In this document: in pieces, positions 1 through 64,000 of the stretch
Layout: each line of letters starts with the position of its first letter
Position numbering within the stretch: the first letter of the stretch is position 1
Made by a program: the position numbers and the translations under genes
The notes under the pieces: model-generated
What the model was told of the DNA's origin: nothing
What the model saw: only the letters and a program-made list of their open reading frames with translations
Database searches by the model: none
Virus record (IMG/VR): IMGVR_UViG_3300034082_001419
Coordinates: 32,001 to 96,000 of that record
Source: a virus
Reading direction: 5' to 3' (one strand)
DNA: 64,000 nt

Positions 1-3000
1 AGTTTCTTTTTTAGTAAACACCTCAATTGGAATACCTTCTTGAAGTATTTTTGTTAAGTCTTCTTTAGAAAGCTGTCTGTAGAATTCAGATTTATAACCA
101 AGTATACCTAGTTTAGTTTTATCTTCATCACTTAATTTTACTTCAGTAGCTACTTTAAGACCAGGTTCAGCAATCTTAATTTTTTCATCAATTTTAGACT
201 TAATCTTATTAAAGTCAGGATCAAGTTTGAAATACCACTTATCAAGACCAAGTAATTCTTTACGTGATGGCTGATTTACAGAAGAAATTTTATACTCTTT
301 TGTATTTATTGTTATCTCAATAGGCATGATGTTTATTTCAGCATCAAGTCCTGTCATCTTTTTCAACAATCTAGCATAAGTATATTGTTGCAAAGTGTAG
401 TCTTCAATTTTATTTAACCCTGATTCAGTTTTTTCTACAAAACCAGTCCATTTTTCTTGAGTACCAGTTTTAAAATCAATTATTTGTAATTTACCTTTTG
501 CATCAATTAATAGTAAATCAATCTCACCAGCTATACCAGTTTCTTCATCAAATACTTTAATGTTATTAGCTAATACATATAATTCACCTGAATCTATTTT
601 TTGTTTTAATGGTCTAATAAAACTATCTGCTCCAAATAATTCATCATAAGCTTCTCTAGAAATCTCTGACTCATCAAACTCTGGTACTTCACCAGGGGTA
701 AAGAATTTTCTTAATTGGACATCTACATAGTTACCGGCTTTTCTAGTATATTCATATGCATTATCTGCTATGTATTTTTGTATTACAAGTAATAATTCTT
801 TTTTATTTTTAAATGCTGTACCGTCTTCACTTACTAATAAATCATTTAAGTACTCTCTAAGATTATCTGATGATGAATTAACACCATCAATAGTATCTTT
901 TGTATATCCAAATCTTGATTCTTTAGTTAAAGTAGCATCTAATTCATTTATAAAATCATCAATACTAATTTTATTAAAACCAATTTTATTAATTGTATCA
1001 TCAAATGCATTAGCAATTATAGTTCTACCATTATATTTAAATAAACTTGTTTTAAAGTCTTGTAAGAAATTAGTTACTCTTTTTAATTCAGTACCATTGA
1101 CCTCATAAAAATTCTCATTTTTCTTCTTAATCTTTTTCTGTTCAGCAATTAATTTTTCACCTAAAGTCTTAATGATCTCTTGTACTTCTGGAGTAAACTC
1201 TTTTTTCTTACGTGATGCAATTAATTTTTCAAACTTGTTGATTAAAGTAGAAATACTCTCTTTTTTAACCACCTCATTTTCAGCATCTCTTTGTAATTTT
1301 AATTGATCAGCTAATGCACTTAATTTTTCAGTAGCATATTTTGAAGTATTAACAGTTTTTTTACCAAGTTGAAAATCAAATTCATCAATCTCACCTGACT
1401 TTTCTTTATTAACTTCCTCTTCATTTTTTGTATTATAAGTATCAATGATATCTTTTGCAATAGGATTTTTTAATATAAAATTAGAAAACATTATCTCAAT
1501 GTCTTCATCTTCTAAATCTAGTGTATCAGTTGCTGATCCCTCTTCAGATTCATTATAGGCATCTTGTAATTGCTTATATAAATCTTTAGGTAATTGATCA
1601 AGAGGTGTATTAATAGAATATAATTTTAACTCATTGGTATCTTTATCAACATTATACTTAGCAATTACTTCTTGTTTAAGCTTGTTATATTTTTCATTAA
1701 TAACTTTTACTTGTTCTGGATCTGGTTTAAGTTCAAGTTTATAAGTAGTAAATTGAGAGAATGTAGCTTTAACATCTTTAATAGATATTATATCACCATT
1801 TTTATCATCATTTCTTAAACCTTCTTCAGAACTGTATAAAGTAATTATATTACCATTTTCAGCATCAGTAATATCTACAAATTCACCTAATGCAACTTCA
1901 ACAGCAACATCTTTGATTGTTAAACCATCTTTTTTAACTGTAGTACCTTTAGTTTTTACTACAATTGTTTCTAGTCCATCAATCTCACTTTTTTCAGCAG
2001 CATTGAGTTTATCAATTTGTATTTGTAACTTTTCATCAAGTGACTCTTTGGTTACATTATTTTCTCTTAATGTTTTTGCTTGGAATAATAAGAAGAATAA
2101 ACTTTTATATCTATCACTACCAATTGGAATAACTTGTTTAGTTGTCTCATCAAAAAACTCTTTAGGTGGTACACCATTTTCCATAAAGTCTTGAAACTGC
2201 TCAAGGTCAATGAAAACATTCATATCAGCTAATCTATTTAATATCTCATTATTTTCAAGTGCTGACATTTGTTTATTAACCATATCAACATAATAATCAG
2301 ATCTATTATTATATAGGTTAGTCATCCAAGTTTTAGTCTTATTAACATTATCCATGAATCCTTGTGGATCATGTAATAAATTAATTTGTTCAACAAGTCT
2401 TTTAGATTCTTTAGATAATTCATAATAGTCTTTAAGCGTTACAAAACTATCATCTATATCAGTATCAAATATATATGATGAATCAATACCATTTGTATTT
2501 TTTAAATAGTTTTTATATGATATTTCTAATTTAGAATCTAATAGTCTTTTACCTGTTTCTGCATCAAGTATGTGTTCAATTTCTGAATCTGTTAATTCTG
2601 CACCAAATGCTTCTTTAAATTGTGATTGATTTGCATTTAATATTTGTACTTTTTCTTCATCAGTTAAATTCTCAAGATTGTTTTTCTTTTTTATCTCCTC
2701 AAATACTGCTTCAGCAATTTTAACTTTAGGAGCTCTTGACTCATATTGATCATGTGCATCAGCAAATTCTTCAAGTGCAGCAACTCTTTTTTGTTTTTTA
2801 ATTAAGTCTGCTTTAGATCTTGAATCAGTTGCAAGTTTTAAACCTTCTATTTCTGAGTTAAGTAAATCTACTTCATTACCTATATTAGATGGATCCAATA
2901 TAAAATTCATGTCTAACTGAGACATGTTTTTCATTGAAGGGTTATTTAAAATACTACCAGAGATATCTGTCATTCTCTTAGTAGTATTCATAAATGCATG

Positions 3001-5292
3001 ATTATTAAAAACGTAAGCTTGTACCCCGTTTCTCCAAGCACTATGAAACATATCTGCATCTTCATATTCAGGAGTACCTTCTTTATAATTACTTAAATCA
3101 ACAGGATTCTGAAATCTGTCATTTGCATAATTAAAAGCTTTTTCTACTGAGTCAACATTAGCTAGTATACTATCAATTTTTTCTTGTTGATTAGCACCTG
3201 CACCTTTTTCAAAACCAAATGCCTCCTCATATTCTTCTTGAGTTAAGTCTTTAAATGATGCAATATGATCTTTAAAGTAGTTAAGTGTATCAGTATTTAA
3301 TGCTGTTGATACTTGAGTAACAAATGCTTTACTTAGTTCATCTTTTGCTTTTTTAGTATCTGCATCATCAGTATCTGTAACAACATTATTTTGTGTACCA
3401 TAATTAAATATTCTTGAGTTAAAGAATTGTGATGGGGTATTATATAATGCTGTTAACTGTGCAGCTACATCTTTACCATGTTTTTCTCTTGTTGTTTTAT
3501 ACTCTTGATATTTTTCTTTATTAAAAGTATTATTATATCCATAGTCTAAACCACCTTTTACAGCATTTAATCCTCCTGAAAAAATACCCATTAATAAACC
3601 AGAAGAAAATGTTTCAAAACCTTGAGCTGAGAATTGATTTTTTACACCATCATACATTAATGAACTAAGTCCTCTATTGTATAAGTGTGCTCCTAATTCT
3701 TTATTCTTATATGCATCCATATAATACTTCTCATTAGCTGCAGAAATTACATCTTGTAAACTTTCTTGTAAACCTTCTACTAAGTTACCTTTAAGATATT
3801 TACCTACTATTTTAGCAGAAGTTAATACTGGAGCTTTTTTAAATCCTTTAAGTGAATTTTTAAATGAGTCTTCAATATAATTAAATGTACCAGTAGCAAC
3901 CTTTTTACCTTCACCAAATGTTTTTTCAAGTACAACTTTACCACCTTTCATAGTGTATACATCATCAATCTTAGATTGTAATGCTCTTTTAGATACACCA
4001 GACTTTAATAAATTAGGAAGAACAACTTTATTTGATACAAGAATTAAAGCAGTATTCCACATCAATGTGTTCATACCTGCTTCTTTTGCAATTTTAGTCA
4101 TTCTGTATTGCTCATCATCATTTGGTGCTCTTTTATTCTTTAAATAAAATGCATCATAAGCTTTATCATATACAGCATTATCAGTCATACCACCTTCAAG
4201 ACGGGCTTCAGCTAATGCCATATTAATATTTCTTACATCTCTAAATAAACCTCCAGCAGTTTTACTTGTACTTTGTGCTAATCTAGCAAAGCCAGTTAAG
4301 TTATCAGCATTTTTACCAATACCAATAGCGGCATCAAATGTATTTTCAAATGGATTTAAAAACTTACCTATCTTACTTGCACCAATATTTTCTGCTGCTT
4401 TCCACATTTTTCTAGCACCATTGATATTATTTGCTTCTTTAAGTGTAGTATTAACAGCTTTATAACCATCCATTGCTAAGCCAATTGCATCACCAACTTT
4501 ACCAAGTTTTCTAGCATTATTTGCTGTAGCTGCAAATAAAGAACCACCACCAGTTAATGGAGCAAGTAACATTCCTGCACCTTCTTCTAATATTGACTCA
4601 GCAATAATACCTGCTGTATATGTAAAACTCATTGCAGTATTACTAAAGAATGCTCCCATTCCTTTTTTAGATGACTGTCCTATAGCTGCTGCATTCTCAT
4701 ATGCTCTTGCATCTTCAGTATCAGCACTAAAATCACCTTGCATCATTTTTACTAAACTCTTAGGACCAGCAACAAAACCTCTAGCAAATAATGGTACAAA
4801 TGAGTTTTTCATCATTCTTGTAAAGTCATCACCTACTGTAGTATGAGCATTGTACATTGCTTCATTATCTCTTAGTGGAGAGAAACCTATTTCATCAAAT
4901 TTCTTTTGACCATATGCAGCATATCTTTTATAAAAAGAGTTACCTGAAGGTCCAGCATTATAAGCATTTACTTTAGCATATTGATTTCTGTCTTTATTAG
5001 CAGCAATATGCATTTTAAAACTTTGACCAAGTGCATCACCTATTTCATCTGCAGATAACTTTTTTCTAGGATTTCTTGAACTTGGTATTCCTGGTGCATG
5101 ACCTGTTATTGCATCTTGAATAGGATAATTAGGATTAGTAGATGTTAATGGTGGAGTAACAGGAAAAAAATTTATTTTATTATCTTTTAATGTGTCACCT
5201 TCAAATGGAGATAAGCTTTTAGAATTAATAGCTGGTGCATTAATACGACCAAATTCTGGCCCTAGTGGATCTAATGAGTTATTGTTTTCCAT
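1..5292 (-). CDS. Giant virion-internal/ejection protein, 5' part only (>1760 aa, runs off window), with embedded PD-(D/E)XK nuclease domain
   Basis: Not in ORF track because no stop is reached. ATG at 5292 overlaps the upstream TAA (TAATG); begins MENNNSLDPLGPEFGRINAP. Spot translations in this frame are open, including TGIAGEIDLLLIDAKGKLQIIDFKTG (540-463) and YTLQQYTYARLL (399-364). Confidence 0.85.
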   Translation of the reverse strand, partial: MENNNSLDPLGPEFGRINAPAINSKSLSPFEGDTLKDNKINFFPVTPPLTSTNPNYPIQDAITGHAPGIPSSRNPRKKLSADEIGDALGQSFKMHIAANKDRNQYAKVNAYNAGPSGNSFYKRYAAYGQKKFDEIGFSPLRDNEAMYNAHTTVGDDFTRMMKNSFVPLFARGFVAGPKSLVKMMQGDFSADTEDARAYENAAAIGQSSKKGMGAFFSNTAMSFTYTAGIIAESILEEGAGMLLAPLTGGGSLFAATANNARKLGKVGDAIGLAMDGYKAVNTTLKEANNINGARKMWKAAENIGASKIGKFLNPFENTFDAAIGIGKNADNLTGFARLAQSTSKTAGGLFRDVRNINMALAEARLEGGMTDNAVYDKAYDAFYLKNKRAPNDDEQYRMTKIAKEAGMNTLMWNTALILVSNKVVLPNLLKSGVSKRALQSKIDDVYTMKGGKVVLEKTFGEGKKVATGTFNYIEDSFKNSLKGFKKAPVLTSAKIVGKYLKGNLVEGLQESLQDVISAANEKYYMDAYKNKELGAHLYNRGLSSLMYDGVKNQFSAQGFETFSSGLLMGIFSGGLNAVKGGLDYGYNNTFNKEKYQEYKTTREKHGKDVAAQLTALYNTPSQFFNSRIFNYGTQNNVVTDTDDADTKKAKDELSKAFVTQVSTALNTDTLNYFKDHIASFKDLTQEEYEEAFGFEKGAGANQQEKIDSILANVDSVEKAFNYANDRFQNPVDLSNYKEGTPEYEDADMFHSAWRNGVQAYVFNNHAFMNTTKRMTDISGSILNNPSMKNMSQLDMNFILDPSNIGNEVDLLNSEIEGLKLATDSRSKADLIKKQKRVAALEEFADAHDQYESRAPKVKIAEAVFEEIKKKNNLENLTDEEKVQILNANQSQFKEAFGAELTDSEIEHILDAETGKRLLDSKLEISYKNYLKNTNGIDSSYIFDTDIDDSFVTLKDYYELSKESKRLVEQINLLHDPQGFMDNVNKTKTWMTNLYNNRSDYYVDMVNKQMSALENNEILNRLADMNVFIDLEQFQDFMENGVPPKEFFDETTKQVIPIGSDRYKSLFFLLFQAKTLRENNVTKESLDEKLQIQIDKLNAAEKSEIDGLETIVVKTKGTTVKKDGLTIKDVAVEVALGEFVDITDAENGNIITLYSSEEGLRNDDKNGDIISIKDVKATFSQFTTYKLELKPDPEQVKVINEKYNKLKQEVIAKYNVDKDTNELKLYSINTPLDQLPKDLYKQLQDAYNESEEGSATDTLDLEDEDIEIMFSNFILKNPIAKDIIDTYNTKNEEEVNKEKSGEIDEFDFQLGKKTVNTSKYATEKLSALADQLKLQRDAENEVVKKESISTLINKFEKLIASRKKKEFTPEVQEIIKTLGEKLIAEQKKIKKKNENFYEVNGTELKRVTNFLQDFKTSLFKYNGRTIIANAFDDTINKIGFNKISIDDFINELDATLTKESRFGYTKDTIDGVNSSSDNLREYLNDLLVSEDGTAFKNKKELLLVIQKYIADNAYEYTRKAGNYVDVQLRKFFTPGEVPEFDESEISREAYDELFGADSFIRPLKQKIDSGELYVLANNIKVFDEETGIAGEIDLLLIDAKGKLQIIDFKTGTQEKWTGFVEKTESGLNKIEDYTLQQYTYARLLKKMTGLDAEINIMPIEITINTKEYKISSVNQPSRKELLGLDKWYFKLDPDFNKIKSKIDEKIKIAEPGLKVATEVKLSDEDKTKLGILGYKSEFYRQLSKEDLTKILQEGIPIEVFTKKET

Positions 5293-8234
5293 TATCTATT
5301 ACTATTAAAGATTTCATTATTAGAATTAGTAGTTGTTTGCCAATATAAAGGAGCTTCTGCTCTTATATTTTCAAGATCTTGTCCTGTAGATACTTGATCA
5401 CTAACTGTTTTTAAAATATATTTATTCTTTTGTGGATCCCATTGTTTAAAGTTTATTTCATATCTATATCCACCCAAAATATTATCTTTTTCAAATTTAA
5501 TATTATTCATATGACTATCATCAGTTGGATCATTAAGTACAACTGGTTCTTTGCTGTAATTAACATGTGCTTGAAATGGAGTAGTTTTTGTTGCTTCATA
5601 TATACTATTATTCCATTTATTTTCATCAGCCGTCATTGATATACCATTTTCAGCAATGTATCTAGCCAACTTTGGACTTATAGTGCCAGCACCTCTTTTA
5701 TAAGTTTTACCTTCACCTGATTCAGTATATGTATGTTTCTTCAACCATTCAGAATCTGGATAAATAATCATTGCTCCTTTACCAGCTTTATTTTGTGCTA
5801 GTGGTTGTGCAGCAAGTCTGAATCCTCTAAATTTTCCACCTGGTTCAGATGTCTCTTTAAACATTTCTTGTAATAATGCTTTACCTTCTTTGTTTCTTTT
5901 TGCACCTGATATTGTAGGACCAACAAATGATACATCAACATCAGCATCAAAATCAAGATTATTTATATCTCTTTTAAAACCTTCATATCCAAATGAACCA
6001 ACTGAAGTTCTATCATCTGGATAAACAGTAAGCCCATGTTCACCTATAGTAGTTAAACCTGCATCTTTAGCTTGACCAACTGCTGTTAATTGTGGTGGTA
6101 AAGAAGTAAATTTTACACCAGTAGATCCATATGCTTTATGTATTGCTGTTTTAAGTTCATCATACAAATCAGGTACATTTTTTTTAACTGTTTGAGGTCT
6201 AGTATCTTGAATATCATATACATTTAATATAGCTGGTTTATTTGAAGCAATTAAATCATGAATATTTGTTAAGCCTGTTACTGTTCTACCTATCTTTTTT
6301 GCAAATTCAGCTTTACTTAATAATGAACCCTTATCATCATACATTTTTTCAACATAATTTTTTAAATCTTTGTCAATTGTTTTTTTAACATGATCTACAA
6401 CAGCTTTTTGAGATCCTCTTCTCCAATCATGTAAATCAGATACGTATGTATAATAATCATTTAATTCATTATTATACCTGCTCATTTGTTGACCAACTGC
6501 ATCAAATCCTTTTACGCCTTTATCATAATTCTGCTTAATAATTTGTTGAAAACCATTTGTAATTTGTTTTAACTTAGAAGAACCTAATGTTTTTGTAATA
6601 AGTTTATATGGATCAGATTGTAATTGTTCATTTAATTTATCTGCAGTCATGCCTGAATTACGGAATATAGTTTTTAAGTCATCATTAGATAATTTACCTT
6701 GTTTTTGTAAATCTCTAATAGATGTAAGCATATTTGTAACATATGGTACTACTTTATCAGTAACTTGAGTACTTGTATATTTAGCTGATTGCTCACTTAA
6801 ATTTACAATATCAGCTGATGCACCTTTACCTTTAAATCTTGTAGTAAGTAAGTTAGCTTCATCTTTTTGTACTGCTTGACCATAATAAGGGCTGTTTGGA
6901 TCATTATCTCTTTCCCAACCACCTGTTGCAATTCTTTCTTTATCAATTTCTGTTTGACGTGCAATGTTTGCTGCTCTTTCTCTACCAGCATTGGCAGAAG
7001 CAACTTCTTGCATTCTATATTGATGAGCCATTGCTTGTACAGCAAATGGATTAGCATTTATATCTTGTTTAGCATTACTATATGCAAATACATTTGCGGC
7101 TTCACCTAAATCTTTTTGCATTAATCTAGATGCCATACCAGCATCAACTTTATATCTTAATGATTCAATATCACCATAAGGATTTTCAAATCCTGTACTT
7201 GTTGATAATGTACCAGATTTTTCAGATAATGATTTTACTGTATTATCAGTATTTGTTAATACTGCATTATTTATTTCTTTTGCTTGTTTTAGTCTTGATA
7301 AGTAATCATTAGAACCTGGTGTTGAATTATTATCTTCTATAGCTTTTTCAACATCACTAGCTTTTTTATTATAAACTTTATTGTTTTGTTCAAGTTTTAC
7401 TAATCTTGCTTCATTTTCAGCTTTAAGCATTTTATAACTCTCAGTAAGATAACTCATTTCAGCAGCATTATTATCTCCACCAAATTGAGCAGCATTTGAA
7501 TATGCATAATCTTTTCTATTTACATATGCTTGAGTTTTATAAACATCCATTACTGCAGGATCAGATCCAAGTGTTGCTTCAAATAAATGAGATAGTTTTG
7601 GTATTAATTGCTCACCATTTTTAGTCTTAACAATCCATTTACCGTCAGGACTAAAATCAACAGTTTCAACAGATAATCCAGCATCTTTAGCAATCTTTTG
7701 AGCTTTTTCCATTACATTTACATAAGGAGTATAGCTAACATTTTGCATATTCATTGTTTGCTCAAGTGAAGAGTTTTTAAATTCTTCAGTCATGTAATCA
7801 ATTGCTTTTACACCATCAGCCCAGTATTGTGATCTTTGTTTTTCATCTCTGTTATTTTTCAAACCCATCCCGTATTCTCTTTGACTATTTTTATTTTTAG
7901 TCCAAGCCATATCTTTCATAAGATGTTTATCTTCATAGAATGGTTTAAATACCTGTTGAGCTTGAGTAACATTTTGTTCAAGTGATAAATCTAAACCGGA
8001 AACACGTTTAAGATTAAAATCAATAGATTTAATTAATTCATCTTTTTTCTTAAGATTATCACCATGTGTTAAGTCAGCATAAAAATATTGACCATATACA
8101 TTGCTTAATGCTTTATAGTTTGTATCATATTGATTTTGTTTAGTCTGCAAAGCATTTGCATAAAAGTTTAAATCAGGTTGAAATGGTTGAAACTGAGGTA
8201 TATAATCGGTCACGCCCTGGATGTAAGTCGCCAT
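5292..8234 (-). CDS. Large putative internal virion (cargo/ejection) protein, 980 aa
   Basis: Long ORF, helical Q/N/K-rich, lies between tail stabilisation gene block and giant ORF as in crAss-like gene order; function inferred from position. Confidence 0.6.
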   Translation of the reverse strand: MATYIQGVTDYIPQFQPFQPDLNFYANALQTKQNQYDTNYKALSNVYGQYFYADLTHGDNLKKKDELIKSIDFNLKRVSGLDLSLEQNVTQAQQVFKPFYEDKHLMKDMAWTKNKNSQREYGMGLKNNRDEKQRSQYWADGVKAIDYMTEEFKNSSLEQTMNMQNVSYTPYVNVMEKAQKIAKDAGLSVETVDFSPDGKWIVKTKNGEQLIPKLSHLFEATLGSDPAVMDVYKTQAYVNRKDYAYSNAAQFGGDNNAAEMSYLTESYKMLKAENEARLVKLEQNNKVYNKKASDVEKAIEDNNSTPGSNDYLSRLKQAKEINNAVLTNTDNTVKSLSEKSGTLSTSTGFENPYGDIESLRYKVDAGMASRLMQKDLGEAANVFAYSNAKQDINANPFAVQAMAHQYRMQEVASANAGRERAANIARQTEIDKERIATGGWERDNDPNSPYYGQAVQKDEANLLTTRFKGKGASADIVNLSEQSAKYTSTQVTDKVVPYVTNMLTSIRDLQKQGKLSNDDLKTIFRNSGMTADKLNEQLQSDPYKLITKTLGSSKLKQITNGFQQIIKQNYDKGVKGFDAVGQQMSRYNNELNDYYTYVSDLHDWRRGSQKAVVDHVKKTIDKDLKNYVEKMYDDKGSLLSKAEFAKKIGRTVTGLTNIHDLIASNKPAILNVYDIQDTRPQTVKKNVPDLYDELKTAIHKAYGSTGVKFTSLPPQLTAVGQAKDAGLTTIGEHGLTVYPDDRTSVGSFGYEGFKRDINNLDFDADVDVSFVGPTISGAKRNKEGKALLQEMFKETSEPGGKFRGFRLAAQPLAQNKAGKGAMIIYPDSEWLKKHTYTESGEGKTYKRGAGTISPKLARYIAENGISMTADENKWNNSIYEATKTTPFQAHVNYSKEPVVLNDPTDDSHMNNIKFEKDNILGGYRYEINFKQWDPQKNKYILKTVSDQVSTGQDLENIRAEAPLYWQTTTNSNNEIFNSNR

Positions 8235-8285
8235 AATATTAATGTTTGTCTATACTGTAAATATATTAAAATTTTATAAGTTTAC

Positions 8286-8302
8286 TAAACTTAAAAAGTT
8301 TA
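8286..8302. promoter_or_regulatory. Operator-like palindrome TAAACTT-N3-AAGTTTA
   Basis: Perfect inverted repeat TAAACTT aaa AAGTTTA; one-mismatch copies at 13449-13465 and 39491-39507, all at gene boundaries. Confidence 0.5.
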
Positions 8303-10951
8303 GGTAAACTGGAAAGGGAATACATTTGAACCCATTACATAAGCCATTTGAACTGCTCCACCTTTTTTACTTTTTTTCCCAACACCACCATACATATCGG
8401 GCATACCAGTACTTCCTGAACTACCTTGTTGCTGCATATAATTATCAATCATTTTAGCTTGTACTCTTTCTGGTAAACCACTTGCATTAACTTTATTTGC
8501 ATATGTTAATAGATCTTCATTATATGTTGGAGGAATACCCTCTTTACCTTTAGTAAAATGCATTCTACCACCACTTCTTGGATCTACTGCATACTGAGGA
8601 TACATTTGATTCATTGCATCTGTTTGCATCATATTAGTAACTCCAGTATTGTATGCTTGACCAAGATTATGTCTTAATGCACGTTTAGTATTTTTAAACT
8701 GTTGATTAGCAATTACATTTTGATCATATAACTGTTTATTCTGTGCTTGATTAAATCTTTGTGCTTCATTCATTATTTGAGCATTATTACCTTCAAACTG
8801 ATTAGCAACACCAACATTTTGATTATTGTATCTTGAAAGTGTATCAGCTGCTTGTTTTGCACCTTGTCCTTGGATAGATGCTGATCTAGCAGATAATGCT
8901 TGTGGTCCTGTAAACTGAGCTAATGCTTGATTAGCAATATTAGCTTGTTCAGATTGTTGAGCTAATTCTCTTGTAGGATCATAAAATGTAGGAGTCATTA
9001 ACTCAGGTTCATATCTTGCTGCCCATGGTAAAGCTTTTTGTACATCAAAATAATCAGTAGCAGCAAGTCCCATATTTACTTTATCTTGTAACCACCATTC
9101 AGGATTTCTTTGATAAGGAGCTTCAGGTATTTCTTCTTGACCTGCTGCTGGTTGTTCAACAGGTCTACCTTCAACATCAGTTTCTACAAATTCACTTTCT
9201 GCAGGTTTATTATAACTTGATAATTGTTCTCCAGTAGTATTTGTATATGCTCTATCAATTGGAGATATTCTAGCATTTGCTTGCTTTATTTCATCAGCAA
9301 CTCCAGTTTCATAACCTTTCCAATTAGCTAATGCAGCTTGTTCTTCTTTTGTAAGCTTTTCTTTATTAGTTAATGCATCTGTAAAACCTTGAAATGTTGC
9401 TTGTTCTAATGCAGTATTATCTAATGGAATACCAACTTTATTAAATGCTTTATTTAAATCAGTTATATCACTTGATTTATACTTGTCATACATTTGTTTT
9501 GCTTCAGTAAGTTTTATTGGTTCACCATTATCATTTAATACTTTTTTAGCAACCATTTGTTCAGGAGTTAATAATTTACCTGTTGGAGCATCTTCAAAGT
9601 ATCTTGCTTTTATACCGTAAGCTTGTAATGCCATATTTCTTTTTTGATGTTTAGCAAATGCATCTCTTATTTCCTCATCTTTAAAATCTTTTTTACTAAA
9701 GTCTTCATAAGTTTTACTTGTTTTACCAGATTTACCTTTGTATTTAGATACATCTTTAATTGCTGCTCTTGTATAATTACCAAGTACTTTTGTAAACTCA
9801 GGCGTATTGATAGATTTATTCATATCTCTAAACTGAGAAGCAATTTCTTGAGAATCATTCCATGTAGATTTTAAATCTTCTCCTGTATATGGATCAACAG
9901 CTTTAGTTTTTTGAGTCAATTTTTTATATTTACCATCTGGCATTACAATATAAACTGGTTTCTTACCTGCTTTAGCAAACTGTTCATTTCTTGCAGTAGA
10001 ATATTCTTCTTCAGTTTTATAATCTCCTCTGTTAATTACAACTGCACCTTCTGGAATATCATATTTTACTTCACCTTTACTTTGGTATCTAGTTAATGAA
10101 CCACCATTTCTATATAATTGATCTCCAGAAAAGTTTCTTGGTGAATTATAATCTCCAGTCATCATACCATATTGAGCCATTGGAGGCATTTCCATTGCTT
10201 CTTCTTGTGGATTCTGCATACCTGGACCTTGCTCCATCATTTCTTCTTCAGGAGATTGTTCACCCATACCTTGATTCTCATATGGATTATTCATTGCTTG
10301 ATTATTAATCTGAGCTTGTGGTTTAGCTTTTTGAGGTATCAAGTCTTCTTCTTTTATACCCATTTGTTGCATATATGGTTGAGCAACTTCTGGTATACCT
10401 TGTGGAAAACCTTTTTTACTTTCTTGAGCTAAAGCTAATGCACCTAGTTTAAGATTAATATTCTTAATCATTAACTCAGCAGTCTTTTTATCTACCTTAT
10501 CTGAGTTAGGATCTTCTAATATAGTTCTATACTTATTGATATCATATGGTTTTGCTAATTCAGCAGGAGTATATGAACCAGATTTTTTACCAAATTTTGT
10601 AAGTATCTCAGGATCACTAATCTTCATGGCAGCAGTATCACTGAAGATAAATGTACCGTCAGGCAAATTTAATGCAGTTCCACCTTTACTATGTCTCTTA
10701 CCTCCAATAAGCATATGCTCAGTAAATCCATCACCATTGATATCACCAAATGCAGATTCACCTTTTTCAGCTTCTAGATTTGCTTCATCTCTTGGAACTT
10801 CTTTTAAATATCTAGTATTTTCAAGATGTCTTGATGCAGCATTCATATCAGCTCCACCAAAACTTATTACTTGCTTATTTAAATTGTTACCTGTAAAACC
10901 TCCCGTTTTAGCTTGTGGTAATCCTTTAGTTATTTTTACTTTAAAGTACAT
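8300..10951 (-). CDS. Putative internal virion cargo protein, 883 aa
   Basis: N-terminal EAEKGE...RHSKGG...FIFSD block, acidic/Q-rich linker, Q/N-rich helical C-terminus; carries xxxGG tags. Confidence 0.6.
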   Translation of the reverse strand: MYFKVKITKGLPQAKTGGFTGNNLNKQVISFGGADMNAASRHLENTRYLKEVPRDEANLEAEKGESAFGDINGDGFTEHMLIGGKRHSKGGTALNLPDGTFIFSDTAAMKISDPEILTKFGKKSGSYTPAELAKPYDINKYRTILEDPNSDKVDKKTAELMIKNINLKLGALALAQESKKGFPQGIPEVAQPYMQQMGIKEEDLIPQKAKPQAQINNQAMNNPYENQGMGEQSPEEEMMEQGPGMQNPQEEAMEMPPMAQYGMMTGDYNSPRNFSGDQLYRNGGSLTRYQSKGEVKYDIPEGAVVINRGDYKTEEEYSTARNEQFAKAGKKPVYIVMPDGKYKKLTQKTKAVDPYTGEDLKSTWNDSQEIASQFRDMNKSINTPEFTKVLGNYTRAAIKDVSKYKGKSGKTSKTYEDFSKKDFKDEEIRDAFAKHQKRNMALQAYGIKARYFEDAPTGKLLTPEQMVAKKVLNDNGEPIKLTEAKQMYDKYKSSDITDLNKAFNKVGIPLDNTALEQATFQGFTDALTNKEKLTKEEQAALANWKGYETGVADEIKQANARISPIDRAYTNTTGEQLSSYNKPAESEFVETDVEGRPVEQPAAGQEEIPEAPYQRNPEWWLQDKVNMGLAATDYFDVQKALPWAARYEPELMTPTFYDPTRELAQQSEQANIANQALAQFTGPQALSARSASIQGQGAKQAADTLSRYNNQNVGVANQFEGNNAQIMNEAQRFNQAQNKQLYDQNVIANQQFKNTKRALRHNLGQAYNTGVTNMMQTDAMNQMYPQYAVDPRSGGRMHFTKGKEGIPPTYNEDLLTYANKVNASGLPERVQAKMIDNYMQQQGSSGSTGMPDMYGGVGKKSKKGGAVQMAYVMGSNVFPFQFT

Positions 10952-10960
10952 AATACAAAA

Positions 10961-13402
10961 TTATAAATATTCTAATTCTCCTCCATTAGCAATGAAGTCA
11001 TCTATTTCTTCTTGAGTCATATATTGAACATCCTCATCTTCATCTGCAGTACTTCCACCAGTAGCATAAATACCACCACCATATTTAACAACTGCATTAG
11101 AACCCATTTGATCTGGTCTAAATAAACCAGAGTTAGGATCATAATTACCTTTCTTTTTTATATTGCTTACTCCATAATTAGCTTCGGCAGAAGTTGTATT
11201 AGCAAGTAATTGATTCTCTTGTTTTCTTGCATTAATTTTATCAGCAAAATCTAATCCTGCTTTTAATCCATAACCTAGAACTTGACCAGCATCAGATACA
11301 TTTTTACCTAAATTACTTCTATCTCTTTTAAGTAAGTAATCTTGAGAATATGCTGTATCATCAGTTTTGGTAGCTTCATCAACCAACCCATTATCAGCAT
11401 ATTCACCTTTATTATTCATTATTACACCAGGTTTTTCACCTGTTAATGGATTTTTATAACTTTCATCCATTGTTCCAGGAACTTTTATGTCTGCTGTACC
11501 TTCACCAATACTAAAATTTGGATTTCTTTTTTTAATTACTTTACCAGTAAAGTCAACTGTATCACCTTTGTAATCTTTTTTAGTACCTAATGGATTAGCA
11601 TTTGGATCAAATACATTAGTTTGAGCACCCATTTGAGCTCTGTACAGTTCTGGTACGGCAATGTCACCTCCATATGCATATTGAGTATAATTAATTGGGC
11701 CACCGTATTCTTTATAAGCAGGTCCTTGACGTTTAATTAAAAAATCTTGATATGTATTATCAGCATCTGATGCATTTGAATTATTACCTATTAATGCTTC
11801 AATTTTTTTTGCTGCATTTATTTGATTTTGATTTTCTGGAGTATTAATTAATTCAGGTTTAGTATTTGAATCTGGTATATCTTCATTATTAAATGGTTTA
11901 TATGCAGGCATTTTTTGTTGTATTCTTTTAACTTCTTCTGGATCATTAAATTTATCAACATTATTATTACCTAAAAATCTATTTAATTTAGCATCATCTC
12001 TTGATTCTCTTCTTTGTGCTCTTGCATTCATTGGAGGATAATACGGCATATCACTAGTAGGTGCTGTAGCAGAACTTGTAGGTTGTGAATCAGCAGGTAT
12101 TTCAGGTATCATTCCTGATCTAGTCATATTTGCTCCCCATTGTTTAATACCTGGTATACCTGATCTCATCATCCAATCAGCAACTGGTTGTCTTTTACCT
12201 GTAATATTATCTGGTCCTGCATATTCCCCTGGTACAGGTGGTGTTTTTACTCCTATTGTATTTGTTTTTTCTTCACCTAGTGTTGTTTTACCTGTTGGAG
12301 CTACTGATGGAGTACCGTTATAGTTTACAGTATATGCTTTTGGTCTACCAAATATCCCTCTCTTAGTTACATTAACACTTGTTACTTGTCTACCTGCAAG
12401 ATTAGGAGCTACTGCTCTTTGACCTGTAGCCGTATAATATGGTGAGTTAACTGCTTGAGCATATTGTCTACCTGATCTGCGGGGCATTCTAAAACCACCA
12501 TTTTGATATTGTTCCTGATTAAAATCTATATCAGAATCTTGATACATTTCATCAGCAGATTCATTATCTCCTCCACCTATGAATTTATATAAACCAGCAT
12601 CAGTATCTGTAAAACCACCAAATTGTCTTTCTGGAGCATCATTTTGAATATTCTGATCTTGTGAAAAAATATGTCTTGTATCTTCACCGTATAGTCCTAA
12701 ATGATGATAAGGGTTTTCAAAATCTATTTGTTCTTGTTGTATACCACCTTCTTGAAATGCTCCTACCTGTGGTGCACCATAAGCAGAATTATATTCATCT
12801 TCAGCTTCTTGTTTCATTGCAGCTTCCTGAGCTGTATTTCTAACTGCACCTAAGAATCCTTTTACATGTGATTCTCTACCATTAAGTACATCATCAGCAC
12901 CTGGAGAAGGTGTATCACCACCTTGAGCCATTTTAGCAAACTTAGTATACTGTTTAATAAAACTTCTTTTACTTAAGTTAGTACCACCTTGTCTCATATA
13001 TGTAGCTTCATCTTCTGGAGTATCTTCAGTATCTTCAGGATTTACTTCAACATTATACATTGCTGCTTGTTGTTGCTGTCTTGCTTGTTCTTCAGCAGCT
13101 TGTTGTTCTTCAAGTAAAGCTTGCTCTTCATCTGAATTAGCTTGTTCTTGTTCTGCAGCAACTTGAGTTTCTTCATCTAATTGAGAAGCATCTTCTAAAC
13201 CTAAGTTGTCACTTACATATGAAATATAATCATCAGCTATACTATCTTCAATACCTGCTTGTGAAAGTTCTGCTTTAAGTGAATCCGTATCACCATCAAA
13301 GTCATCAGCTGACATTCTTTGTGATATATAATCAACAATCTGTTCCTGAGTAGGTTGGTTAGTTTGACCACCTGGTTTATATACTCTTACTCTCTTTTTC
13401 AT
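10961..13402 (-). CDS. Low-complexity acidic putative internal virion protein with about 12 xxxGG motifs, 813 aa
   Basis: ORF track; repeated YKPGG, MRQGG, MAQGG, FQEGG, RQFGG, YQNGG, KEYGG, YAYGG, VKYGG, YATGG, IANGG. Confidence 0.6.
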   Translation of the reverse strand: MKKRVRVYKPGGQTNQPTQEQIVDYISQRMSADDFDGDTDSLKAELSQAGIEDSIADDYISYVSDNLGLEDASQLDEETQVAAEQEQANSDEEQALLEEQQAAEEQARQQQQAAMYNVEVNPEDTEDTPEDEATYMRQGGTNLSKRSFIKQYTKFAKMAQGGDTPSPGADDVLNGRESHVKGFLGAVRNTAQEAAMKQEAEDEYNSAYGAPQVGAFQEGGIQQEQIDFENPYHHLGLYGEDTRHIFSQDQNIQNDAPERQFGGFTDTDAGLYKFIGGGDNESADEMYQDSDIDFNQEQYQNGGFRMPRRSGRQYAQAVNSPYYTATGQRAVAPNLAGRQVTSVNVTKRGIFGRPKAYTVNYNGTPSVAPTGKTTLGEEKTNTIGVKTPPVPGEYAGPDNITGKRQPVADWMMRSGIPGIKQWGANMTRSGMIPEIPADSQPTSSATAPTSDMPYYPPMNARAQRRESRDDAKLNRFLGNNNVDKFNDPEEVKRIQQKMPAYKPFNNEDIPDSNTKPELINTPENQNQINAAKKIEALIGNNSNASDADNTYQDFLIKRQGPAYKEYGGPINYTQYAYGGDIAVPELYRAQMGAQTNVFDPNANPLGTKKDYKGDTVDFTGKVIKKRNPNFSIGEGTADIKVPGTMDESYKNPLTGEKPGVIMNNKGEYADNGLVDEATKTDDTAYSQDYLLKRDRSNLGKNVSDAGQVLGYGLKAGLDFADKINARKQENQLLANTTSAEANYGVSNIKKKGNYDPNSGLFRPDQMGSNAVVKYGGGIYATGGSTADEDEDVQYMTQEEIDDFIANGGELEYL

Positions 13403-13448
13403 ATAATATGTAATATATATTAAATATAATAATTTTTGGTTTACTCAA

Positions 13449-13465
13449 TAAACATTAAAAGTTTA
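13449..13465. promoter_or_regulatory. Operator-like palindrome copy TAAACAT-taa-AAGTTTA
   Basis: One mismatch to the 8286 palindrome; both lie 20 nt from a TAAATATA element (13421-13428 and 8258-8265). Confidence 0.45.
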
Positions 13466-15640
13466 ATCAAGTTCTTCAACAGTATAACCAGCTTTTCTTA
13501 ATAATTCAATTGTATGATCATCTAACTCATCTTCCCAGGCTTCAGTTATACCACCTTGTTCATATGCTTTTTTACCAAAATTAAAGTTTCCTGATTTTAA
13601 TCTCTGTAACTCATTAAATTGTCTTTCAGTTACTAAACCATTTTGATTTTTAACTGATCCAATCAAGTCTTTATAAAACTTTTTATTTGTAGGTGAAAGA
13701 GCTTTACTATCAAATGTACCTAAAAGTTGAGTATAATAGTCAGGATTTTTTATTTCATATTTTGACATATTCATACTTCCTAGACCTGCTTGTACAGGAG
13801 CATTTGTTGTAGATTGGGTAGGAATTTTTTTATATCCCTGTAACCAATGTTGTTTATAAATATTAACATTAGGATCATTAAATAAAACAGGTTTATTGCC
13901 TGGTGTTGTAATTTCATAGCCAAAATTTTCCATTGGAGATACACCATGAGTATCAAAATTTGGCATATTATGAGAATTAGTTACTTCAACCATGTGTGGA
14001 CCTTCAAATTTATTCCAGTTCCATACCCTATTATTTTTTTCACCAGCAAATGATGTCTTATCAATTACTTCTTGAGGAAACTTATATTTTCTAGCATCAA
14101 ATGGAACACCTTGACTATAATATGTTTCTTCAAATGCTTTATTGCTAAAACTTGGATCATATATATCTACTTGATTACTTCTAAATACACCTGATTTTTT
14201 TGCATCTTCTAAACCTTTTTTACCTAACATTCTATATGCTGATTCAGGATTTGGTTTAAATGCGTATGGATTTATTTTATATGCATTAGACAATAAACCT
14301 GTTTCTGTTCCTAATGTTTTACCTAAATACCTAACACCTGGTTTTATTCCTAATCTAACTGCATCATCAAGTAATCCTGAACCTGGTGCAAATCTTAATG
14401 CTTCTAACGCTGCATCACCATATTTACCTCTGTAAGCATTTCTTACAACTTTATCACCTGCATCTAAAAGATTTAATGAACTATTTATTGTATTACCAAC
14501 AAGATTTCTACCTTGAACTACACCTGGATCAATACCAGCCATACGCATCTCATTAATATTATGAGGCATGTTTTCCGCACCTCCACCTGATATTGCATAT
14601 TCTGCTGCAGTCATTGGATTAGTAACATATTCCCATGCTCTATTTGAATTACTTTGTTCAGGTGTTGCTTGCATCATATCAGGACCAGGTCTATCTTGTT
14701 GACCTACCCCTGCAAATGACCATTGTTGATTAGCAACATTTTCTAAATCTGCATTAGTAACTGGTATACCTTTTTCTTTACCAAAATCTTTTAGTTTTTG
14801 TTGTTCAGTAATAATTTTATCTTGTGTTTTTTCATATTTAGATTTATCAGTAACTTTAAAATTTTTATCAAAAGCTTGTTGTGCTTGTTTTTGTTTTGCA
14901 GTAAGTTGAACTTTTTTCTTTTCAACTGGTGTAGAACTCCAACCTGTATTAGATTGAGCATCTTGATCTCTTATATCTCTATTAAATGTTTTTACTGTTT
15001 TACCAGTTTGTGCTTTAACTAGTTCATGTTGTACATAGCCTCCTATTTCATATTCAGGTTCTTCATCTACTTCATAACCTGCTTCTTTATATGCTTGTAT
15101 CTCTTCATCAGTAAGATCCATATATTCATCTTCATTTTCCCCACCGTCTTCTTTAGTAGGTAGATTAAAACCATAGTTTAATTCATAGTGACTTAATGGA
15201 TTTGGATTAAGATTAATTAGGCCTAGTTTAGAACCACCTGATTTAAACTTTGAGTTAGGGTCAAATATCTTACTCTTTTTATTTTTAAACAATTTATTCT
15301 TAGTGAATAGTTTATTAGTAGCAGATATATTACTAGAGTACTTCTTGCTTTGAAGAGTACCACCTTTTCTTACCATTGGTGTTTCATCTACATAATCTGC
15401 ATCAGGAAAATTATAATCTTGACCAGGTTGCATCATAGAACCAGGACCAACATTAGGTTGAGCCCATACAGGATAATTAACTCCTTCCATAGTTATATCA
15501 TTACCAGGTATTCTAGTCTTTTGTCCTGGATATTTCCACTGACCTGCAGGATCAGTTATTATGTCTCTTGGTTTACCCGGTGCTTTTGCTTTACCTAATT
15601 CTGATACAGCTTTAGATAATACTTTTTTATTAAATCCCAT
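13463..15640 (-). CDS. Multidomain putative internal virion protein, possible ADP-ribosyltransferase-like domain, 725 aa
   Basis: ORF track; xxxGG tags; central segment AYRMLGKKGLEDAKKSGVFR...YYSQG...HMVEV loosely resembles ART-fold strand pattern. Confidence 0.5.
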   Translation of the reverse strand: MGFNKKVLSKAVSELGKAKAPGKPRDIITDPAGQWKYPGQKTRIPGNDITMEGVNYPVWAQPNVGPGSMMQPGQDYNFPDADYVDETPMVRKGGTLQSKKYSSNISATNKLFTKNKLFKNKKSKIFDPNSKFKSGGSKLGLINLNPNPLSHYELNYGFNLPTKEDGGENEDEYMDLTDEEIQAYKEAGYEVDEEPEYEIGGYVQHELVKAQTGKTVKTFNRDIRDQDAQSNTGWSSTPVEKKKVQLTAKQKQAQQAFDKNFKVTDKSKYEKTQDKIITEQQKLKDFGKEKGIPVTNADLENVANQQWSFAGVGQQDRPGPDMMQATPEQSNSNRAWEYVTNPMTAAEYAISGGGAENMPHNINEMRMAGIDPGVVQGRNLVGNTINSSLNLLDAGDKVVRNAYRGKYGDAALEALRFAPGSGLLDDAVRLGIKPGVRYLGKTLGTETGLLSNAYKINPYAFKPNPESAYRMLGKKGLEDAKKSGVFRSNQVDIYDPSFSNKAFEETYYSQGVPFDARKYKFPQEVIDKTSFAGEKNNRVWNWNKFEGPHMVEVTNSHNMPNFDTHGVSPMENFGYEITTPGNKPVLFNDPNVNIYKQHWLQGYKKIPTQSTTNAPVQAGLGSMNMSKYEIKNPDYYTQLLGTFDSKALSPTNKKFYKDLIGSVKNQNGLVTERQFNELQRLKSGNFNFGKKAYEQGGITEAWEDELDDHTIELLRKAGYTVEELD

Positions 15641-18600
15641 TATCTGAGTGATATTTGATTTTTACTATTACTAATTTTAACTATCATATTTACATCTTGA
15701 GAATTAGCTTTGCTCAAATATAAGAAATTTAAATAGTGTCTGAATTTTTTTCTCTCAAGTTGATTCTTAGCATAATCTAAGTTAGTAGTATTTAATGTTT
15801 TAATATAACCATTAGACTGAGTATTCCATATTACTTCTTGAGTATATATACCAGCAAGAACTGTTGTACCTGGAACTACTGCACCGGTAGGTGGGTATGA
15901 TGAACCATTTGGAAACTCACCTCTATTTTTAGTTATATCCCAGAATTGATTAAATCTGTATTTGTTTTCCTCTTTAGAGAATAGTACATCAATAGATCCC
16001 GGATTAACTTTAGGATATGTATTAGCAAGTGTAATATTATTTTTAGGGAATATATTAAGATTTAAATATCCAGATACTTGTTCAGAATTATATACTACTG
16101 CTTTATCAAAGTTATAATCAAGTACATGATACTGATCAATACAATTTATTGGACTATTTTTATAACATTCAAGAATATACTCCATTGATTTAAGAGTAGT
16201 AATTGTTTGTCCTGTTATTAATGGTATCTCAACCTCAAATGGATGCTGAACACCATAGAAATTACAATAACTATTACATGCTACATTATGTTTCCATAAT
16301 CTACCTTCTTTAGTTGTCATAAAAAATTGTCTTGCAGGTAACACAAAATCTGGATGCCAGTCATGATATGAAATCCAATAATTACTTTTAGGATCAAAAC
16401 TTGCTGTCCATGATGCATTTTCAAATATAAGAGGATCACCTAACTCAATTCTTGCTTGACCATTAACTAAAAAGTAATCACCATATCTATCATATGTTAC
16501 AATAGTACCTGGAGCTAAATCATTTCTTAATTTATAATCTTTTTTACAGAAATAGATAACTCCGTTATAATTATCATATACTGCTTGTGTACCAATACCA
16601 GCAACAGGATTATCAGTATGTGGATAATCAGGAAAATCTTCAGTAAGTTTATATGGTAAAAATAAACTGAACCACCATTTCATACCTTGTTGAGATATTT
16701 CTTTTAGACCTCCTTCAAATGCAAACACTCTTCCTTGATTTTGAGATATATAATACATACCTGCTGGAGTAGCAATTACACCAAACTTATTTTGAGAAGA
16801 ACCATATTCATACTCTACATCAGATATTGTTACATTTTGAGGAGGATTAGCAAATAAACCACCATCACCAATAGTAATTTTAGTACCTAAGTCTGTTTCA
16901 AGAGTATCAGTACCTTGATATATTAATGGACTAGAATTTTGGAATGTAATAAACATACCAGTTTTAGCATATGGTTTTATACTTGTAATTCTATTTTTAA
17001 ATTCTTTATAGTTATTAACTAGATAAACAAACCATGAATCTTTAGATGACTCATTTTGTTGAGGTAGTGAGTAAACAACTCTATCAGGATAGTAAGTATA
17101 ACATAACTGAGATACAATAGGATTATAATATCTTGATTGTAAATTACCTTGAGAGAAATATTGAGTAAATACTTTAGATATACTTAATGAATAATCATAT
17201 GCATAATAGTTTCCTCTTGCAATTGTATCAGGATTCATATTAAACATTGCTGGTAAATTAGTATAGGTATTACGGTCATAGTGTTGTTCATATACTGCAG
17301 TACCAGGTTCTCTAAAGTCTACTAATACATCTGACTCAACAAAGAAATCTCTTACTGAAGAATTAGCTAAATAGAAATACGCTTCTTTAGCACCAAATAC
17401 TCCAGGGTATGTGTCTAGACCACCATCTGGTGTATCATTATTATAATTCCATTTTCTACCACTATTTCTATAATAATCTAAATCATAAAAATCTGTAGGT
17501 TTAAACCCGTTACCAGGAGTTGGATTTGTCCAGTTAGCAGGAGTTAAGTCACTACTATCATATAGTTCACTGTTAACCCAAAATCTTGGTTCAGCAATCA
17601 TATGTCTTAAAATATAATTATATTCATATCCATCTGGTTGATCATAAAGCCAGTCATAGAAAAAGAACATATTATTTTTTTCTGTATATCTATTTACATA
17701 TGTATCACCACCAAAAAATACTGGTGACTGTTGTATCGCTCTAAGTCTTATTTCTACAGTTCTTAAACCAACCGGTGTACTTATTGAACAAAAGAAAGGA
17801 CTTCTTGTTATTACTGTATTTACACCATTATAATTTAATTTTTGTTCTGATGGTGTAATTGGTATTTGTTTAATTGAATCAAGTTGACCATATTGATTTC
17901 TTAGTCTTACTTTAATTCCTCCATAATGACTTGCTATAGATAAATTAAATGGGTTAGATTTACCGTCAGTCATATTAACTGGTAAACCTCCTGCTTGTAT
18001 TGCTGTTCCTAATGTTACTAATGATTTATCTGCATTTGGACCGATAATATAATCTGGACCATTGTCAACTTTAGTTGTGCTACCAGATGATGTTCTTAAT
18101 GTAACTGATGTTTGTCTTTTAAGATTATTGATAATATAATTTATACCACTAAAAGATTTAACATTTTGTATATTATTTTTTAAATAAAAACTGTCTTCAA
18201 TATTAAATCTTTGTACTTGAGATGTATTAGGTACATCAAAACCACTATAAAAACCTTCTGCAATTGATTGTAAAGCAAATTGTCTATACGGTAATAAAGC
18301 ATAAATTAATCTTAAAGTTGTGTTTGCACCATCTAAAAAATAAAAAAGTGATTGAGGTAAACCATATAAAACACCTAATGCACCAGCATATGCAAGTTTT
18401 GGTACTTCTCTTTGATATTCATTTGCTATACCAATTGTTGCATTAGTAGCTCCTAAAGCATTTACAGTACTGATATATGTAGCATTTATTGAAGACAAAA
18501 CTGGATTAATACCAAATGTAAAAGCATCAGCAAGAGTTCCTACACCTGAAACAAGATAAGCTTTCATAGCTGTGTTATATGCAGCTTGAGCAACTGCAAC

Positions 18601-20946
18601 AGCGGCAGCACCACCTGTAGCAACACCATAAGCAACACCAAATGAATCACTAGCACCTGTACCAGGAACAGGTTTACCCAGTGTAGTAGTCATTTTACCT
18701 ACATTTTGTATAATAACTTCAATGATACCACCAATAAACATTGCAAATACTGTAACATCTGCTAATAATTTAAATCTTGGATGTTTATCAGGTTCTTCAA
18801 AATATTGTACTGATGTACCTGTTAGACTACCATATAGTTTTAGTTCAGTAACAGATAAAAATGGATTTCTGAAATTAGTATCTGGTGAGTGAAAAGTTAC
18901 CATATTAGTTGGTAGTGTCTGAGGAGCATCTTTTGGCAATCTAATATATGGATCATTATTTCCTGCTACGTGTCCACCTAATGATGCTGATAGTGGTTCA
19001 ATAGTATTAAATGGATAGTTAGGATATAAACCTATTCTACCAGCTGCTGCATTACCTTTAATTTCATAAGTACGCAAATTATTAAGCATACCTTTAGCAA
19101 TGATGCTTCTATTACCTTCTCTTGATCCTCTTAGTATTTCATAACCTACTATACCTGGTATATCATTACCATCATTATCTTTTGGTAAAATAATATTATT
19201 AAATGTAACACCCATTAGTCTAATTGCTTGACCACCATCTCTATAATGATTTGTCAACTTAGAACCAGAAGTTATATTATCAGGAAACTTATGATGTCTA
19301 ATTGGTTTACCACATAAATCAAAAGGAGATGTTCCACCAGGCGGTGGAGGTGGAACTCCACTCCAACATTGAGATGAAGCATCCCATATATCATGTCTAT
19401 TATCTGGATACTTTTCAGTTGACTCCCAGTAACCCATTCTTCCTTGAGCAACTACAATACCTCCATCAGGTAAAACTGTACCAGGTGCTCCAGTTTGAGT
19501 AGCCGTATTATATACTTCAAAATATCTATCATCTGGACTTAAAGAATTTAAATCTGCTGTAAGTTGTGTTTCTGATATTCCATTGAATGTACCTGCAACT
19601 CTACCTGGTATATGATATGAAGATGTTTTATCTCCTGTATTATATACCCATCTTATAAAGAATGTATATACTTCATCTCTTAAGTAACTTGTATTACTTC
19701 CTCCTTGTACATAATAATCAGATGTATATTCAACTGAACTCCATAAAGCTTGAATTTGATTAGCTAATGGTTGATAGTTAAAGTCAAATCTAGATCTTGG
19801 AGCTATTCTTAGTAAATAATTATTAACCTCAGTCATTTGATCTGATGTTTCATATACTAAGTTTCTTATTGGAATTTGTTCAATAGGTACAGTTATTAAA
19901 TCATCTTTGATTTGATCTAAATGTACTACTGATGTATTTGTAGAATATAAACCAATTCTTTTAGCAACAGCACCTTGATTAATTATTTGTACTACTACTA
20001 ATTCAAATTCATCAAAATGTACATTATCTGCATTAATAAAAATATCAATACAACTTGCAACATCATCAACATTCCAAAGTGGTTGTGTGTTACTTGGTGA
20101 AAAATAATCTGTAACTTTTTGACCTTTAATAGTATAAGCAATAACAGCAAAGTAAGATCCATTTCTTAATACACCACCTCCAACTCCTGGTTTAATTTCA
20201 ATTGTTGGTGATGACATTAATCTTGCAAGTCTTATATCTTCACAGTTTAATATTGTTGTATCTTCACATGTTATACAATCATTTGGTCCTGGACAACCTG
20301 CAGGCCATACATCTGGTATTGTTTGTTGACAACCTGAATCAGTATGACATAATTGTTTCCATTGTACACCTGGCCATTGCATAGTCATACCACTAACAGA
20401 ACTACCATATTTATTGTTTCCAATCCATTGATAATCAGCACTTGGCCATAAATCATTATCACCAATATTTAAATATCTATCTGGATTTAGACCATCTGCA
20501 AAATATACTCCCCATGAGCAATCTTCTTTTTCTCTTGAAGCACCAGTAATTAAATTTCTTTTATCAAAGTTTAAACAATCATCTTGTACAATTATCCTAT
20601 ATGTACAAGTATCTTCTTCAAATAATCCTATTTCATGTCCAGTAGGTAAACCAACACCACTTGTTGGATATGCAACTGTAAATAAAATCCATTTATCAGA
20701 ATATAAATGCATTGTTCCAATAATATATTTTTTACCAGGCAATGTTGCTCCAGCTTCACCACACTCTACATTTGATGTTTCATTAGATAGTGTTCCAATA
20801 TTTCCTTCAAGTGTATTGTTTACAGCATTACGGGCATGTGTCCACATACCTTCAGCAACAAATGTAGGATCTGAATCTTTATTTAATCCCTTTACAAAAG
20901 TGTTTGTTTTATTCTGTGATGTATCTTGTATATTTTTCTTTGCCAT
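15640..20946 (-). CDS. Tail stabilisation (muzzle-type) protein, 1768 aa
   Basis: N-terminal NTFVKGLNKD...WTHARNA, beta-rich body, C-terminal WTASFDP..W.SYHDW.P pattern; directly after two ring-protein genes as in crAss-like phages. Confidence 0.75.
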   Translation of the reverse strand: MAKKNIQDTSQNKTNTFVKGLNKDSDPTFVAEGMWTHARNAVNNTLEGNIGTLSNETSNVECGEAGATLPGKKYIIGTMHLYSDKWILFTVAYPTSGVGLPTGHEIGLFEEDTCTYRIIVQDDCLNFDKRNLITGASREKEDCSWGVYFADGLNPDRYLNIGDNDLWPSADYQWIGNNKYGSSVSGMTMQWPGVQWKQLCHTDSGCQQTIPDVWPAGCPGPNDCITCEDTTILNCEDIRLARLMSSPTIEIKPGVGGGVLRNGSYFAVIAYTIKGQKVTDYFSPSNTQPLWNVDDVASCIDIFINADNVHFDEFELVVVQIINQGAVAKRIGLYSTNTSVVHLDQIKDDLITVPIEQIPIRNLVYETSDQMTEVNNYLLRIAPRSRFDFNYQPLANQIQALWSSVEYTSDYYVQGGSNTSYLRDEVYTFFIRWVYNTGDKTSSYHIPGRVAGTFNGISETQLTADLNSLSPDDRYFEVYNTATQTGAPGTVLPDGGIVVAQGRMGYWESTEKYPDNRHDIWDASSQCWSGVPPPPPGGTSPFDLCGKPIRHHKFPDNITSGSKLTNHYRDGGQAIRLMGVTFNNIILPKDNDGNDIPGIVGYEILRGSREGNRSIIAKGMLNNLRTYEIKGNAAAGRIGLYPNYPFNTIEPLSASLGGHVAGNNDPYIRLPKDAPQTLPTNMVTFHSPDTNFRNPFLSVTELKLYGSLTGTSVQYFEEPDKHPRFKLLADVTVFAMFIGGIIEVIIQNVGKMTTTLGKPVPGTGASDSFGVAYGVATGGAAAVAVAQAAYNTAMKAYLVSGVGTLADAFTFGINPVLSSINATYISTVNALGATNATIGIANEYQREVPKLAYAGALGVLYGLPQSLFYFLDGANTTLRLIYALLPYRQFALQSIAEGFYSGFDVPNTSQVQRFNIEDSFYLKNNIQNVKSFSGINYIINNLKRQTSVTLRTSSGSTTKVDNGPDYIIGPNADKSLVTLGTAIQAGGLPVNMTDGKSNPFNLSIASHYGGIKVRLRNQYGQLDSIKQIPITPSEQKLNYNGVNTVITRSPFFCSISTPVGLRTVEIRLRAIQQSPVFFGGDTYVNRYTEKNNMFFFYDWLYDQPDGYEYNYILRHMIAEPRFWVNSELYDSSDLTPANWTNPTPGNGFKPTDFYDLDYYRNSGRKWNYNNDTPDGGLDTYPGVFGAKEAYFYLANSSVRDFFVESDVLVDFREPGTAVYEQHYDRNTYTNLPAMFNMNPDTIARGNYYAYDYSLSISKVFTQYFSQGNLQSRYYNPIVSQLCYTYYPDRVVYSLPQQNESSKDSWFVYLVNNYKEFKNRITSIKPYAKTGMFITFQNSSPLIYQGTDTLETDLGTKITIGDGGLFANPPQNVTISDVEYEYGSSQNKFGVIATPAGMYYISQNQGRVFAFEGGLKEISQQGMKWWFSLFLPYKLTEDFPDYPHTDNPVAGIGTQAVYDNYNGVIYFCKKDYKLRNDLAPGTIVTYDRYGDYFLVNGQARIELGDPLIFENASWTASFDPKSNYWISYHDWHPDFVLPARQFFMTTKEGRLWKHNVACNSYCNFYGVQHPFEVEIPLITGQTITTLKSMEYILECYKNSPINCIDQYHVLDYNFDKAVVYNSEQVSGYLNLNIFPKNNITLANTYPKVNPGSIDVLFSKEENKYRFNQFWDITKNRGEFPNGSSYPPTGAVVPGTTVLAGIYTQEVIWNTQSNGYIKTLNTTNLDYAKNQLERKKFRHYLNFLYLSKANSQDVNMIVKISNSKNQISLR

Positions 20947-20957
20947 AATATAAAGTA

Positions 20958-21974
20958 TTATAATAAACGCATGCTGTTATAGTTATAACTCTTAAACATG
21001 TCATAGTATTTAGCATATTGTGCTCTTCTGTTAGCCATCCATAAACCTTTCATTTCTGCAAAGTTTGGAGTATTAACAATTGATAAGGCATAGTTTCTTG
21101 CAACCTTAAGTCTTTGTTCTATAAGTTGTAACTTTTGAGATACATCTTCACCATTAAGATACAAGTTCTCAAATATTCTTTGTTTCATTGCATACTCATA
21201 GTATTCATTTATCTCATCATGATCAGGAACTAATAAGTTACCATCAGCATCTTCAAGTGCTCCTTGATAATTAAGATATATTTTACCGCATTCAAATGTA
21301 GTATGTAAGAATCCGTTTTTAATCCATGCTTCATTAGCTGCATTAATATATAAATTAGGACAATCACATTCAATTTCTTGAGATGCTTTAAATCTTAATG
21401 GTATTAAAGCTTCATATGTTCTTGTTTCACCTGTAGGCATAATTTGAATTAACTCAAATTGATCTCCTTTACAGTTAGAAAATACTCTAGGTCTTATACA
21501 AGTATCACCAAATGGATTAAGTGGATCATATCCTGGTACAACAACAGGGGAACAATCAGGAACATGTCCTTGACAAGCTACTGTATGATTACATGGATTA
21601 GCATTACATGTTGAACAGTTAACCGTTGGAGGAGCACATACATCTACTGAACCAGGTACTTCTACATATGGTACTTCCATTGTAGTTGTACCACCACTTC
21701 TATATCCTACTTGTTGTTTAAATGACCCACATATAGAACCAAAGTTCATAGTAAAGAAATCATCAGGTAGTTTTATCTTATGATGTTCTACCTCAAGAAT
21801 AACTTCTTTAGTCATATTAATTCTAAGACCTAAATCATATGTTACTCTCTTAGCAACTTTAATTAGTTGTTGAGGCTCTATCATATTTTCAAGAGCATAT
21901 GTATTTAAATCAATTGTAACATCTTCCAGTAACTGGTCAAATGTTCTAAACTTGAGTGTATAGTTAAAGTCCAT
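20958..21974 (-). CDS. Tail tubular/ring protein with Cys-rich insertion, 338 aa
   Basis: KIKLPDDF, GKIYLNYQG..ED.DGNLLVPD pattern of crAss-like ring proteins; position before stabilisation gene. Confidence 0.65.
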   Translation of the reverse strand: MDFNYTLKFRTFDQLLEDVTIDLNTYALENMIEPQQLIKVAKRVTYDLGLRINMTKEVILEVEHHKIKLPDDFFTMNFGSICGSFKQQVGYRSGGTTTMEVPYVEVPGSVDVCAPPTVNCSTCNANPCNHTVACQGHVPDCSPVVVPGYDPLNPFGDTCIRPRVFSNCKGDQFELIQIMPTGETRTYEALIPLRFKASQEIECDCPNLYINAANEAWIKNGFLHTTFECGKIYLNYQGALEDADGNLLVPDHDEINEYYEYAMKQRIFENLYLNGEDVSQKLQLIEQRLKVARNYALSIVNTPNFAEMKGLWMANRRAQYAKYYDMFKSYNYNSMRLL

Positions 21975-22645
21975 TATCTTAATGAGTTTTGACTATCATC
22001 AGGACCATTAGTAGGTACATTGATAGACATAGTTAATTCTTTTAATACATATTGTTCAATCTCCCCAAATAAATAATCTGGAAAAGGTAACTGATCATCA
22101 TTTCTAAATCTACACTCTTCTGTAGTATCACATGTAAAACCAGATATTGGATCTTCAAATACACCTTCAACTTTAATTGCTTCCCATTGTACATTAGGCA
22201 TATATAAGTAACCATTCAAATACCAAAAATATTTTCTAGTATTATATTTAAAACTTGTAACTTTAGTCATAGAAGAATAAGTACCTGGATCAGTTCTGAA
22301 TAACTCAACTGATGTATCTAATGAAGATACTGTACGTATAAGTGGTCCATTAATACCATCAAAAAACCTAGGTAGTTTTTCTTTAGTTCTTTTAATATAG
22401 CATCCAGATGTAATACCAACACATCCTGCTTCAACTTTATCTACATCCATTAACTCAACATAAGTCAATGTAGAAAATATTGAACTTATTTTCATTAACC
22501 TATTCTGGTTATCTTCTCTTTTTAATAAAGACTTACCATATTTAGATATTGCAAAATATATAGTTCTATCAGTTAAGAATGGATCTTCTTTAACTGCTTT
22601 AAGAGCATTTCTTACTCTTGATATTGCTTCACCAATTGTTGTCAT
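21974..22645 (-). CDS. Tail ring protein, 223 aa
   Basis: YFWYLNGYLY...IKVEGVFEDP pattern; translationally coupled to neighbours. Confidence 0.6.
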   Translation of the reverse strand: MTTIGEAISRVRNALKAVKEDPFLTDRTIYFAISKYGKSLLKREDNQNRLMKISSIFSTLTYVELMDVDKVEAGCVGITSGCYIKRTKEKLPRFFDGINGPLIRTVSSLDTSVELFRTDPGTYSSMTKVTSFKYNTRKYFWYLNGYLYMPNVQWEAIKVEGVFEDPISGFTCDTTEECRFRNDDQLPFPDYLFGEIEQYVLKELTMSINVPTNGPDDSQNSLR

Positions 22646-23229
22646 ATATCAAATTCATTATATGTTTTTAACTTATCTTTTTCTAAACCTTTAAAGTAAT
22701 CTTTTTGTCTAGATGCTGTAAACATTTTACGTATCTTCTTCATTGGTTCAACATGTATGTATATTGGCCAATTGGTTGAGTATGTTTTTGCTACTGATCT
22801 TTTAAATGTCCTACATCCTGTAAATGCCCAACACTCTCTATTAAGAAAATTATATTTTGTAGCATAGTTAGTATAAAATATTTTAGCTAATTTATTATCA
22901 GTTTCCCAGTTTGAGTTTGTAACTATAACACCATATTTCTTTGACTTACCAAAATCAATATTTCTTTTCTTACTTGTTTGGCATGTCCCAATAAATATAT
23001 TACCTAATCCTTCTGGCAACTGTACACCGTCTCTACTATCAATTACAGTTTCACAAAAAAGAGTATGAAAGTTAATGCATATTTTTCTTAAATCTTTATT
23101 AGCAATGTCTTTGTACTTAGGGTACTTTCTTCTAAATGCATTATAGAATTTAGTATCTAGAATGTGATGTACATCTTGTCTAAATCTTTTACCTTTTACA
23201 TCAGGTCCTTTAAATACTTTACTTTCCAT
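22642..23229 (-). CDS. IHF/HU-like basic DNA-binding protein, 195 aa
   Basis: Very basic; ETVIDSRDGVQLPEGLGNIFIG resembles the HU/IHF core; crAss-like phages carry IHF-like genes beside tail genes. Confidence 0.55.
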   Translation of the reverse strand: MESKVFKGPDVKGKRFRQDVHHILDTKFYNAFRRKYPKYKDIANKDLRKICINFHTLFCETVIDSRDGVQLPEGLGNIFIGTCQTSKKRNIDFGKSKKYGVIVTNSNWETDNKLAKIFYTNYATKYNFLNRECWAFTGCRTFKRSVAKTYSTNWPIYIHVEPMKKIRKMFTASRQKDYFKGLEKDKLKTYNEFDI

Positions 23230-23240
23230 ATCTTATATAT

Positions 23241-23248
23241 TAATATAC
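23241..23248 (-). promoter_or_regulatory. Putative phage promoter element GTATATTA
   Basis: Same octamer upstream of starts at 31678-31685, 49285-49292 and 59445-59452; variants at 27640 and 39468. Confidence 0.55.
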
Positions 23249-23310
23249 TAAAATTTTCAGACTTATAAAAGAATACAAGTCAAAACAAATATAGCACTTA
23301 TAAGTTACAT

Positions 23311-23347
23311 AAAAAAAATAACCCCGGTAATGAGCACATACCGGGGT
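23311..23347 (-). terminator. Rho-independent terminator
   Basis: 9-bp stem ACCCCGGTA/TACCGGGGT (23321-23347), 9-nt loop, followed on the minus strand by TATTTTTTTT. Confidence 0.85.
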
Positions 23348-23357
23348 CTTGTTGTCA

Positions 23358-23382
23358 GCCACAGAAACCAACAAACTGCGAC
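23358..23382 (-). other. Stem-loop with UUUGUUGGUUU loop in 3' UTR (candidate sRNA element or DGR target hairpin)
   Basis: Minus strand GUCGCAG-UUUGUUGGUUU-CUGUGGC; 7 bp including two G-U pairs that only form on the minus strand. Confidence 0.4.
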
Positions 23383-23388
23383 ATATTT

Positions 23389-25224
23389 TTAGTCTTGTAT
23401 TAATCTTACTGAATACCCATTTCTCTTATTGATGAGGTTTCTGTAAGCATTGCCATCGTTGTAGAACAAGTTGCGGCTCCAAGCATAGTTCGTATTGTCC
23501 TCCGTAGAACTCCACCAGTAACCGTTGTCGCCAATGTTGTTATTATTTCCATTAAATCCGTTGCGGAACCCGCCAGGAAGACCAGTAAATAAAGACGTAT
23601 TAGTTGCTCCTATATTTGGTGTTTGCCAATGAGTAAATCCTGTTTCTTTCATTGCTCCTCCAGCTGCTGCATTTCCTCCTAAAGTTGTAGTTAAAGTTGT
23701 CCATTCAGTATCTGAAGGTACATGGTAACCTGCTGGTGCCAATCCACCATTTGCTGTATTATTAACAGCATACCAGTTATACAATTTACCATAAACAGGT
23801 CCATTTGCTGAATCATTATTATACCAACACCACGCTCCTGTAGTTAAACCAGCCCATCCTGTTGGATCTGTTACTTCTGGAATTAATGTACCATCTCTAT
23901 ATCTATCAACATTTAAGTTACAACTTGTCCAAACTTGAGTTCCTATAGTAACATCTAGGCATGTTTCTTGTATAAATCTAACTGACAACCCAGCTCTCTT
24001 AAAGCCGCTGCCTCTGGAAGCATTGCCATTGGTGAAGTTCAAGACGCGGCCCCAAGCATTGTAGGCATCGTTCTCTGTAGAACTCCACCAGTAACCGTAG
24101 TAACCCATGAAGTTGTAAGTTCCACCGTAGTCGCGTTGACCGCCCGGAAGACCAGTAAATAATGAAGAATTAGTAGCATATAAATTAGGTGCATCCCAAT
24201 GACAAAAACCTTCTTCTTTCATCTTGCCTCCAGCTACAATTTCTCCACCTAGATAGTCGGTAAGAATTGTCCACTCAGCATCTGTTGGCACTTTCCATCC
24301 AGCAGGTGCAATACCTCCATTTGTAGTATTATTAATTGCATGCCAATTATAAAGTTTACCATATGTAGTTTCTGTAGAAGGATCATTATTATAATAGCAC
24401 CATGCTCCTGTTGTTAATGCTGACCAAGCATTATTATTCTCAACATATGGGATAAGTATACCATCTCTATATGTAGATACTGTTGCATTACACCTAGTCC
24501 AAACTTGAGTACCAATTGGAATATTTTGTTCTACACAATCTGGACATGGATCTATTGTATCTTCTATTAATCTTACAGAGCATCCAGTACGTTTAATGTT
24601 ATCACCACCACCAAAGAGACCATTGTAGTTGACCAAGAACATAGCCCTAGCAAAACCTGGATAAATATCATCTTCTGTAGTAGTCCACCAGATACCGTTT
24701 TCGCCAATGTAGTTGTAAGGCCCAAGCTGATCACGTTGTCCACCGGGAAGAGCTGTAAATAATGATGTGTTAGTTGCATCAGTATTAGGATTTATCCAAT
24801 GACAAAAACCTTCTTCTTTCATCTTGCCTCCAGCAATAAGACCTCCTCCTAAATTATCTCTTAGAACTAACCATTCAGCTTCAGAAGGAACATGATAGCC
24901 TGTTGGAGCAAGTTGTTTTCTTAATAAGGGATCAAGTAATGATGCTTCATCATAAATTCCTACTACTGCATACCAGTTGTATAACTTACCATATATGGCA
25001 TCATTAGCGGGATTATTATCATAATGACACCAAGCACCTGTTGTTGCTATTTCCCACTGATAATCATCAGTTATTTCAGGTATAACTGTTACACCATCTG
25101 AATATGTAGTTACATCTAAATTACATCCTGTCCATACTTGTCCATAAATATCTATATTATTTGGATCACAATTAGGACAATTATCTCTCCTTGTTCTATA
25201 TATATCTTTTTTAAAACTCCACAT
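23389..25224 (-). CDS. Three tandem Fib_succ_major (FISUMP, CLec-like) domains; probable DGR target/receptor-binding protein, 611 aa
   Basis: Three copies of IGTQVW..CN..V..YRDG...GAWC.Y.N...YGKLYNW.A...P.G.(H/K)VP...EW...LPGG.R...WW..TE...SVR. Confidence 0.9.
   Translation of the reverse strand: MWSFKKDIYRTRRDNCPNCDPNNIDIYGQVWTGCNLDVTTYSDGVTVIPEITDDYQWEIATTGAWCHYDNNPANDAIYGKLYNWYAVVGIYDEASLLDPLLRKQLAPTGYHVPSEAEWLVLRDNLGGGLIAGGKMKEEGFCHWINPNTDATNTSLFTALPGGQRDQLGPYNYIGENGIWWTTTEDDIYPGFARAMFLVNYNGLFGGGDNIKRTGCSVRLIEDTIDPCPDCVEQNIPIGTQVWTRCNATVSTYRDGILIPYVENNNAWSALTTGAWCYYNNDPSTETTYGKLYNWHAINNTTNGGIAPAGWKVPTDAEWTILTDYLGGEIVAGGKMKEEGFCHWDAPNLYATNSSLFTGLPGGQRDYGGTYNFMGYYGYWWSSTENDAYNAWGRVLNFTNGNASRGSGFKRAGLSVRFIQETCLDVTIGTQVWTSCNLNVDRYRDGTLIPEVTDPTGWAGLTTGAWCWYNNDSANGPVYGKLYNWYAVNNTANGGLAPAGYHVPSDTEWTTLTTTLGGNAAAGGAMKETGFTHWQTPNIGATNTSLFTGLPGGFRNGFNGNNNNIGDNGYWWSSTEDNTNYAWSRNLFYNDGNAYRNLINKRNGYSVRLIQD
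23416..23523 (-). repeat. DGR variable repeat in domain 3
   Basis: 108-nt ungapped match to 23989-24096; 26 mismatches, 23 with A in one copy, 24 at codon positions 1-2. Confidence 0.85.
23989..24096 (-). repeat. DGR variable repeat in domain 2 (internal)
   Basis: Partner of 23416-23523; NNC/NNT codons keep the third base while positions 1-2 vary. Confidence 0.85.
24570..24750 (-). repeat. Degenerate variable-repeat-like segment in domain 1
   Basis: Homologous position; retains C-ending codons (tac aac tac att ggc gaa aac ggt atc tgg tgg; ttc ttg gtc aac tac) but is more diverged and has an indel. Confidence 0.5.
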
Positions 25225-25226
25225 AT

Positions 25227-26021
25227 TTATACTTTTGTATTACCCAATAAATAATAGATAGATGATGTAGCTCCTTGTTCTAAATAAGCTTGATCATATT
25301 GACCTTTAATTTTATATCCAGTAATTGCATTATTTAATACTACACCTCCTGTAGTTATAAATGTAACATCAGCTGTTCCATCTTGAATAAAGCCTACTTG
25401 TAGTTTAGCTGATAATCCAGTTGGTACGGTAATAGAAATTGGAGTTGCACCGTTAGTTATTATTATTGAGTAACCATCATCAGCACTTGTAAGTAAATAG
25501 TTAGTTGAAATAAACTTTTGTTTTGTATCACAACAAGCTGAAAGATCATTTACAGTTGTTTGTAAAGTAGTTACATCTCCTTGTAAAGTTGTTATATCAC
25601 CTTGTATTGCAGTTACATCAGTTTGTAATGTTGTTACTGCACCTTGTAATGTTAATATTTGCCCATTAATTGTAACTATTTGTCCTTGTATAGTTACAAT
25701 TTGTCCTTGTATTGTAACAATATTACCTTCAATAGTAGTAAGTCTACCATTAATGATAAGTAATTGTGCATTAATAAAGTTAGTTAATGTAACAAGTCTT
25801 TGACAAAAATAAGTAACAATACCTTCTAATGCATCTACAATAGAATCTCCTTGAGAGACAACAGTATCATTACCACATTTGATATCATCAATTGTTAATA
25901 CCATACATTGTGCATCAAATACTTCAGCACATGGTTCTGGATTAGGACATTCTGGTGGAGTTGGACATGGTGGTAAAGATGGATAAGCATCATCACAACC
26001 ACAATTTATACAAGTATTCAT
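25227..26021 (-). CDS. Fibre-like protein: Cys-rich N-terminus, heptad coiled coil, C-terminal beta domain, 264 aa
   Basis: Heptads VTIQGQI / VTTLQTD repeated about 9 times (approx. 25550-25760). Confidence 0.65.
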   Translation of the reverse strand: MNTCINCGCDDAYPSLPPCPTPPECPNPEPCAEVFDAQCMVLTIDDIKCGNDTVVSQGDSIVDALEGIVTYFCQRLVTLTNFINAQLLIINGRLTTIEGNIVTIQGQIVTIQGQIVTINGQILTLQGAVTTLQTDVTAIQGDITTLQGDVTTLQTTVNDLSACCDTKQKFISTNYLLTSADDGYSIIITNGATPISITVPTGLSAKLQVGFIQDGTADVTFITTGGVVLNNAITGYKIKGQYDQAYLEQGATSSIYYLLGNTKV

Positions 26022-26044
26022 AGTATTTTATTATTAATTTTTAA

Positions 26045-27622
26045 TTAAAAAGCTCTTAGTGCACGTACTGCACAAGATGTTGTAGATTTATTAGTATAAC
26101 TTGTAGTTCCAAAGTCAAATGATTTTGTAATAGCTTCTGAAGCATTAAATTCTGTACTTGACCAATAAAGTTCATTTGCTGCAAGTACATCATAACCACC
26201 TACGGCATCTAATATTTTATTTACAATTGGTGCTACATTAAATAAATAGTTTAATTCCCATATAGCTGGTAAATACCAGTCTGTGAAACCACCATAAGTA
26301 TATATATCTGCTAATCCTGCTGCATATGTTCCAACTGCAGGTGCCCCTGTTTGTGCTACAATTGCATTAGTATTTGATAAACCATTATATCTATTTTTTG
26401 CACCAACACCTGGTACAGTTGTAGAATCATATGCGGGTATTGCCCATTCAATACCATAACTTAAATTAAAAAGTGAAGCAATTAATCCTTTTTCTATACC
26501 TGCTTCTTTCCATACTGCTATTACTATACCACCACCATATAGTTCACCTATATAATGTGTGAATGCTCCAGGCACTGTTACATCAACAGTAACATCACCA
26601 ACACCTGTTGTAGGAGTTAATGTTACATTTGTTCCAGCAATAATTTTTGTAACACCTCCATTAACCAATGGACTTGCTGGTGTTCCTAATCCTGTTATAG
26701 TTGTACCATCAACTGATATTTTAACTATTGGATTTAATGGATCTGTATTATCTGTGTTTAATCCTGTTACTGATCTTACAGTAGGCGCATTTCTTAAGTC
26801 TTTAACACAAGCCCATAAGTTATTTATTGTACCTGCAATTGTTGCTGTTGGTGTTGTCCATAAACCAGCGTACTGTGCAGACATTTGTGCAGCAGGATTA
26901 ACTTTTGATAAATCAGTTGCAGCTACTGTTTGATTAGAAACTGCTGTAGATAATGCTCCTGTATTTCCTGTTGCTGCAACAAATGGAAACCAAATTTGAT
27001 TTACATATGAATCAATAACAACATTAATAGGTTGTGTACTTCCTGCAGCTAATATTGGTACAGAAGGTAACTCATATGCCATTACCATTGTAGGTGTAGT
27101 ATATGAAGGAGGTGGTGTAGTTTCTAAATCAGTTACTCTTACATCTAGATTATCAATTTGATTTTGTTGTAATGTTATTGTAGTTACTAATGTACATATT
27201 CTTGTACCTATAGTAGTTACATAATTTGTTAAATTCATAGTTGTAACTCCACCTGTTACAAAACACGGAGCAACCTCAACAAAACAATCTGTAGGACAAC
27301 CTGATGATGGTACTGGTGGAGTTGCACCTCCTCCTGAACTTGGTGTTCCATTATCTAACTCACATACTTTAACAATTAAAAAATTAATTAAATCTGTAAA
27401 GTTTTGTGGAGAACAATTAGCTAAACTAAAACATGTAAGATCATATGCTGTAATATTTAATGTATCAAGTATTGTACATATTTCTAATGCAATTTTTTCA
27501 ACTACATCTGTAATATTATCTCCTTTACATAAATTAATACATTGTAAATCTGGTCCACCCCAAATTACACAATTTGAAGATGTAGGGCTACATGGAGAAT
27601 TATCAAAGTTTAATGGTTTCAT
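26045..27622 (-). CDS. Fibre-like structural protein with C-terminal DUF1566/Lcl-C-like domain, 525 aa
   Basis: Cys-rich N-terminus; C-terminal IGELYGGGIV...GGFTDWYLPAIWEL...YWSSTE...VRALRAF. Confidence 0.7.
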   Translation of the reverse strand: MKPLNFDNSPCSPTSSNCVIWGGPDLQCINLCKGDNITDVVEKIALEICTILDTLNITAYDLTCFSLANCSPQNFTDLINFLIVKVCELDNGTPSSGGGATPPVPSSGCPTDCFVEVAPCFVTGGVTTMNLTNYVTTIGTRICTLVTTITLQQNQIDNLDVRVTDLETTPPPSYTTPTMVMAYELPSVPILAAGSTQPINVVIDSYVNQIWFPFVAATGNTGALSTAVSNQTVAATDLSKVNPAAQMSAQYAGLWTTPTATIAGTINNLWACVKDLRNAPTVRSVTGLNTDNTDPLNPIVKISVDGTTITGLGTPASPLVNGGVTKIIAGTNVTLTPTTGVGDVTVDVTVPGAFTHYIGELYGGGIVIAVWKEAGIEKGLIASLFNLSYGIEWAIPAYDSTTVPGVGAKNRYNGLSNTNAIVAQTGAPAVGTYAAGLADIYTYGGFTDWYLPAIWELNYLFNVAPIVNKILDAVGGYDVLAANELYWSSTEFNASEAITKSFDFGTTSYTNKSTTSCAVRALRAF

Positions 27623-27656
27623 ATCTTTTGTATATATTATAATATAAGTATTTTAA

Positions 27657-28694
27657 TTAAGAATTACAACCACATCCGCAATTTGTAGTCTGCTGACATG
27701 AGTTATTATTACATCCACATCCACAATCAGTACTATCTTGACAACAGTCACTAAATGGTTTACATATGTAATCAGGATTATTTATTGCTTGAAGTTCTAA
27801 TAATTGATATTTTATATCAAGTCTGTATAGTTCTTCTTCATCACAACATGGTGCAATACCATATCTTTGAGCTATTACATCTTTATAAAGTATTTCAGAA
27901 TATGCACAAGCAATTCTTTCATAGTATTGAGTTGTACATGCAGGAGAATTATAACCTGGTCTTATACTTTTAAATGCTACACCTGATGGGCATTTACCAT
28001 CTATACATGGTCCATCATTTGTATATATTTTTGGTAAAGTCCATCCTATTGGGTATATCCATTTTAATACACAATACTTTCTACTTATTGTATTAGCACC
28101 AAGTGTTATATCTTGAATAACATTATCACAATCTTCATATTGAAATACTTGTGTTGTTGTACTATTATTTGTTATGGTGCTACAGAAGCAAACTGTATTA
28201 GTTGTGCAGACTTCACATGTAGCAAATTCACTAGCTATTATTACTAAATCATCAGATGAATTAATATTAGTTGTTGATACTGACCAGCATGTATCTGGAT
28301 AAAATGTAAGTTTAACTATTGAAGATAAATATGCTGATACATTAGTTGTAGTATATATACTTGGTCTTACACCATCACAATCAGTTAATTTATATCTTGG
28401 TGCAGCACACTCAACACAATTAGGATAGTTGTTTTGTAAGGTAACTGTAACTGTTGACGGAACATTACTGGTAAATACAGTAAGATTAAAACAACCTGGG
28501 TATTCATCTACTGTAATTGTTTTTCCAGCATATGCAGATAAATTTACTGAAGTATAAATTATTAATGGATTTGAAGCATTACATGATTCAAGTCTATAAT
28601 ATAACGGTGGTAAACACGCAGCACAATTTGGAAATGTTTCTGTTACTGTTGTTGGTACGTAACCAGTTTCAAAGCTAGGTTCAGGAAACTCCAT
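27657..28694 (-). CDS. Cys-rich repeat structural protein, 345 aa
   Basis: Repeated Y(R/K)L..C...IYT...YP.C(W/F)...CxxC modules; CCQDSTDCGCGC tail. Confidence 0.6.
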   Translation of the reverse strand: MEFPEPSFETGYVPTTVTETFPNCAACLPPLYYRLESCNASNPLIIYTSVNLSAYAGKTITVDEYPGCFNLTVFTSNVPSTVTVTLQNNYPNCVECAAPRYKLTDCDGVRPSIYTTTNVSAYLSSIVKLTFYPDTCWSVSTTNINSSDDLVIIASEFATCEVCTTNTVCFCSTITNNSTTTQVFQYEDCDNVIQDITLGANTISRKYCVLKWIYPIGWTLPKIYTNDGPCIDGKCPSGVAFKSIRPGYNSPACTTQYYERIACAYSEILYKDVIAQRYGIAPCCDEEELYRLDIKYQLLELQAINNPDYICKPFSDCCQDSTDCGCGCNNNSCQQTTNCGCGCNS

Positions 28695-28715
28695 AATATT
28701 TATTTTTTTTAATTT

Positions 28716-29564
28716 TTAAGCTCTATTATAAACAAACTGAACAATTGTCCAACAAGCACCTGGATACTCAGCAAGTTTAACAGTTTGATCTAATGCATAT
28801 GGAAATGCTAACTCTTGATCTTCTGATTGTATTTTAACTCCAGTTACACAATTAGTTAATTCATATGTATAGTAACAAGGAATATCACCATCACAAAAAA
28901 GATTATTAGTAAAAATCTGATAATCAGTTCCCGTAACTGATGGATATGAACTTGAACAAATTACAGCTGGTGCATCAGTAGTTGTAAACTCACTATAGCC
29001 ATCAAAATATGTTATAACACCTGTTCCAGTAACTGTATAACAAATTGGTTCACATTGGTCACAATATGCATCACCATCAATTATTACAGTAGTAAGATCA
29101 CCAACAGTTTCTGGTACAACTGTAACATACCAACATGGATTTGGTTCCAAGTAAGTATATGCTAATTGATTAATATAGTTTATACAATCTGGACATTCTT
29201 GATAATCAGTATATATTACATCACTATTTATACAATTAACTAATTTATATTTATACTGTGAACAACTACTACATGTATTATAATAACCTTCACTTGCTTG
29301 AGCAATTTGAGCATTAGTTATTGCATTTGGATAATAACCTTCTCCTACTGCTTGCCAACAATACGGAGATATATTACCATTAATGTTTAACTTGTAAACT
29401 TTATTAAATGTATAAGTTAATACTGGTTGTATTATTCTATAAACAGTATTTACTGTTGGATCACAAGATACAAAATACACAACAGTTGAACCAGCATAAT
29501 CTTCTAAATCAAAATCAAAATTGAGAAATCTTTCTCTTTCACCTGTATATAAATCTAATCTCAT
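28716..29564 (-). CDS. Cys-rich repeat structural protein, 282 aa
   Basis: Same Y.L.NC...CW.V...CxxC module as downstream gene. Confidence 0.6.
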   Translation of the reverse strand: MRLDLYTGERERFLNFDFDLEDYAGSTVVYFVSCDPTVNTVYRIIQPVLTYTFNKVYKLNINGNISPYCWQAVGEGYYPNAITNAQIAQASEGYYNTCSSCSQYKYKLVNCINSDVIYTDYQECPDCINYINQLAYTYLEPNPCWYVTVVPETVGDLTTVIIDGDAYCDQCEPICYTVTGTGVITYFDGYSEFTTTDAPAVICSSSYPSVTGTDYQIFTNNLFCDGDIPCYYTYELTNCVTGVKIQSEDQELAFPYALDQTVKLAEYPGACWTIVQFVYNRA

Positions 29565-29698
29565 GGTTTCTTTGGTTGTTGTTTAAGTTTAACTTCATAA
29601 GCTGAAATACAATTTGAACACACTTGTGCTTTATTGGATGCTACTCTTTTTTGACATCCACATGATAATCTTATTTTGCAGTTTGGACAGTTTGCCAT
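29561..29698 (-). CDS. Small Cys-rich protein, 45 aa (below ORF-track cutoff)
   Basis: MANCPNCKIRLSCGCQKRVASNKAQVCSNCISAYEVKLKQQPKKP; TGA overlaps next ATG (ATGA); fills the gap exactly. Confidence 0.75.
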   Translation of the reverse strand: MANCPNCKIRLSCGCQKRVASNKAQVCSNCISAYEVKLKQQPKKP

Positions 29699-29717
29699 CT
29701 TGTTGGTTTTTAATGGG

Positions 29718-30260
29718 TTAACAATTTTTACATTCAATTTTTTTCATAATCTTTAAAGCATAATTGTAAAGTGACATACCATGATTTGGTTCATGACAAA
29801 ATTCAACTTTTGCTTTTGCAGCATCTAAATACATTTTAGCTGTCTTTAAGATTTCAAGTTTCTTTTTAATATTTGCTGGCGGCTCACACGCAGCAAGATC
29901 TAATTTACATAAAATATTATTATAAATATTTAATGCTTTAGTAATTCTTAAATGATTGTACTCAACAAATACCTGATCATTTGGAGCTACACTATATTTA
30001 ATAGCATATACACCATCAGGTAAATCACTTAATGTATCTCCACATCCTTGTGATTGTAATTGTAAATCACATGCCGTTAATATTGTATTTGCTCCTGGTA
30101 CAGTAGTAAGTTGTGTAGAATAATTAAATCCCGGCACTGTTACATTTAATGCAGGACAAGATACATTAATTGAATCTGAGTATACACTTGTATCAAGTAC
30201 AGACATAATGCATGTATTTAATACAGTTGGTATTTCTAAACTTAATATATGATGTGCCAT
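29718..30260 (-). CDS. Hypothetical structural protein, 180 aa
   Basis: ORF track; LPDGVYAIKYSV motif; within structural block. Confidence 0.55.
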   Translation of the reverse strand: MAHHILSLEIPTVLNTCIMSVLDTSVYSDSINVSCPALNVTVPGFNYSTQLTTVPGANTILTACDLQLQSQGCGDTLSDLPDGVYAIKYSVAPNDQVFVEYNHLRITKALNIYNNILCKLDLAACEPPANIKKKLEILKTAKMYLDAAKAKVEFCHEPNHGMSLYNYALKIMKKIECKNC

Positions 30261-30270
30261 AATAATTTAT

Positions 30271-30305
30271 AAAAAAAGGGAGGGAAAACTAGTTCACCTC
30301 CCTTT
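30271..30305 (-). terminator. Rho-independent terminator
   Basis: Stem AAAGGGAGG/CCTCCCTTT with U-tract on the minus strand, just after the 437-aa gene. Confidence 0.8.
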
Positions 30306-30330
30306 GTTAGTAATATAATTTTACTTATCC

Positions 30331-31644
30331 TTAAGGAGCAGGAGCAAGTGGAATACGTGGAGTACATGCTGTAACTGCATCAATAACTTCTAATTCAGCA
30401 CAATCATTACAATTAGATAACCAGTTTGTAACAAAGTTTTCAAATTGATTATCAACACCATCAGTAATAATTTCTAATAAGTATTGCTCATTATCAAATG
30501 TACTTGTAGGGTTATTGAAACGTGGAACTGAGTGTTGTAAATAGTATCTTGTGTAGAAAGAATTTCTATCAATAGTATTTAAGATTTCATTTCCTTGTGT
30601 GATCTCTCTTATTCTTAAATCAGAATGGAAGAAGTTTTGTCTGTATCTTTCTGATAAGATTACATCTCTTGCAACTGACTCACCTAGACCCATTGCTTGT
30701 AAACCTTCACATTCAGTAACTACACATAATCCTTCAAATTCACATGGAGCACCAGCATAATCAACTAAAGAAGCATACAATTTAACTGGCTCTTTTTCAT
30801 AGAAATCAGAAGTTTGGAATGTACAGTCATCAAAACTAGTTCCAACATACGCACCATACAAAGTAATACCTGCGTATTGACCTACTGTGTGTCCTGGAGA
30901 TACATAGTTATCCCAAGTACCACCAATTGAATATCCAGCTGGAGCAACTAAACCTGATACATTAGTTCCTGGTGCATACCAAATTGAATTATCTTCTGCA
31001 GTAACTACTGGTAATACAAACGGAGAGATTACAGTTTTAGCTGAATTAACAATTGTATTTGGTAAACTAACACCAACAATATTTTGAGCCCATTGGATCA
31101 TTACTAAAGTACCATCAACTGGAACTGGAGCAATAGAACCTGCTGGACAACATCCTGTGTAAGCTTCAACAGTTAAGTAAGCATTGTGATTTAAAAATCT
31201 TAATGCAGGAGAACCTTTAACGTCAATACGTAAAGAATAAGTCTCATCACATAAAAATTCTTTTTCACATGAACCACCAGCTAAAGCGTTAAATGGAGTG
31301 TATCCAATATTGATTACATTTTGTTGAGCAGCGTTTGGATCAACTCTGTAAAATCTATTTACATACTTAGGATTAATAAGTTTAGATTTATTAGACTCTT
31401 GGTATCCACCGTGAGATCCAATTTTATCTTTAGTATATAAAGATCCTGAAGCAAGAATTAATGGGCAACAACTTCCCTCCATAGGACCACTTGTACTTAC
31501 TAATTCCCAAGTTTTAGGATCAACAAATGCAAACTGACCAGTTGCTAAAATGTTACCTGGTGTCCCTAATTGACCGTTTGCTAGGTCTGTGAAACCTTGT
31601 GTTCCAACGAAAGCCTTTTGAAAGGCATGATTAAAATAAGCCAT
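30331..31644 (-). CDS. Abundant virion structural protein (auxiliary capsid-type candidate), 437 aa
   Basis: Has own promoter motif and terminator, suggesting high expression; beta-rich; position in crAss-like head block. Specific role inferred. Confidence 0.55.
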   Translation of the reverse strand: MAYFNHAFQKAFVGTQGFTDLANGQLGTPGNILATGQFAFVDPKTWELVSTSGPMEGSCCPLILASGSLYTKDKIGSHGGYQESNKSKLINPKYVNRFYRVDPNAAQQNVINIGYTPFNALAGGSCEKEFLCDETYSLRIDVKGSPALRFLNHNAYLTVEAYTGCCPAGSIAPVPVDGTLVMIQWAQNIVGVSLPNTIVNSAKTVISPFVLPVVTAEDNSIWYAPGTNVSGLVAPAGYSIGGTWDNYVSPGHTVGQYAGITLYGAYVGTSFDDCTFQTSDFYEKEPVKLYASLVDYAGAPCEFEGLCVVTECEGLQAMGLGESVARDVILSERYRQNFFHSDLRIREITQGNEILNTIDRNSFYTRYYLQHSVPRFNNPTSTFDNEQYLLEIITDGVDNQFENFVTNWLSNCNDCAELEVIDAVTACTPRIPLAPAP

Positions 31645-31677
31645 GATTTTTTTAATTTTAATTTATAAACATATATA

Positions 31678-31685
31678 TAATATAC
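31678..31685 (-). promoter_or_regulatory. Putative phage promoter element GTATATTA
   Basis: Intergenic copy of the repeated octamer, preceded by TTTTA on the minus strand. Confidence 0.55.
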
Positions 31686-31708
31686 TAAAACATTTTGTTT
31701 TAGCAAAA

Positions 31709-32206
31709 TTATTTTAAAAATAATAATTTGTACTTAGTTGAATTAATAGCATCTTTAATAAGATCTAAATTATTTACTATTTCTGAATAAGGTAGTTTAC
31801 CTTGTAATTTATTTATCATTGCATAAATATCTCTAAGATAATTTACACCATCTGCTACAGTGTCAAGAGTTCTTGGAGCAACATCTTTACAAGCTAAGAT
31901 TTTTTCAGAAACACCTTGATAACCTTCTATAAGAGTATCAGCATGTCCAGGTAGACCATCATAAAAATCTCCTATTGCTATATGTGCAGCATAAGATCCT
32001 TCACCAGTTACTTTTAAATGTAATTTATGAAAACTATTTCTTGCATTCATTAATTCCATAGCACATGCTGCAACCATTGTATCAAGAGAACTACCACCTA
32101 CACCTGAATCTATAATGGGTTCAGGTTTAGCTTGCTCAACTTTAGGTTGAGGTCTACTAATTTTTGTAGTATCAGTATTTCTTTTTAGCATTCTATTTTG
32201 TTCCAT
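31709..32206 (-). CDS. Ferritin/Dps-like four-helix protein (DUF5856-like), 165 aa
   Basis: HKLHLKV...SYAAHIAIGDFYD.L...ADTLIEGYQG...KYKL resembles the Dps-type H-x-x-H / H...D...E ligand pattern. Confidence 0.7.
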   Translation of the reverse strand: MEQNRMLKRNTDTTKISRPQPKVEQAKPEPIIDSGVGGSSLDTMVAACAMELMNARNSFHKLHLKVTGEGSYAAHIAIGDFYDGLPGHADTLIEGYQGVSEKILACKDVAPRTLDTVADGVNYLRDIYAMINKLQGKLPYSEIVNNLDLIKDAINSTKYKLLFLK

Positions 32207-32217
32207 TATTATAAATA

Positions 32218-32916
32218 TTAATTGTTTCTTTCTGCTGTTTCTGTTCCTCTAGAGAATTGGTTACCTGATTCAATATCACCAGCTAATATACTAGCAGCTT
32301 CATCAATTAGTAATTCAACTATATCATCTTTAAATTCACAGATTACTTCTGTAGTAGTTTGTACACTTGTATAAGGATCTACACAACCTAATACTTCTAT
32401 TCTTACTGGTTGTCTATAATATGTAAGACTACCTTTACTTATTTCAAATTCATTATTTGTATATACATTAACCTTATTATTTTTTAATGTAGCAAATGTT
32501 TCTGCCCATTCAAAGCTAGGTCTTTTAGCATTATCAAAAAGTAACTGATTTAAGTTGCCTTCTTCTGCAAGATATACTGACATTCTTCTATCATCACAAC
32601 ATCCTTTCTTAGCATAAATATCTACACGTTTCCATTGTAGGTAATTAGTTGGTAAGTCAGAGTAAGATGAAATATCTGCTTTTACAAATGGTACATTAAT
32701 AGTTCCTAGTAATAATTGTAAATCATCTATTCTTCTAGTTGATTGCTCATCACCTTCCTTCACAATATTAATACCATGAAGTTGTCTTCTGACCCATTCT
32801 ACTTGAGCTTTATTAAATGCCTCAACTACTTGCCAACATTCAATGTTGTCATAGTCTTGACTATCTAATTTGTTTAGCCTTTGTTTTACTTTTATTACTA
32901 ATACACTATTTTGCAT
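32218..32916 (-). CDS. Head-tail connector/ring-type structural protein, 232 aa
   Basis: LNKLDSQ...FNKAQ...EQSTRRIDDLQ.L...LTYYRQP pattern of crAss-like ring proteins. Confidence 0.6.
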   Translation of the reverse strand: MQNSVLVIKVKQRLNKLDSQDYDNIECWQVVEAFNKAQVEWVRRQLHGINIVKEGDEQSTRRIDDLQLLLGTINVPFVKADISSYSDLPTNYLQWKRVDIYAKKGCCDDRRMSVYLAEEGNLNQLLFDNAKRPSFEWAETFATLKNNKVNVYTNNEFEISKGSLTYYRQPVRIEVLGCVDPYTSVQTTTEVICEFKDDIVELLIDEAASILAGDIESGNQFSRGTETAERNN

Positions 32917-32919
32917 TTG

Positions 32920-33390
32920 TTATTTCTTTTTAACTTTCTTAATAACAGATTTTTTCTTAATACTTCCACCTTTTCTATACTGTGCATCTTCAATATCTTC
33001 AGCAGTCTTTAAAGGTCCATTATTAAAATCTTCTCTCCAACCTTTAGATCTTAGTTGTTTTTCTTCTTCATTTCTTAAGCTTTGTTCTAAATCAGCACTA
33101 GAACCCCATGAAGTAGCACCTTGTGTATTAGCAATTTTTGATTTTTGTCTATCTATATAGTCATTTGAATATGGTCCATTAAGTTTTAAAGCAGTTCCTG
33201 GATATTTTGTATCCATATATTTTGCAGTATTGCTATCCATAGGACCAACTGTTTGACCATTTTGAGCTTTTTTTAAATTTTGTTTTAATTCAGGTTTAGC
33301 TTTACCTTTTAATGAATTAAAAAATCCAAGTGGATTACCCAAAGGATTTCCCAATGGTCCCATTTTTGGTTTTGTTGTTTTCTTGTTCAT
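32920..33390 (-). CDS. Small basic protein with KAQxG and xxKGG tags, 156 aa
   Basis: LKKAQNGQTVGP; YRKGG followed by Lys-rich tail. Confidence 0.6.
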   Translation of the reverse strand: MNKKTTKPKMGPLGNPLGNPLGFFNSLKGKAKPELKQNLKKAQNGQTVGPMDSNTAKYMDTKYPGTALKLNGPYSNDYIDRQKSKIANTQGATSWGSSADLEQSLRNEEEKQLRSKGWREDFNNGPLKTAEDIEDAQYRKGGSIKKKSVIKKVKKK

Positions 33391-33392
33391 AA

Positions 33393-33905
33393 TTATTTCT
33401 TTTTAGATTTTAGAGTACCCCCCTTTTTTTTAATCATTCCTGTACCAACATTTGGTGAAGGGTCAGTATTATAGAATTGTTTTGCAAAACTATCTCCTTT
33501 ATCTAGTTTTTTAGAAACACTATCCCAACCTTTATTATTTTTACCACCTTTAAAGGGAACTTCTTCAAATTGCTCATAATATGGATATTTTTTATTTAGA
33601 GCAGCAACTTGATCTGCTAAAGGAACAATAGGTCCTTGTGGTTGATAATTTTTTATAAGATTACCATAATCTCTTTGAGCTTCTTCACTACTATTATTAT
33701 CTCTTATACCTGCAGCAGCTTGTCTAGATCTTGCATCATCCATTGCTCTTTTTTCAGGATTATTAAACCAATAATTATTTTGTGGTCCAACAGTATTACC
33801 TGTTTGTGCTTTAGGTAATGATTTTTTATATGCAGTTTGTCTAGCTTCATTAGCTTTTCTAAATGCAGTAATAGGGTGTTCTTTAGTTATTGTTTTCTTA
33901 GCCAT
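33393..33905 (-). CDS. Small basic protein with KAQxG and xxKGG tags, 170 aa
   Basis: LPKAQTGNTVGP; KKKGG followed by Lys-rich tail. Confidence 0.6.
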   Translation of the reverse strand: MAKKTITKEHPITAFRKANEARQTAYKKSLPKAQTGNTVGPQNNYWFNNPEKRAMDDARSRQAAAGIRDNNSSEEAQRDYGNLIKNYQPQGPIVPLADQVAALNKKYPYYEQFEEVPFKGGKNNKGWDSVSKKLDKGDSFAKQFYNTDPSPNVGTGMIKKKGGTLKSKKK

Positions 33906-33916
33906 TGTATATTATT

Positions 33917-34426
33917 TTAACAGTTCCACTTTCTTAAAGCTAATGCTTTTCTTGTAGGTCTACCTTTTTCATCTTTCATAGGTCCATCTACTCCAGACAT
34001 TCTGCTACAGAAACTCTTGCGTCTCTTAGCATCTTTGCTTTTAGGATCAAGTTTAGAAGGTTTAGTTGTAACAGCCATCTTAAGTTTACTACCAGGATTA
34101 GCGGCTCTATATGAAGCCACTCCTTTAGCATTTAAGCCGCCTGTTTTATTCTTACCTTCTGATCTTGTCCAAGCAGGAGTGCTGCCCCCACTTTTCAATT
34201 TGGGCATTTTATCATTTTGTTTATGCCAATCTTTTTCAGCTTTAACACCTTGTTTAACTGTCTTAGCATTTGCTGTTCTTGTTAAACTAATTTTATCATA
34301 ACTACCTTTATTTTTATTAGTATGGTTAACCATTATGTCACCAACTTTACCTTCACCTCTTTTAGTAGTTTTTTTATACACTAGATGTTTTTCATCACCT
34401 GTAGTAAGTTTAACTTTAGTAGCCAT
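33917..34426 (-). CDS. Basic phage protein (DUF6321-like C-terminal domain), 169 aa
   Basis: PAWTRSEGKNKTGGLNAKG.ASYR..NPGSKLK...RRKSFC.RM...ALRKWNC. Confidence 0.65.
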   Translation of the reverse strand: MATKVKLTTGDEKHLVYKKTTKRGEGKVGDIMVNHTNKNKGSYDKISLTRTANAKTVKQGVKAEKDWHKQNDKMPKLKSGGSTPAWTRSEGKNKTGGLNAKGVASYRAANPGSKLKMAVTTKPSKLDPKSKDAKRRKSFCSRMSGVDGPMKDEKGRPTRKALALRKWNC

Positions 34427-34428
34427 AA

Positions 34429-34581
34429 CTATTTCTTTTTAGTTGTTGCTTTAATCTTCTTTTCTTGTTTAAGCATTTGTGTAGTAGGTGCTTTACCAGA
34501 ACCTTTATTAGCTCTGATATTATCCCAAAGTCCTCTTTGAGATACACTACCATCTTTACGCTTTAACATTTGCTTTGCCAT
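34429..34581 (-). CDS. Small basic protein, 50 aa (below ORF-track cutoff)
   Basis: MAKQMLKRKDGSVSQRGLWDNIRANKGSGKAPTTQMLKQEKKIKATTKKK; fills the gap exactly. Confidence 0.75.
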   Translation of the reverse strand: MAKQMLKRKDGSVSQRGLWDNIRANKGSGKAPTTQMLKQEKKIKATTKKK

Positions 34582-34582
34582 T

Positions 34583-35200
34583 TTACTTTACTTTTTTAAG
34601 TCTAGGGTTTGCAGCTTTAGCTTTAGCACTAGCTTTTCTAGCAGATGATGCTAATATAGCTCCAGCAGCTTCTTTACTAATACCTTGTTTAGCAGCTATC
34701 TTAGATTGTACAGCTTTGAATCCTGGATGAGTAGTTCCACCTGATTTTTTATTTTCAAGTGCTTGCTTATCAAGTAATTTCTTACCTTTCATAGCACCTA
34801 AACCAAGTGCACCTATAGTAGCAACAGTTCCAAGAACTTTACCAACTACAGGTCCAACTTTACTCATTGCTCTACTTCTATTATTTTTTCTTTGTGCTTT
34901 AGCATAACCACATCCTTTTGGCTTACCAGGTCCACAACTTTCAGTCATACCACCAACTTCTGCTTTAGGTATAACTTTCTTACCAATAAGAATATCAGCT
35001 TTAGTTATTTTACCATCTTTATTTAAATCTGGAAAAGATTTAGTAGACCCACCTTTTCTACCAAATCCCATTTGAGATGACGTACCCATATTTTCTTGAG
35101 GAATACCATACATATTAACTGGTGCTTTTGCTACTGCAGAACCACCTAATTTCATTTTCTTAGTACCTCCACAAGAAGCACATCCTAGTTTCTTTGCCAT
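34583..35200 (-). CDS. Basic mosaic protein with EF-hand-like loop, 205 aa
   Basis: DLNKDGKITKAD loop; segments separated by MKLGG, GRKGG, AEVGG, KKSGG. Confidence 0.65.
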   Translation of the reverse strand: MAKKLGCASCGGTKKMKLGGSAVAKAPVNMYGIPQENMGTSSQMGFGRKGGSTKSFPDLNKDGKITKADILIGKKVIPKAEVGGMTESCGPGKPKGCGYAKAQRKNNRSRAMSKVGPVVGKVLGTVATIGALGLGAMKGKKLLDKQALENKKSGGTTHPGFKAVQSKIAAKQGISKEAAGAILASSARKASAKAKAANPRLKKVK

Positions 35201-35211
35201 GATCTTTCAGA

Positions 35212-35382
35212 TTAACATTTTTTACCTTTACTACCACCCATCTTCATTTTAGGTGCAGCTTGTGGTTTATTAACTTTTCCACATGATTTACCTGATGCAT
35301 TTTTTAATGCATATACTGGAGCGTTGGTTCCACCAACTCTACCTGTTGCAACTTTTTGTGCGTTTACTTTTGCGTTAGCCAT
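35212..35382 (-). CDS. Small basic protein, 56 aa (below ORF-track cutoff)
   Basis: MANAKVNAQKVATGRVGGTNAPVYALKNASGKSCGKVNKPQAAPKMKMGGSKGKKC. Confidence 0.7.
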   Translation of the reverse strand: MANAKVNAQKVATGRVGGTNAPVYALKNASGKSCGKVNKPQAAPKMKMGGSKGKKC

Positions 35383-35435
35383 GATATATAGTTTAAAAAA
35401 AGTATACCAGCATTACTGGTATACTCTAGAGTTAT

Positions 35436-36446
35436 TTACATATTCCACAGTTTTTCAACTTGTGTGTTTAAATCTTTTAATACATCCTCATTTAAAGGAC
35501 TTTTCAAAAACTCAATTACATCTGATACATTTCTACCAAGTAAGCTATTAGACTTAGCATGATAAATATAACCATCTGCCTTATTTATAATATACTTAAA
35601 AAATATGGAATCTTTAACAATTGCTTTGATTTTTAATGACTCCATGTCTAAAGCAGCAGCTTCTAAGAAACCTTTTGCAGCTCTTTCTTTATTACCTTCT
35701 GTACCTTCACCATTAATGTGTCTATCCATATTGTCATAGATAACATCATTAGGTGTATGTTTTTTATACTGTATACTTGCAGTATCAACAGACTTAGCAA
35801 TGTAGAATAACTTAGTACTATTTTTATCAAATAGTTTTTGTAATTCAGCAAGTGCTTTATTTTTAAGTTTTTTGTATTCAGTTTTAATACCACTTGTCTC
35901 AGTTACTTTATCTAAGTAAAATTTTGGCGGTACTGCTTTTGATCTTGCATCATCATAACTTCTTGATATAAGTGAGAATCCACCAGCTTCAACAGCATAT
36001 AGTTTTATTCTATCATATGGATTTGCAGGATCTAGAAATACTGGATCATTACCACATGACATTGTTATCTTATTCCAGAAATCTTTGTTATCTGGTTTAA
36101 GCAATTTTACCTCATTCCAGAATGTTGGACTCTCTACATCCAATACATTAGCTGCTAGTTCTTTCTCTAGTTCAGCAACGGCAATTCTGATTTCTCTTGA
36201 TTTTGCAGCTTTCTCTTCTGCAGGTAATAATCTGATCTCAGGAGCAAACTCATTTAATCCTGTTACATATCTTACTACTCCATTTTGCTCTAAACAAGCA
36301 AGTTGCTCATAATGTTTTACACCATCAAATAATGATTGGCCATAATGTTCTAATCCCATGTTTGACATTGAATTGTCAAAGTAAGGTTTGATTGAGATCT
36401 TGTTACTCTTGTTTGTGTTAAATACTTCTACGTGTGTAAAGTCCAT
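35436..36446 (-). CDS. Conserved head-module protein downstream of major capsid gene, 336 aa
   Basis: ORF track; YVTGL...FW...FLDP.NP.D pattern; synteny with crAss-like capsid block. Confidence 0.6.
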   Translation of the reverse strand: MDFTHVEVFNTNKSNKISIKPYFDNSMSNMGLEHYGQSLFDGVKHYEQLACLEQNGVVRYVTGLNEFAPEIRLLPAEEKAAKSREIRIAVAELEKELAANVLDVESPTFWNEVKLLKPDNKDFWNKITMSCGNDPVFLDPANPYDRIKLYAVEAGGFSLISRSYDDARSKAVPPKFYLDKVTETSGIKTEYKKLKNKALAELQKLFDKNSTKLFYIAKSVDTASIQYKKHTPNDVIYDNMDRHINGEGTEGNKERAAKGFLEAAALDMESLKIKAIVKDSIFFKYIINKADGYIYHAKSNSLLGRNVSDVIEFLKSPLNEDVLKDLNTQVEKLWNM

Positions 36447-36485
36447 TTTGTGTTGGTTTTAAAATGTTTATAATTGTAAATATAT

Positions 36486-36519
36486 AAAAAAAGGAGGAGA
36501 ATTAACCCCTCCTTTTTTT
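36486..36519 (-). terminator. Rho-independent terminator after major capsid gene (potentially bidirectional)
   Basis: AAAAAAAGGAGG-10 nt-CCTCCTTTTTTT. Confidence 0.85.
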
Positions 36520-36536
36520 ATTTCTAGTTTGACATA

Positions 36537-38153
36537 TTAGAATGATCCACCAGTGATAGGATTTCTCATAACAATTTTCAATACTTTAGTTGGATCTTTA
36601 ACCCAAATAGCTGGCATTGTTTGAGACATCATTACACGGTAACCGTTGAATTGTCCAGAAGATTGGAATCCTTGAGATCTACCCATGTAATCCATTGTTC
36701 CATTTTGGTACCACCATTTCAATTGATTATCCCAAGATAATTTCAACATGTAAATGTTGTCATTAGTATTATCTGTGATATCAAAGATAATGAATGAGTA
36801 AGAAGATAATGGGAAACCATCAATGATTGGGTTCTCAATATCATTAGTGTGAACATTATCAAATGCAGGATTCAATACAAATTTCACATTAGCCAAGAAT
36901 GGTATAACGTAAGAAGTGTAAGAGAAACCAAAGTTTAAGTCCATACCTTTACCAGTGATAGCACCGATATCAGCAGCTTGAATCAATAAACCTGAAGAAA
37001 TAGCTTCTTGTTTAATTGCTTCATTAACCATTCTCATACCACCCATACCTGTTTGAACAACAAGTTGACGTTTAGGATCTGGTCCTTGGAACTCAACCTT
37101 ACCATTGAAGAAGTTATATAACTCTCCTCTGAATAAATCTAAGTTGAAGTTGTTTTTGTTGTAGATACGTTTGAAAGAGTTATCTAACTGTTTCCACAAA
37201 CCTACTGATAATCTTACATCATCTGGTCCGTCTTGACGTACTCTACCCCCGTGACCCCACATAAGGTAAGTCTCAATATCAGAAGCAATCTTAGTTAAGT
37301 GAGCAGCCTCCATGTTAGTTAAGAAAGTTCTTGATAAATCACCATTATCAAATGCTTTTTTAACTGAGTCTTTACCCATTACTTTAACCATATCATCCAA
37401 AGATGAAATAGATGGATCTAATCCTTTCAAGTGAGATCTCCAGATTTCAGTTACAGGAACTGTACCATCTGCATTCATACCACCTTTGATCATTAAATCT
37501 GCTCTAGAAGAGATAGAGTAATGAACGTGAGCTTCAGCACCACCAACAAAGTTATAGTATTCACGGAATCCTGTGTTAGTTTGGATGTCTGAGAATCTCT
37601 CACCATACTCACCTCTAGCAGAACCTTTACGGAATACTTTAGTACCATTAGCTAAATAAGCATTATCAATGTACTTGTAGTTATCATTGTTAACTAACTG
37701 AACTGTATAGATAAATCCATCACCAATTGGTAAGATATCATCTGCAGTAATGTACATCTCAACTCCATTGTATTTGTCATAGGTAATAATATCACCATGT
37801 CCAAATTCTCTTTTGTTAAGTTTGATTTTGAAAGTTGTACCTTCAATACCTTTAGCTGAGTTGTTAGGCTCAATATCTTCTACTATGTAAGGAAGATCAA
37901 TTGATACCGGAGTTTGCCATTTGTACTCACCTCTTGCGTTATCTACATTGATAACATTTTTTCCACCAAAAGAAGACAACTGGTATAAAGGCATTTCAAC
38001 TTTTTGAGCCATAGCCCATAAGTCTACTGGACCTAAATCCATTGGTTCTGCATCTTTTAGCATGTTTTGTAAATGGTAAGAATCAACATGTGAACTAGCA
38101 TTGTATGCCGTATCACGTAGGAAAATACCATTATTTAATACTGGAGTTGCCAT
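36537..38153 (-). CDS. Major capsid protein (crAss-like), 538 aa
   Basis: Order terminase-portal-scaffold-this gene; GEYKW, LMWGHG...GLWKQL, TGMGG, KDPTK motifs; codon usage enriched in AAC/TTC/ATC; strong terminator behind. Confidence 0.85.
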   Translation of the reverse strand: MATPVLNNGIFLRDTAYNASSHVDSYHLQNMLKDAEPMDLGPVDLWAMAQKVEMPLYQLSSFGGKNVINVDNARGEYKWQTPVSIDLPYIVEDIEPNNSAKGIEGTTFKIKLNKREFGHGDIITYDKYNGVEMYITADDILPIGDGFIYTVQLVNNDNYKYIDNAYLANGTKVFRKGSARGEYGERFSDIQTNTGFREYYNFVGGAEAHVHYSISSRADLMIKGGMNADGTVPVTEIWRSHLKGLDPSISSLDDMVKVMGKDSVKKAFDNGDLSRTFLTNMEAAHLTKIASDIETYLMWGHGGRVRQDGPDDVRLSVGLWKQLDNSFKRIYNKNNFNLDLFRGELYNFFNGKVEFQGPDPKRQLVVQTGMGGMRMVNEAIKQEAISSGLLIQAADIGAITGKGMDLNFGFSYTSYVIPFLANVKFVLNPAFDNVHTNDIENPIIDGFPLSSYSFIIFDITDNTNDNIYMLKLSWDNQLKWWYQNGTMDYMGRSQGFQSSGQFNGYRVMMSQTMPAIWVKDPTKVLKIVMRNPITGGSF

Positions 38154-38185
38154 TTTTACTTATTTATTTATTTATATTATTTATT

Positions 38186-39442
38186 TTAAAATCTTTTAAA
38201 CATATTATTTCCAGGTGTTCTAGAAATTGTATTGTTGTTTGAAGTTGTTTTTCTACTAGCAGGTTTTTCATCTACTGTATTTGAAGAAGATATTTTCTTA
38301 GCTTCTTCAGTCTTCAACATTCTAACAGTTTTTTCAGTTGCTGCCTTAGTACCTTGGTCTTTGATCTTAGCTCTGTATCCTTCTGGATCAGCTAATAACC
38401 ATAATGCCTCAGCAATAAGATCATGTCTTGGTTCTACAAACTGGTACTTCTCTAATAGGTGACCTAACATATTTGTTGGTTTACCTGATATTGAAGGATA
38501 GTTTGGTTGAACTAATCCACTGTATAACATGTTCTGTGTTTTTTTATCAAGTTTAACACCGTCAAGTTCTCCTACTGATAATACATTATATACATTATCT
38601 GTATATTGTTTAGCAGCTTGAACTTGTTGTTCTTTTTTAGTTTCCTGTTCAGCAAGTTTTCTAGATACTATCTCTTCTTGCATTCTATCCAACTTAGGTT
38701 TAAACTGTCTAGCTTTTTGTCCTAACTTGTCTACATCTGCCCAGTCCTCAATTTCTGACTCTATTTCCTCTGGTGTACCAAAGTTAGTAGCGTATAAGTA
38801 TTGTCTTGCAATTTCTGCTTGGTGATTCTCATCATCAGCATCTAATTCAAATACTTCTTCTACTTGAGCAAGTGTTCTAAATAAACCTTTTAAATCTTGT
38901 CCACCATCTGCTACATATTTAGCTGCAGTTTTCAATTCATCAGGTAAAGCATTAAAAAAGTCTTTAGGTGCATCTTCTTTTATCTTTCTTTCTTTCTCTT
39001 GAAAGTTAGCTTCAAATAACTCTCTAAAATCTTTAGTAGTATACTCTTCTAAATCTTTATCATCATCAAAGCCAAAAAGAGTACCTTCTTCAATCATCTT
39101 AGTTGCTAACTCATATAAACCTGACTTATCTACTTTAGGTCTACCTTTGTTACCTGCTTCTTCTTCCTGAGAAATAAGTCCATCCAATTCATCAATTGTT
39201 TCTTGGACTTCTTCCTTAGTAATGATTTGCTCTGCTGTATCTGGTTTACTTGTTATACCAGTTTTACTGTCAAGGAACTCATAATCAGTTTTTGCATCTT
39301 TAGAAAAAAGAGATTTTTTCTCTTCTTCATTTTCTGGTAGCATCACGTTATCCGCACCAGGCATTCCAAATAATTCATCCAAGTTTACATCTACCTGTGA
39401 AATGGTAGTGTTATCTTGTGTTGTTTGCTCATCAGTATTCAT
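38186..39442 (-). CDS. Acidic scaffold-like protein, 418 aa
   Basis: Very acidic N-terminal half, helical, between portal and capsid genes. Confidence 0.65.
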   Translation of the reverse strand: MNTDEQTTQDNTTISQVDVNLDELFGMPGADNVMLPENEEEKKSLFSKDAKTDYEFLDSKTGITSKPDTAEQIITKEEVQETIDELDGLISQEEEAGNKGRPKVDKSGLYELATKMIEEGTLFGFDDDKDLEEYTTKDFRELFEANFQEKERKIKEDAPKDFFNALPDELKTAAKYVADGGQDLKGLFRTLAQVEEVFELDADDENHQAEIARQYLYATNFGTPEEIESEIEDWADVDKLGQKARQFKPKLDRMQEEIVSRKLAEQETKKEQQVQAAKQYTDNVYNVLSVGELDGVKLDKKTQNMLYSGLVQPNYPSISGKPTNMLGHLLEKYQFVEPRHDLIAEALWLLADPEGYRAKIKDQGTKAATEKTVRMLKTEEAKKISSSNTVDEKPASRKTTSNNNTISRTPGNNMFKRF

Positions 39443-39490
39443 ATGTTGGTCTTTATGTTACTATAAATAATATAACTATTTTTTTACAAA

Positions 39491-39507
39491 TAAACTTCTA
39501 AAATTTA
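39491..39507. promoter_or_regulatory. Operator-like palindrome copy TAAACTT-cta-AAATTTA
   Basis: One mismatch to the 8286 palindrome; intergenic, upstream of scaffold/capsid genes. Confidence 0.4.
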
Positions 39508-39555
39508 AAATAGACTATTTTTATTTTTTCATTTTTGGCATTATATAGCTAAATC

Positions 39556-42309
39556 TTATTTCTTCTTATTATCTGTTTTACTTTTTGTATCAAACTTGTT
39601 CTTATTTTCTCTAGCAATCTGTAATTGTTTATCTGCTATAGACTGTTGAACTTGTAGTTTTTCTCTTTCAAGTTGATTCTTTTGACCATCTGCAGACATA
39701 CGGTTAGACTCTTTTTGTCTTTCTAAACTCATTTGACTAGTAAATTGTTCAGACTTTTGTATATCTCTCATACTATCAGTAAAGTCTGACATTTGATTTT
39801 GATTAATATCTTGAGTAGCACCAAATCCTGCAGCTCTAATTTCAGCAACAAGTATATCTCTTTGTCTATCTTTCTCTGCTCTCATATCTGCACCCTCAGC
39901 TTTAAGTTTTTCTTCTTGAGCTTTAGCCTGTAATGCTTGATCTTGCATTTGTTGTTGATGTTGCATTTCTTGATCTTTCTGAGCTTTAATTTTAGCTTCA
40001 GAATCTTTAAGCACTGTATTTAACTCAGCAATACTTTCTGATTGTACTAATTTACCTAAGTCATATATTGATGCACCAGTAGTATTATTGTTTAATGCCA
40101 TACCTTTTAACTGCTCAAGTACTGCTCTATAGTTTGCTTTAGTTGTAGCAAATATATTCAAGTCTCTCATAAGTAAATCTGTTCCATTAATCTGGAAGTT
40201 TACTTTCTCATCTGCTGCTGTAACATAAGTTAATCTTGCAGAAGGTTTTGTTGAGTGATAGAATTGAGCTAAGTCAGTTCTCATTTGATGTACTCTTGGC
40301 ATTAAGTAATCAGAGTGTTGCATAAAGTACATTTCAGTCTGTGCATATGATGCTCCTACTGCTTGTTCAACGCCTGTTGCAGTTTGTTGAGAAAGTTGTT
40401 GACCCATTCTTTGTGGATTAATACCTATAACTTCATATGCTTGTTGTTTCATATATGTAGCTAACTGTATTCTTGACATTAACCTTGATGTTTGTTCAAG
40501 GTCTAATTTTTGAAAGTGCTGAAAGTTTAATGCATTCTCTGTATTAGTTATAGATGTATCTAATGGTAACATCTGGAAGTTCTTCATAGCTACATAAGCT
40601 TTAGCTAAGTTGTTCTTACCCCAGTCTTCACCCATTGAGTGTCTTGGTAATGCATTCTGATCTAGTAGTATTACTGTACCTAGTTCGTCAACAAGGATAT
40701 CCGCTATTTGATTGTTTACTATATTGTATCCTATCTGAAATGGTTTCATTAAATCAATCAATGCTGTAGACTTAGTATTTCTATCTGAGAATACTGCACC
40801 CTCTACTGGTAACTTACAACCATATATAGAGTTATCTCCTTTAAATTGAAATCTTAATGGACCTATGTTTTGTTTATCTATACCAATATATAGTGGCGTA
40901 AATCCACCTGGATTATTCATACCCCAGAATGATGGAATATTTGGTCCAACTTTTATACCTCCCCATACTTCATTAATCCATATCCAATCAATGTGCTCTC
41001 CATATACTAAATTGTCTTTAGTCTTGTTCTTGAAGAGTCTTGTATCATATATTGGATTATCAGTTACTTTATAGTCTTCAGTTACTATTTCAGTTATTAC
41101 TTCACCTGAGTCAGTAATTTTAGTTAAGTGACCTACTTTTCTTTGAGATTTCCAGTATCCTGTAGTTACTCTCAATAAGTATGCAGTACCTTGGTCATAA
41201 TAATCTTCACCTTCTCTTAAAATATAATTGATTATATCTCCACTGTTAAAGATATTATTAGCTGCAGCTGTAGAGTATTGACGCATACCTAATGAAGGCA
41301 TATTAGTATTCCAGTCATGAGACTTAGTAGCATCATAAAAAGATCCGTCATTCTGTACACCACCAATATTATATCCTGCAGATCTAATTGGATAGATAGC
41401 TTCTAATGATGCCATCTGATCCTCATTCATCATATACCCATACTTATCAATAACATCAGCTACTGTTAGCATGTCTGTTTTACCAACCCAGTTAGATTGA
41501 GATATATATCTAGCATCAGGAGATTTGTGATAGAATGTAAGTACAGGATTCCATAATTCAACATCATAATCATCTTCCATCATACGCATATGCCAGAACT
41601 CTCTATCTGTAATAAGCATATCTCTGAATCCTCTTTCTTCTAACTCATCCATTCTAAATCTTTCAACATCAACTTCATGTTGGTGAGTAGCCCACTGTTC
41701 AACCATTGATCTGTAATCCTTTTTAAAGAATTGTTCAATCTCAGGTAATGATTTAAGTTTATCAGGATTTAATTGTTGTTGTGCTTCTTCAGATTCAGGA
41801 TCAAGACCTTGTTCTACCATTGCTGCAATAATCTTCATGCTTGCATCAGACATAAGCACATCTTCTACCATTTGTCTTTTTTGCTCCATCATCTCATTAT
41901 AAGATCCTTCATCAACTGCACGGTATGATAACTTACTTGATCTTTTAGCAAACTCAGCTACAAGAACATTAATAACATTTGGGATGATAGGATAAAACTT
42001 TAACTCAAGTGCAGATGCATCTTCTTTAGTAAGAGTTTCAATTATATCTCTATAATCATTATCTTCTTCAACTATATAATCAGATTTATCTATAACACCT
42101 TTTGCTAATTTGTAGTTCTTCATTAACCTACGGGCATTTCTTTTAATCTGTTTAAGACCATTCCACTCTAACCAGTCAAGATTCCAAGCAGCCCACTTAT
42201 CATCCTTTTCTTTTTTAGGTATAAATTGTAAAGGTTGAGTTATACTACCTAATCTATTGTGTTCTGTTTTGGCACCCTTTTTTAATTGTAAACTGTTATA
42301 TACTTGCAT
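39556..42309 (-). CDS. Portal protein, 917 aa
   Basis: Follows terminase; FYPIIPNVINVL..E, WINEVW.G.K, SLIDLMKP.Q..YN-like motifs; Q-rich coiled-coil C-terminus. Confidence 0.88.
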   Translation of the reverse strand: MQVYNSLQLKKGAKTEHNRLGSITQPLQFIPKKEKDDKWAAWNLDWLEWNGLKQIKRNARRLMKNYKLAKGVIDKSDYIVEEDNDYRDIIETLTKEDASALELKFYPIIPNVINVLVAEFAKRSSKLSYRAVDEGSYNEMMEQKRQMVEDVLMSDASMKIIAAMVEQGLDPESEEAQQQLNPDKLKSLPEIEQFFKKDYRSMVEQWATHQHEVDVERFRMDELEERGFRDMLITDREFWHMRMMEDDYDVELWNPVLTFYHKSPDARYISQSNWVGKTDMLTVADVIDKYGYMMNEDQMASLEAIYPIRSAGYNIGGVQNDGSFYDATKSHDWNTNMPSLGMRQYSTAAANNIFNSGDIINYILREGEDYYDQGTAYLLRVTTGYWKSQRKVGHLTKITDSGEVITEIVTEDYKVTDNPIYDTRLFKNKTKDNLVYGEHIDWIWINEVWGGIKVGPNIPSFWGMNNPGGFTPLYIGIDKQNIGPLRFQFKGDNSIYGCKLPVEGAVFSDRNTKSTALIDLMKPFQIGYNIVNNQIADILVDELGTVILLDQNALPRHSMGEDWGKNNLAKAYVAMKNFQMLPLDTSITNTENALNFQHFQKLDLEQTSRLMSRIQLATYMKQQAYEVIGINPQRMGQQLSQQTATGVEQAVGASYAQTEMYFMQHSDYLMPRVHQMRTDLAQFYHSTKPSARLTYVTAADEKVNFQINGTDLLMRDLNIFATTKANYRAVLEQLKGMALNNNTTGASIYDLGKLVQSESIAELNTVLKDSEAKIKAQKDQEMQHQQQMQDQALQAKAQEEKLKAEGADMRAEKDRQRDILVAEIRAAGFGATQDINQNQMSDFTDSMRDIQKSEQFTSQMSLERQKESNRMSADGQKNQLEREKLQVQQSIADKQLQIARENKNKFDTKSKTDNKKK

Positions 42310-42315
42310 ATCTTT

Positions 42316-44520
42316 TTATTTTAAATTTTTAAATGGTGACCTGTTTAATTTTTTATTTTCACCCAATCCACTTCTACCCATATGTCTAAAAGGACTACTC
42401 TTTAAGGTATATAAATTTTTTTGATTTTCCAACTTTTTACTTGCATCATCCATCACTACTCTTTTAGCATAACCTATATTTGCTTGCTGTATTTTAACAA
42501 AAGATACCAGTGCAGCAAAAGCTACAAGTCTATCCACGTTGACACCATCCTGATAAGCTTGCATTTCTTTAAGTAACATGATGTCTGGTATACGTTCAAC
42601 ACCATAGTTTATCTTTACTGTAGTACCATCATCTTTTTGTATATGATCTATTTCTTCTGTAAGATAGTCAATAGTATAACTAATCATGTGATTTTTAAAT
42701 AATGTTCCCGTATTTCTCCAACCATACTCCTGGAATACGTTAGCATTTGCACCTACATCTTTTAAAAATACTATCTGATTTCTTGGTACCAAGTATCTTT
42801 GTTTTTTTCTAGCTAACATATGATTGATAAACTGAGAGATATTATTCTCAACAATTGTAAAGGCATTATACCATTCAATTATAAGTTCAAGTCTTTCATG
42901 TGTTTTATTTATATCATCAAATCTACCACACCAAGCAGCTACAATCTTATCTCTTTCTATAAAAGTCTCTGCTTCACCATTAGTAACTTTAGTCACTTCA
43001 ACCGGTGCTTTCATTACATATATAGAACATAGTGATTCTGAGGTAGTTGTCTTACCCTCTGCAACAGGGTCAATTGATGCATAGTACATTCCATATGTAG
43101 GATCAGGTACTGGTCTTTCCCATACTACTAATGTACCTGTTTTATCTTCTGTCTTTTTAGATATAGGAAACTCTGCAATAGGTAATTTACTTGTACCTTT
43201 TACTTTTACTTTACCTGTTTCATCTCTTGATATATCTAAATATTCTGAAGAGTATTCTTTTTCTTCAATTCTTCTTAATTGTGCATTAACTAAATGAGGA
43301 GGAAACTTAGATGCTTTTCTAAATGCAAATGCCTCTTCTATATTTCTTGGATGCTGTGATACTTCAAGTTGATAATCTTTAGCTTCCTTATTTTTCTTTA
43401 TCTCAGCAAAGTATTCATCAAGTGCAATCAGTGCTTCTTTTACAAGACTATTACCATAGTCATCTATGTATGGAGGCATTGACCATTGTTCAGGAATAAA
43501 TAATCCTGATTTACCCCATGTATTTTCTTTATCAATTAGATTAGTCTCTACTGCGTATATATCATTGCTATTAGGATCAAGTATCATTTTCTTTAATGGC
43601 TCACATTGATCCAAATCTCCAACTGATCCTGCTGCTATAAACATACCAGTAGTCATCATCCCTGATTTAAGTGCTGGTTTAATATATCCAAATGTAGTAT
43701 CCATCTTAGGAGCAATACCAGCTTCCTCATGAAAGAAGAACTTAACCGGTCCCCCTACACCATTTGTTGGATCTTTCTCAAAAGACATACCTTGCATAGT
43801 ACCTTTTAAACCTGCTTCAGTTTTTCTATCTCCTCTTCTGACTTCAATCTTTTGTTGCCACATCATGACCTTGTCTGGAGACATAGGTCTATACCATGCC
43901 GTGTGCTCATTTAAGAATGCTGCATATTCAGATAAGAATTTCCATGTACCTTTTTCATTAATGTAATCTTTTAGGGAGGCACCCATCTTTAAAGTAACCC
44001 CTGCTTCAAACCATAACTGATTAATAAGCTTACCTGCATGAAAGTATGAAGATGCTATCTGACGTTTTTTAAGAATAGCTACGTGCATGTAGTTTACTTC
44101 TGCAAGTATTTCATACATGGCCATATGATATTGAGCATCTCTGATTTTTGCAAATCCAAAGTTCTGCTCCTCCTTATCAAAGATAGGTAAGAAATTTAAC
44201 CACATGTAATAATCTCTTGTGAGGAACCAAGTCTTATTACCATTCTTAACAATTACACCTAATCTACACTTAGCTTTTTGATCATCCCAGTAATTAATAA
44301 AATCCTTAGATTTAAATGGTGCAACACAGTATACCTTGTCTTTATTAAATTTAGTTGACTCAGCATTAAATATCTTATTAGTTACTTCATCAAATTCATA
44401 TAAACCTGGTTCTTTAAATATTGAGAATAAAAAGTCACCAAAATCTTTTCTACTATCAAAAGATGTAGTAGTCCAAGTACCATTATCCCAAGTTGGTATA
44501 TCTGAATATATATTTTCCAT
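42316..44520 (-). CDS. terL: Terminase large subunit, 734 aa
   Basis: Walker A variant ILKKRQIASSY, Walker B FFFHEEAG, nuclease YYASIDP, IVENN, NVDRLVA. Confidence 0.92.
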   Translation of the reverse strand: MENIYSDIPTWDNGTWTTTSFDSRKDFGDFLFSIFKEPGLYEFDEVTNKIFNAESTKFNKDKVYCVAPFKSKDFINYWDDQKAKCRLGVIVKNGNKTWFLTRDYYMWLNFLPIFDKEEQNFGFAKIRDAQYHMAMYEILAEVNYMHVAILKKRQIASSYFHAGKLINQLWFEAGVTLKMGASLKDYINEKGTWKFLSEYAAFLNEHTAWYRPMSPDKVMMWQQKIEVRRGDRKTEAGLKGTMQGMSFEKDPTNGVGGPVKFFFHEEAGIAPKMDTTFGYIKPALKSGMMTTGMFIAAGSVGDLDQCEPLKKMILDPNSNDIYAVETNLIDKENTWGKSGLFIPEQWSMPPYIDDYGNSLVKEALIALDEYFAEIKKNKEAKDYQLEVSQHPRNIEEAFAFRKASKFPPHLVNAQLRRIEEKEYSSEYLDISRDETGKVKVKGTSKLPIAEFPISKKTEDKTGTLVVWERPVPDPTYGMYYASIDPVAEGKTTTSESLCSIYVMKAPVEVTKVTNGEAETFIERDKIVAAWCGRFDDINKTHERLELIIEWYNAFTIVENNISQFINHMLARKKQRYLVPRNQIVFLKDVGANANVFQEYGWRNTGTLFKNHMISYTIDYLTEEIDHIQKDDGTTVKINYGVERIPDIMLLKEMQAYQDGVNVDRLVAFAALVSFVKIQQANIGYAKRVVMDDASKKLENQKNLYTLKSSPFRHMGRSGLGENKKLNRSPFKNLK

Positions 44521-44528
44521 ATAATTAA

Positions 44529-45044
44529 TTATTGATCATAAGCCATACCAATTCCTCCTCTTACTTTACTGGATTGCTCATCCTGTAGATCTTTATATAC
44601 ACCTTTAAATGAAGCTCTAATCTGATCAAAGTTTTTAGCTGCAGCAACTAATGCATTTATATTACCATCTCTTCCATCAGTAATCTGTGTAGTTTCCATG
44701 TATCTTCCTAATCTATCTATCATAGATGAGATACCTTTGTATGCTCTTGATGTAGCAGTACTGTACATATCTTCACAGAATTTTAAAGCAAGTCTTATTG
44801 CTTGATCCTCTAAAGAGAAATCAGCTTCTATCTCAGATAAAATAATATCCTCTTTATCTATCTCAGGAGTATGAAAGAATGGATTAGAATCAGGATTAGG
44901 ACATGTCATATAGAACAAGTACTGATATATCTTAAGATAGTTATCAGGATACTTATCCATTAAGTTCTTTAAAGTTGATAAAGTGTAACAGTGTTCTGTT
45001 GGTACTACAACACCATTCTGTATATCAAATAGTTTAGTGTACAT
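44529..45044 (-). CDS. Helical protein upstream of terL (terminase small subunit candidate), 171 aa
   Basis: Position and size only. Confidence 0.45.
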   Translation of the reverse strand: MYTKLFDIQNGVVVPTEHCYTLSTLKNLMDKYPDNYLKIYQYLFYMTCPNPDSNPFFHTPEIDKEDIILSEIEADFSLEDQAIRLALKFCEDMYSTATSRAYKGISSMIDRLGRYMETTQITDGRDGNINALVAAAKNFDQIRASFKGVYKDLQDEQSSKVRGGIGMAYDQ

Positions 45045-45291
45045 TTTTTTCAGTTTTAGATTTAATAAATATTGCTAAAAATTCTTCATATGGAGTATCT
45101 ATGCAATATGTAGTACCCATGTCTGTATATAGTACCGTGTATTCTTCAGGTTCACTATCATTATTTACTGATTGTCTTATACTAACAATATAATCTAAGT
45201 CAATACACGTAGGTACAAACACCAAGTGCTCAGATCCAGTTATTTCATTTAGTCTTGTATTCTCTAATACACCGTTACAAACATGTACCAT
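45034..45291 (-). CDS. Hypothetical protein, 85 aa
   Basis: ORF track; tightly packed with neighbours. Confidence 0.6.
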   Translation of the reverse strand: MVHVCNGVLENTRLNEITGSEHLVFVPTCIDLDYIVSIRQSVNNDSEPEEYTVLYTDMGTTYCIDTPYEEFLAIFIKSKTEKNVH

Positions 45292-45292
45292 A

Positions 45293-46099
45293 TTATAAAT
45301 TTTTTAAAATTGCTATTACTTCTTCTTTTAAATAAGGCATCTCCATTGGTATAACTTGTTTAATAACAGGATCACCATTATCATCATACTTAGTAATTGG
45401 GTACCCATATTCATCTTCACCTTCTAAATCAAATGTAACATGATGTATAAACATTTTACCCGGTCTTAACTTTGGATTATGCTTTAACATAATATACATA
45501 TAGATACTTAATTGTAATGCATAGTGATTAAAGTTGCAGTCATCTAAATGTGATACTGGAGCAAGTAGTTTATCACTTATTCCATCCCAGTCTTTATATG
45601 ACTGTGTATCAATCTTCTTATTAGTCTTGTAATCAATAATGTTTATTTTATCATTAACTACTTCAACTAAATCTGACTGACCACAAACACCTACGGATTT
45701 TAAAAATACCATGTGCTCAGGATATACGCCTGGTTCAAGTTTTTGAGAAGGTGCATGCTTTAAATTATTAATTTCAGGTACAGGAGGTATGATAGGTATT
45801 ATAACACCATCAACTTCTAATGATGATAAACCACATAAGTCTGCTTCTCTTTGATTATGATAATAAGTACCAAGTGTTGTAGCTCTTAAACCTTCACTAT
45901 CCCATATCTTAATTATCTCTTCAGGTTTAATACCATACCATTTAGATTTCTTATTCTTAGAAACCTTTTTAGCTACACCTTCTTTATCAAAGTGTTTTTT
46001 AAACTTAGCTATTAAACTTGTTACACTAGTCCATTTGATTTGTTCTTCACCCTCAATACTAGTATAACTATGATCATCTGCTTTAAATACTATACTCAT
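45293..46099 (-). CDS. PD-(D/E)XK (RecB/Cas4-like) nuclease, 268 aa
   Basis: SVT, GTYYH, E...CGQSDLV...IIDYKTN...YALQLSIY. Confidence 0.88.
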   Translation of the reverse strand: MSIVFKADDHSYTSIEGEEQIKWTSVTSLIAKFKKHFDKEGVAKKVSKNKKSKWYGIKPEEIIKIWDSEGLRATTLGTYYHNQREADLCGLSSLEVDGVIIPIIPPVPEINNLKHAPSQKLEPGVYPEHMVFLKSVGVCGQSDLVEVVNDKINIIDYKTNKKIDTQSYKDWDGISDKLLAPVSHLDDCNFNHYALQLSIYMYIMLKHNPKLRPGKMFIHHVTFDLEGEDEYGYPITKYDDNGDPVIKQVIPMEMPYLKEEVIAILKNL

Positions 46100-46422
46100 G
46101 CTGTCTCAAGATTATCAATTATTTCTTTAGCTAATATTACAGATGCTTCATCATTTGACATCAACATCTTTTTTAAATTCTCACACTCTTCTGAATCTAG
46201 TTTATTCTCAAGTTGAATAATGCGTATACTTTGCTTATACATTTTTAACTCAAGTTTATCTATATATGTTGTAGTACTAATATTACTACCACCCATTGCA
46301 AATTTAGTTGATGTAGTAGTAAGTGTACTACCTAAATCCATACCATTACTACCCATATGAGTAGGATTAGATACATAAAGACCTTGTGCAGTTGTTAAAT
46401 GTGTATTAGTTCCCATACTCAT
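46096..46422 (-). CDS. Hypothetical protein, 108 aa
   Basis: ORF track; ATGA overlaps with neighbours. Confidence 0.55.
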   Translation of the reverse strand: MSMGTNTHLTTAQGLYVSNPTHMGSNGMDLGSTLTTTSTKFAMGGSNISTTTYIDKLELKMYKQSIRIIQLENKLDSEECENLKKMLMSNDEASVILAKEIIDNLETA

Positions 46423-46718
46423 AATAAATTAAGTTTATCTTCTTCTTCCTCTGTAAGTACTGCATACCATCTTTTATCTGGACACTCAGCAGATAGTGCT
46501 CTTAACTTAAATGATAATGAGCATCCACATAAATTACAACATGGTTGTGTACCTGGTACAACACATGATGATCCCTCATCATCTTTTCTCACACATGCAT
46601 TGCATATCTCTCTTCTTTGTGCAGCTACTTCCTCTACAAATTTATCTCTTATTAGGGCATTCTTTACACCCTCCATGATTTGCTTTCTATTCTTCCAAAT
46701 CTTTCCCAGCTTTCCCAT
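46419..46718 (-). CDS. Small putative Zn-binding protein, 99 aa
   Basis: ICNAC...CCNLCGC...ECP..RW. Confidence 0.65.
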   Translation of the reverse strand: MGKLGKIWKNRKQIMEGVKNALIRDKFVEEVAAQRREICNACVRKDDEGSSCVVPGTQPCCNLCGCSLSFKLRALSAECPDKRWYAVLTEEEEDKLNLL

Positions 46719-47076
46719 CTGCTTTTTCTTTTAAAAATTTATCCTTTACTTCTTTGTCTGCATCTAATAACTTTTTAGTTTTCTCTAATAATTCAACTTT
46801 ACCTTCTATTCTTTTTTTATAATGGTAGTTATCCATTGTATCTGTATTCAACTTACTAAGTTTGCTTTTGTATTTATCAATTAAGCCATCAACTGTTTTA
46901 GGTTTAACTGCCATAACACCTAAGCCATCTATATTGATCTTAGTATAATTTAACTCAGATAAATTTTTTCTTACTTCTTTATAATAAAAAGTCATAAAAT
47001 TATCTACAAGTGCTTCTGATATATTCATCTCTTCAGCTACCTGTTTATATAATATGTTAGGTTTTTTTGGAATCAT
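46687..47076 (-). CDS. HU/IHF-like basic protein, 129 aa
   Basis: VAEEMNIS...VD...KINIDGLGVM resembles HU N-terminal helices and the I.G.G strand. Confidence 0.55.
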   Translation of the reverse strand: MIPKKPNILYKQVAEEMNISEALVDNFMTFYYKEVRKNLSELNYTKINIDGLGVMAVKPKTVDGLIDKYKSKLSKLNTDTMDNYHYKKRIEGKVELLEKTKKLLDADKEVKDKFLKEKADGKAGKDLEE

Positions 47077-47435
47077 CTACCTAAAAATTTATAGTCTAAT
47101 AATATATCTCCTTCTGTTTGCACTTTTAAATTAGGATTTAATTTAATGATTTTTTTATCACTATCATCTTTTATCACTAACATATTTTTCATTGCTTTAT
47201 TAACTGCATTTCTAACAGTCTGTGGAGATTTAAATATCATCTGCTCATCTGATGAAGCATCATAACAAAAATGAGTTAATTCTATTGGTCCTGTCATACT
47301 TAATAATGTTAAACAGTTTAAGTCAGATTCACTCACTACTATACGGTTAATATAGCAGTGAGATAGTATCTGAAATTTAACAATTTCCCATTTAGGCATT
47401 ACAGCACGTTTCTGTACTTGATTTACTAATGCCAT
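47073..47435 (-). CDS. Hypothetical protein, possible winged-helix DNA binder, 120 aa
   Basis: SPQTVRNAVNKAMKNMLVIK...KLNP resembles a wHTH recognition helix and wing. Confidence 0.45.
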   Translation of the reverse strand: MALVNQVQKRAVMPKWEIVKFQILSHCYINRIVVSESDLNCLTLLSMTGPIELTHFCYDASSDEQMIFKSPQTVRNAVNKAMKNMLVIKDDSDKKIIKLNPNLKVQTEGDILLDYKFLGR

Positions 47436-47441
47436 AACTTA

Positions 47442-47693
47442 TTATTGTTTAACTGGTTCTTTATCTTCAGTAGGTTGCTCTTGTTGGTTTTGCTCCATCA
47501 TTGCATACTGATACTGGATTGTAGTTCTTTTGAATCTTGCTTCATCTATTTCACACAATGTTTTTTCATATTCTGCTTGTGCTTTTAAATAAGGTAATGA
47601 CTCAGTGTAGAATTTTAGCATCTGCTCTTTTTTCTCAGCTAATTCTTCTGCTGTTAACTCTACTTCTTGCTCTTGTTGGTTTACATTTTCCAT
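47442..47693 (-). CDS. Small acidic coiled-coil protein, about 83 aa
   Basis: Start moved to MENVNQQ because the longer ORF start overlaps the promoter-like TATATTTG. Confidence 0.6.
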   Translation of the reverse strand: MENVNQQEQEVELTAEELAEKKEQMLKFYTESLPYLKAQAEYEKTLCEIDEARFKRTTIQYQYAMMEQNQQEQPTEDKEPVKQ

Positions 47694-47715
47694 TTTATAT
47701 AAATTTATGTTTACA

Positions 47716-47724
47716 CAAATATAC
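47716..47724 (-). promoter_or_regulatory. Bacteroidota-type -7 promoter element (GTATATTTG)
   Basis: Matches TAnnTTTG; lies between a terminator and the start of the packaging gene block. Confidence 0.55.
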
Positions 47725-47754
47725 AAAATAAGTTTAAACTTTAATTATTTAAAC

Positions 47755-47784
47755 AAAAAAACTCAGACTTATAAGGCCTGAGTT
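47755..47784 (-). terminator. Rho-independent terminator after lysis cassette
   Basis: Stem AACTCAG/CTGAGTT with minus-strand U-tract. Confidence 0.7.
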
Positions 47785-47805
47785 AAATCTATATTATGGA
47801 AGGTG

Positions 47806-47964
47806 TTATCTATTTTTAATAGTAAAGTTTAGTATAGTTAACATATAAAATGTTCTGTCTATATCTACTTCAATTGAGAGTAGATCTATAGCACCAAGTC
47901 TTAATCTTAAACAAATCTTATCCCATTGTTTATTCTTAGATTTCCAAGAGTTTCTGTATTTCAT
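47806..47964 (-). CDS. Small protein, 52 aa (below ORF-track cutoff)
   Basis: MKYRNSWKSKNKQWDKICLRLRLGAIDLLSIEVDIDRTFYMLTILNFTIKNR; starts 3 nt after the endolysin stop. Confidence 0.65.
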   Translation of the reverse strand: MKYRNSWKSKNKQWDKICLRLRLGAIDLLSIEVDIDRTFYMLTILNFTIKNR

Positions 47965-47967
47965 AAT

Positions 47968-48435
47968 TTATAATTTAATCTCAAAATGCATCCAATCATA
48001 ATCCTTTTCTACACCTAATGATATAAAACCATGCTTGTAAAATATATCAATCATTGGTTTATACTCAGGTCTTGCAAATCTAGCAGTACGTTTAGTTTCT
48101 TTAAGTGTGTTTCTTGCAGGATCTAAATCAATAGCAATACCCCAAGCATGCTTTGACCATGATGAACCACCTCTCATTTTACGGTAATTAAATACTCCTC
48201 CGTATAAATCAATTCCAAGTTCTTTAATCTTAGCAAGACCGTAGTGAGCTAAAATATCTGTAAATACAGCTTTTAAATTAGGTGCAATAAGTTTATGACA
48301 TCTTACTTTAGAAGTTGTACTATCAGTATCCCATGCAATTCTTAATGGATATGGACATAGAACTGTTTCTAAATATCCAGCACCAGTTTCATTTGGTGTA
48401 CCATATTTTTTTGTTGCTTGCTGTGTTGTTAACAT
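47968..48435 (-). CDS. Endolysin, peptidase M15 family, 155 aa
   Basis: R...[10 protein letters not shown]...DWMHFE zinc-ligand pattern. Confidence 0.9.
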
Positions 48436-48450
48436 ATTCTTATTTATTAA

Positions 48451-48942
48451 TTAAATAACTACTTCATAAAAGAAATTAGTTTTACACCAATCATAAAGAT
48501 CTTGAGGTGAAAACTTGTATGCTTTTTCTACTCCATATACCCAAGCTACATATTCAGAACAATACATTTTCTTTTCTGTATCTCCTTTTTCAACCCATCT
48601 ATGAGTTAATAACTCAATTGGTTGTCTTACAAGTAAACCTTCAAAGTCATATGCTGTAGTTCCTACTTTAGTAAGAGCACGTTGAGCAAATGTTTTCTCA
48701 TTAACAAGATCACTAGATCTATGAACTGTTATTTCATAATCATATTTCTTTTGCCAATCATTCCAAGGTCTTACATTAACTCCATCATTCTGAGCATCTA
48801 TTACATATGGTTGTCCCCATATCTCTATAAATAGTGCGGTATGACTAAATTTAGATCTTGTTGCCTTTTTAATTAATCTACTGATTAATCTTTTTCCACT
48901 ACAGTGTAGTATGTCTCCTGTTTTTAATGCTGTTGGATTCAT
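48451..48942 (-). CDS. Permuted papain-like amidase (YiiX/YaeF, NlpC/P60 superfamily), 163 aa
   Basis: LKTGDIL...FSHTAL...YDF...MYCSEYV: His before Cys. Confidence 0.88.
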   Translation of the reverse strand: MNPTALKTGDILHCSGKRLISRLIKKATRSKFSHTALFIEIWGQPYVIDAQNDGVNVRPWNDWQKKYDYEITVHRSSDLVNEKTFAQRALTKVGTTAYDFEGLLVRQPIELLTHRWVEKGDTEKKMYCSEYVAWVYGVEKAYKFSPQDLYDWCKTNFFYEVVI

Positions 48943-49256
48943 TATTTGTTTTGTTTAATTTGAAATGTTACAAGCTCACCTACAGTATCAGATAGTTTTC
49001 CTATTTGTGATGCCATATTCTTGATCTCTTGTTGAGTCACTTCTTGAATTAACTGATACTTTAGTCTATGTTCTTGTTCAAGTAATTCTAATTTACCTTT
49101 TAATCTACCATGATCTTCTCTATGTGCGTGGAAGTCATCTTTAAGTTCTTCTAGACCTGTAGTAATATTATTGTAAGAAGTCTTTAAGAAAAAACTTATT
49201 AAACCTATTACAGATCCTGCTACAAATAATATTATAGTTAATGTTGTTGAGTTCAT
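48942..49256 (-). CDS. Single-TM coiled-coil membrane protein (lysis accessory candidate), 104 aa
   Basis: N-terminal hydrophobic IILFVAGSVIGLISFFL then heptad-rich region. Confidence 0.55.
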   Translation of the reverse strand: MNSTTLTIILFVAGSVIGLISFFLKTSYNNITTGLEELKDDFHAHREDHGRLKGKLELLEQEHRLKYQLIQEVTQQEIKNMASQIGKLSDTVGELVTFQIKQNK

Positions 49257-49284
49257 GTCTTATTGTTTTATAAATATATACATA

Positions 49285-49292
49285 TAATATAC
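49285..49292 (-). promoter_or_regulatory. Putative phage promoter element GTATATTA
   Basis: Intergenic copy of the repeated octamer. Confidence 0.55.
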
Positions 49293-49333
49293 AAAAATAA
49301 ATAATAGTACCCTACTAATTCTTTAGTTAAATT

Positions 49334-49561
49334 CTATTTTTCAACTGTTAGTTGTGCCAACGTTGCAGTAACAGAACCCGCTAATAATAAATATCCACTT
49401 AATGTAACTAATGCTGCAGGTAATGCAATAGGTGCAGCAACTATAACTCCACCAATAGCACCAGCTATCACACCTATTCTTTGTACTTTTTTCCAAAAGG
49501 TTGGTGTCTTACCACTCCATCTTGTTTTTAATTCTGTTGCTGTTGTTTTTATCTTTTTCAT
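49334..49561 (-). CDS. Holin-like two-TM protein, 75 aa
   Basis: Basic N-terminus, TPTFWKK, two hydrophobic segments; upstream of endolysin. Confidence 0.65.
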   Translation of the reverse strand: MKKIKTTATELKTRWSGKTPTFWKKVQRIGVIAGAIGGVIVAAPIALPAALVTLSGYLLLAGSVTATLAQLTVEK

Positions 49562-49800
49562 AATTCAAATTGATTTCTTATTTCTATTGGTACATTATCC
49601 ATTTGTTGAAACTCAGCAAATAACAATGGTGTCATTTCAGTAATAAAAGCTGGCGTTTCTGTATTTGCTACAACTTCATTTTCAAAAGTTCTATATGTTG
49701 CTATATAGTTTTCTATTAATGGACTTGAAGGCTTTAAACAAACATTTGCTTCTAAGTCATCTTCTATAATCATTGATGATACTAGTATAAATTTTTCCAT
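49558..49800 (-). CDS. Small acidic protein (fibre partner candidate), 80 aa
   Basis: Follows fibre-like gene. Confidence 0.5.
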   Translation of the reverse strand: MEKFILVSSMIIEDDLEANVCLKPSSPLIENYIATYRTFENEVVANTETPAFITEMTPLLFAEFQQMDNVPIEIRNQFEL

Positions 49801-49803
49801 ATC

Positions 49804-50586
49804 TTATAATTGTGAGAATACTCCTAATTTCATTAAATCAAATTGACCTGTGTTAGTTACTGAAGTTACTGACATACATCTACTTGCAAAAAAGTTTAAA
49901 CCTTGTGTTGTAGATGGTTTATTTAATGTAGTAACTACACCCTCTGCAATTGCTCCTGTTTCTTTATTTACAACTCTATAATTTACATTTGTTGACATAG
50001 GTTCATTATATAATGTTATACTATATACAGTTGTTGAAATTGCTCCAGCCGTTCTATTTGCGGGAAAATCACTACCCAAATCAACCTTAGTTGCTACACC
50101 ATAAGAACCTAAAGCGTCTTGACTAAATACTTGTAAATTTGCATCTCCAACCTCACTACCAACACCTATTATATTATTCAAGGTGCTTACTAAAATATTT
50201 GATGCAGTACCATAAGCTAAATCCCCAGTTTGTCCAGCTAACCCATAAAATTGTTGACACCCAGCAGAAAATGCAGTATCTGAAATATTGAAATCACATA
50301 CAAATTTGAATCCTCCATGAATGTACCATAGTAATGCAGAACCACGTGTTCCTGTGTACCTTCCACCAGATACAGTTGACGCATAATATCTAAGTCTTAT
50401 TTGTTTTGTTGCAAAATTAGTAGATGCAACAGATTGTGCTAATGTAGAAGCACTTGAAGACATAACAATACCACCGTCTGCCACAACAGTTGTACTATTA
50501 TTATTAATTGTTATACCTCTATATACTTCTGAAGGTTTTAAATACATTATATCTAAAACGTCTTCACTCCAATATGTACCTGCCAT
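49804..50586 (-). CDS. Beta-sandwich fibre-tip-like protein, 260 aa
   Basis: S/T/G/N-rich beta composition in fibre array. Confidence 0.5.
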   Translation of the reverse strand: MAGTYWSEDVLDIMYLKPSEVYRGITINNNSTTVVADGGIVMSSSASTLAQSVASTNFATKQIRLRYYASTVSGGRYTGTRGSALLWYIHGGFKFVCDFNISDTAFSAGCQQFYGLAGQTGDLAYGTASNILVSTLNNIIGVGSEVGDANLQVFSQDALGSYGVATKVDLGSDFPANRTAGAISTTVYSITLYNEPMSTNVNYRVVNKETGAIAEGVVTTLNKPSTTQGLNFFASRCMSVTSVTNTGQFDLMKLGVFSQL

Positions 50587-50596
50587 CTTATTATTA

Positions 50597-50941
50597 TTAC
50601 AAAATTATTTCAATATCATTAACTGTAATCCCAAATGTACCAGCCATTTGTATTCTAAATCCTAAATAGTAAAGATAAGTTGTTGAATCAGTATATGATA
50701 AACCTGTTGGAACTTGATCCTTTACCGCTTCATATAAAGCATTTGTTTCTTCAGCCGTTACTGGATACATATTGTTAGCGATAACTTGACCGCTTTCACT
50801 TGCGTACTCAAACATATACTGAGAATTAAATCCAAATCTTAATCCTTGTTGACATCCTTGTAAAATTCCCGTTACTAGTCCACTTTCTTGTCCCGTAATT
50901 CCGTTGTTATAAGTTACTGGTACTAATGTTTTAATTTTCAT
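50597..50941 (-). CDS. Small protein (fibre partner candidate), 114 aa
   Basis: Follows 538-aa fibre gene. Confidence 0.5.
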   Translation of the reverse strand: MKIKTLVPVTYNNGITGQESGLVTGILQGCQQGLRFGFNSQYMFEYASESGQVIANNMYPVTAEETNALYEAVKDQVPTGLSYTDSTTYLYYLGFRIQMAGTFGITVNDIEIIL

Positions 50942-50959
50942 ATTTATTTTTTTTTAAAA

Positions 50960-52576
50960 TTATGCTAAAATTACTTCTGTGCTATCTATTCTACAACTCC
51001 ATTTGATAGTTGTTGTTAATTTAGCTCCTGATTTAACTGATAAACCACCTAATGTTGTATTAGCTGTTAGTGTTGGTATAGTGCCTAATGTAATTGTATC
51101 TAAAACTAAATTCATGTTACTTAATGGTAAAATTGTACTCGATGCTGTTGTACCCCTTACTACTACACAATCAAAGTCATAACAAGTTACATTTGTAGAT
51201 GCTGTTTGTTTTCCTATTATAGAACCTCTAACTCTTATGGCTTCATTATTTTGCAATGTTAAACAAATAGCTGTACCACCTTGCGTGGATAGTTCAACAG
51301 CTGTATTAGTTGTACTTGTTTTTCCAGTAGATGAAATTGAGCATTGAGTTTCCCCCTTAAGATAGGGGCCCGCAGTATCTTGAGAAGCGACTGATATTCT
51401 TGAAGCAACTCCTTTTGTCGAACATTGATAACCAGTAGCTAAACTTCCAGTAGCATCAGCAGTATTGAAAACACCAAAGGCTACTGAACCTAATGCAGTA
51501 GCTGAAGTTAACTCACCAATTGACCCTCCAAATGCAAATGAACAAGTCCCTGAAGCTGTTGCATTTCCACCTCCAGCTAATGAATTTAGTCCTGAAGCAG
51601 ACCCACCGTTTAAAGCTATTGCATTTGTGTTACTAGCAGAGCCTTTATTAAGCACAAATGAGTCTGTACCAGAACTAGCATATCCACTTCCTGTTCCAAT
51701 TGAAATTGAACCACTATTAGTTGCTGAAAGAACTCTACCAATTGCTATTGAATTAGAACCTTTAGCTTCAACTTGTGTTCCAATTGCAACTGAATTAACA
51801 CCTTGAGCTCCAGCATAGTAATTCATAGAGCCACTCATTAATTCAATAGCTCCTGTTCCTCTTTTACCACCATTTGTTATACTACCATCAGGTATATGCC
51901 CAACAATAAAAGCTCCAGTACCCTTTGGTAATATTGCAAAATCACCATTAGTTGTTCCTGTTACCGCTGTTAAACTATCAACAGGTACGGTTGCGTTCGG
52001 TGATGTTGTGTTTTGCGCTTCAGTGAAGTACGTTAAACCACCTGATGCTGTAGTCCATTGCGTTGTTCCAGAGCCTAAATAACCCAAAACTTGACCTGTT
52101 GTTGGTGCAACTGTTGGTAAGGTATAAGCATTATTAATTACTACATTCCCATCAACATTAATACCAAATTTTTCAGTAGTAGTGTTGGTATCTACAATTT
52201 TAAATATTCTTGAAGTGGGAAATGGGGTAAGGCTTCCACTATTTACATTTATATTGAAACCTGTTGTGTCACCTAAAACTGGATCTACATTGTGTATTTC
52301 TCTCCTTACATTATCAAAAGTTAAAATTTTTGAGTCACCGCTAACTGTTCTGTCTGCTGTTAAAGTGCCATTTGCATTATAAATATTTACACCTGAACCA
52401 CCAGCTCCAAATATTTCAATTATAGCTCCTGTTGAGTCTTTATAATGAACTAATTTATCTGTTAAATCAAAGAAATATGTACTATTTGATACAGAAGCCC
52501 AATCTGATGAACTTGCTGTAGTTACTGTATATTTAGTACCTACTACGGGATTACCCGAAACTGTTACTACCGCCAT
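50960..52576 (-). CDS. Tail fibre with YadA-head-like repeats, 538 aa
   Basis: A.G.NSVAIG / NSIAIG / SISIG beta-roll repeats. Confidence 0.7.
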   Translation of the reverse strand: MAVVTVSGNPVVGTKYTVTTASSSDWASVSNSTYFFDLTDKLVHYKDSTGAIIEIFGAGGSGVNIYNANGTLTADRTVSGDSKILTFDNVRREIHNVDPVLGDTTGFNINVNSGSLTPFPTSRIFKIVDTNTTTEKFGINVDGNVVINNAYTLPTVAPTTGQVLGYLGSGTTQWTTASGGLTYFTEAQNTTSPNATVPVDSLTAVTGTTNGDFAILPKGTGAFIVGHIPDGSITNGGKRGTGAIELMSGSMNYYAGAQGVNSVAIGTQVEAKGSNSIAIGRVLSATNSGSISIGTGSGYASSGTDSFVLNKGSASNTNAIALNGGSASGLNSLAGGGNATASGTCSFAFGGSIGELTSATALGSVAFGVFNTADATGSLATGYQCSTKGVASRISVASQDTAGPYLKGETQCSISSTGKTSTTNTAVELSTQGGTAICLTLQNNEAIRVRGSIIGKQTASTNVTCYDFDCVVVRGTTASSTILPLSNMNLVLDTITLGTIPTLTANTTLGGLSVKSGAKLTTTIKWSCRIDSTEVILA

Positions 52577-52588
52577 AATTATTTATAT

Positions 52589-52762
52589 TTACTTAGATTC
52601 AATCATATTTACACAAGCTACCAATTGAGCTTGTTCCTCTACTGTAAAGTCTTCCCAAACTAAGACTTTCACGTTATTACCGTTTAAATCTTGGGTGATT
52701 ATTCTCATGTTTTCAGTCATCTTTAACTGAGCTATTATCTGTCCTATTTCTACTGTTTCCAT
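52589..52762 (-). CDS. Small acidic protein, 57 aa (below ORF-track cutoff)
   Basis: METVEIGQIIAQLKMTENMRIITQDLNGNNVKVLVWEDFTVEEQAQLVACVNMIESK. Confidence 0.7.
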   Translation of the reverse strand: METVEIGQIIAQLKMTENMRIITQDLNGNNVKVLVWEDFTVEEQAQLVACVNMIESK

Positions 52763-52782
52763 ATTTTTATTTATTAATTATT

Positions 52783-54069
52783 TTATTGTAAAATTACATT
52801 TCCTTGTGCATCTGCTGTATTTGTTTGACCGTTTGTTACATTTACATTTTTAAAGTTTGTTGAGCCTTTTATTGAATTATTAGCTAAATACATTGTTAAA
52901 GCACCACTACTAAAAAAAGCTGTCGCTGAAGCGTTAGCTAATTGAATAACTGAATTATTAACATAACAAGCTGACCCAGTAAAACCATAACCTCCAGCAT
53001 TATTGTAATTACAAATAACATTACAATTATTGACAATAGTACTACTCCCAGCGGAATCAAAAACAGCTGAAGCATTTGCTGTTATTGTACAATTATTAAA
53101 AAGTCCACCGCCTAAATAAGTGTTGATAGCTGTTGTTGAAGCAATCAATGTACAATTATTAAATTTTCCATTTCCCGCTACATTATTGGCTGAAGATTTT
53201 ATCCAACAATTATTAAATGTTATTCCATTACCATTTACAGCTCTCGAAGTAACTGATACAATTGTACAATTATTTACCTCCATTGCACCTGTAGATACAA
53301 CAGCACTTCCACCGTTAGAATATATATAACAATTATTAACTGTTCCACAATCATTTACAGGAACATTTCCAGCTGCACTTGTTTTAATTATTGAATTTGA
53401 TAATGTCCCAGTAGTAATAGAACCACCAAGTGATTCAACATAGACATTGTCAATAACAGCATTAGGAGAGAAAAAATTAACTGACGATATAGGGTTATAG
53501 CCATTACCAGTAAATCCATAAATTTTTGCAACACTTCTTCCTAATACACCATAAGATGTTGCATTATTACTGTTAAATGTAGCATTACCACCTATGATAG
53601 AACCGTTAGCATTAATGTATAAACCACTAAAACTAGCAGTAGCTTGATTAACAACTATATTGTTTATTTGACAAATAGTAGGTGAAGAAGTTGCTACAAA
53701 ACCGTCAACTACTGAAAATGACACAGAATGTCCGTTACCATTGATATTAACACCATTTTTTAGAGTGTAACTAACAGCACTTTCAGTAATATCAGCAAAT
53801 AATTCAATAACTTGACCACTTGTTGCTGCGGCAACCGCCAAAGCCCACGTTGCATAATATGTATAAACCCCACTAGAATTAGATATTCCCCATATACCAC
53901 CCGATGCAACAACACCATAGGCAACTTGTTGCCAACTTGTAGTGTATTGGTAAGTGTTTCCATTTGAAGTATCTGTATATCTGTCACCAGCAACCGCTGA
54001 ATGTGTAGGCGCACCTGTTCCAGTTGTTATCTGTAAAGATTGGTCTGTTTTTATATATGTTACTCCCAT
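52783..54069 (-). CDS. Beta-helix tail spike-like protein, 428 aa
   Basis: Repeated (V/F)NNC.I.S ladder typical of right-handed parallel beta-helices. Confidence 0.7.
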   Translation of the reverse strand: MGVTYIKTDQSLQITTGTGAPTHSAVAGDRYTDTSNGNTYQYTTSWQQVAYGVVASGGIWGISNSSGVYTYYATWALAVAAATSGQVIELFADITESAVSYTLKNGVNINGNGHSVSFSVVDGFVATSSPTICQINNIVVNQATASFSGLYINANGSIIGGNATFNSNNATSYGVLGRSVAKIYGFTGNGYNPISSVNFFSPNAVIDNVYVESLGGSITTGTLSNSIIKTSAAGNVPVNDCGTVNNCYIYSNGGSAVVSTGAMEVNNCTIVSVTSRAVNGNGITFNNCWIKSSANNVAGNGKFNNCTLIASTTAINTYLGGGLFNNCTITANASAVFDSAGSSTIVNNCNVICNYNNAGGYGFTGSACYVNNSVIQLANASATAFFSSGALTMYLANNSIKGSTNFKNVNVTNGQTNTADAQGNVILQ

Positions 54070-54071
54070 TT

Positions 54072-54395
54072 TTAATTATTTAATAGTTCTAAACATATAG
54101 CCAATACTTTATCAACTATTAATTTGTCATTTTCATCTAATTCATCTACTAGAATACACTTTGTTTCTCCCTCTAAAGGTTGAGCATCTAGTCTATTTAA
54201 ATCAGTTGTGTAAACTGAATAATCCAAAGTATCAACTTGAGTTAATAGAAAATCCCTCAAATCTAAAAATGCTTGTTTTTGAGTTTCATTTAGATCATTA
54301 ACAAATCTAATATCTGTTTGCTCACTCTCATCAGATGGCACTATCATTAGTGCCGTATCTGATTGCCTATATACTATTTGTTTGTATGTTTTCAT
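54072..54395 (-). CDS. Small acidic protein (fibre partner candidate), 107 aa
   Basis: Follows 1049-aa fibre gene; two internal repeats ending V.(D/E)L.E..K. Confidence 0.55.
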   Translation of the reverse strand: MKTYKQIVYRQSDTALMIVPSDESEQTDIRFVNDLNETQKQAFLDLRDFLLTQVDTLDYSVYTTDLNRLDAQPLEGETKCILVDELDENDKLIVDKVLAICLELLNN

Positions 54396-54397
54396 AG

Positions 54398-57300
54398 TTA
54401 AAAATTATAATCTATACTTAATAATTCACTTCCTCCCCCTAAAACTGTTGGAATAAATCCGCCACCACCTGAAAATGTACCTATAGAACTGATATTAGTG
54501 GTAGATGTAAAGGTAGGTGTTACCCCTGTATTTGCAACGAAAACTAATTGATTTCCAGAAAATGATCCTACACATTGATATATTAATATAGACGCCTGTA
54601 TTTGAGTTACAATTTCAGAAGTTATTGTTGAAGTTGTTTTACCAGCACCAATAACAGAAATAGTTACTGTATTTGTACCGTCAAATATAGTTACAGATGT
54701 ATCTATATTCGCACTGGTTACTACCATTCTATTCATTATACCTGTGCCACTTGTGGAGTTTGCATTTATTTTTCCATTAGACATTGCATACCCTAATGTT
54801 ATATTTTTAGAGGGTGTTGTATTTACAGGATATGTGACAAAAAGATTTGTAGGAGAATAAAGCCTACCATTATTTACAAAAACTCCCAAAGATTTACTTA
54901 TCAATGGTGCAAATTCATTAATTCCTTTATTGTAGTAAATAGTTCCGTTATTTATTAATGTACCATTATTGTTTACAATTAGTGATGCACCAACTGCCGT
55001 TAAATTTCCTGTTGTAATATAACCATTATTTGTAAATTTTCCTGCCCCAGTATAAGTTAAGCCACCTAAAAGAATGATACCACTATTAATAAATTCACCG
55101 CCAGCTATTACTACAGTCATAAGTCTTGTTCCATGTGGCCCAGCTTGATTTCCATTATATTTAATAGACCCAGAATTTACGGTAACAGTGCCATTAATAC
55201 TTCCGTTTATATTATTTCCAAGACTATTTGACAATCCACTAACAACCACATTCCCAATAATAGCCCCATTAACAATTGATGGAGAACTACTTAACGTAAC
55301 AGTATTTACTGTTAATGAACCATAAATATTTACTGATCTAACACCATCTCCAGAGTCTATTATTGCAGTTGTTCCTGTAATATTTGCGTATATATTTACA
55401 GGCCCAATTAGATTATAACTACCCAAAATAGTACCATTAATATTTCCTGATGCACCGCCTGTTATAGCCAACACACTAGAAGGTGTTACAATTTTTGTTG
55501 TTACGTCCGAATATCCTGCGTTATATCTTAATCCCCCTAATAATCCATAAGCATTTCCATTCCAAGTGAAATTATTAGTTACATTTATGTATGATATAGA
55601 ACCAAATCGACAATCAAACATATCACATACTATAGATAAATTTGTAAATGATAAGGTAAATGAACCAGTTCCCAAATTAACGGTAGTACAAATAGAATAA
55701 TAATTGCCTAAATCCATAAAACCATCAATACCAGAAAAAGCATTTGGATTTATTAAAACACTATTTGCGTGTGTGCCATAGGTATTGCCTAAATTTAAAT
55801 AAAATGGAATTAATATATTACTTGTAAAAGTGAATAAGGATTGGTTACCGTATGATATTGTACCACCTAATTTTTTACTGTTAATATAAAAACCATGTTT
55901 GTAATAATTTCCAGTTGCAACAAAACTACCGCTTAATACAACTTCATAAACAGTCCACCAAGTAGCCGTAATAGTAGCACTTGCCGTACACGCTTTACTT
56001 AATACAATTGTATTAGAAGTTTTACTAACTACAATTGAACCATAGGGTATTCCAGCACCTGTAATATATTGACCTACTTTAATATTTGTAGTATCTGAAA
56101 CAGCCGTTAATGTTGCACTTGTACTCGTTGTTGTTGCTGTTACCGTTCCTGTATTAGTTATATTTCCTAAGGCATATTCTGGCGTTAAATAAGGAGTGTT
56201 TATATCACCTCTACCTGTTGTTGCATTAATTCCGTTAACAGAATCTATATATATTGTATTTGCTTGTGGAATTGCTGACCCTCCATCTACCCAACTAACA
56301 ACCCCAGCACCATTTGTTTTTAAAATTTGATTTGCTGTACCATCAACTATTGGAAATGTATATGCATTATTTATTGTAAGACCACTAGAAGAAATATTAA
56401 CTCCAAAAAGAGAAGAAATATTATCACTTATTTGTAATGTTATACTTGCTGGTGTTTGTTGAATATTAGTATTACCTGATGTATCACCAACATTTAACAT
56501 ATTTTGTGTTAATGTTTGTTCTATCAATGAAGAAGAACCAGTACCATTTGTTTGATAAAAACGTATAATATTTCCTGATCCGTTGAATCTTAAATTATTA
56601 GTTCCAAGTGATACTATTCTGTTTGCTGTTAAAGTACCGTCTGTATTGTAAATATTTACAGAAGAAGGTGTAGGTATATTTAATGTATTTGATATTAATG
56701 TTGCTGCACCTGATGTTCCTATAGTAGTAAGAGTAATTGCATTTTGTTTTGCATTAAATATTGCAAAGTCAGAAGAAGATAAATAACCATTTGTTGATCC
56801 TGATGCTTGAGTAATACTTATTGCTGGAGTTGTTCCTCCAGATGATTGTATTGGTGCGGTACCAGTAACATTAGTTACAGCATTATTAGGAACTACTTGA
56901 TTTAATGTTGTTAACCCAACTGAATAATGTTGAGATCCCTCTGTTCTAAATGTAGCTGTTTGAGATACACCTGTAATATTCTCCATTGAGATTTTTACTA
57001 CTATTCTATCTGATGTAAGTACTGTAGATGCAGGGATTACAGCATCACAAATATACATTGTAGTTACTGTTGGCATATTAGTTACAACAACTGGATCTAA
57101 TGTAAGTAGTAATGTTTCAATACCACCTAAATCTCTTTTATATACCGTAGGCCTAATTATCCAATTCTGACCTGTTGTTCCTGCATTAAAGTGTAAAAAG
57201 AATTGCCATAAACCTGTTGGAATTTGAGTTGTATTTGGAACTCCAATGGGTGTTTGAAATTCAGCAACTATTGTTGTAGCTCCACCGGCTATTGTAAAAG

Positions 57301-57547
57301 GAACAGTTTGTTCTGCTATACTTGTTGCAACTGATGAAAATTCTTTATAAGGTGTCTGTGTTACAGACTGATTTAAATAATATGTTGTAGTACCAGATCC
57401 ACCAGGAATAGTAATAGTTGTATTACCGCCTGCATCTGATGATGAAACACCAGCACCTACAAAATCAATACTTAAAGCATCTGTAGTTATATTTACACCT
57501 TCTTCAAGTATTGCAAGTTTTTTCTTTATATTAATTTCTGTACTCAT
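54398..57547 (-). CDS. Large tail fibre/spike protein, 1049 aa
   Basis: T/G/S/N/I-rich; shares short modules with other fibre genes; beta-helix-like C-terminal half. Confidence 0.7.
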   Translation of the reverse strand: MSTEINIKKKLAILEEGVNITTDALSIDFVGAGVSSSDAGGNTTITIPGGSGTTTYYLNQSVTQTPYKEFSSVATSIAEQTVPFTIAGGATTIVAEFQTPIGVPNTTQIPTGLWQFFLHFNAGTTGQNWIIRPTVYKRDLGGIETLLLTLDPVVVTNMPTVTTMYICDAVIPASTVLTSDRIVVKISMENITGVSQTATFRTEGSQHYSVGLTTLNQVVPNNAVTNVTGTAPIQSSGGTTPAISITQASGSTNGYLSSSDFAIFNAKQNAITLTTIGTSGAATLISNTLNIPTPSSVNIYNTDGTLTANRIVSLGTNNLRFNGSGNIIRFYQTNGTGSSSLIEQTLTQNMLNVGDTSGNTNIQQTPASITLQISDNISSLFGVNISSSGLTINNAYTFPIVDGTANQILKTNGAGVVSWVDGGSAIPQANTIYIDSVNGINATTGRGDINTPYLTPEYALGNITNTGTVTATTTSTSATLTAVSDTTNIKVGQYITGAGIPYGSIVVSKTSNTIVLSKACTASATITATWWTVYEVVLSGSFVATGNYYKHGFYINSKKLGGTISYGNQSLFTFTSNILIPFYLNLGNTYGTHANSVLINPNAFSGIDGFMDLGNYYSICTTVNLGTGSFTLSFTNLSIVCDMFDCRFGSISYINVTNNFTWNGNAYGLLGGLRYNAGYSDVTTKIVTPSSVLAITGGASGNINGTILGSYNLIGPVNIYANITGTTAIIDSGDGVRSVNIYGSLTVNTVTLSSSPSIVNGAIIGNVVVSGLSNSLGNNINGSINGTVTVNSGSIKYNGNQAGPHGTRLMTVVIAGGEFINSGIILLGGLTYTGAGKFTNNGYITTGNLTAVGASLIVNNNGTLINNGTIYYNKGINEFAPLISKSLGVFVNNGRLYSPTNLFVTYPVNTTPSKNITLGYAMSNGKINANSTSGTGIMNRMVVTSANIDTSVTIFDGTNTVTISVIGAGKTTSTITSEIVTQIQASILIYQCVGSFSGNQLVFVANTGVTPTFTSTTNISSIGTFSGGGGFIPTVLGGGSELLSIDYNF

Positions 57548-57558
57548 TTTTTATCTTT

Positions 57559-58815
57559 TTAATAAATTTCTCTCCATTGCATTGCACAACCTACAGTAGT
57601 AGATGTAGTACCTAAATTTGTTACAGCAATCACATATATTTCTGAATTAGTGCTATCATAATTTTGAGCAATATAATTTTCTCTAGCATTTGAAGCATCA
57701 CTATCAGCACTAACAGAACCTCTATTGCCTACTGCTGCGGATACATAACCAGAAGCAAAAACTTTACCATCAGTATATGCATTAGCTCCAATATTATATT
57801 CAACACCTGAACCTGAATTTACAGATGTCCAAGAACCCCCTGTTAAAAAAGAATCATTAGGTAGTTTTATAACCTTGTAATACAATGGTTCTTTTACAGA
57901 ATAAAAACTAAACTCTCCTAACTTACAAGTTAGTCTGTTTAGATAACCTTGAAAAGTATTACTTAATCTTATTGCTAATAATGGAACTGTTGCTCCTGCA
58001 ACTACTGTTCTTAAGTTTGTATTAAGTGTTGAATAATCTTGACCTGTTTCTACATAACCACCTTCACTTATTACAGATGAACAGATTTGATCAAATGATC
58101 CACCTGTTGTTGTTCCAGTATTAAAAATCTCACATCTTACTGGAAGATTAGGAGATTGCATATAAGGTACAGTAATGGTATTTGATGTGTTAAATTCATT
58201 TGCAATTATATACTCACCATTTACTAAGAACCCACATCTTACTCTTCCTAATCCTAACCATGTAAAATCTGTAAAGAAAAATTGAGTTTTTGTAATATCA
58301 AGGTTATATCCTGAAGCCCCTGTTCCATCACACTTGTCTACATTCCAAGAAGACTGCACTATTCTTGTTCCAATAGCTATTCCACTTGTACTAGTTCTTA
58401 CATTAAATGATAATGTACCCTCACCATTTTGTTCAAAATATATACCATTAAGATCATCAAAGTATCCTGTTCTTTTAGTTACATTAGTAACAGCTGCTTT
58501 AAAACATATTGTAGAATAAATTAACTGACTTTTACCAGGCATATATGCATGATAAAGTTTAGTTTGATGAATAGCACTACTAGTGGGGTTAGACGTTGTT
58601 GATAATAAAGCAGAAGATTGGTTAGGAATAAAAGTTACTGTACCACCATTAGTTAATTTATCTAAGAAGTTTGTATTTAAACCATAAATATGTTTATAAT
58701 CTCCAAGTGTAAATGGTTCAGAAACCCTTTGTCTACCAAAGGCATCAGCCAACATTGGGTAACTAGTAAATATTGGTTCACTAGGTAAACCTGCTATAGT
58801 AACTTGAGTACTCAT
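57559..58815 (-). CDS. Phage structural protein, DAFGR.RVS type, 418 aa
   Basis: DAFGRQRVSEP...YMPGK...WLGLGRVRCGF...PNLPVR pattern. Confidence 0.6.
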   Translation of the reverse strand: MSTQVTIAGLPSEPIFTSYPMLADAFGRQRVSEPFTLGDYKHIYGLNTNFLDKLTNGGTVTFIPNQSSALLSTTSNPTSSAIHQTKLYHAYMPGKSQLIYSTICFKAAVTNVTKRTGYFDDLNGIYFEQNGEGTLSFNVRTSTSGIAIGTRIVQSSWNVDKCDGTGASGYNLDITKTQFFFTDFTWLGLGRVRCGFLVNGEYIIANEFNTSNTITVPYMQSPNLPVRCEIFNTGTTTGGSFDQICSSVISEGGYVETGQDYSTLNTNLRTVVAGATVPLLAIRLSNTFQGYLNRLTCKLGEFSFYSVKEPLYYKVIKLPNDSFLTGGSWTSVNSGSGVEYNIGANAYTDGKVFASGYVSAAVGNRGSVSADSDASNARENYIAQNYDSTNSEIYVIAVTNLGTTSTTVGCAMQWREIY

Positions 58816-58818
58816 TTA

Positions 58819-59424
58819 TTACGAGTTATATATAATAATTAATTCAGTGCCTGTACCGTTATATGTAAATGTTCCAGTTGTGTAATAGTTATTCAATGAT
58901 CCTGCATCAAAGTTTAATGTTTCTCCAGATTTAATTGTTGAACCTAATACAGTTCCATTACCTGTTCCTACATTAGCTACAGATACACTAAATGTTTCAA
59001 CTGCAATAGAACCTGAACCAGTTACTCTAATAAAGTTTGGAGTTCTCTGAATTGACGTTGTATTAGTAACAAGTGTAGCTAAATAACTATTTGGATTAAT
59101 ATATGTTATTGGTGCTACTGGTGTACCTGGTGTATTACTACCTGCTTGAAAATAAACTGGTGGATTAAATGTACCCGTATCTGGGTTATATATTCTAACC
59201 TCCAACCATGTAACTCCATTAGCATCTACAACTAAAGAAGCTTCATAATCAGCTCCAGCTTGTATAGCTGCAAGTATTTGGTTAAGTAATGAATCTACAT
59301 TACTTGTATTTGTGTTAATATCAGTAAGGTTATCACATGCACATTCTTGTCCCAATAGCATTTTTAATTGCCATGGCATGTTAGTCCCTTTACCACCGTA
59401 TGTTTTTAAATTTCCTACAGACAT
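58819..59424 (-). CDS. Hypothetical structural protein, about 201 aa
   Basis: Start moved to MSVGNLKT; longer ORF start overlaps terminator and promoter motif. Confidence 0.6.
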   Translation of the reverse strand: MSVGNLKTYGGKGTNMPWQLKMLLGQECACDNLTDINTNTSNVDSLLNQILAAIQAGADYEASLVVDANGVTWLEVRIYNPDTGTFNPPVYFQAGSNTPGTPVAPITYINPNSYLATLVTNTTSIQRTPNFIRVTGSGSIAVETFSVSVANVGTGNGTVLGSTIKSGETLNFDAGSLNNYYTTGTFTYNGTGTELIIIYNS

Positions 59425-59444
59425 AATAATTGATTTATATATTA

Positions 59445-59452
59445 TAATATAC
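59445..59452 (-). promoter_or_regulatory. Putative phage promoter element GTATATTA
   Basis: Copy of repeated octamer between terminator and ATG 59424. Confidence 0.55.
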
Positions 59453-59478
59453 AGAAAAGTTTCTATATAAGCAAATAT

Positions 59479-59506
59479 AAAAAAGAAAAGCCACATCTCT
59501 GTGGCT
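59479..59506 (-). terminator. Rho-independent terminator
   Basis: Stem AGCCACA/TGTGGCT, 4-nt loop, minus-strand U-rich tail. Confidence 0.75.
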
Positions 59507-59513
59507 CTTGCTT

Positions 59514-59660
59514 TTAATTTTCTTGAACTAGTTGTGGTTCTGTAAATAGAACTCCTAATGCTTGTGTTATCATAGCTGCATCTTGTAAACTAAATGCTCC
59601 TTTAAGGAATGCTTGATTTAAAGCTTGTTCAACTACTTGTTTTGCATCTTCTGTTTTCAT
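59514..59660 (-). CDS. Small protein, 48 aa
   Basis: MKTEDAKQVVEQALNQAF...; ATGA overlap with upstream gene supports this start. Confidence 0.6.
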   Translation of the reverse strand: MKTEDAKQVVEQALNQAFLKGAFSLQDAAMITQALGVLFTEPQLVQEN

Positions 59661-59875
59661 ATTGCTTGTAATTCTGTAATTTGTGTAACAGTAAGTCCAG
59701 CAACAAACCATTCTTTACCCATCATAATTCTGATGTGATCTTCATTACGTTTTACAGTTGCTGTTTCTTCTTCAGTTAAAGTTTCTTTAACTTTTAAATC
59801 TTTTAATAAGTTAACACTATCATATGCAGCTGATACTGATTTTGCTACTTGCTCTGCTGTTAATTCTAATTCCAT
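59657..59875 (-). CDS. Small acidic protein (fibre chaperone candidate), 72 aa
   Basis: ORF track; AYDSVNL...RNEDHIRIM. Confidence 0.6.
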   Translation of the reverse strand: MELELTAEQVAKSVSAAYDSVNLLKDLKVKETLTEEETATVKRNEDHIRIMMGKEWFVAGLTVTQITELQAI

Positions 59876-59914
59876 GATTTTTATTTTTTGTAAAGTTAAT
59901 ATATTTATTTTTTA

Positions 59915-60715
59915 TTATGCTAATAAAATTCTTTGTGCAACACCATTAATAATTACATCCCAGTATTTAGTTTGAGTTTGTGCTGCTGTAACTACTGTTC
60001 CCGCATTAGTTCCTACTGAACCAACAACAAATTGATTTGTATTTGTTGATACAGCATCTATACCAATTACAATTGAATTATTATGATTTGCTCTTGCATT
60101 TGAACCAATTGAAATTGTAAAATTTGCATTACTGGAAGCAAAACCAGCTTTAGAACCAATAGCCGTATTATCTGATCCAGTAGTATTATTTTTTAATGCT
60201 TGCCAACCTAATGCAACATTATTAGAACCAACCGTATTAGTATATAATGCTCCTTGACCTATTGCTACGTTAATGGAACCTGTTGTAGTAGCAATTCCAC
60301 AATCTGCTCCCATAATGATGTTACCACCACTAGTAGTATTACTTGATAAAGCATTTTGACCAATTGCAATATTTGTTGAACTAAACATACCATATGGTAA
60401 AGCATTTTTTCCAATTGCAATATTATTAGTACTTCCATAAATAAAATTTACACCAGAACCTGAACCAATTGCTACATTATAATTTGAATCTTCATCTGTA
60501 TAAAGTCCAGTATTATAACCAATATTAACATTTTGTCCAACTACATAAGTAATAACAAAACTACTTGATAAATCTTCTACTGATATAGCACCAGGCAAAT
60601 ATCCATCTTTTCTTCTATTATCTTTTAACCCTACAGGGATAAGAGTTTGAGAAGCATCTACTGTTGTTACTTGTCTCTTGCTCTTAAGCCAAGAGATAAA
60701 ATTTAAAACATCCAT
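59915..60715 (-). CDS. Fibre protein with N.A(I/L)G beta-roll repeats, 266 aa
   Basis: 14-residue N.AIG..AL..NT.G repeats; MDVLNFISW N-terminus. Confidence 0.7.
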   Translation of the reverse strand: MDVLNFISWLKSKRQVTTVDASQTLIPVGLKDNRRKDGYLPGAISVEDLSSSFVITYVVGQNVNIGYNTGLYTDEDSNYNVAIGSGSGVNFIYGSTNNIAIGKNALPYGMFSSTNIAIGQNALSSNTTSGGNIIMGADCGIATTTGSINVAIGQGALYTNTVGSNNVALGWQALKNNTTGSDNTAIGSKAGFASSNANFTISIGSNARANHNNSIVIGIDAVSTNTNQFVVGSVGTNAGTVVTAAQTQTKYWDVIINGVAQRILLA

Positions 60716-60742
60716 TTTATTTATTTATTTTTAAGTTAATTA

Positions 60743-62323
60743 TTATGCTAATAAGATTTTTCTTGCTACTCCATTGATAACTACATTCCATACATTAGAA
60801 GAAGTGTTAACTTCTGATGTTACTGTTCCTGCGTTAATACTTGATGAACCCACTACAAATTGATTAGATGCAGTAGAATTAGCACCAAAACCAAGTATAA
60901 TTGAACCACTAAAGTTATTTGTTTGAGTAGATGCACCAATTACTGTATTATTACTAGCAGTAGAATTTCCACCTCCTGCACTTTGTCCAATAGCAATGTT
61001 ATTTGTACCAGTAGTATTTTGTCCTAATGAAGAACTGCCACATGCAGTATTTCCTGTTCCTGTTGTATTTACTAGCAATGTTCCAGAACCTACAGCAGTA
61101 TTGCTTGTACCTGTAGATGTTGAATATAATGAACTTGTACCAATTCCAACATTTCCAGTTCCAGTCGTATTAGTATACAGAGCTTGATTTCCTATTGCAA
61201 CATTGTTATCTGCATTAATATTTCTAAATAAAGTTTGATAACCAATAGCAACATTATTATTTCCAGTAACATTGTCTCTCAATGTTCTATAACCTAATGC
61301 AACATTATATTGTCCAGATATTAAAGTTGCAGGAGATATTTGAAAACCTGTTCCAGCACCAATTAAGGTACTTGTCATTACAGTTGTTAAATTTTTAAAA
61401 CCGTAACCATTTGGACTAAAGCCAGTTGTAGTTAATGTACATGCTGTTACAATACCTCCTGTTACAGTTATATTAACTTTTGGATATTGTGGTGTTGCAG
61501 TTCCTGAAAAATATTCTAATACTATATCTGTATATGATCCGTCTGTATATCCTGATCCTGGTGTAATTGCACCAAATGAACCAACTCCAGTACTATTACT
61601 ATCAAGTGCATTAGAACCCATTGCATGATTATAATTTCCAAGAATATTACTTCCTAAACTATTGGAACCTATAGCAACATTTCCTATACCAGCAGTATTT
61701 ACACCTAATGCTAGATAACCAATACCAGTATTATTACTACCAGTCGTATTTAATAATGCATATGTTCCAATAGCAGTATTATAATTTGCACTAATATTAG
61801 TAAATAAGGCTTGATGACCAATTGCAGTATTAAAGTTACCTGATGTATTTCCTCTTAATGCACTGTTTCCAAGTGAAGTATTATTAATACCAATTTGATT
61901 ACTAACTAATGCGGAATTTCCTATTGCTGTATTACTATTACCTGTTGTATTAGCAGCTAATGCTCCTTGTCCATATGATAAATTACCTACAATATTATTA
62001 TTACCATTACACCATACTGTTTTATCACTTTCATTATATTCAAACCAATAAGGCAATGATCCACCAGCATAGTTAGGAATATTTAATGTAGATCCTATTA
62101 ACGTAGCTGCACCAGATGAACCAGTTGTAGTTAAAGTAATTGGAGGAGGTAATAATCCAGCAATACTACTAACTAAATCAGTTGTAGTTATTAATGCTGG
62201 TTGATAATTACCATAGAAGTTTGAATCTCTTACACCAATAGTAAACAAGTCTGTTGCTTCTAATAGTGTTCTAACCTTTCTAGTATCAATAAGGTTTGTG
62301 TAGTTTGTTATATTGTTTAACAT
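60743..62323 (-). CDS. Fibre protein with N.A(I/V)G beta-roll repeats and inserted domain, 526 aa
   Basis: Many NTAIG..AL..NTTG repeats; C-terminus paralogous to 59915..60715. Confidence 0.7.
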   Translation of the reverse strand: MLNNITNYTNLIDTRKVRTLLEATDLFTIGVRDSNFYGNYQPALITTTDLVSSIAGLLPPPITLTTTGSSGAATLIGSTLNIPNYAGGSLPYWFEYNESDKTVWCNGNNNIVGNLSYGQGALAANTTGNSNTAIGNSALVSNQIGINNTSLGNSALRGNTSGNFNTAIGHQALFTNISANYNTAIGTYALLNTTGSNNTGIGYLALGVNTAGIGNVAIGSNSLGSNILGNYNHAMGSNALDSNSTGVGSFGAITPGSGYTDGSYTDIVLEYFSGTATPQYPKVNITVTGGIVTACTLTTTGFSPNGYGFKNLTTVMTSTLIGAGTGFQISPATLISGQYNVALGYRTLRDNVTGNNNVAIGYQTLFRNINADNNVAIGNQALYTNTTGTGNVGIGTSSLYSTSTGTSNTAVGSGTLLVNTTGTGNTACGSSSLGQNTTGTNNIAIGQSAGGGNSTASNNTVIGASTQTNNFSGSIILGFGANSTASNQFVVGSSSINAGTVTSEVNTSSNVWNVVINGVARKILLA

Positions 62324-62346
62324 ATCTTTTTATTTTAAATTATTTA

Positions 62347-63387
62347 TTATTCAACTAGAGTAAATATAGATTCACTATAATTATAAGTATCACTATATAC
62401 AAATCCATTTTCATCTATCACACGTAACTTTACAAGTGCGCTATATTTACGAGCTTTATATACATCTGGACTAACTATTTCTATTAAAAAGGGTAAATAT
62501 TGAGATGTATCTGTAATTCTTGAAATTGTTACATTTTGAAGCATGGTTAAGGATGTAAATACAAAACCAGGATCTGAGTCTGCAAAACTCCAATCATATG
62601 TTACATCACCAAGTATACCTGATAATACTGCAGTAAGTGTATTATCATTTTGTATTATTGTTACATACCCCCTTGATATTGTTGGAATCCAATTAGCATG
62701 ACCATCTGTACTCATACAAGTTAATACTTTACCAATACCGACAGTGTGATCTTGTAACTGTACTGCATAGTTTTGATCAGTACTTGAATTATTAGCTACT
62801 GCCTGTAAACCAACATTAATACCTGCAGTTGAATATATTGCAGAAGTAAAAGTTCCAATATTTTCTGTTGTTGAATTAACTGCAGTAAACTGTGCTCCAT
62901 AGTTTGTTAATGGTCCAACACCTCTTGAACTTCCTGCAATAGCTCCAAAAGAACCATTTTTTAAGTTTGTTGATTCTGCTACTATATCATATATTGAAGA
63001 AGATATTGTTAATAGACGAGAAGAAGTTGGTGCTGTTCCAATTCCAAGGGTTGTTCCATTATCTCTAATAACACCATATCCTAAAGTTGTATTATTTGGA
63101 GTCCAGCGTGCTACATAATCTTGTAATCCTAATCCAGATAAACCTGTAGTAGATAATACACCTGAACTATTTATAGTTAAACCTGAACCAATCTTAATAC
63201 CACCAAGTGTTGTACTACTTGCAATTGGTAATGTATATGAACCAAATGCACTTATTGGTACAACAATGGATAAATACTTATCATCTCTTGTAGGATCTGG
63301 GACGCCAACTACAGTCAATGCATCTGGTGGCATTGTTTCTCTATAATCTTTTCTTTTAATCCAGCTTATAAAATTTAATACATCCAT
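62347..63387 (-). CDS. Fibre-like protein, 346 aa
   Basis: MDVLNFISW N-terminus; YTLPIASSTTLGGIKIGSGLTI fibre module. Confidence 0.65.
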   Translation of the reverse strand: MDVLNFISWIKRKDYRETMPPDALTVVGVPDPTRDDKYLSIVVPISAFGSYTLPIASSTTLGGIKIGSGLTINSSGVLSTTGLSGLGLQDYVARWTPNNTTLGYGVIRDNGTTLGIGTAPTSSRLLTISSSIYDIVAESTNLKNGSFGAIAGSSRGVGPLTNYGAQFTAVNSTTENIGTFTSAIYSTAGINVGLQAVANNSSTDQNYAVQLQDHTVGIGKVLTCMSTDGHANWIPTISRGYVTIIQNDNTLTAVLSGILGDVTYDWSFADSDPGFVFTSLTMLQNVTISRITDTSQYLPFLIEIVSPDVYKARKYSALVKLRVIDENGFVYSDTYNYSESIFTLVE

Positions 63388-63398
63388 AATTATTTATT

Positions 63399-64000
63399 TT
63401 ATCCAATTAACCAGTTTGTACCATCTGAAAATACAGGTATTATATTAGCACCACCTCCTACTACAATAACACCAAAATTTCCTGATGCTTGTGAAGTAGA
63501 GTCAGCAATCATAGCTCTTGCTCCAGGTGCTGAAACTGCATTTGGTAATGTAGCTAAAGTAACTACTGGAAATTTAAGTAATGCATTTCTTGTTGAAAAT
63601 TCCCATGTAAAGTTACCGCTGATAATAACATCACCAAATATACCATCTACACTATTACCTGCATAAAGAGTGATGTCACTTCCTGGTAAACCAGATGTTG
63701 TAGTATAACCAGCTTGAATATTTACAAAGCCACCTTCTCCTTGAGAACCTGATACACTGTTACCAGCATCACCTGCTTCAATTCTAATGTCCCCACCAGA
63801 ACCAGCATTAGATGCATTACCATCAGAACCATCTCCAGCATAAATGTTTATATCACCACCTTCAGTCTCTCCCTCATAAAGACCTTTATCACCTTGTAGT
63901 CTGATATCATCACCTGATTCAAGAATAATATCATCTCCAGTAAGTGTTCTAATATATAAATCAGATCCAGAACCTGAAGTTTGGATTACGGCAGTACCTG
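63399..64000 (-). CDS. 3' end of a Gly-rich fibre-like protein (partial)
   Basis: Open frame with GGDI.I.AG repeats ending PVFSDGTNWLIG and stop at 63399-63401. Confidence 0.7.
   Translation of the reverse strand, partial: GTAVIQTSGSGSDLYIRTLTGDDIILESGDDIRLQGDKGLYEGETEGGDINIYAGDGSDGNASNAGSGGDIRIEAGDAGNSVSGSQGEGGFVNIQAGYTTTSGLPGSDITLYAGNSVDGIFGDVIISGNFTWEFSTRNALLKFPVVTLATLPNAVSAPGARAMIADSTSQASGNFGVIVVGGGANIIPVFSDGTNWLIG

Follow-up and report, generated by a model that had tools for sequence, protein, structure and literature searches.

Two of the three tandem domains of a 611-aa phage protein end in regions (VR2 and VR3) that are, judged by their sequence, genuine DGR variable regions (VRs). 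The phage appears to carry them as orphans, with neither reverse transcriptase (RT), Avd nor template repeat (TR) detected in its complete genome. We favour, at a probability of about 0.6, the reading that they do not vary at present and are the traces of a DGR which this genome has lost or never had. All coordinates below refer to the window, the whole stretch of 64,000 nucleotides that was analysed (positions 32,001 to 96,000 of virus record IMGVR_UViG_3300034082_001419).

The 611-aa protein matches Pfam PF09603 in three stretches (E=6.4e-106, 353 bits versus a cut-off of 33.9), and its relatives are named in their sources as 'TIGR02145 family' or 'FISUMP' (Fib_succ_major, PF09603; TIGR02145). 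The Fib_succ_major Pfam family has been assigned a C-type-lectin-like fold (PMC5758913; this and the other papers are cited from excerpts). The gene lies in a structural module with terminase, portal, major head and virion proteins (PHROGs), and its product is predicted to be a virion protein of the receptor-binding type with three tandem C-type-lectin-like domains. Both the Pfam stretches and the domain alignment place VR2 and VR3 each at the end of a Fib_succ_major domain. VR2, which closes domain 2, is internal to the protein, as had been proposed. The features are as follows.

23389-25224, minus strand: gene of the three-domain protein, an ORF of 611 aa; virion (tail-fibre-type) protein with tandem Fib_succ_major lectin-type domains
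24529-25158 (approximate limits), minus strand: domain 1, from the domain alignment; C-terminal part no longer TR-like
24674-24718, minus strand: TR-derived relic in domain 1, 84.4% identical over 45 nt to the TR of bacterial locus L176
24796-24834, minus strand: 39-nt stretch of domain 1, identical to 24196-24234 of domain 2
23978-24159, minus strand: VR2, internal, closing domain 2; ungapped match to the L176 TR, 75.3% identical over 182 nt; GC3 0.65
23989-24096, minus strand: 108-nt core of VR2, the segment first noticed; ungapped alignment to the VR3 core
23965-23988, minus strand: 3' flank of VR2, the domain's last strand and the expected place of an IMH-type element; phage-type A/T-ending codons
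23415-23589, minus strand: VR3, in domain 3 and at the protein end; 82.9% over 175 nt, with one 3-nt gap, to the L176 TR; GC3 0.65-0.70
23416-23523, minus strand: 108-nt core of VR3, the segment first noticed; ungapped alignment to the VR2 core
23392-23415, minus strand: 3' flank of VR3, in phage-type codons
23311-23346, minus strand: hairpin rich in G+C, downstream of the 611-aa gene, with a T run after it; the same downstream stretch is kept in the relative L008

The original prediction rested on the ungapped alignment of the two 108-nt cores, in which it counted 26 mismatches, 23 with A in one copy and 24 at codon positions 1-2, and saw no synonymous C/T change. Our recount bore this out: the mismatches fall 14/10/2 at codon positions 1/2/3, and the two third-position changes are A/G and C/G. 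The cores are real, although the VRs are longer than had been noted, at 182 nt for VR2 and 175 nt for VR3. The enrichment in GC and in C-ending codons is real as well, with a GC3 of 0.65-0.70 in the VR windows versus 0.00-0.30 in the rest of the gene, and these GC3 islands coincide with the TR-homologous blocks.

As a control from the same gene, we compared the cores with the N-terminal parts of the same domains. The presence of A in one copy is by itself a weak indicator, seen at 23/26 mismatches in the core versus 94/136 in the N-terminal part (p=0.03). Third positions make up 63 of 136 mismatches in the N-terminal part versus 2 of 26 in the core (p=9e-5). Codons for the same amino acid differ synonymously between domains 2 and 3 in 35 of 87 cases in the N-terminal part and in 2 of 24 in the C-terminal part (Fisher p=0.002). 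Across related domains, synonymous change is 0.12-0.37 in the VR parts versus 0.31-0.62 outside them. In each of 13 independent TRs of Bacteroidota DGRs, which are proxy templates and none of them cognate to VR2 or VR3, adenines stand at 23-25 of the 26 mismatch positions (hypergeometric p 1.3e-8 to 6.3e-11). We assign VR2 and VR3 a DGR origin because their mismatch positions coincide with TR adenines, a coincidence that was tested and without which the assignment would fail. The mismatch pattern is significant both against the same-gene controls and by the TR adenines.

The nearest TR among the matches listed is that of L176, a DGR locus on a bacterial chromosome. Within the 108-nt core, VR2 matches 57 and VR3 56 of its 59 non-A positions (95-97%; shuffled-genome maximum 27), and the mismatches to it fall mostly on A (25 of 28 for VR2, 15 of 17 for VR3). 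Similarity to L176 exceeding general domain homology begins at the 5' end of the TR, and the variable positions of both VRs are NNY-only codons. The codons TTG, GCT and AGA of a phage-specific scaffold are present in both. Clean identity between VR2 and VR3 starts at a 22-nt perfect stretch, and their 5' thirds hold an indel and non-A differences. The proposal that both were written from one template is supported, the reconstructed template being the same as the L176 TR in 26 of the 30 codons listed (compared by eye). Over the final 22 nt of the comparison with the L176 TR, a proxy and not the cognate template, VR2 has 8 non-A mismatches and VR3 has 11. The hairpin at 23311-23346 is present after VR3 only, with none after VR2, and is most simply a putative terminator of the 611-aa gene.

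Domain 1 retains the decayed third VR that had been suspected. Besides the 45-nt trace at 84% to the TR, its VR-equivalent part shows synonymous differences of 0.60-0.80 to all other domains, and GC3 is 0.50 at the relic, dropping to 0.15 downstream. The 39-nt tract common to domains 1 and 2 is a local conversion tract, and also an assembly hazard; in the two-domain variant protein P0003, domains 1 and 2 are joined exactly at this tract. A further VR was considered in the neighbouring gene at 26045-27622, which has a DUF1566/Lcl_C-type C-terminus, and was rejected, as it has neither a GC3 island nor the NNY pattern.

The phage genome is complete at 121,494 bp: it has direct terminal repeats, and CheckV estimates its completeness at 100. 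The original prediction had reported RT and TR to be absent from the window, over 23 kb on one side of the gene and 39 kb on the other, and had suggested searching for a DGR-clade RT and for a copy of the template; neither was found in the complete genome. There was no RVT_1 match anywhere in the 121,494 bp, in a search that reads through stops and found 5/5 RT-bearing viral control records, one with an RT containing five in-frame TAG. The VR sequences detected no TR and no third VR copy in the genome at word size 7, the next best matches being 18-20 nt long with E of at least 0.055. No match to bAvd (PF22296) was found in the genome either, with a weak control (1/14 control genomes, below the cut-off). 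Self-BLAST of the genome and 79 related loci gave 662 repeat pairs, none a convincing VR/TR pair; a 65% one-sided-A filter left six short pairs, of which a 99-nt tandem in L030 (13/20) was the largest. No RT turned up in any of 79 related viral records.

The template family, together with bAvd and RT, occurs on chromosomes of freshwater Bacteroidota. VR/TR pairs stand with bAvd and RT at loci L095, L100, L104, L123, L158 and L176, and the contig of the last also encodes LptD, an amidase, an S46 peptidase and spermidine synthase. A scan of genome_contigs gave at least 17 TR-like sequences among at least 133 matches, and among the matches listed this TR family accompanies RTs on bacterial contigs only. 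A match to VRs of this family was present in 20 of 301 genomes of L176's family. Cognate bacterial VR/TR pairs have 0-5 non-A differences over the whole 169 nt. With the L176 RT as query, no relatives were found in viral contigs, and the L104 RT found nine loci there at 35-42% identity. An alignment of seven RTs found 80 viral loci at 36-57% identity, of which none carried this TR family in the fetched flanks and none was related to the phage. A 57-nt pattern for the cognate TR, with N at variable sites, had 0 matches in viral_contigs, genome_contigs and metagenome_contigs, and a 45-nt scaffold pattern had 0 in metagenome_contigs; these patterns fix bases common to VR2 and VR3, so that a TR with A at such a site would escape and the negatives are weaker than they look. 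Genome G032, whose VR (locus L122) was the bacterial VR nearest to the phage scaffold by a first measure, has an RT, but the TR of this RT is not cognate to the L122 VR.

Related phages differ in this gene. The closest relative, L008, is a complete 117.9-kb record with flanking virion proteins 95.6-97.8% identical to those of our phage, and its orthologue of the 611-aa protein is a two-domain protein, 49% identical, with no TR-like VR. The presence of VRs would be a lineage-specific gain or loss, and the gene has been replaced wholesale between close relatives. Genome lengths of the relatives are similar (117.9, 121.7 and 128.8 kb). Equally clean VRs, with 55-56 of 59-62 positions matched, occur on five related phage contigs (L002, L005, L007, L016 and L083), and among the matches listed all seven phage VRs are closest to one bacterial TR, that of L176. 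Contig L083 comes from a complete RT-less phage genome, G010, whose VR equals the L176 TR through all 22 nt of the 3' recognition part. The similarity of this VR to L176 is limited to the 187-nt TR block; the TR is the better match, at 81%, with the bacterial VR at 70%. An exact 45-nt stretch from the 3' end of the 611-aa gene had 0 matches in viral_contigs, and the INPHARED phage collection gave four distant matches at 30-35%.

VR2 and VR3 look static in the sampled populations. The phage was found in 24 lake metagenome runs, and contigs with 0 differences from three other lake metagenomes span VR3 (runs X9 and X14) and VR2 (X9, X11 and X14). No listed variant lies inside VR2 or VR3 at the contig level, and both are unchanged in P0003; rare variants are lost from Logan contigs, and such consensus constancy is compatible with diversification at low frequency. 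Hypervariability of the VRs was not seen in the sampled contigs or in P0003. A strain seen in run X20, its flanks about 98.6% identical over 852 nt (12 differences), leaves the VR-containing parts of the gene nearly uncovered, and is a close strain with a different version of the 611-aa gene.

We weighed four other explanations. In ordinary divergence of paralogous domains, with positive selection acting on binding residues after gene conversion, no DGR is needed, and in this A+T-rich gene 69% of inter-domain mismatches have A anyway, which makes the A count originally reported only weakly significant. However, this account does not yield mismatches that coincide with adenines in independent TRs (p<=1.3e-8), a 95-97% match to the non-A positions of a bacterial TR, NNY-only codons within sharp GC3 islands, or the low synonymous change of VR parts across the family. 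The TR-adenine coincidence and the non-A match effectively refute it, and we regard it as very improbable. It is just as hard to believe that the phage has a DGR of its own that escaped detection because the assembly has a gap or because the RT is recoded, split by an intron or divergent. In crAss-like phages, RT genes may contain in-frame amber codons or unusual motifs (PMC12386605), but our RT search found the control gene with such codons, and the lack of a TR copy in the genome is a result independent of the RT. The terminal repeats, the completeness of 100 and the similar length of relatives also count against a gap.

The original prediction read the VRs as combinatorial diversification by a remote or trans-acting DGR, or else as captured or fossil domains diversified earlier. 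For the former, a DGR on another replicon, most simply the chromosome of a putative Bacteroidota host, would still write mutagenised cDNA into VR2 and VR3 during infection, and the RT-less phage would rely on it to vary an adhesin with two sites. Consistent with this, TRs of this family accompany RTs only on bacterial contigs among the matches listed and were found at none of the 80 RT-bearing viral loci; all seven phage VRs are nearest to the L176 TR; the VR of RT-less G010 keeps the bacterial 22-nt recognition part exactly; and Avd, TR and RT have been reported to function in trans from a plasmid (PMC5758913). Yet we found no positive evidence for ongoing diversification. The VRs are identical in the contigs of three other lake metagenomes and in P0003, three pattern designs found no cognate TR in the viral, genome and metagenome collections, and the 3' parts differ, with 8 and 11 non-A mismatches in the last 22 nt versus 0-5 over 169 nt for cognate pairs. 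Diversification in trans is possible but unlikely. We put forward with the same reserve the broader idea that bacterial chromosomal DGRs write into receptor-binding genes of infecting RT-less phages (cross-replicon mutagenic homing). If it is true, a whole family of lake phages keeps lectin-domain VRs tuned to host TRs and borrows host hypermutation. The two tandem VRs of our phage, and the G010 VR with its exact bacterial 22-nt recognition part, hint at this. In recombinational capture, the VR cores would have been diversified in a host or another phage and swapped in by short-patch homologous recombination, with no reverse transcription in the history of the phage gene. Gene conversion does act here, as the 39-nt tract indicates, and the onset of clean VR2-VR3 identity at the 22-nt perfect stretch, with an indel and non-A differences in the 5' thirds, points the same way, as do the frequency of such VRs in bacteria (20/301) and the wholesale replacement of the gene between close relatives. 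However, the island of foreign composition is co-extensive with the TR block and has the same 3' stop in both VRs, which is the footprint expected of cDNA replacement and not of crossovers at arbitrary sites. Furthermore, VR2 and VR3 have private scaffold changes in common, so both would have to derive from targets of one TR. Capture alone seems to us quite doubtful.

Captured or fossil domains fit the data better than diversification in trans, and our preferred reading remains that VR2 and VR3 are static orphans. In domains 2 and 3, the terminal ~180 nt were copied from one TR by adenine-mutagenic reverse transcription, AAY codons of the template becoming NNY codons in the VRs, and the two would now act as fixed, different binding surfaces on one protein. 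We infer two possible routes. A cassette that once served either this gene or that of a donor phage may have been lost; or the segment may have come from the DGR family of the host, by past trans homing or by short-patch recombination in the conserved scaffold. Several observations count against the preferred reading. With 2-3 non-A differences in 59, the scaffolds of VR2 and VR3 have hardly decayed, while the domain 1 equivalent has, so the writing of VR2 and VR3 is recent. With clean VRs on five related contigs and an RT in 0/79 records, repeated recent RT loss is not parsimonious, and a still-active outside source would be simpler. The loss of rare variants from Logan contigs and the strain of run X20 also count against it.

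In the Bordetella phage BPP-1, the receptor-binding protein Mtd likewise has a lectin-fold VR written from AAY template codons, but BPP-1 has its own avd-TR-brt cassette beside a single C-terminal VR. Chromosomal Bacteroidota DGRs (category 'd', with CLec2 VRs and Fib_succ_major/DUF1566 targets; Wu et al. 2018, PMC5758913) use the same target domain family as our phage. The Bacteroidota loci L176, L104, L095, L100, L123 and L158 resemble it in VR scaffold, in AAY-rich template codons and in changes confined to adenines. In these loci, target, bAvd, TR and RT adjoin and the VR equals the TR through its 3' end, whereas the phage has VRs only, two in one ORF, with 3' flanks in phage-type codons. 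Epsilon crAss-like phages come close, with many genomes in which the VR-bearing protein persists although the RT is 'fragmented or deleted' (Babkin et al. 2024, PMC11054128). The likeness, which extends to incomplete cassettes of alpha/delta crAss-like phages (PMC11054128), lies in a lectin-type VR kept in a receptor-binding protein. Those crAss-like phages have relatives with full cassettes, and conserved TRs are reported for the complete ones (PMC11054128); here, an RT was found in none of 79 related records, there is no genomic TR, and the nearest TR among the matches listed is bacterial.

Several VRs in one ORF are known from 31 DGRs (Yan et al. 2019, PMC6642488), and Marichromatium purpuratum has three VRs in three tandem FGE-sulfatase paralogues (Schillinger et al. 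2012, PMC3521204). As in our phage, tandem paralogous ligand-binding domains end in VRs of one TR, at least one of them internal; those ORFs differ in having their own DGR beside them and in being of the FGE-sulfatase rather than the Fib_succ_major type (PMC3521204, PMC6642488). Remote targets in Treponema and Legionella-type lineages also have a VR far from the RT, implying trans action within the cell (Wu et al. 2018, PMC5758913). Those targets share a genome with their DGR, whereas in our case a phage has the VRs, and a bacterial chromosome the nearest TR among the matches listed. Wu et al. argue against expecting remote targets where a DGR is phage-associated (PMC5758913). The literature already has both single ORFs with tandem VRs and crAss-like phages that lack an RT but encode a VR-bearing protein. 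We found no description of phage VRs whose only matching TRs are bacterial, in literature excluding the supplementary tables of PMC5758913, PMC6642488 and PMC8144416, which may list such cases or more multi-VR ORFs. RT-less VRs are uncatalogued because DGR surveys start from the RT; for instance, Roux et al. 2021 assigned targets per RT (PMC8144416).

The phages described here carry clean DGR footprints in complete RT-less genomes, with matching templates on bacterial chromosomes of the likely host phylum. If they are fossils, the VRs show how phages keep and shuffle lectin modules diversified earlier, and the loss of a DGR could be dated from them. Ongoing writing in trans, or capture from hosts, would represent a new channel of phage-host co-evolution, through which strictly lytic phages could gain DGR-type variability.

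The source record (121,494 bp, with the window as its bases 32001-96000) carries direct terminal repeats, and its completeness is estimated at 100. Its three-domain lectin gene, whose 611-aa protein matches Pfam Fib_succ_major in three stretches (E=6.4e-106), is part of a virion module, with neighbours assigned by PHROGs. VR2 and VR3 are the variable regions (VRs) ending domains 2 and 3; L176 is a bacterial diversity-generating retroelement (DGR) with a template repeat (TR).

Features of the module (window positions)
20958-22645, virion structural proteins (PHROGs)
23389-25224, minus strand, three-domain lectin gene (ORF, 611 aa)
23415-23589, minus strand, VR3 (BLAST to the L176 TR, 82.9% of 175 nt)
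23978-24159, minus strand, VR2 (BLAST to the L176 TR, 75.3% of 182 nt)
25227-26021, minus strand, fibre-like coiled-coil protein, 264 aa (PHROGs)
26045-27622, minus strand, neighbouring 525-aa protein with a C-terminal Lcl_C/DUF1566-like domain
36537-38153, major head protein (PHROGs)
39556-42309, portal (PHROGs)
42316-44520, terminase (PHROGs)

The 264-aa protein contains a run of near-perfect heptad-like repeats of the TIQGQIV type, has weak PHROGs matches to tail needle and tail proteins, and is probably a trimeric shaft carrying the lectin protein. The 525-aa neighbour is a second virion protein of lectin type (33.9 bits, slightly below the Pfam cut-off of 34.9); it was rejected as a further VR carrier because the VR signature is absent and its codons are of ordinary phage type. 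Domains 1 and 2 of the lectin gene are exactly identical over 39 nt (24796-24834 and 24196-24234) and ~66% identical elsewhere; this stretch is a gene-conversion tract. The two domains are fused there in P0003, a 411-aa form of the protein from a 2.5-kb contig; this form either represents a deletion variant or may have collapsed in assembly.

Comparison within the gene confirmed the original prediction of tandem DGR-type segments in one protein. The 108-nt cores of VR2 and VR3 (23989-24096 and 23416-23523) align without gaps and with 26 mismatches, 23 with A in one copy and 24 at codon positions 1-2. Between domains 2 and 3, the N-terminal 143 aligned codons comprise 52 identical, 35 synonymous and 56 non-synonymous pairs, versus 22, 2 and 20 among the C-terminal 44. 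The C-terminal parts are thus deficient in synonymous changes (p=0.002, Fisher) and in third-position changes (p=9e-5, Fisher); the difference in the share of A-involving mismatches is weaker (p=0.03, Fisher). Third-position G+C is 0.65-0.70 in the VR2 and VR3 segments versus 0.00-0.30 in the remaining gene.

A scaffold pattern from these segments, searched against species-representative genomes, matched more than 120 loci at least, nearly all in MAGs of freshwater Bacteroidota; 17 of the 133 matches listed are TR-like. Five loci have two matches ~740 bp apart and are textbook VR/TR pairs.

VR/TR differences falling on template adenines at bacterial DGR loci
L123, 31 of 31
L158, 39 of 41
L095, 31 of 34
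L100, 24 of 26
L104, 31 of 50 (the alignment slips frame upstream)

In L104 and L176 the gene order is target, accessory gene bAvd, TR and reverse transcriptase (RT). L176 is a fragment of bacterial chromosome, with genes for LptD, an amidase, an S46 peptidase and a spermidine synthase adjoining. Matches occur in 20 of 301 genomes of its taxonomic family, where the only TR is L176's own copy (the other genomes are incomplete MAGs). The nineteen besides L176's own genome (L298-L326) hold template-family VRs matching 45-56 of 59 non-A positions, with no TR found among the scored matches; in G033, VR-type copies lie on two contigs and no RT was found. These absences may reflect incomplete MAGs, or orphan VRs may be frequent in bacteria as well.

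The DGR origin of VR2 and VR3 is established. In 13 independent TRs, adenine stands at 23-25 of the 26 positions at which the two VRs differ (p 1.3e-8 to 6.3e-11). The L176 TR is the nearest among the matches listed, and VR3 and VR2 match it at 56 and 57 of 59 non-A positions; the best match in a shuffled genome is 27. The template deduced beforehand from the window agrees with this TR at 26 of 30 listed codons (compared by eye). Both homology blocks begin at the TR 5' end (BLAST), and because private scaffold changes are common to both VRs, they were written from one template. In domain 1, TR homology spans 45 nt only and synonymous sites of the C-terminal part are strongly diverged. That no DGR was involved at all is very improbable.

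The absence of an RT and TR, originally noted for the window, extends to the complete 121-kb genome, in which neither RVT_1 nor bAvd has a match and the VR sequence does not occur a third time. The RT search recovered five of five positive controls in viral records, one with five in-frame TAG codons. A cis DGR that was present but missed is likewise very improbable. Pattern searches of viral, genome and metagenome collections found no cognate TR; these patterns fix bases common to both VRs, and a TR with A at such sites would escape them.

Relatives of the lectin protein occur on 79 viral loci, and their records contained no RT (0 of 30, including 10 with a completeness of 90% or more, and 0 of 49). 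Of the 59-62 non-A positions in bacterial TRs, 55-56 are matched by the VRs of five related phage contigs (L002, L005, L007, L016 and L083). In four of these five, and also at L010 in the G010 record, the flanking virion genes are shared with the window (40-65% amino-acid identity). L083 is part of G010, a complete 128.8-kb record without RT, and carries a small lectin-domain gene with an internal orphan VR (L083:10445-10640, 109.6 kb into G010); this VR is also orphan because its sequence is single-copy there. Its 3' part equals the L176 TR exactly over 22 nt. Similarity to L176 is limited to the 187 nt of the TR block, and the TR is a closer match to this VR than is the bacterial VR. Among the matches listed, the L176 TR is closest to all seven phage VRs, and the TR family is absent from 80 RT-bearing viral loci, within the flanks compared (RTs 36-57% identical to the family's). 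At conserved residues of the phage genes and bacterial targets, synonymous differences are 0.31-0.62 in N-terminal parts versus 0.12-0.37 in VR parts, as expected from a conserved family of templates. In the multi-domain relative at L002:11600-12400, internal domains have AGT/NNT-rich, VR-like stretches that depart from the scaffold pattern at 2-3 positions and may be older VRs in partial decay.

The closest complete relative, L008 (record G008, 117.9 kb), has flanking virion proteins 95.6-97.8% identical and a conserved region with a terminator downstream of the lectin gene. Its orthologue (L008:10030-11300) is two-domain, 49% identical and without TR-like VRs, so the gene is replaced as a cassette.

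We saw no sign of ongoing diversification of the phage gene in the contigs of four runs or in P0003, where both VRs are unchanged. The region is present, always as contigs, in 24 runs, nearly all lake-water metagenomes; in the four compared with the window, contigs with zero differences cover the whole of VR3 (X9, X14) and of VR2 (X9, X11, X14), and none of the variants listed lies inside either VR. The VR sequences are thus constant in the sampled contigs, and the DGR is absent from the complete genome. Ongoing writing in trans, as originally suggested, is unproven and unlikely, and orphan or fossil VRs are currently the likelier interpretation; the DGR-written tandem VRs themselves withstood the 13-TR test. 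Continued activity is favoured by the almost undecayed VR scaffolds, by the L008 orthologue, whose divergence despite its close flanks indicates rapid turnover of the lectin gene, and by a strain in run X20 with ~98.6% identical flanks, whose contigs barely cover the VR-bearing parts. X20 is a wetland or soil metagenome; within 22000-27000, cover is nearly nil over the C-terminal third of each lectin domain. Against continued activity, the 3' parts of VR2 and VR3 have phage-type codons, with 8 and 11 non-A differences from the L176 TR in the last 22; cognate bacterial VR/TR pairs show 0-5 over 169 nt.

Capture through recombination alone is somewhat less probable still than writing in trans. 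We favour, at a probability of roughly 0.6, the reading that VR2 and VR3 are orphans and static at present. They could have arisen by loss of a cassette that once served the phage gene or a donor phage's gene, by homing of a host DGR into the gene in the past, or by short-patch recombination.

Parts of this arrangement have precedents. Fib_succ_major/DUF1566 proteins form a recognised class of DGR targets, and remote targets and trans action from a plasmid have been described (PMC5758913). Marichromatium has three VRs in tandem paralogues of one ORF (PMC3521204), and 31 DGRs have several VRs per ORF (PMC6642488). Some crAss-like phages are reported in which a receptor-binding protein bears a VR and the RT is fragmented or deleted (PMC11054128; also PMC12386605). 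The literature searched gave no account of complete RT-less phage genomes with clean VRs whose matching templates are only bacterial-chromosomal. According to a preprint, VRs of Bacteroides targets were uniformly C-terminal (10.1101/2024.11.15.621889). The phage protein described here is encoded by one ORF with two DGR-written VRs, one of them internal.
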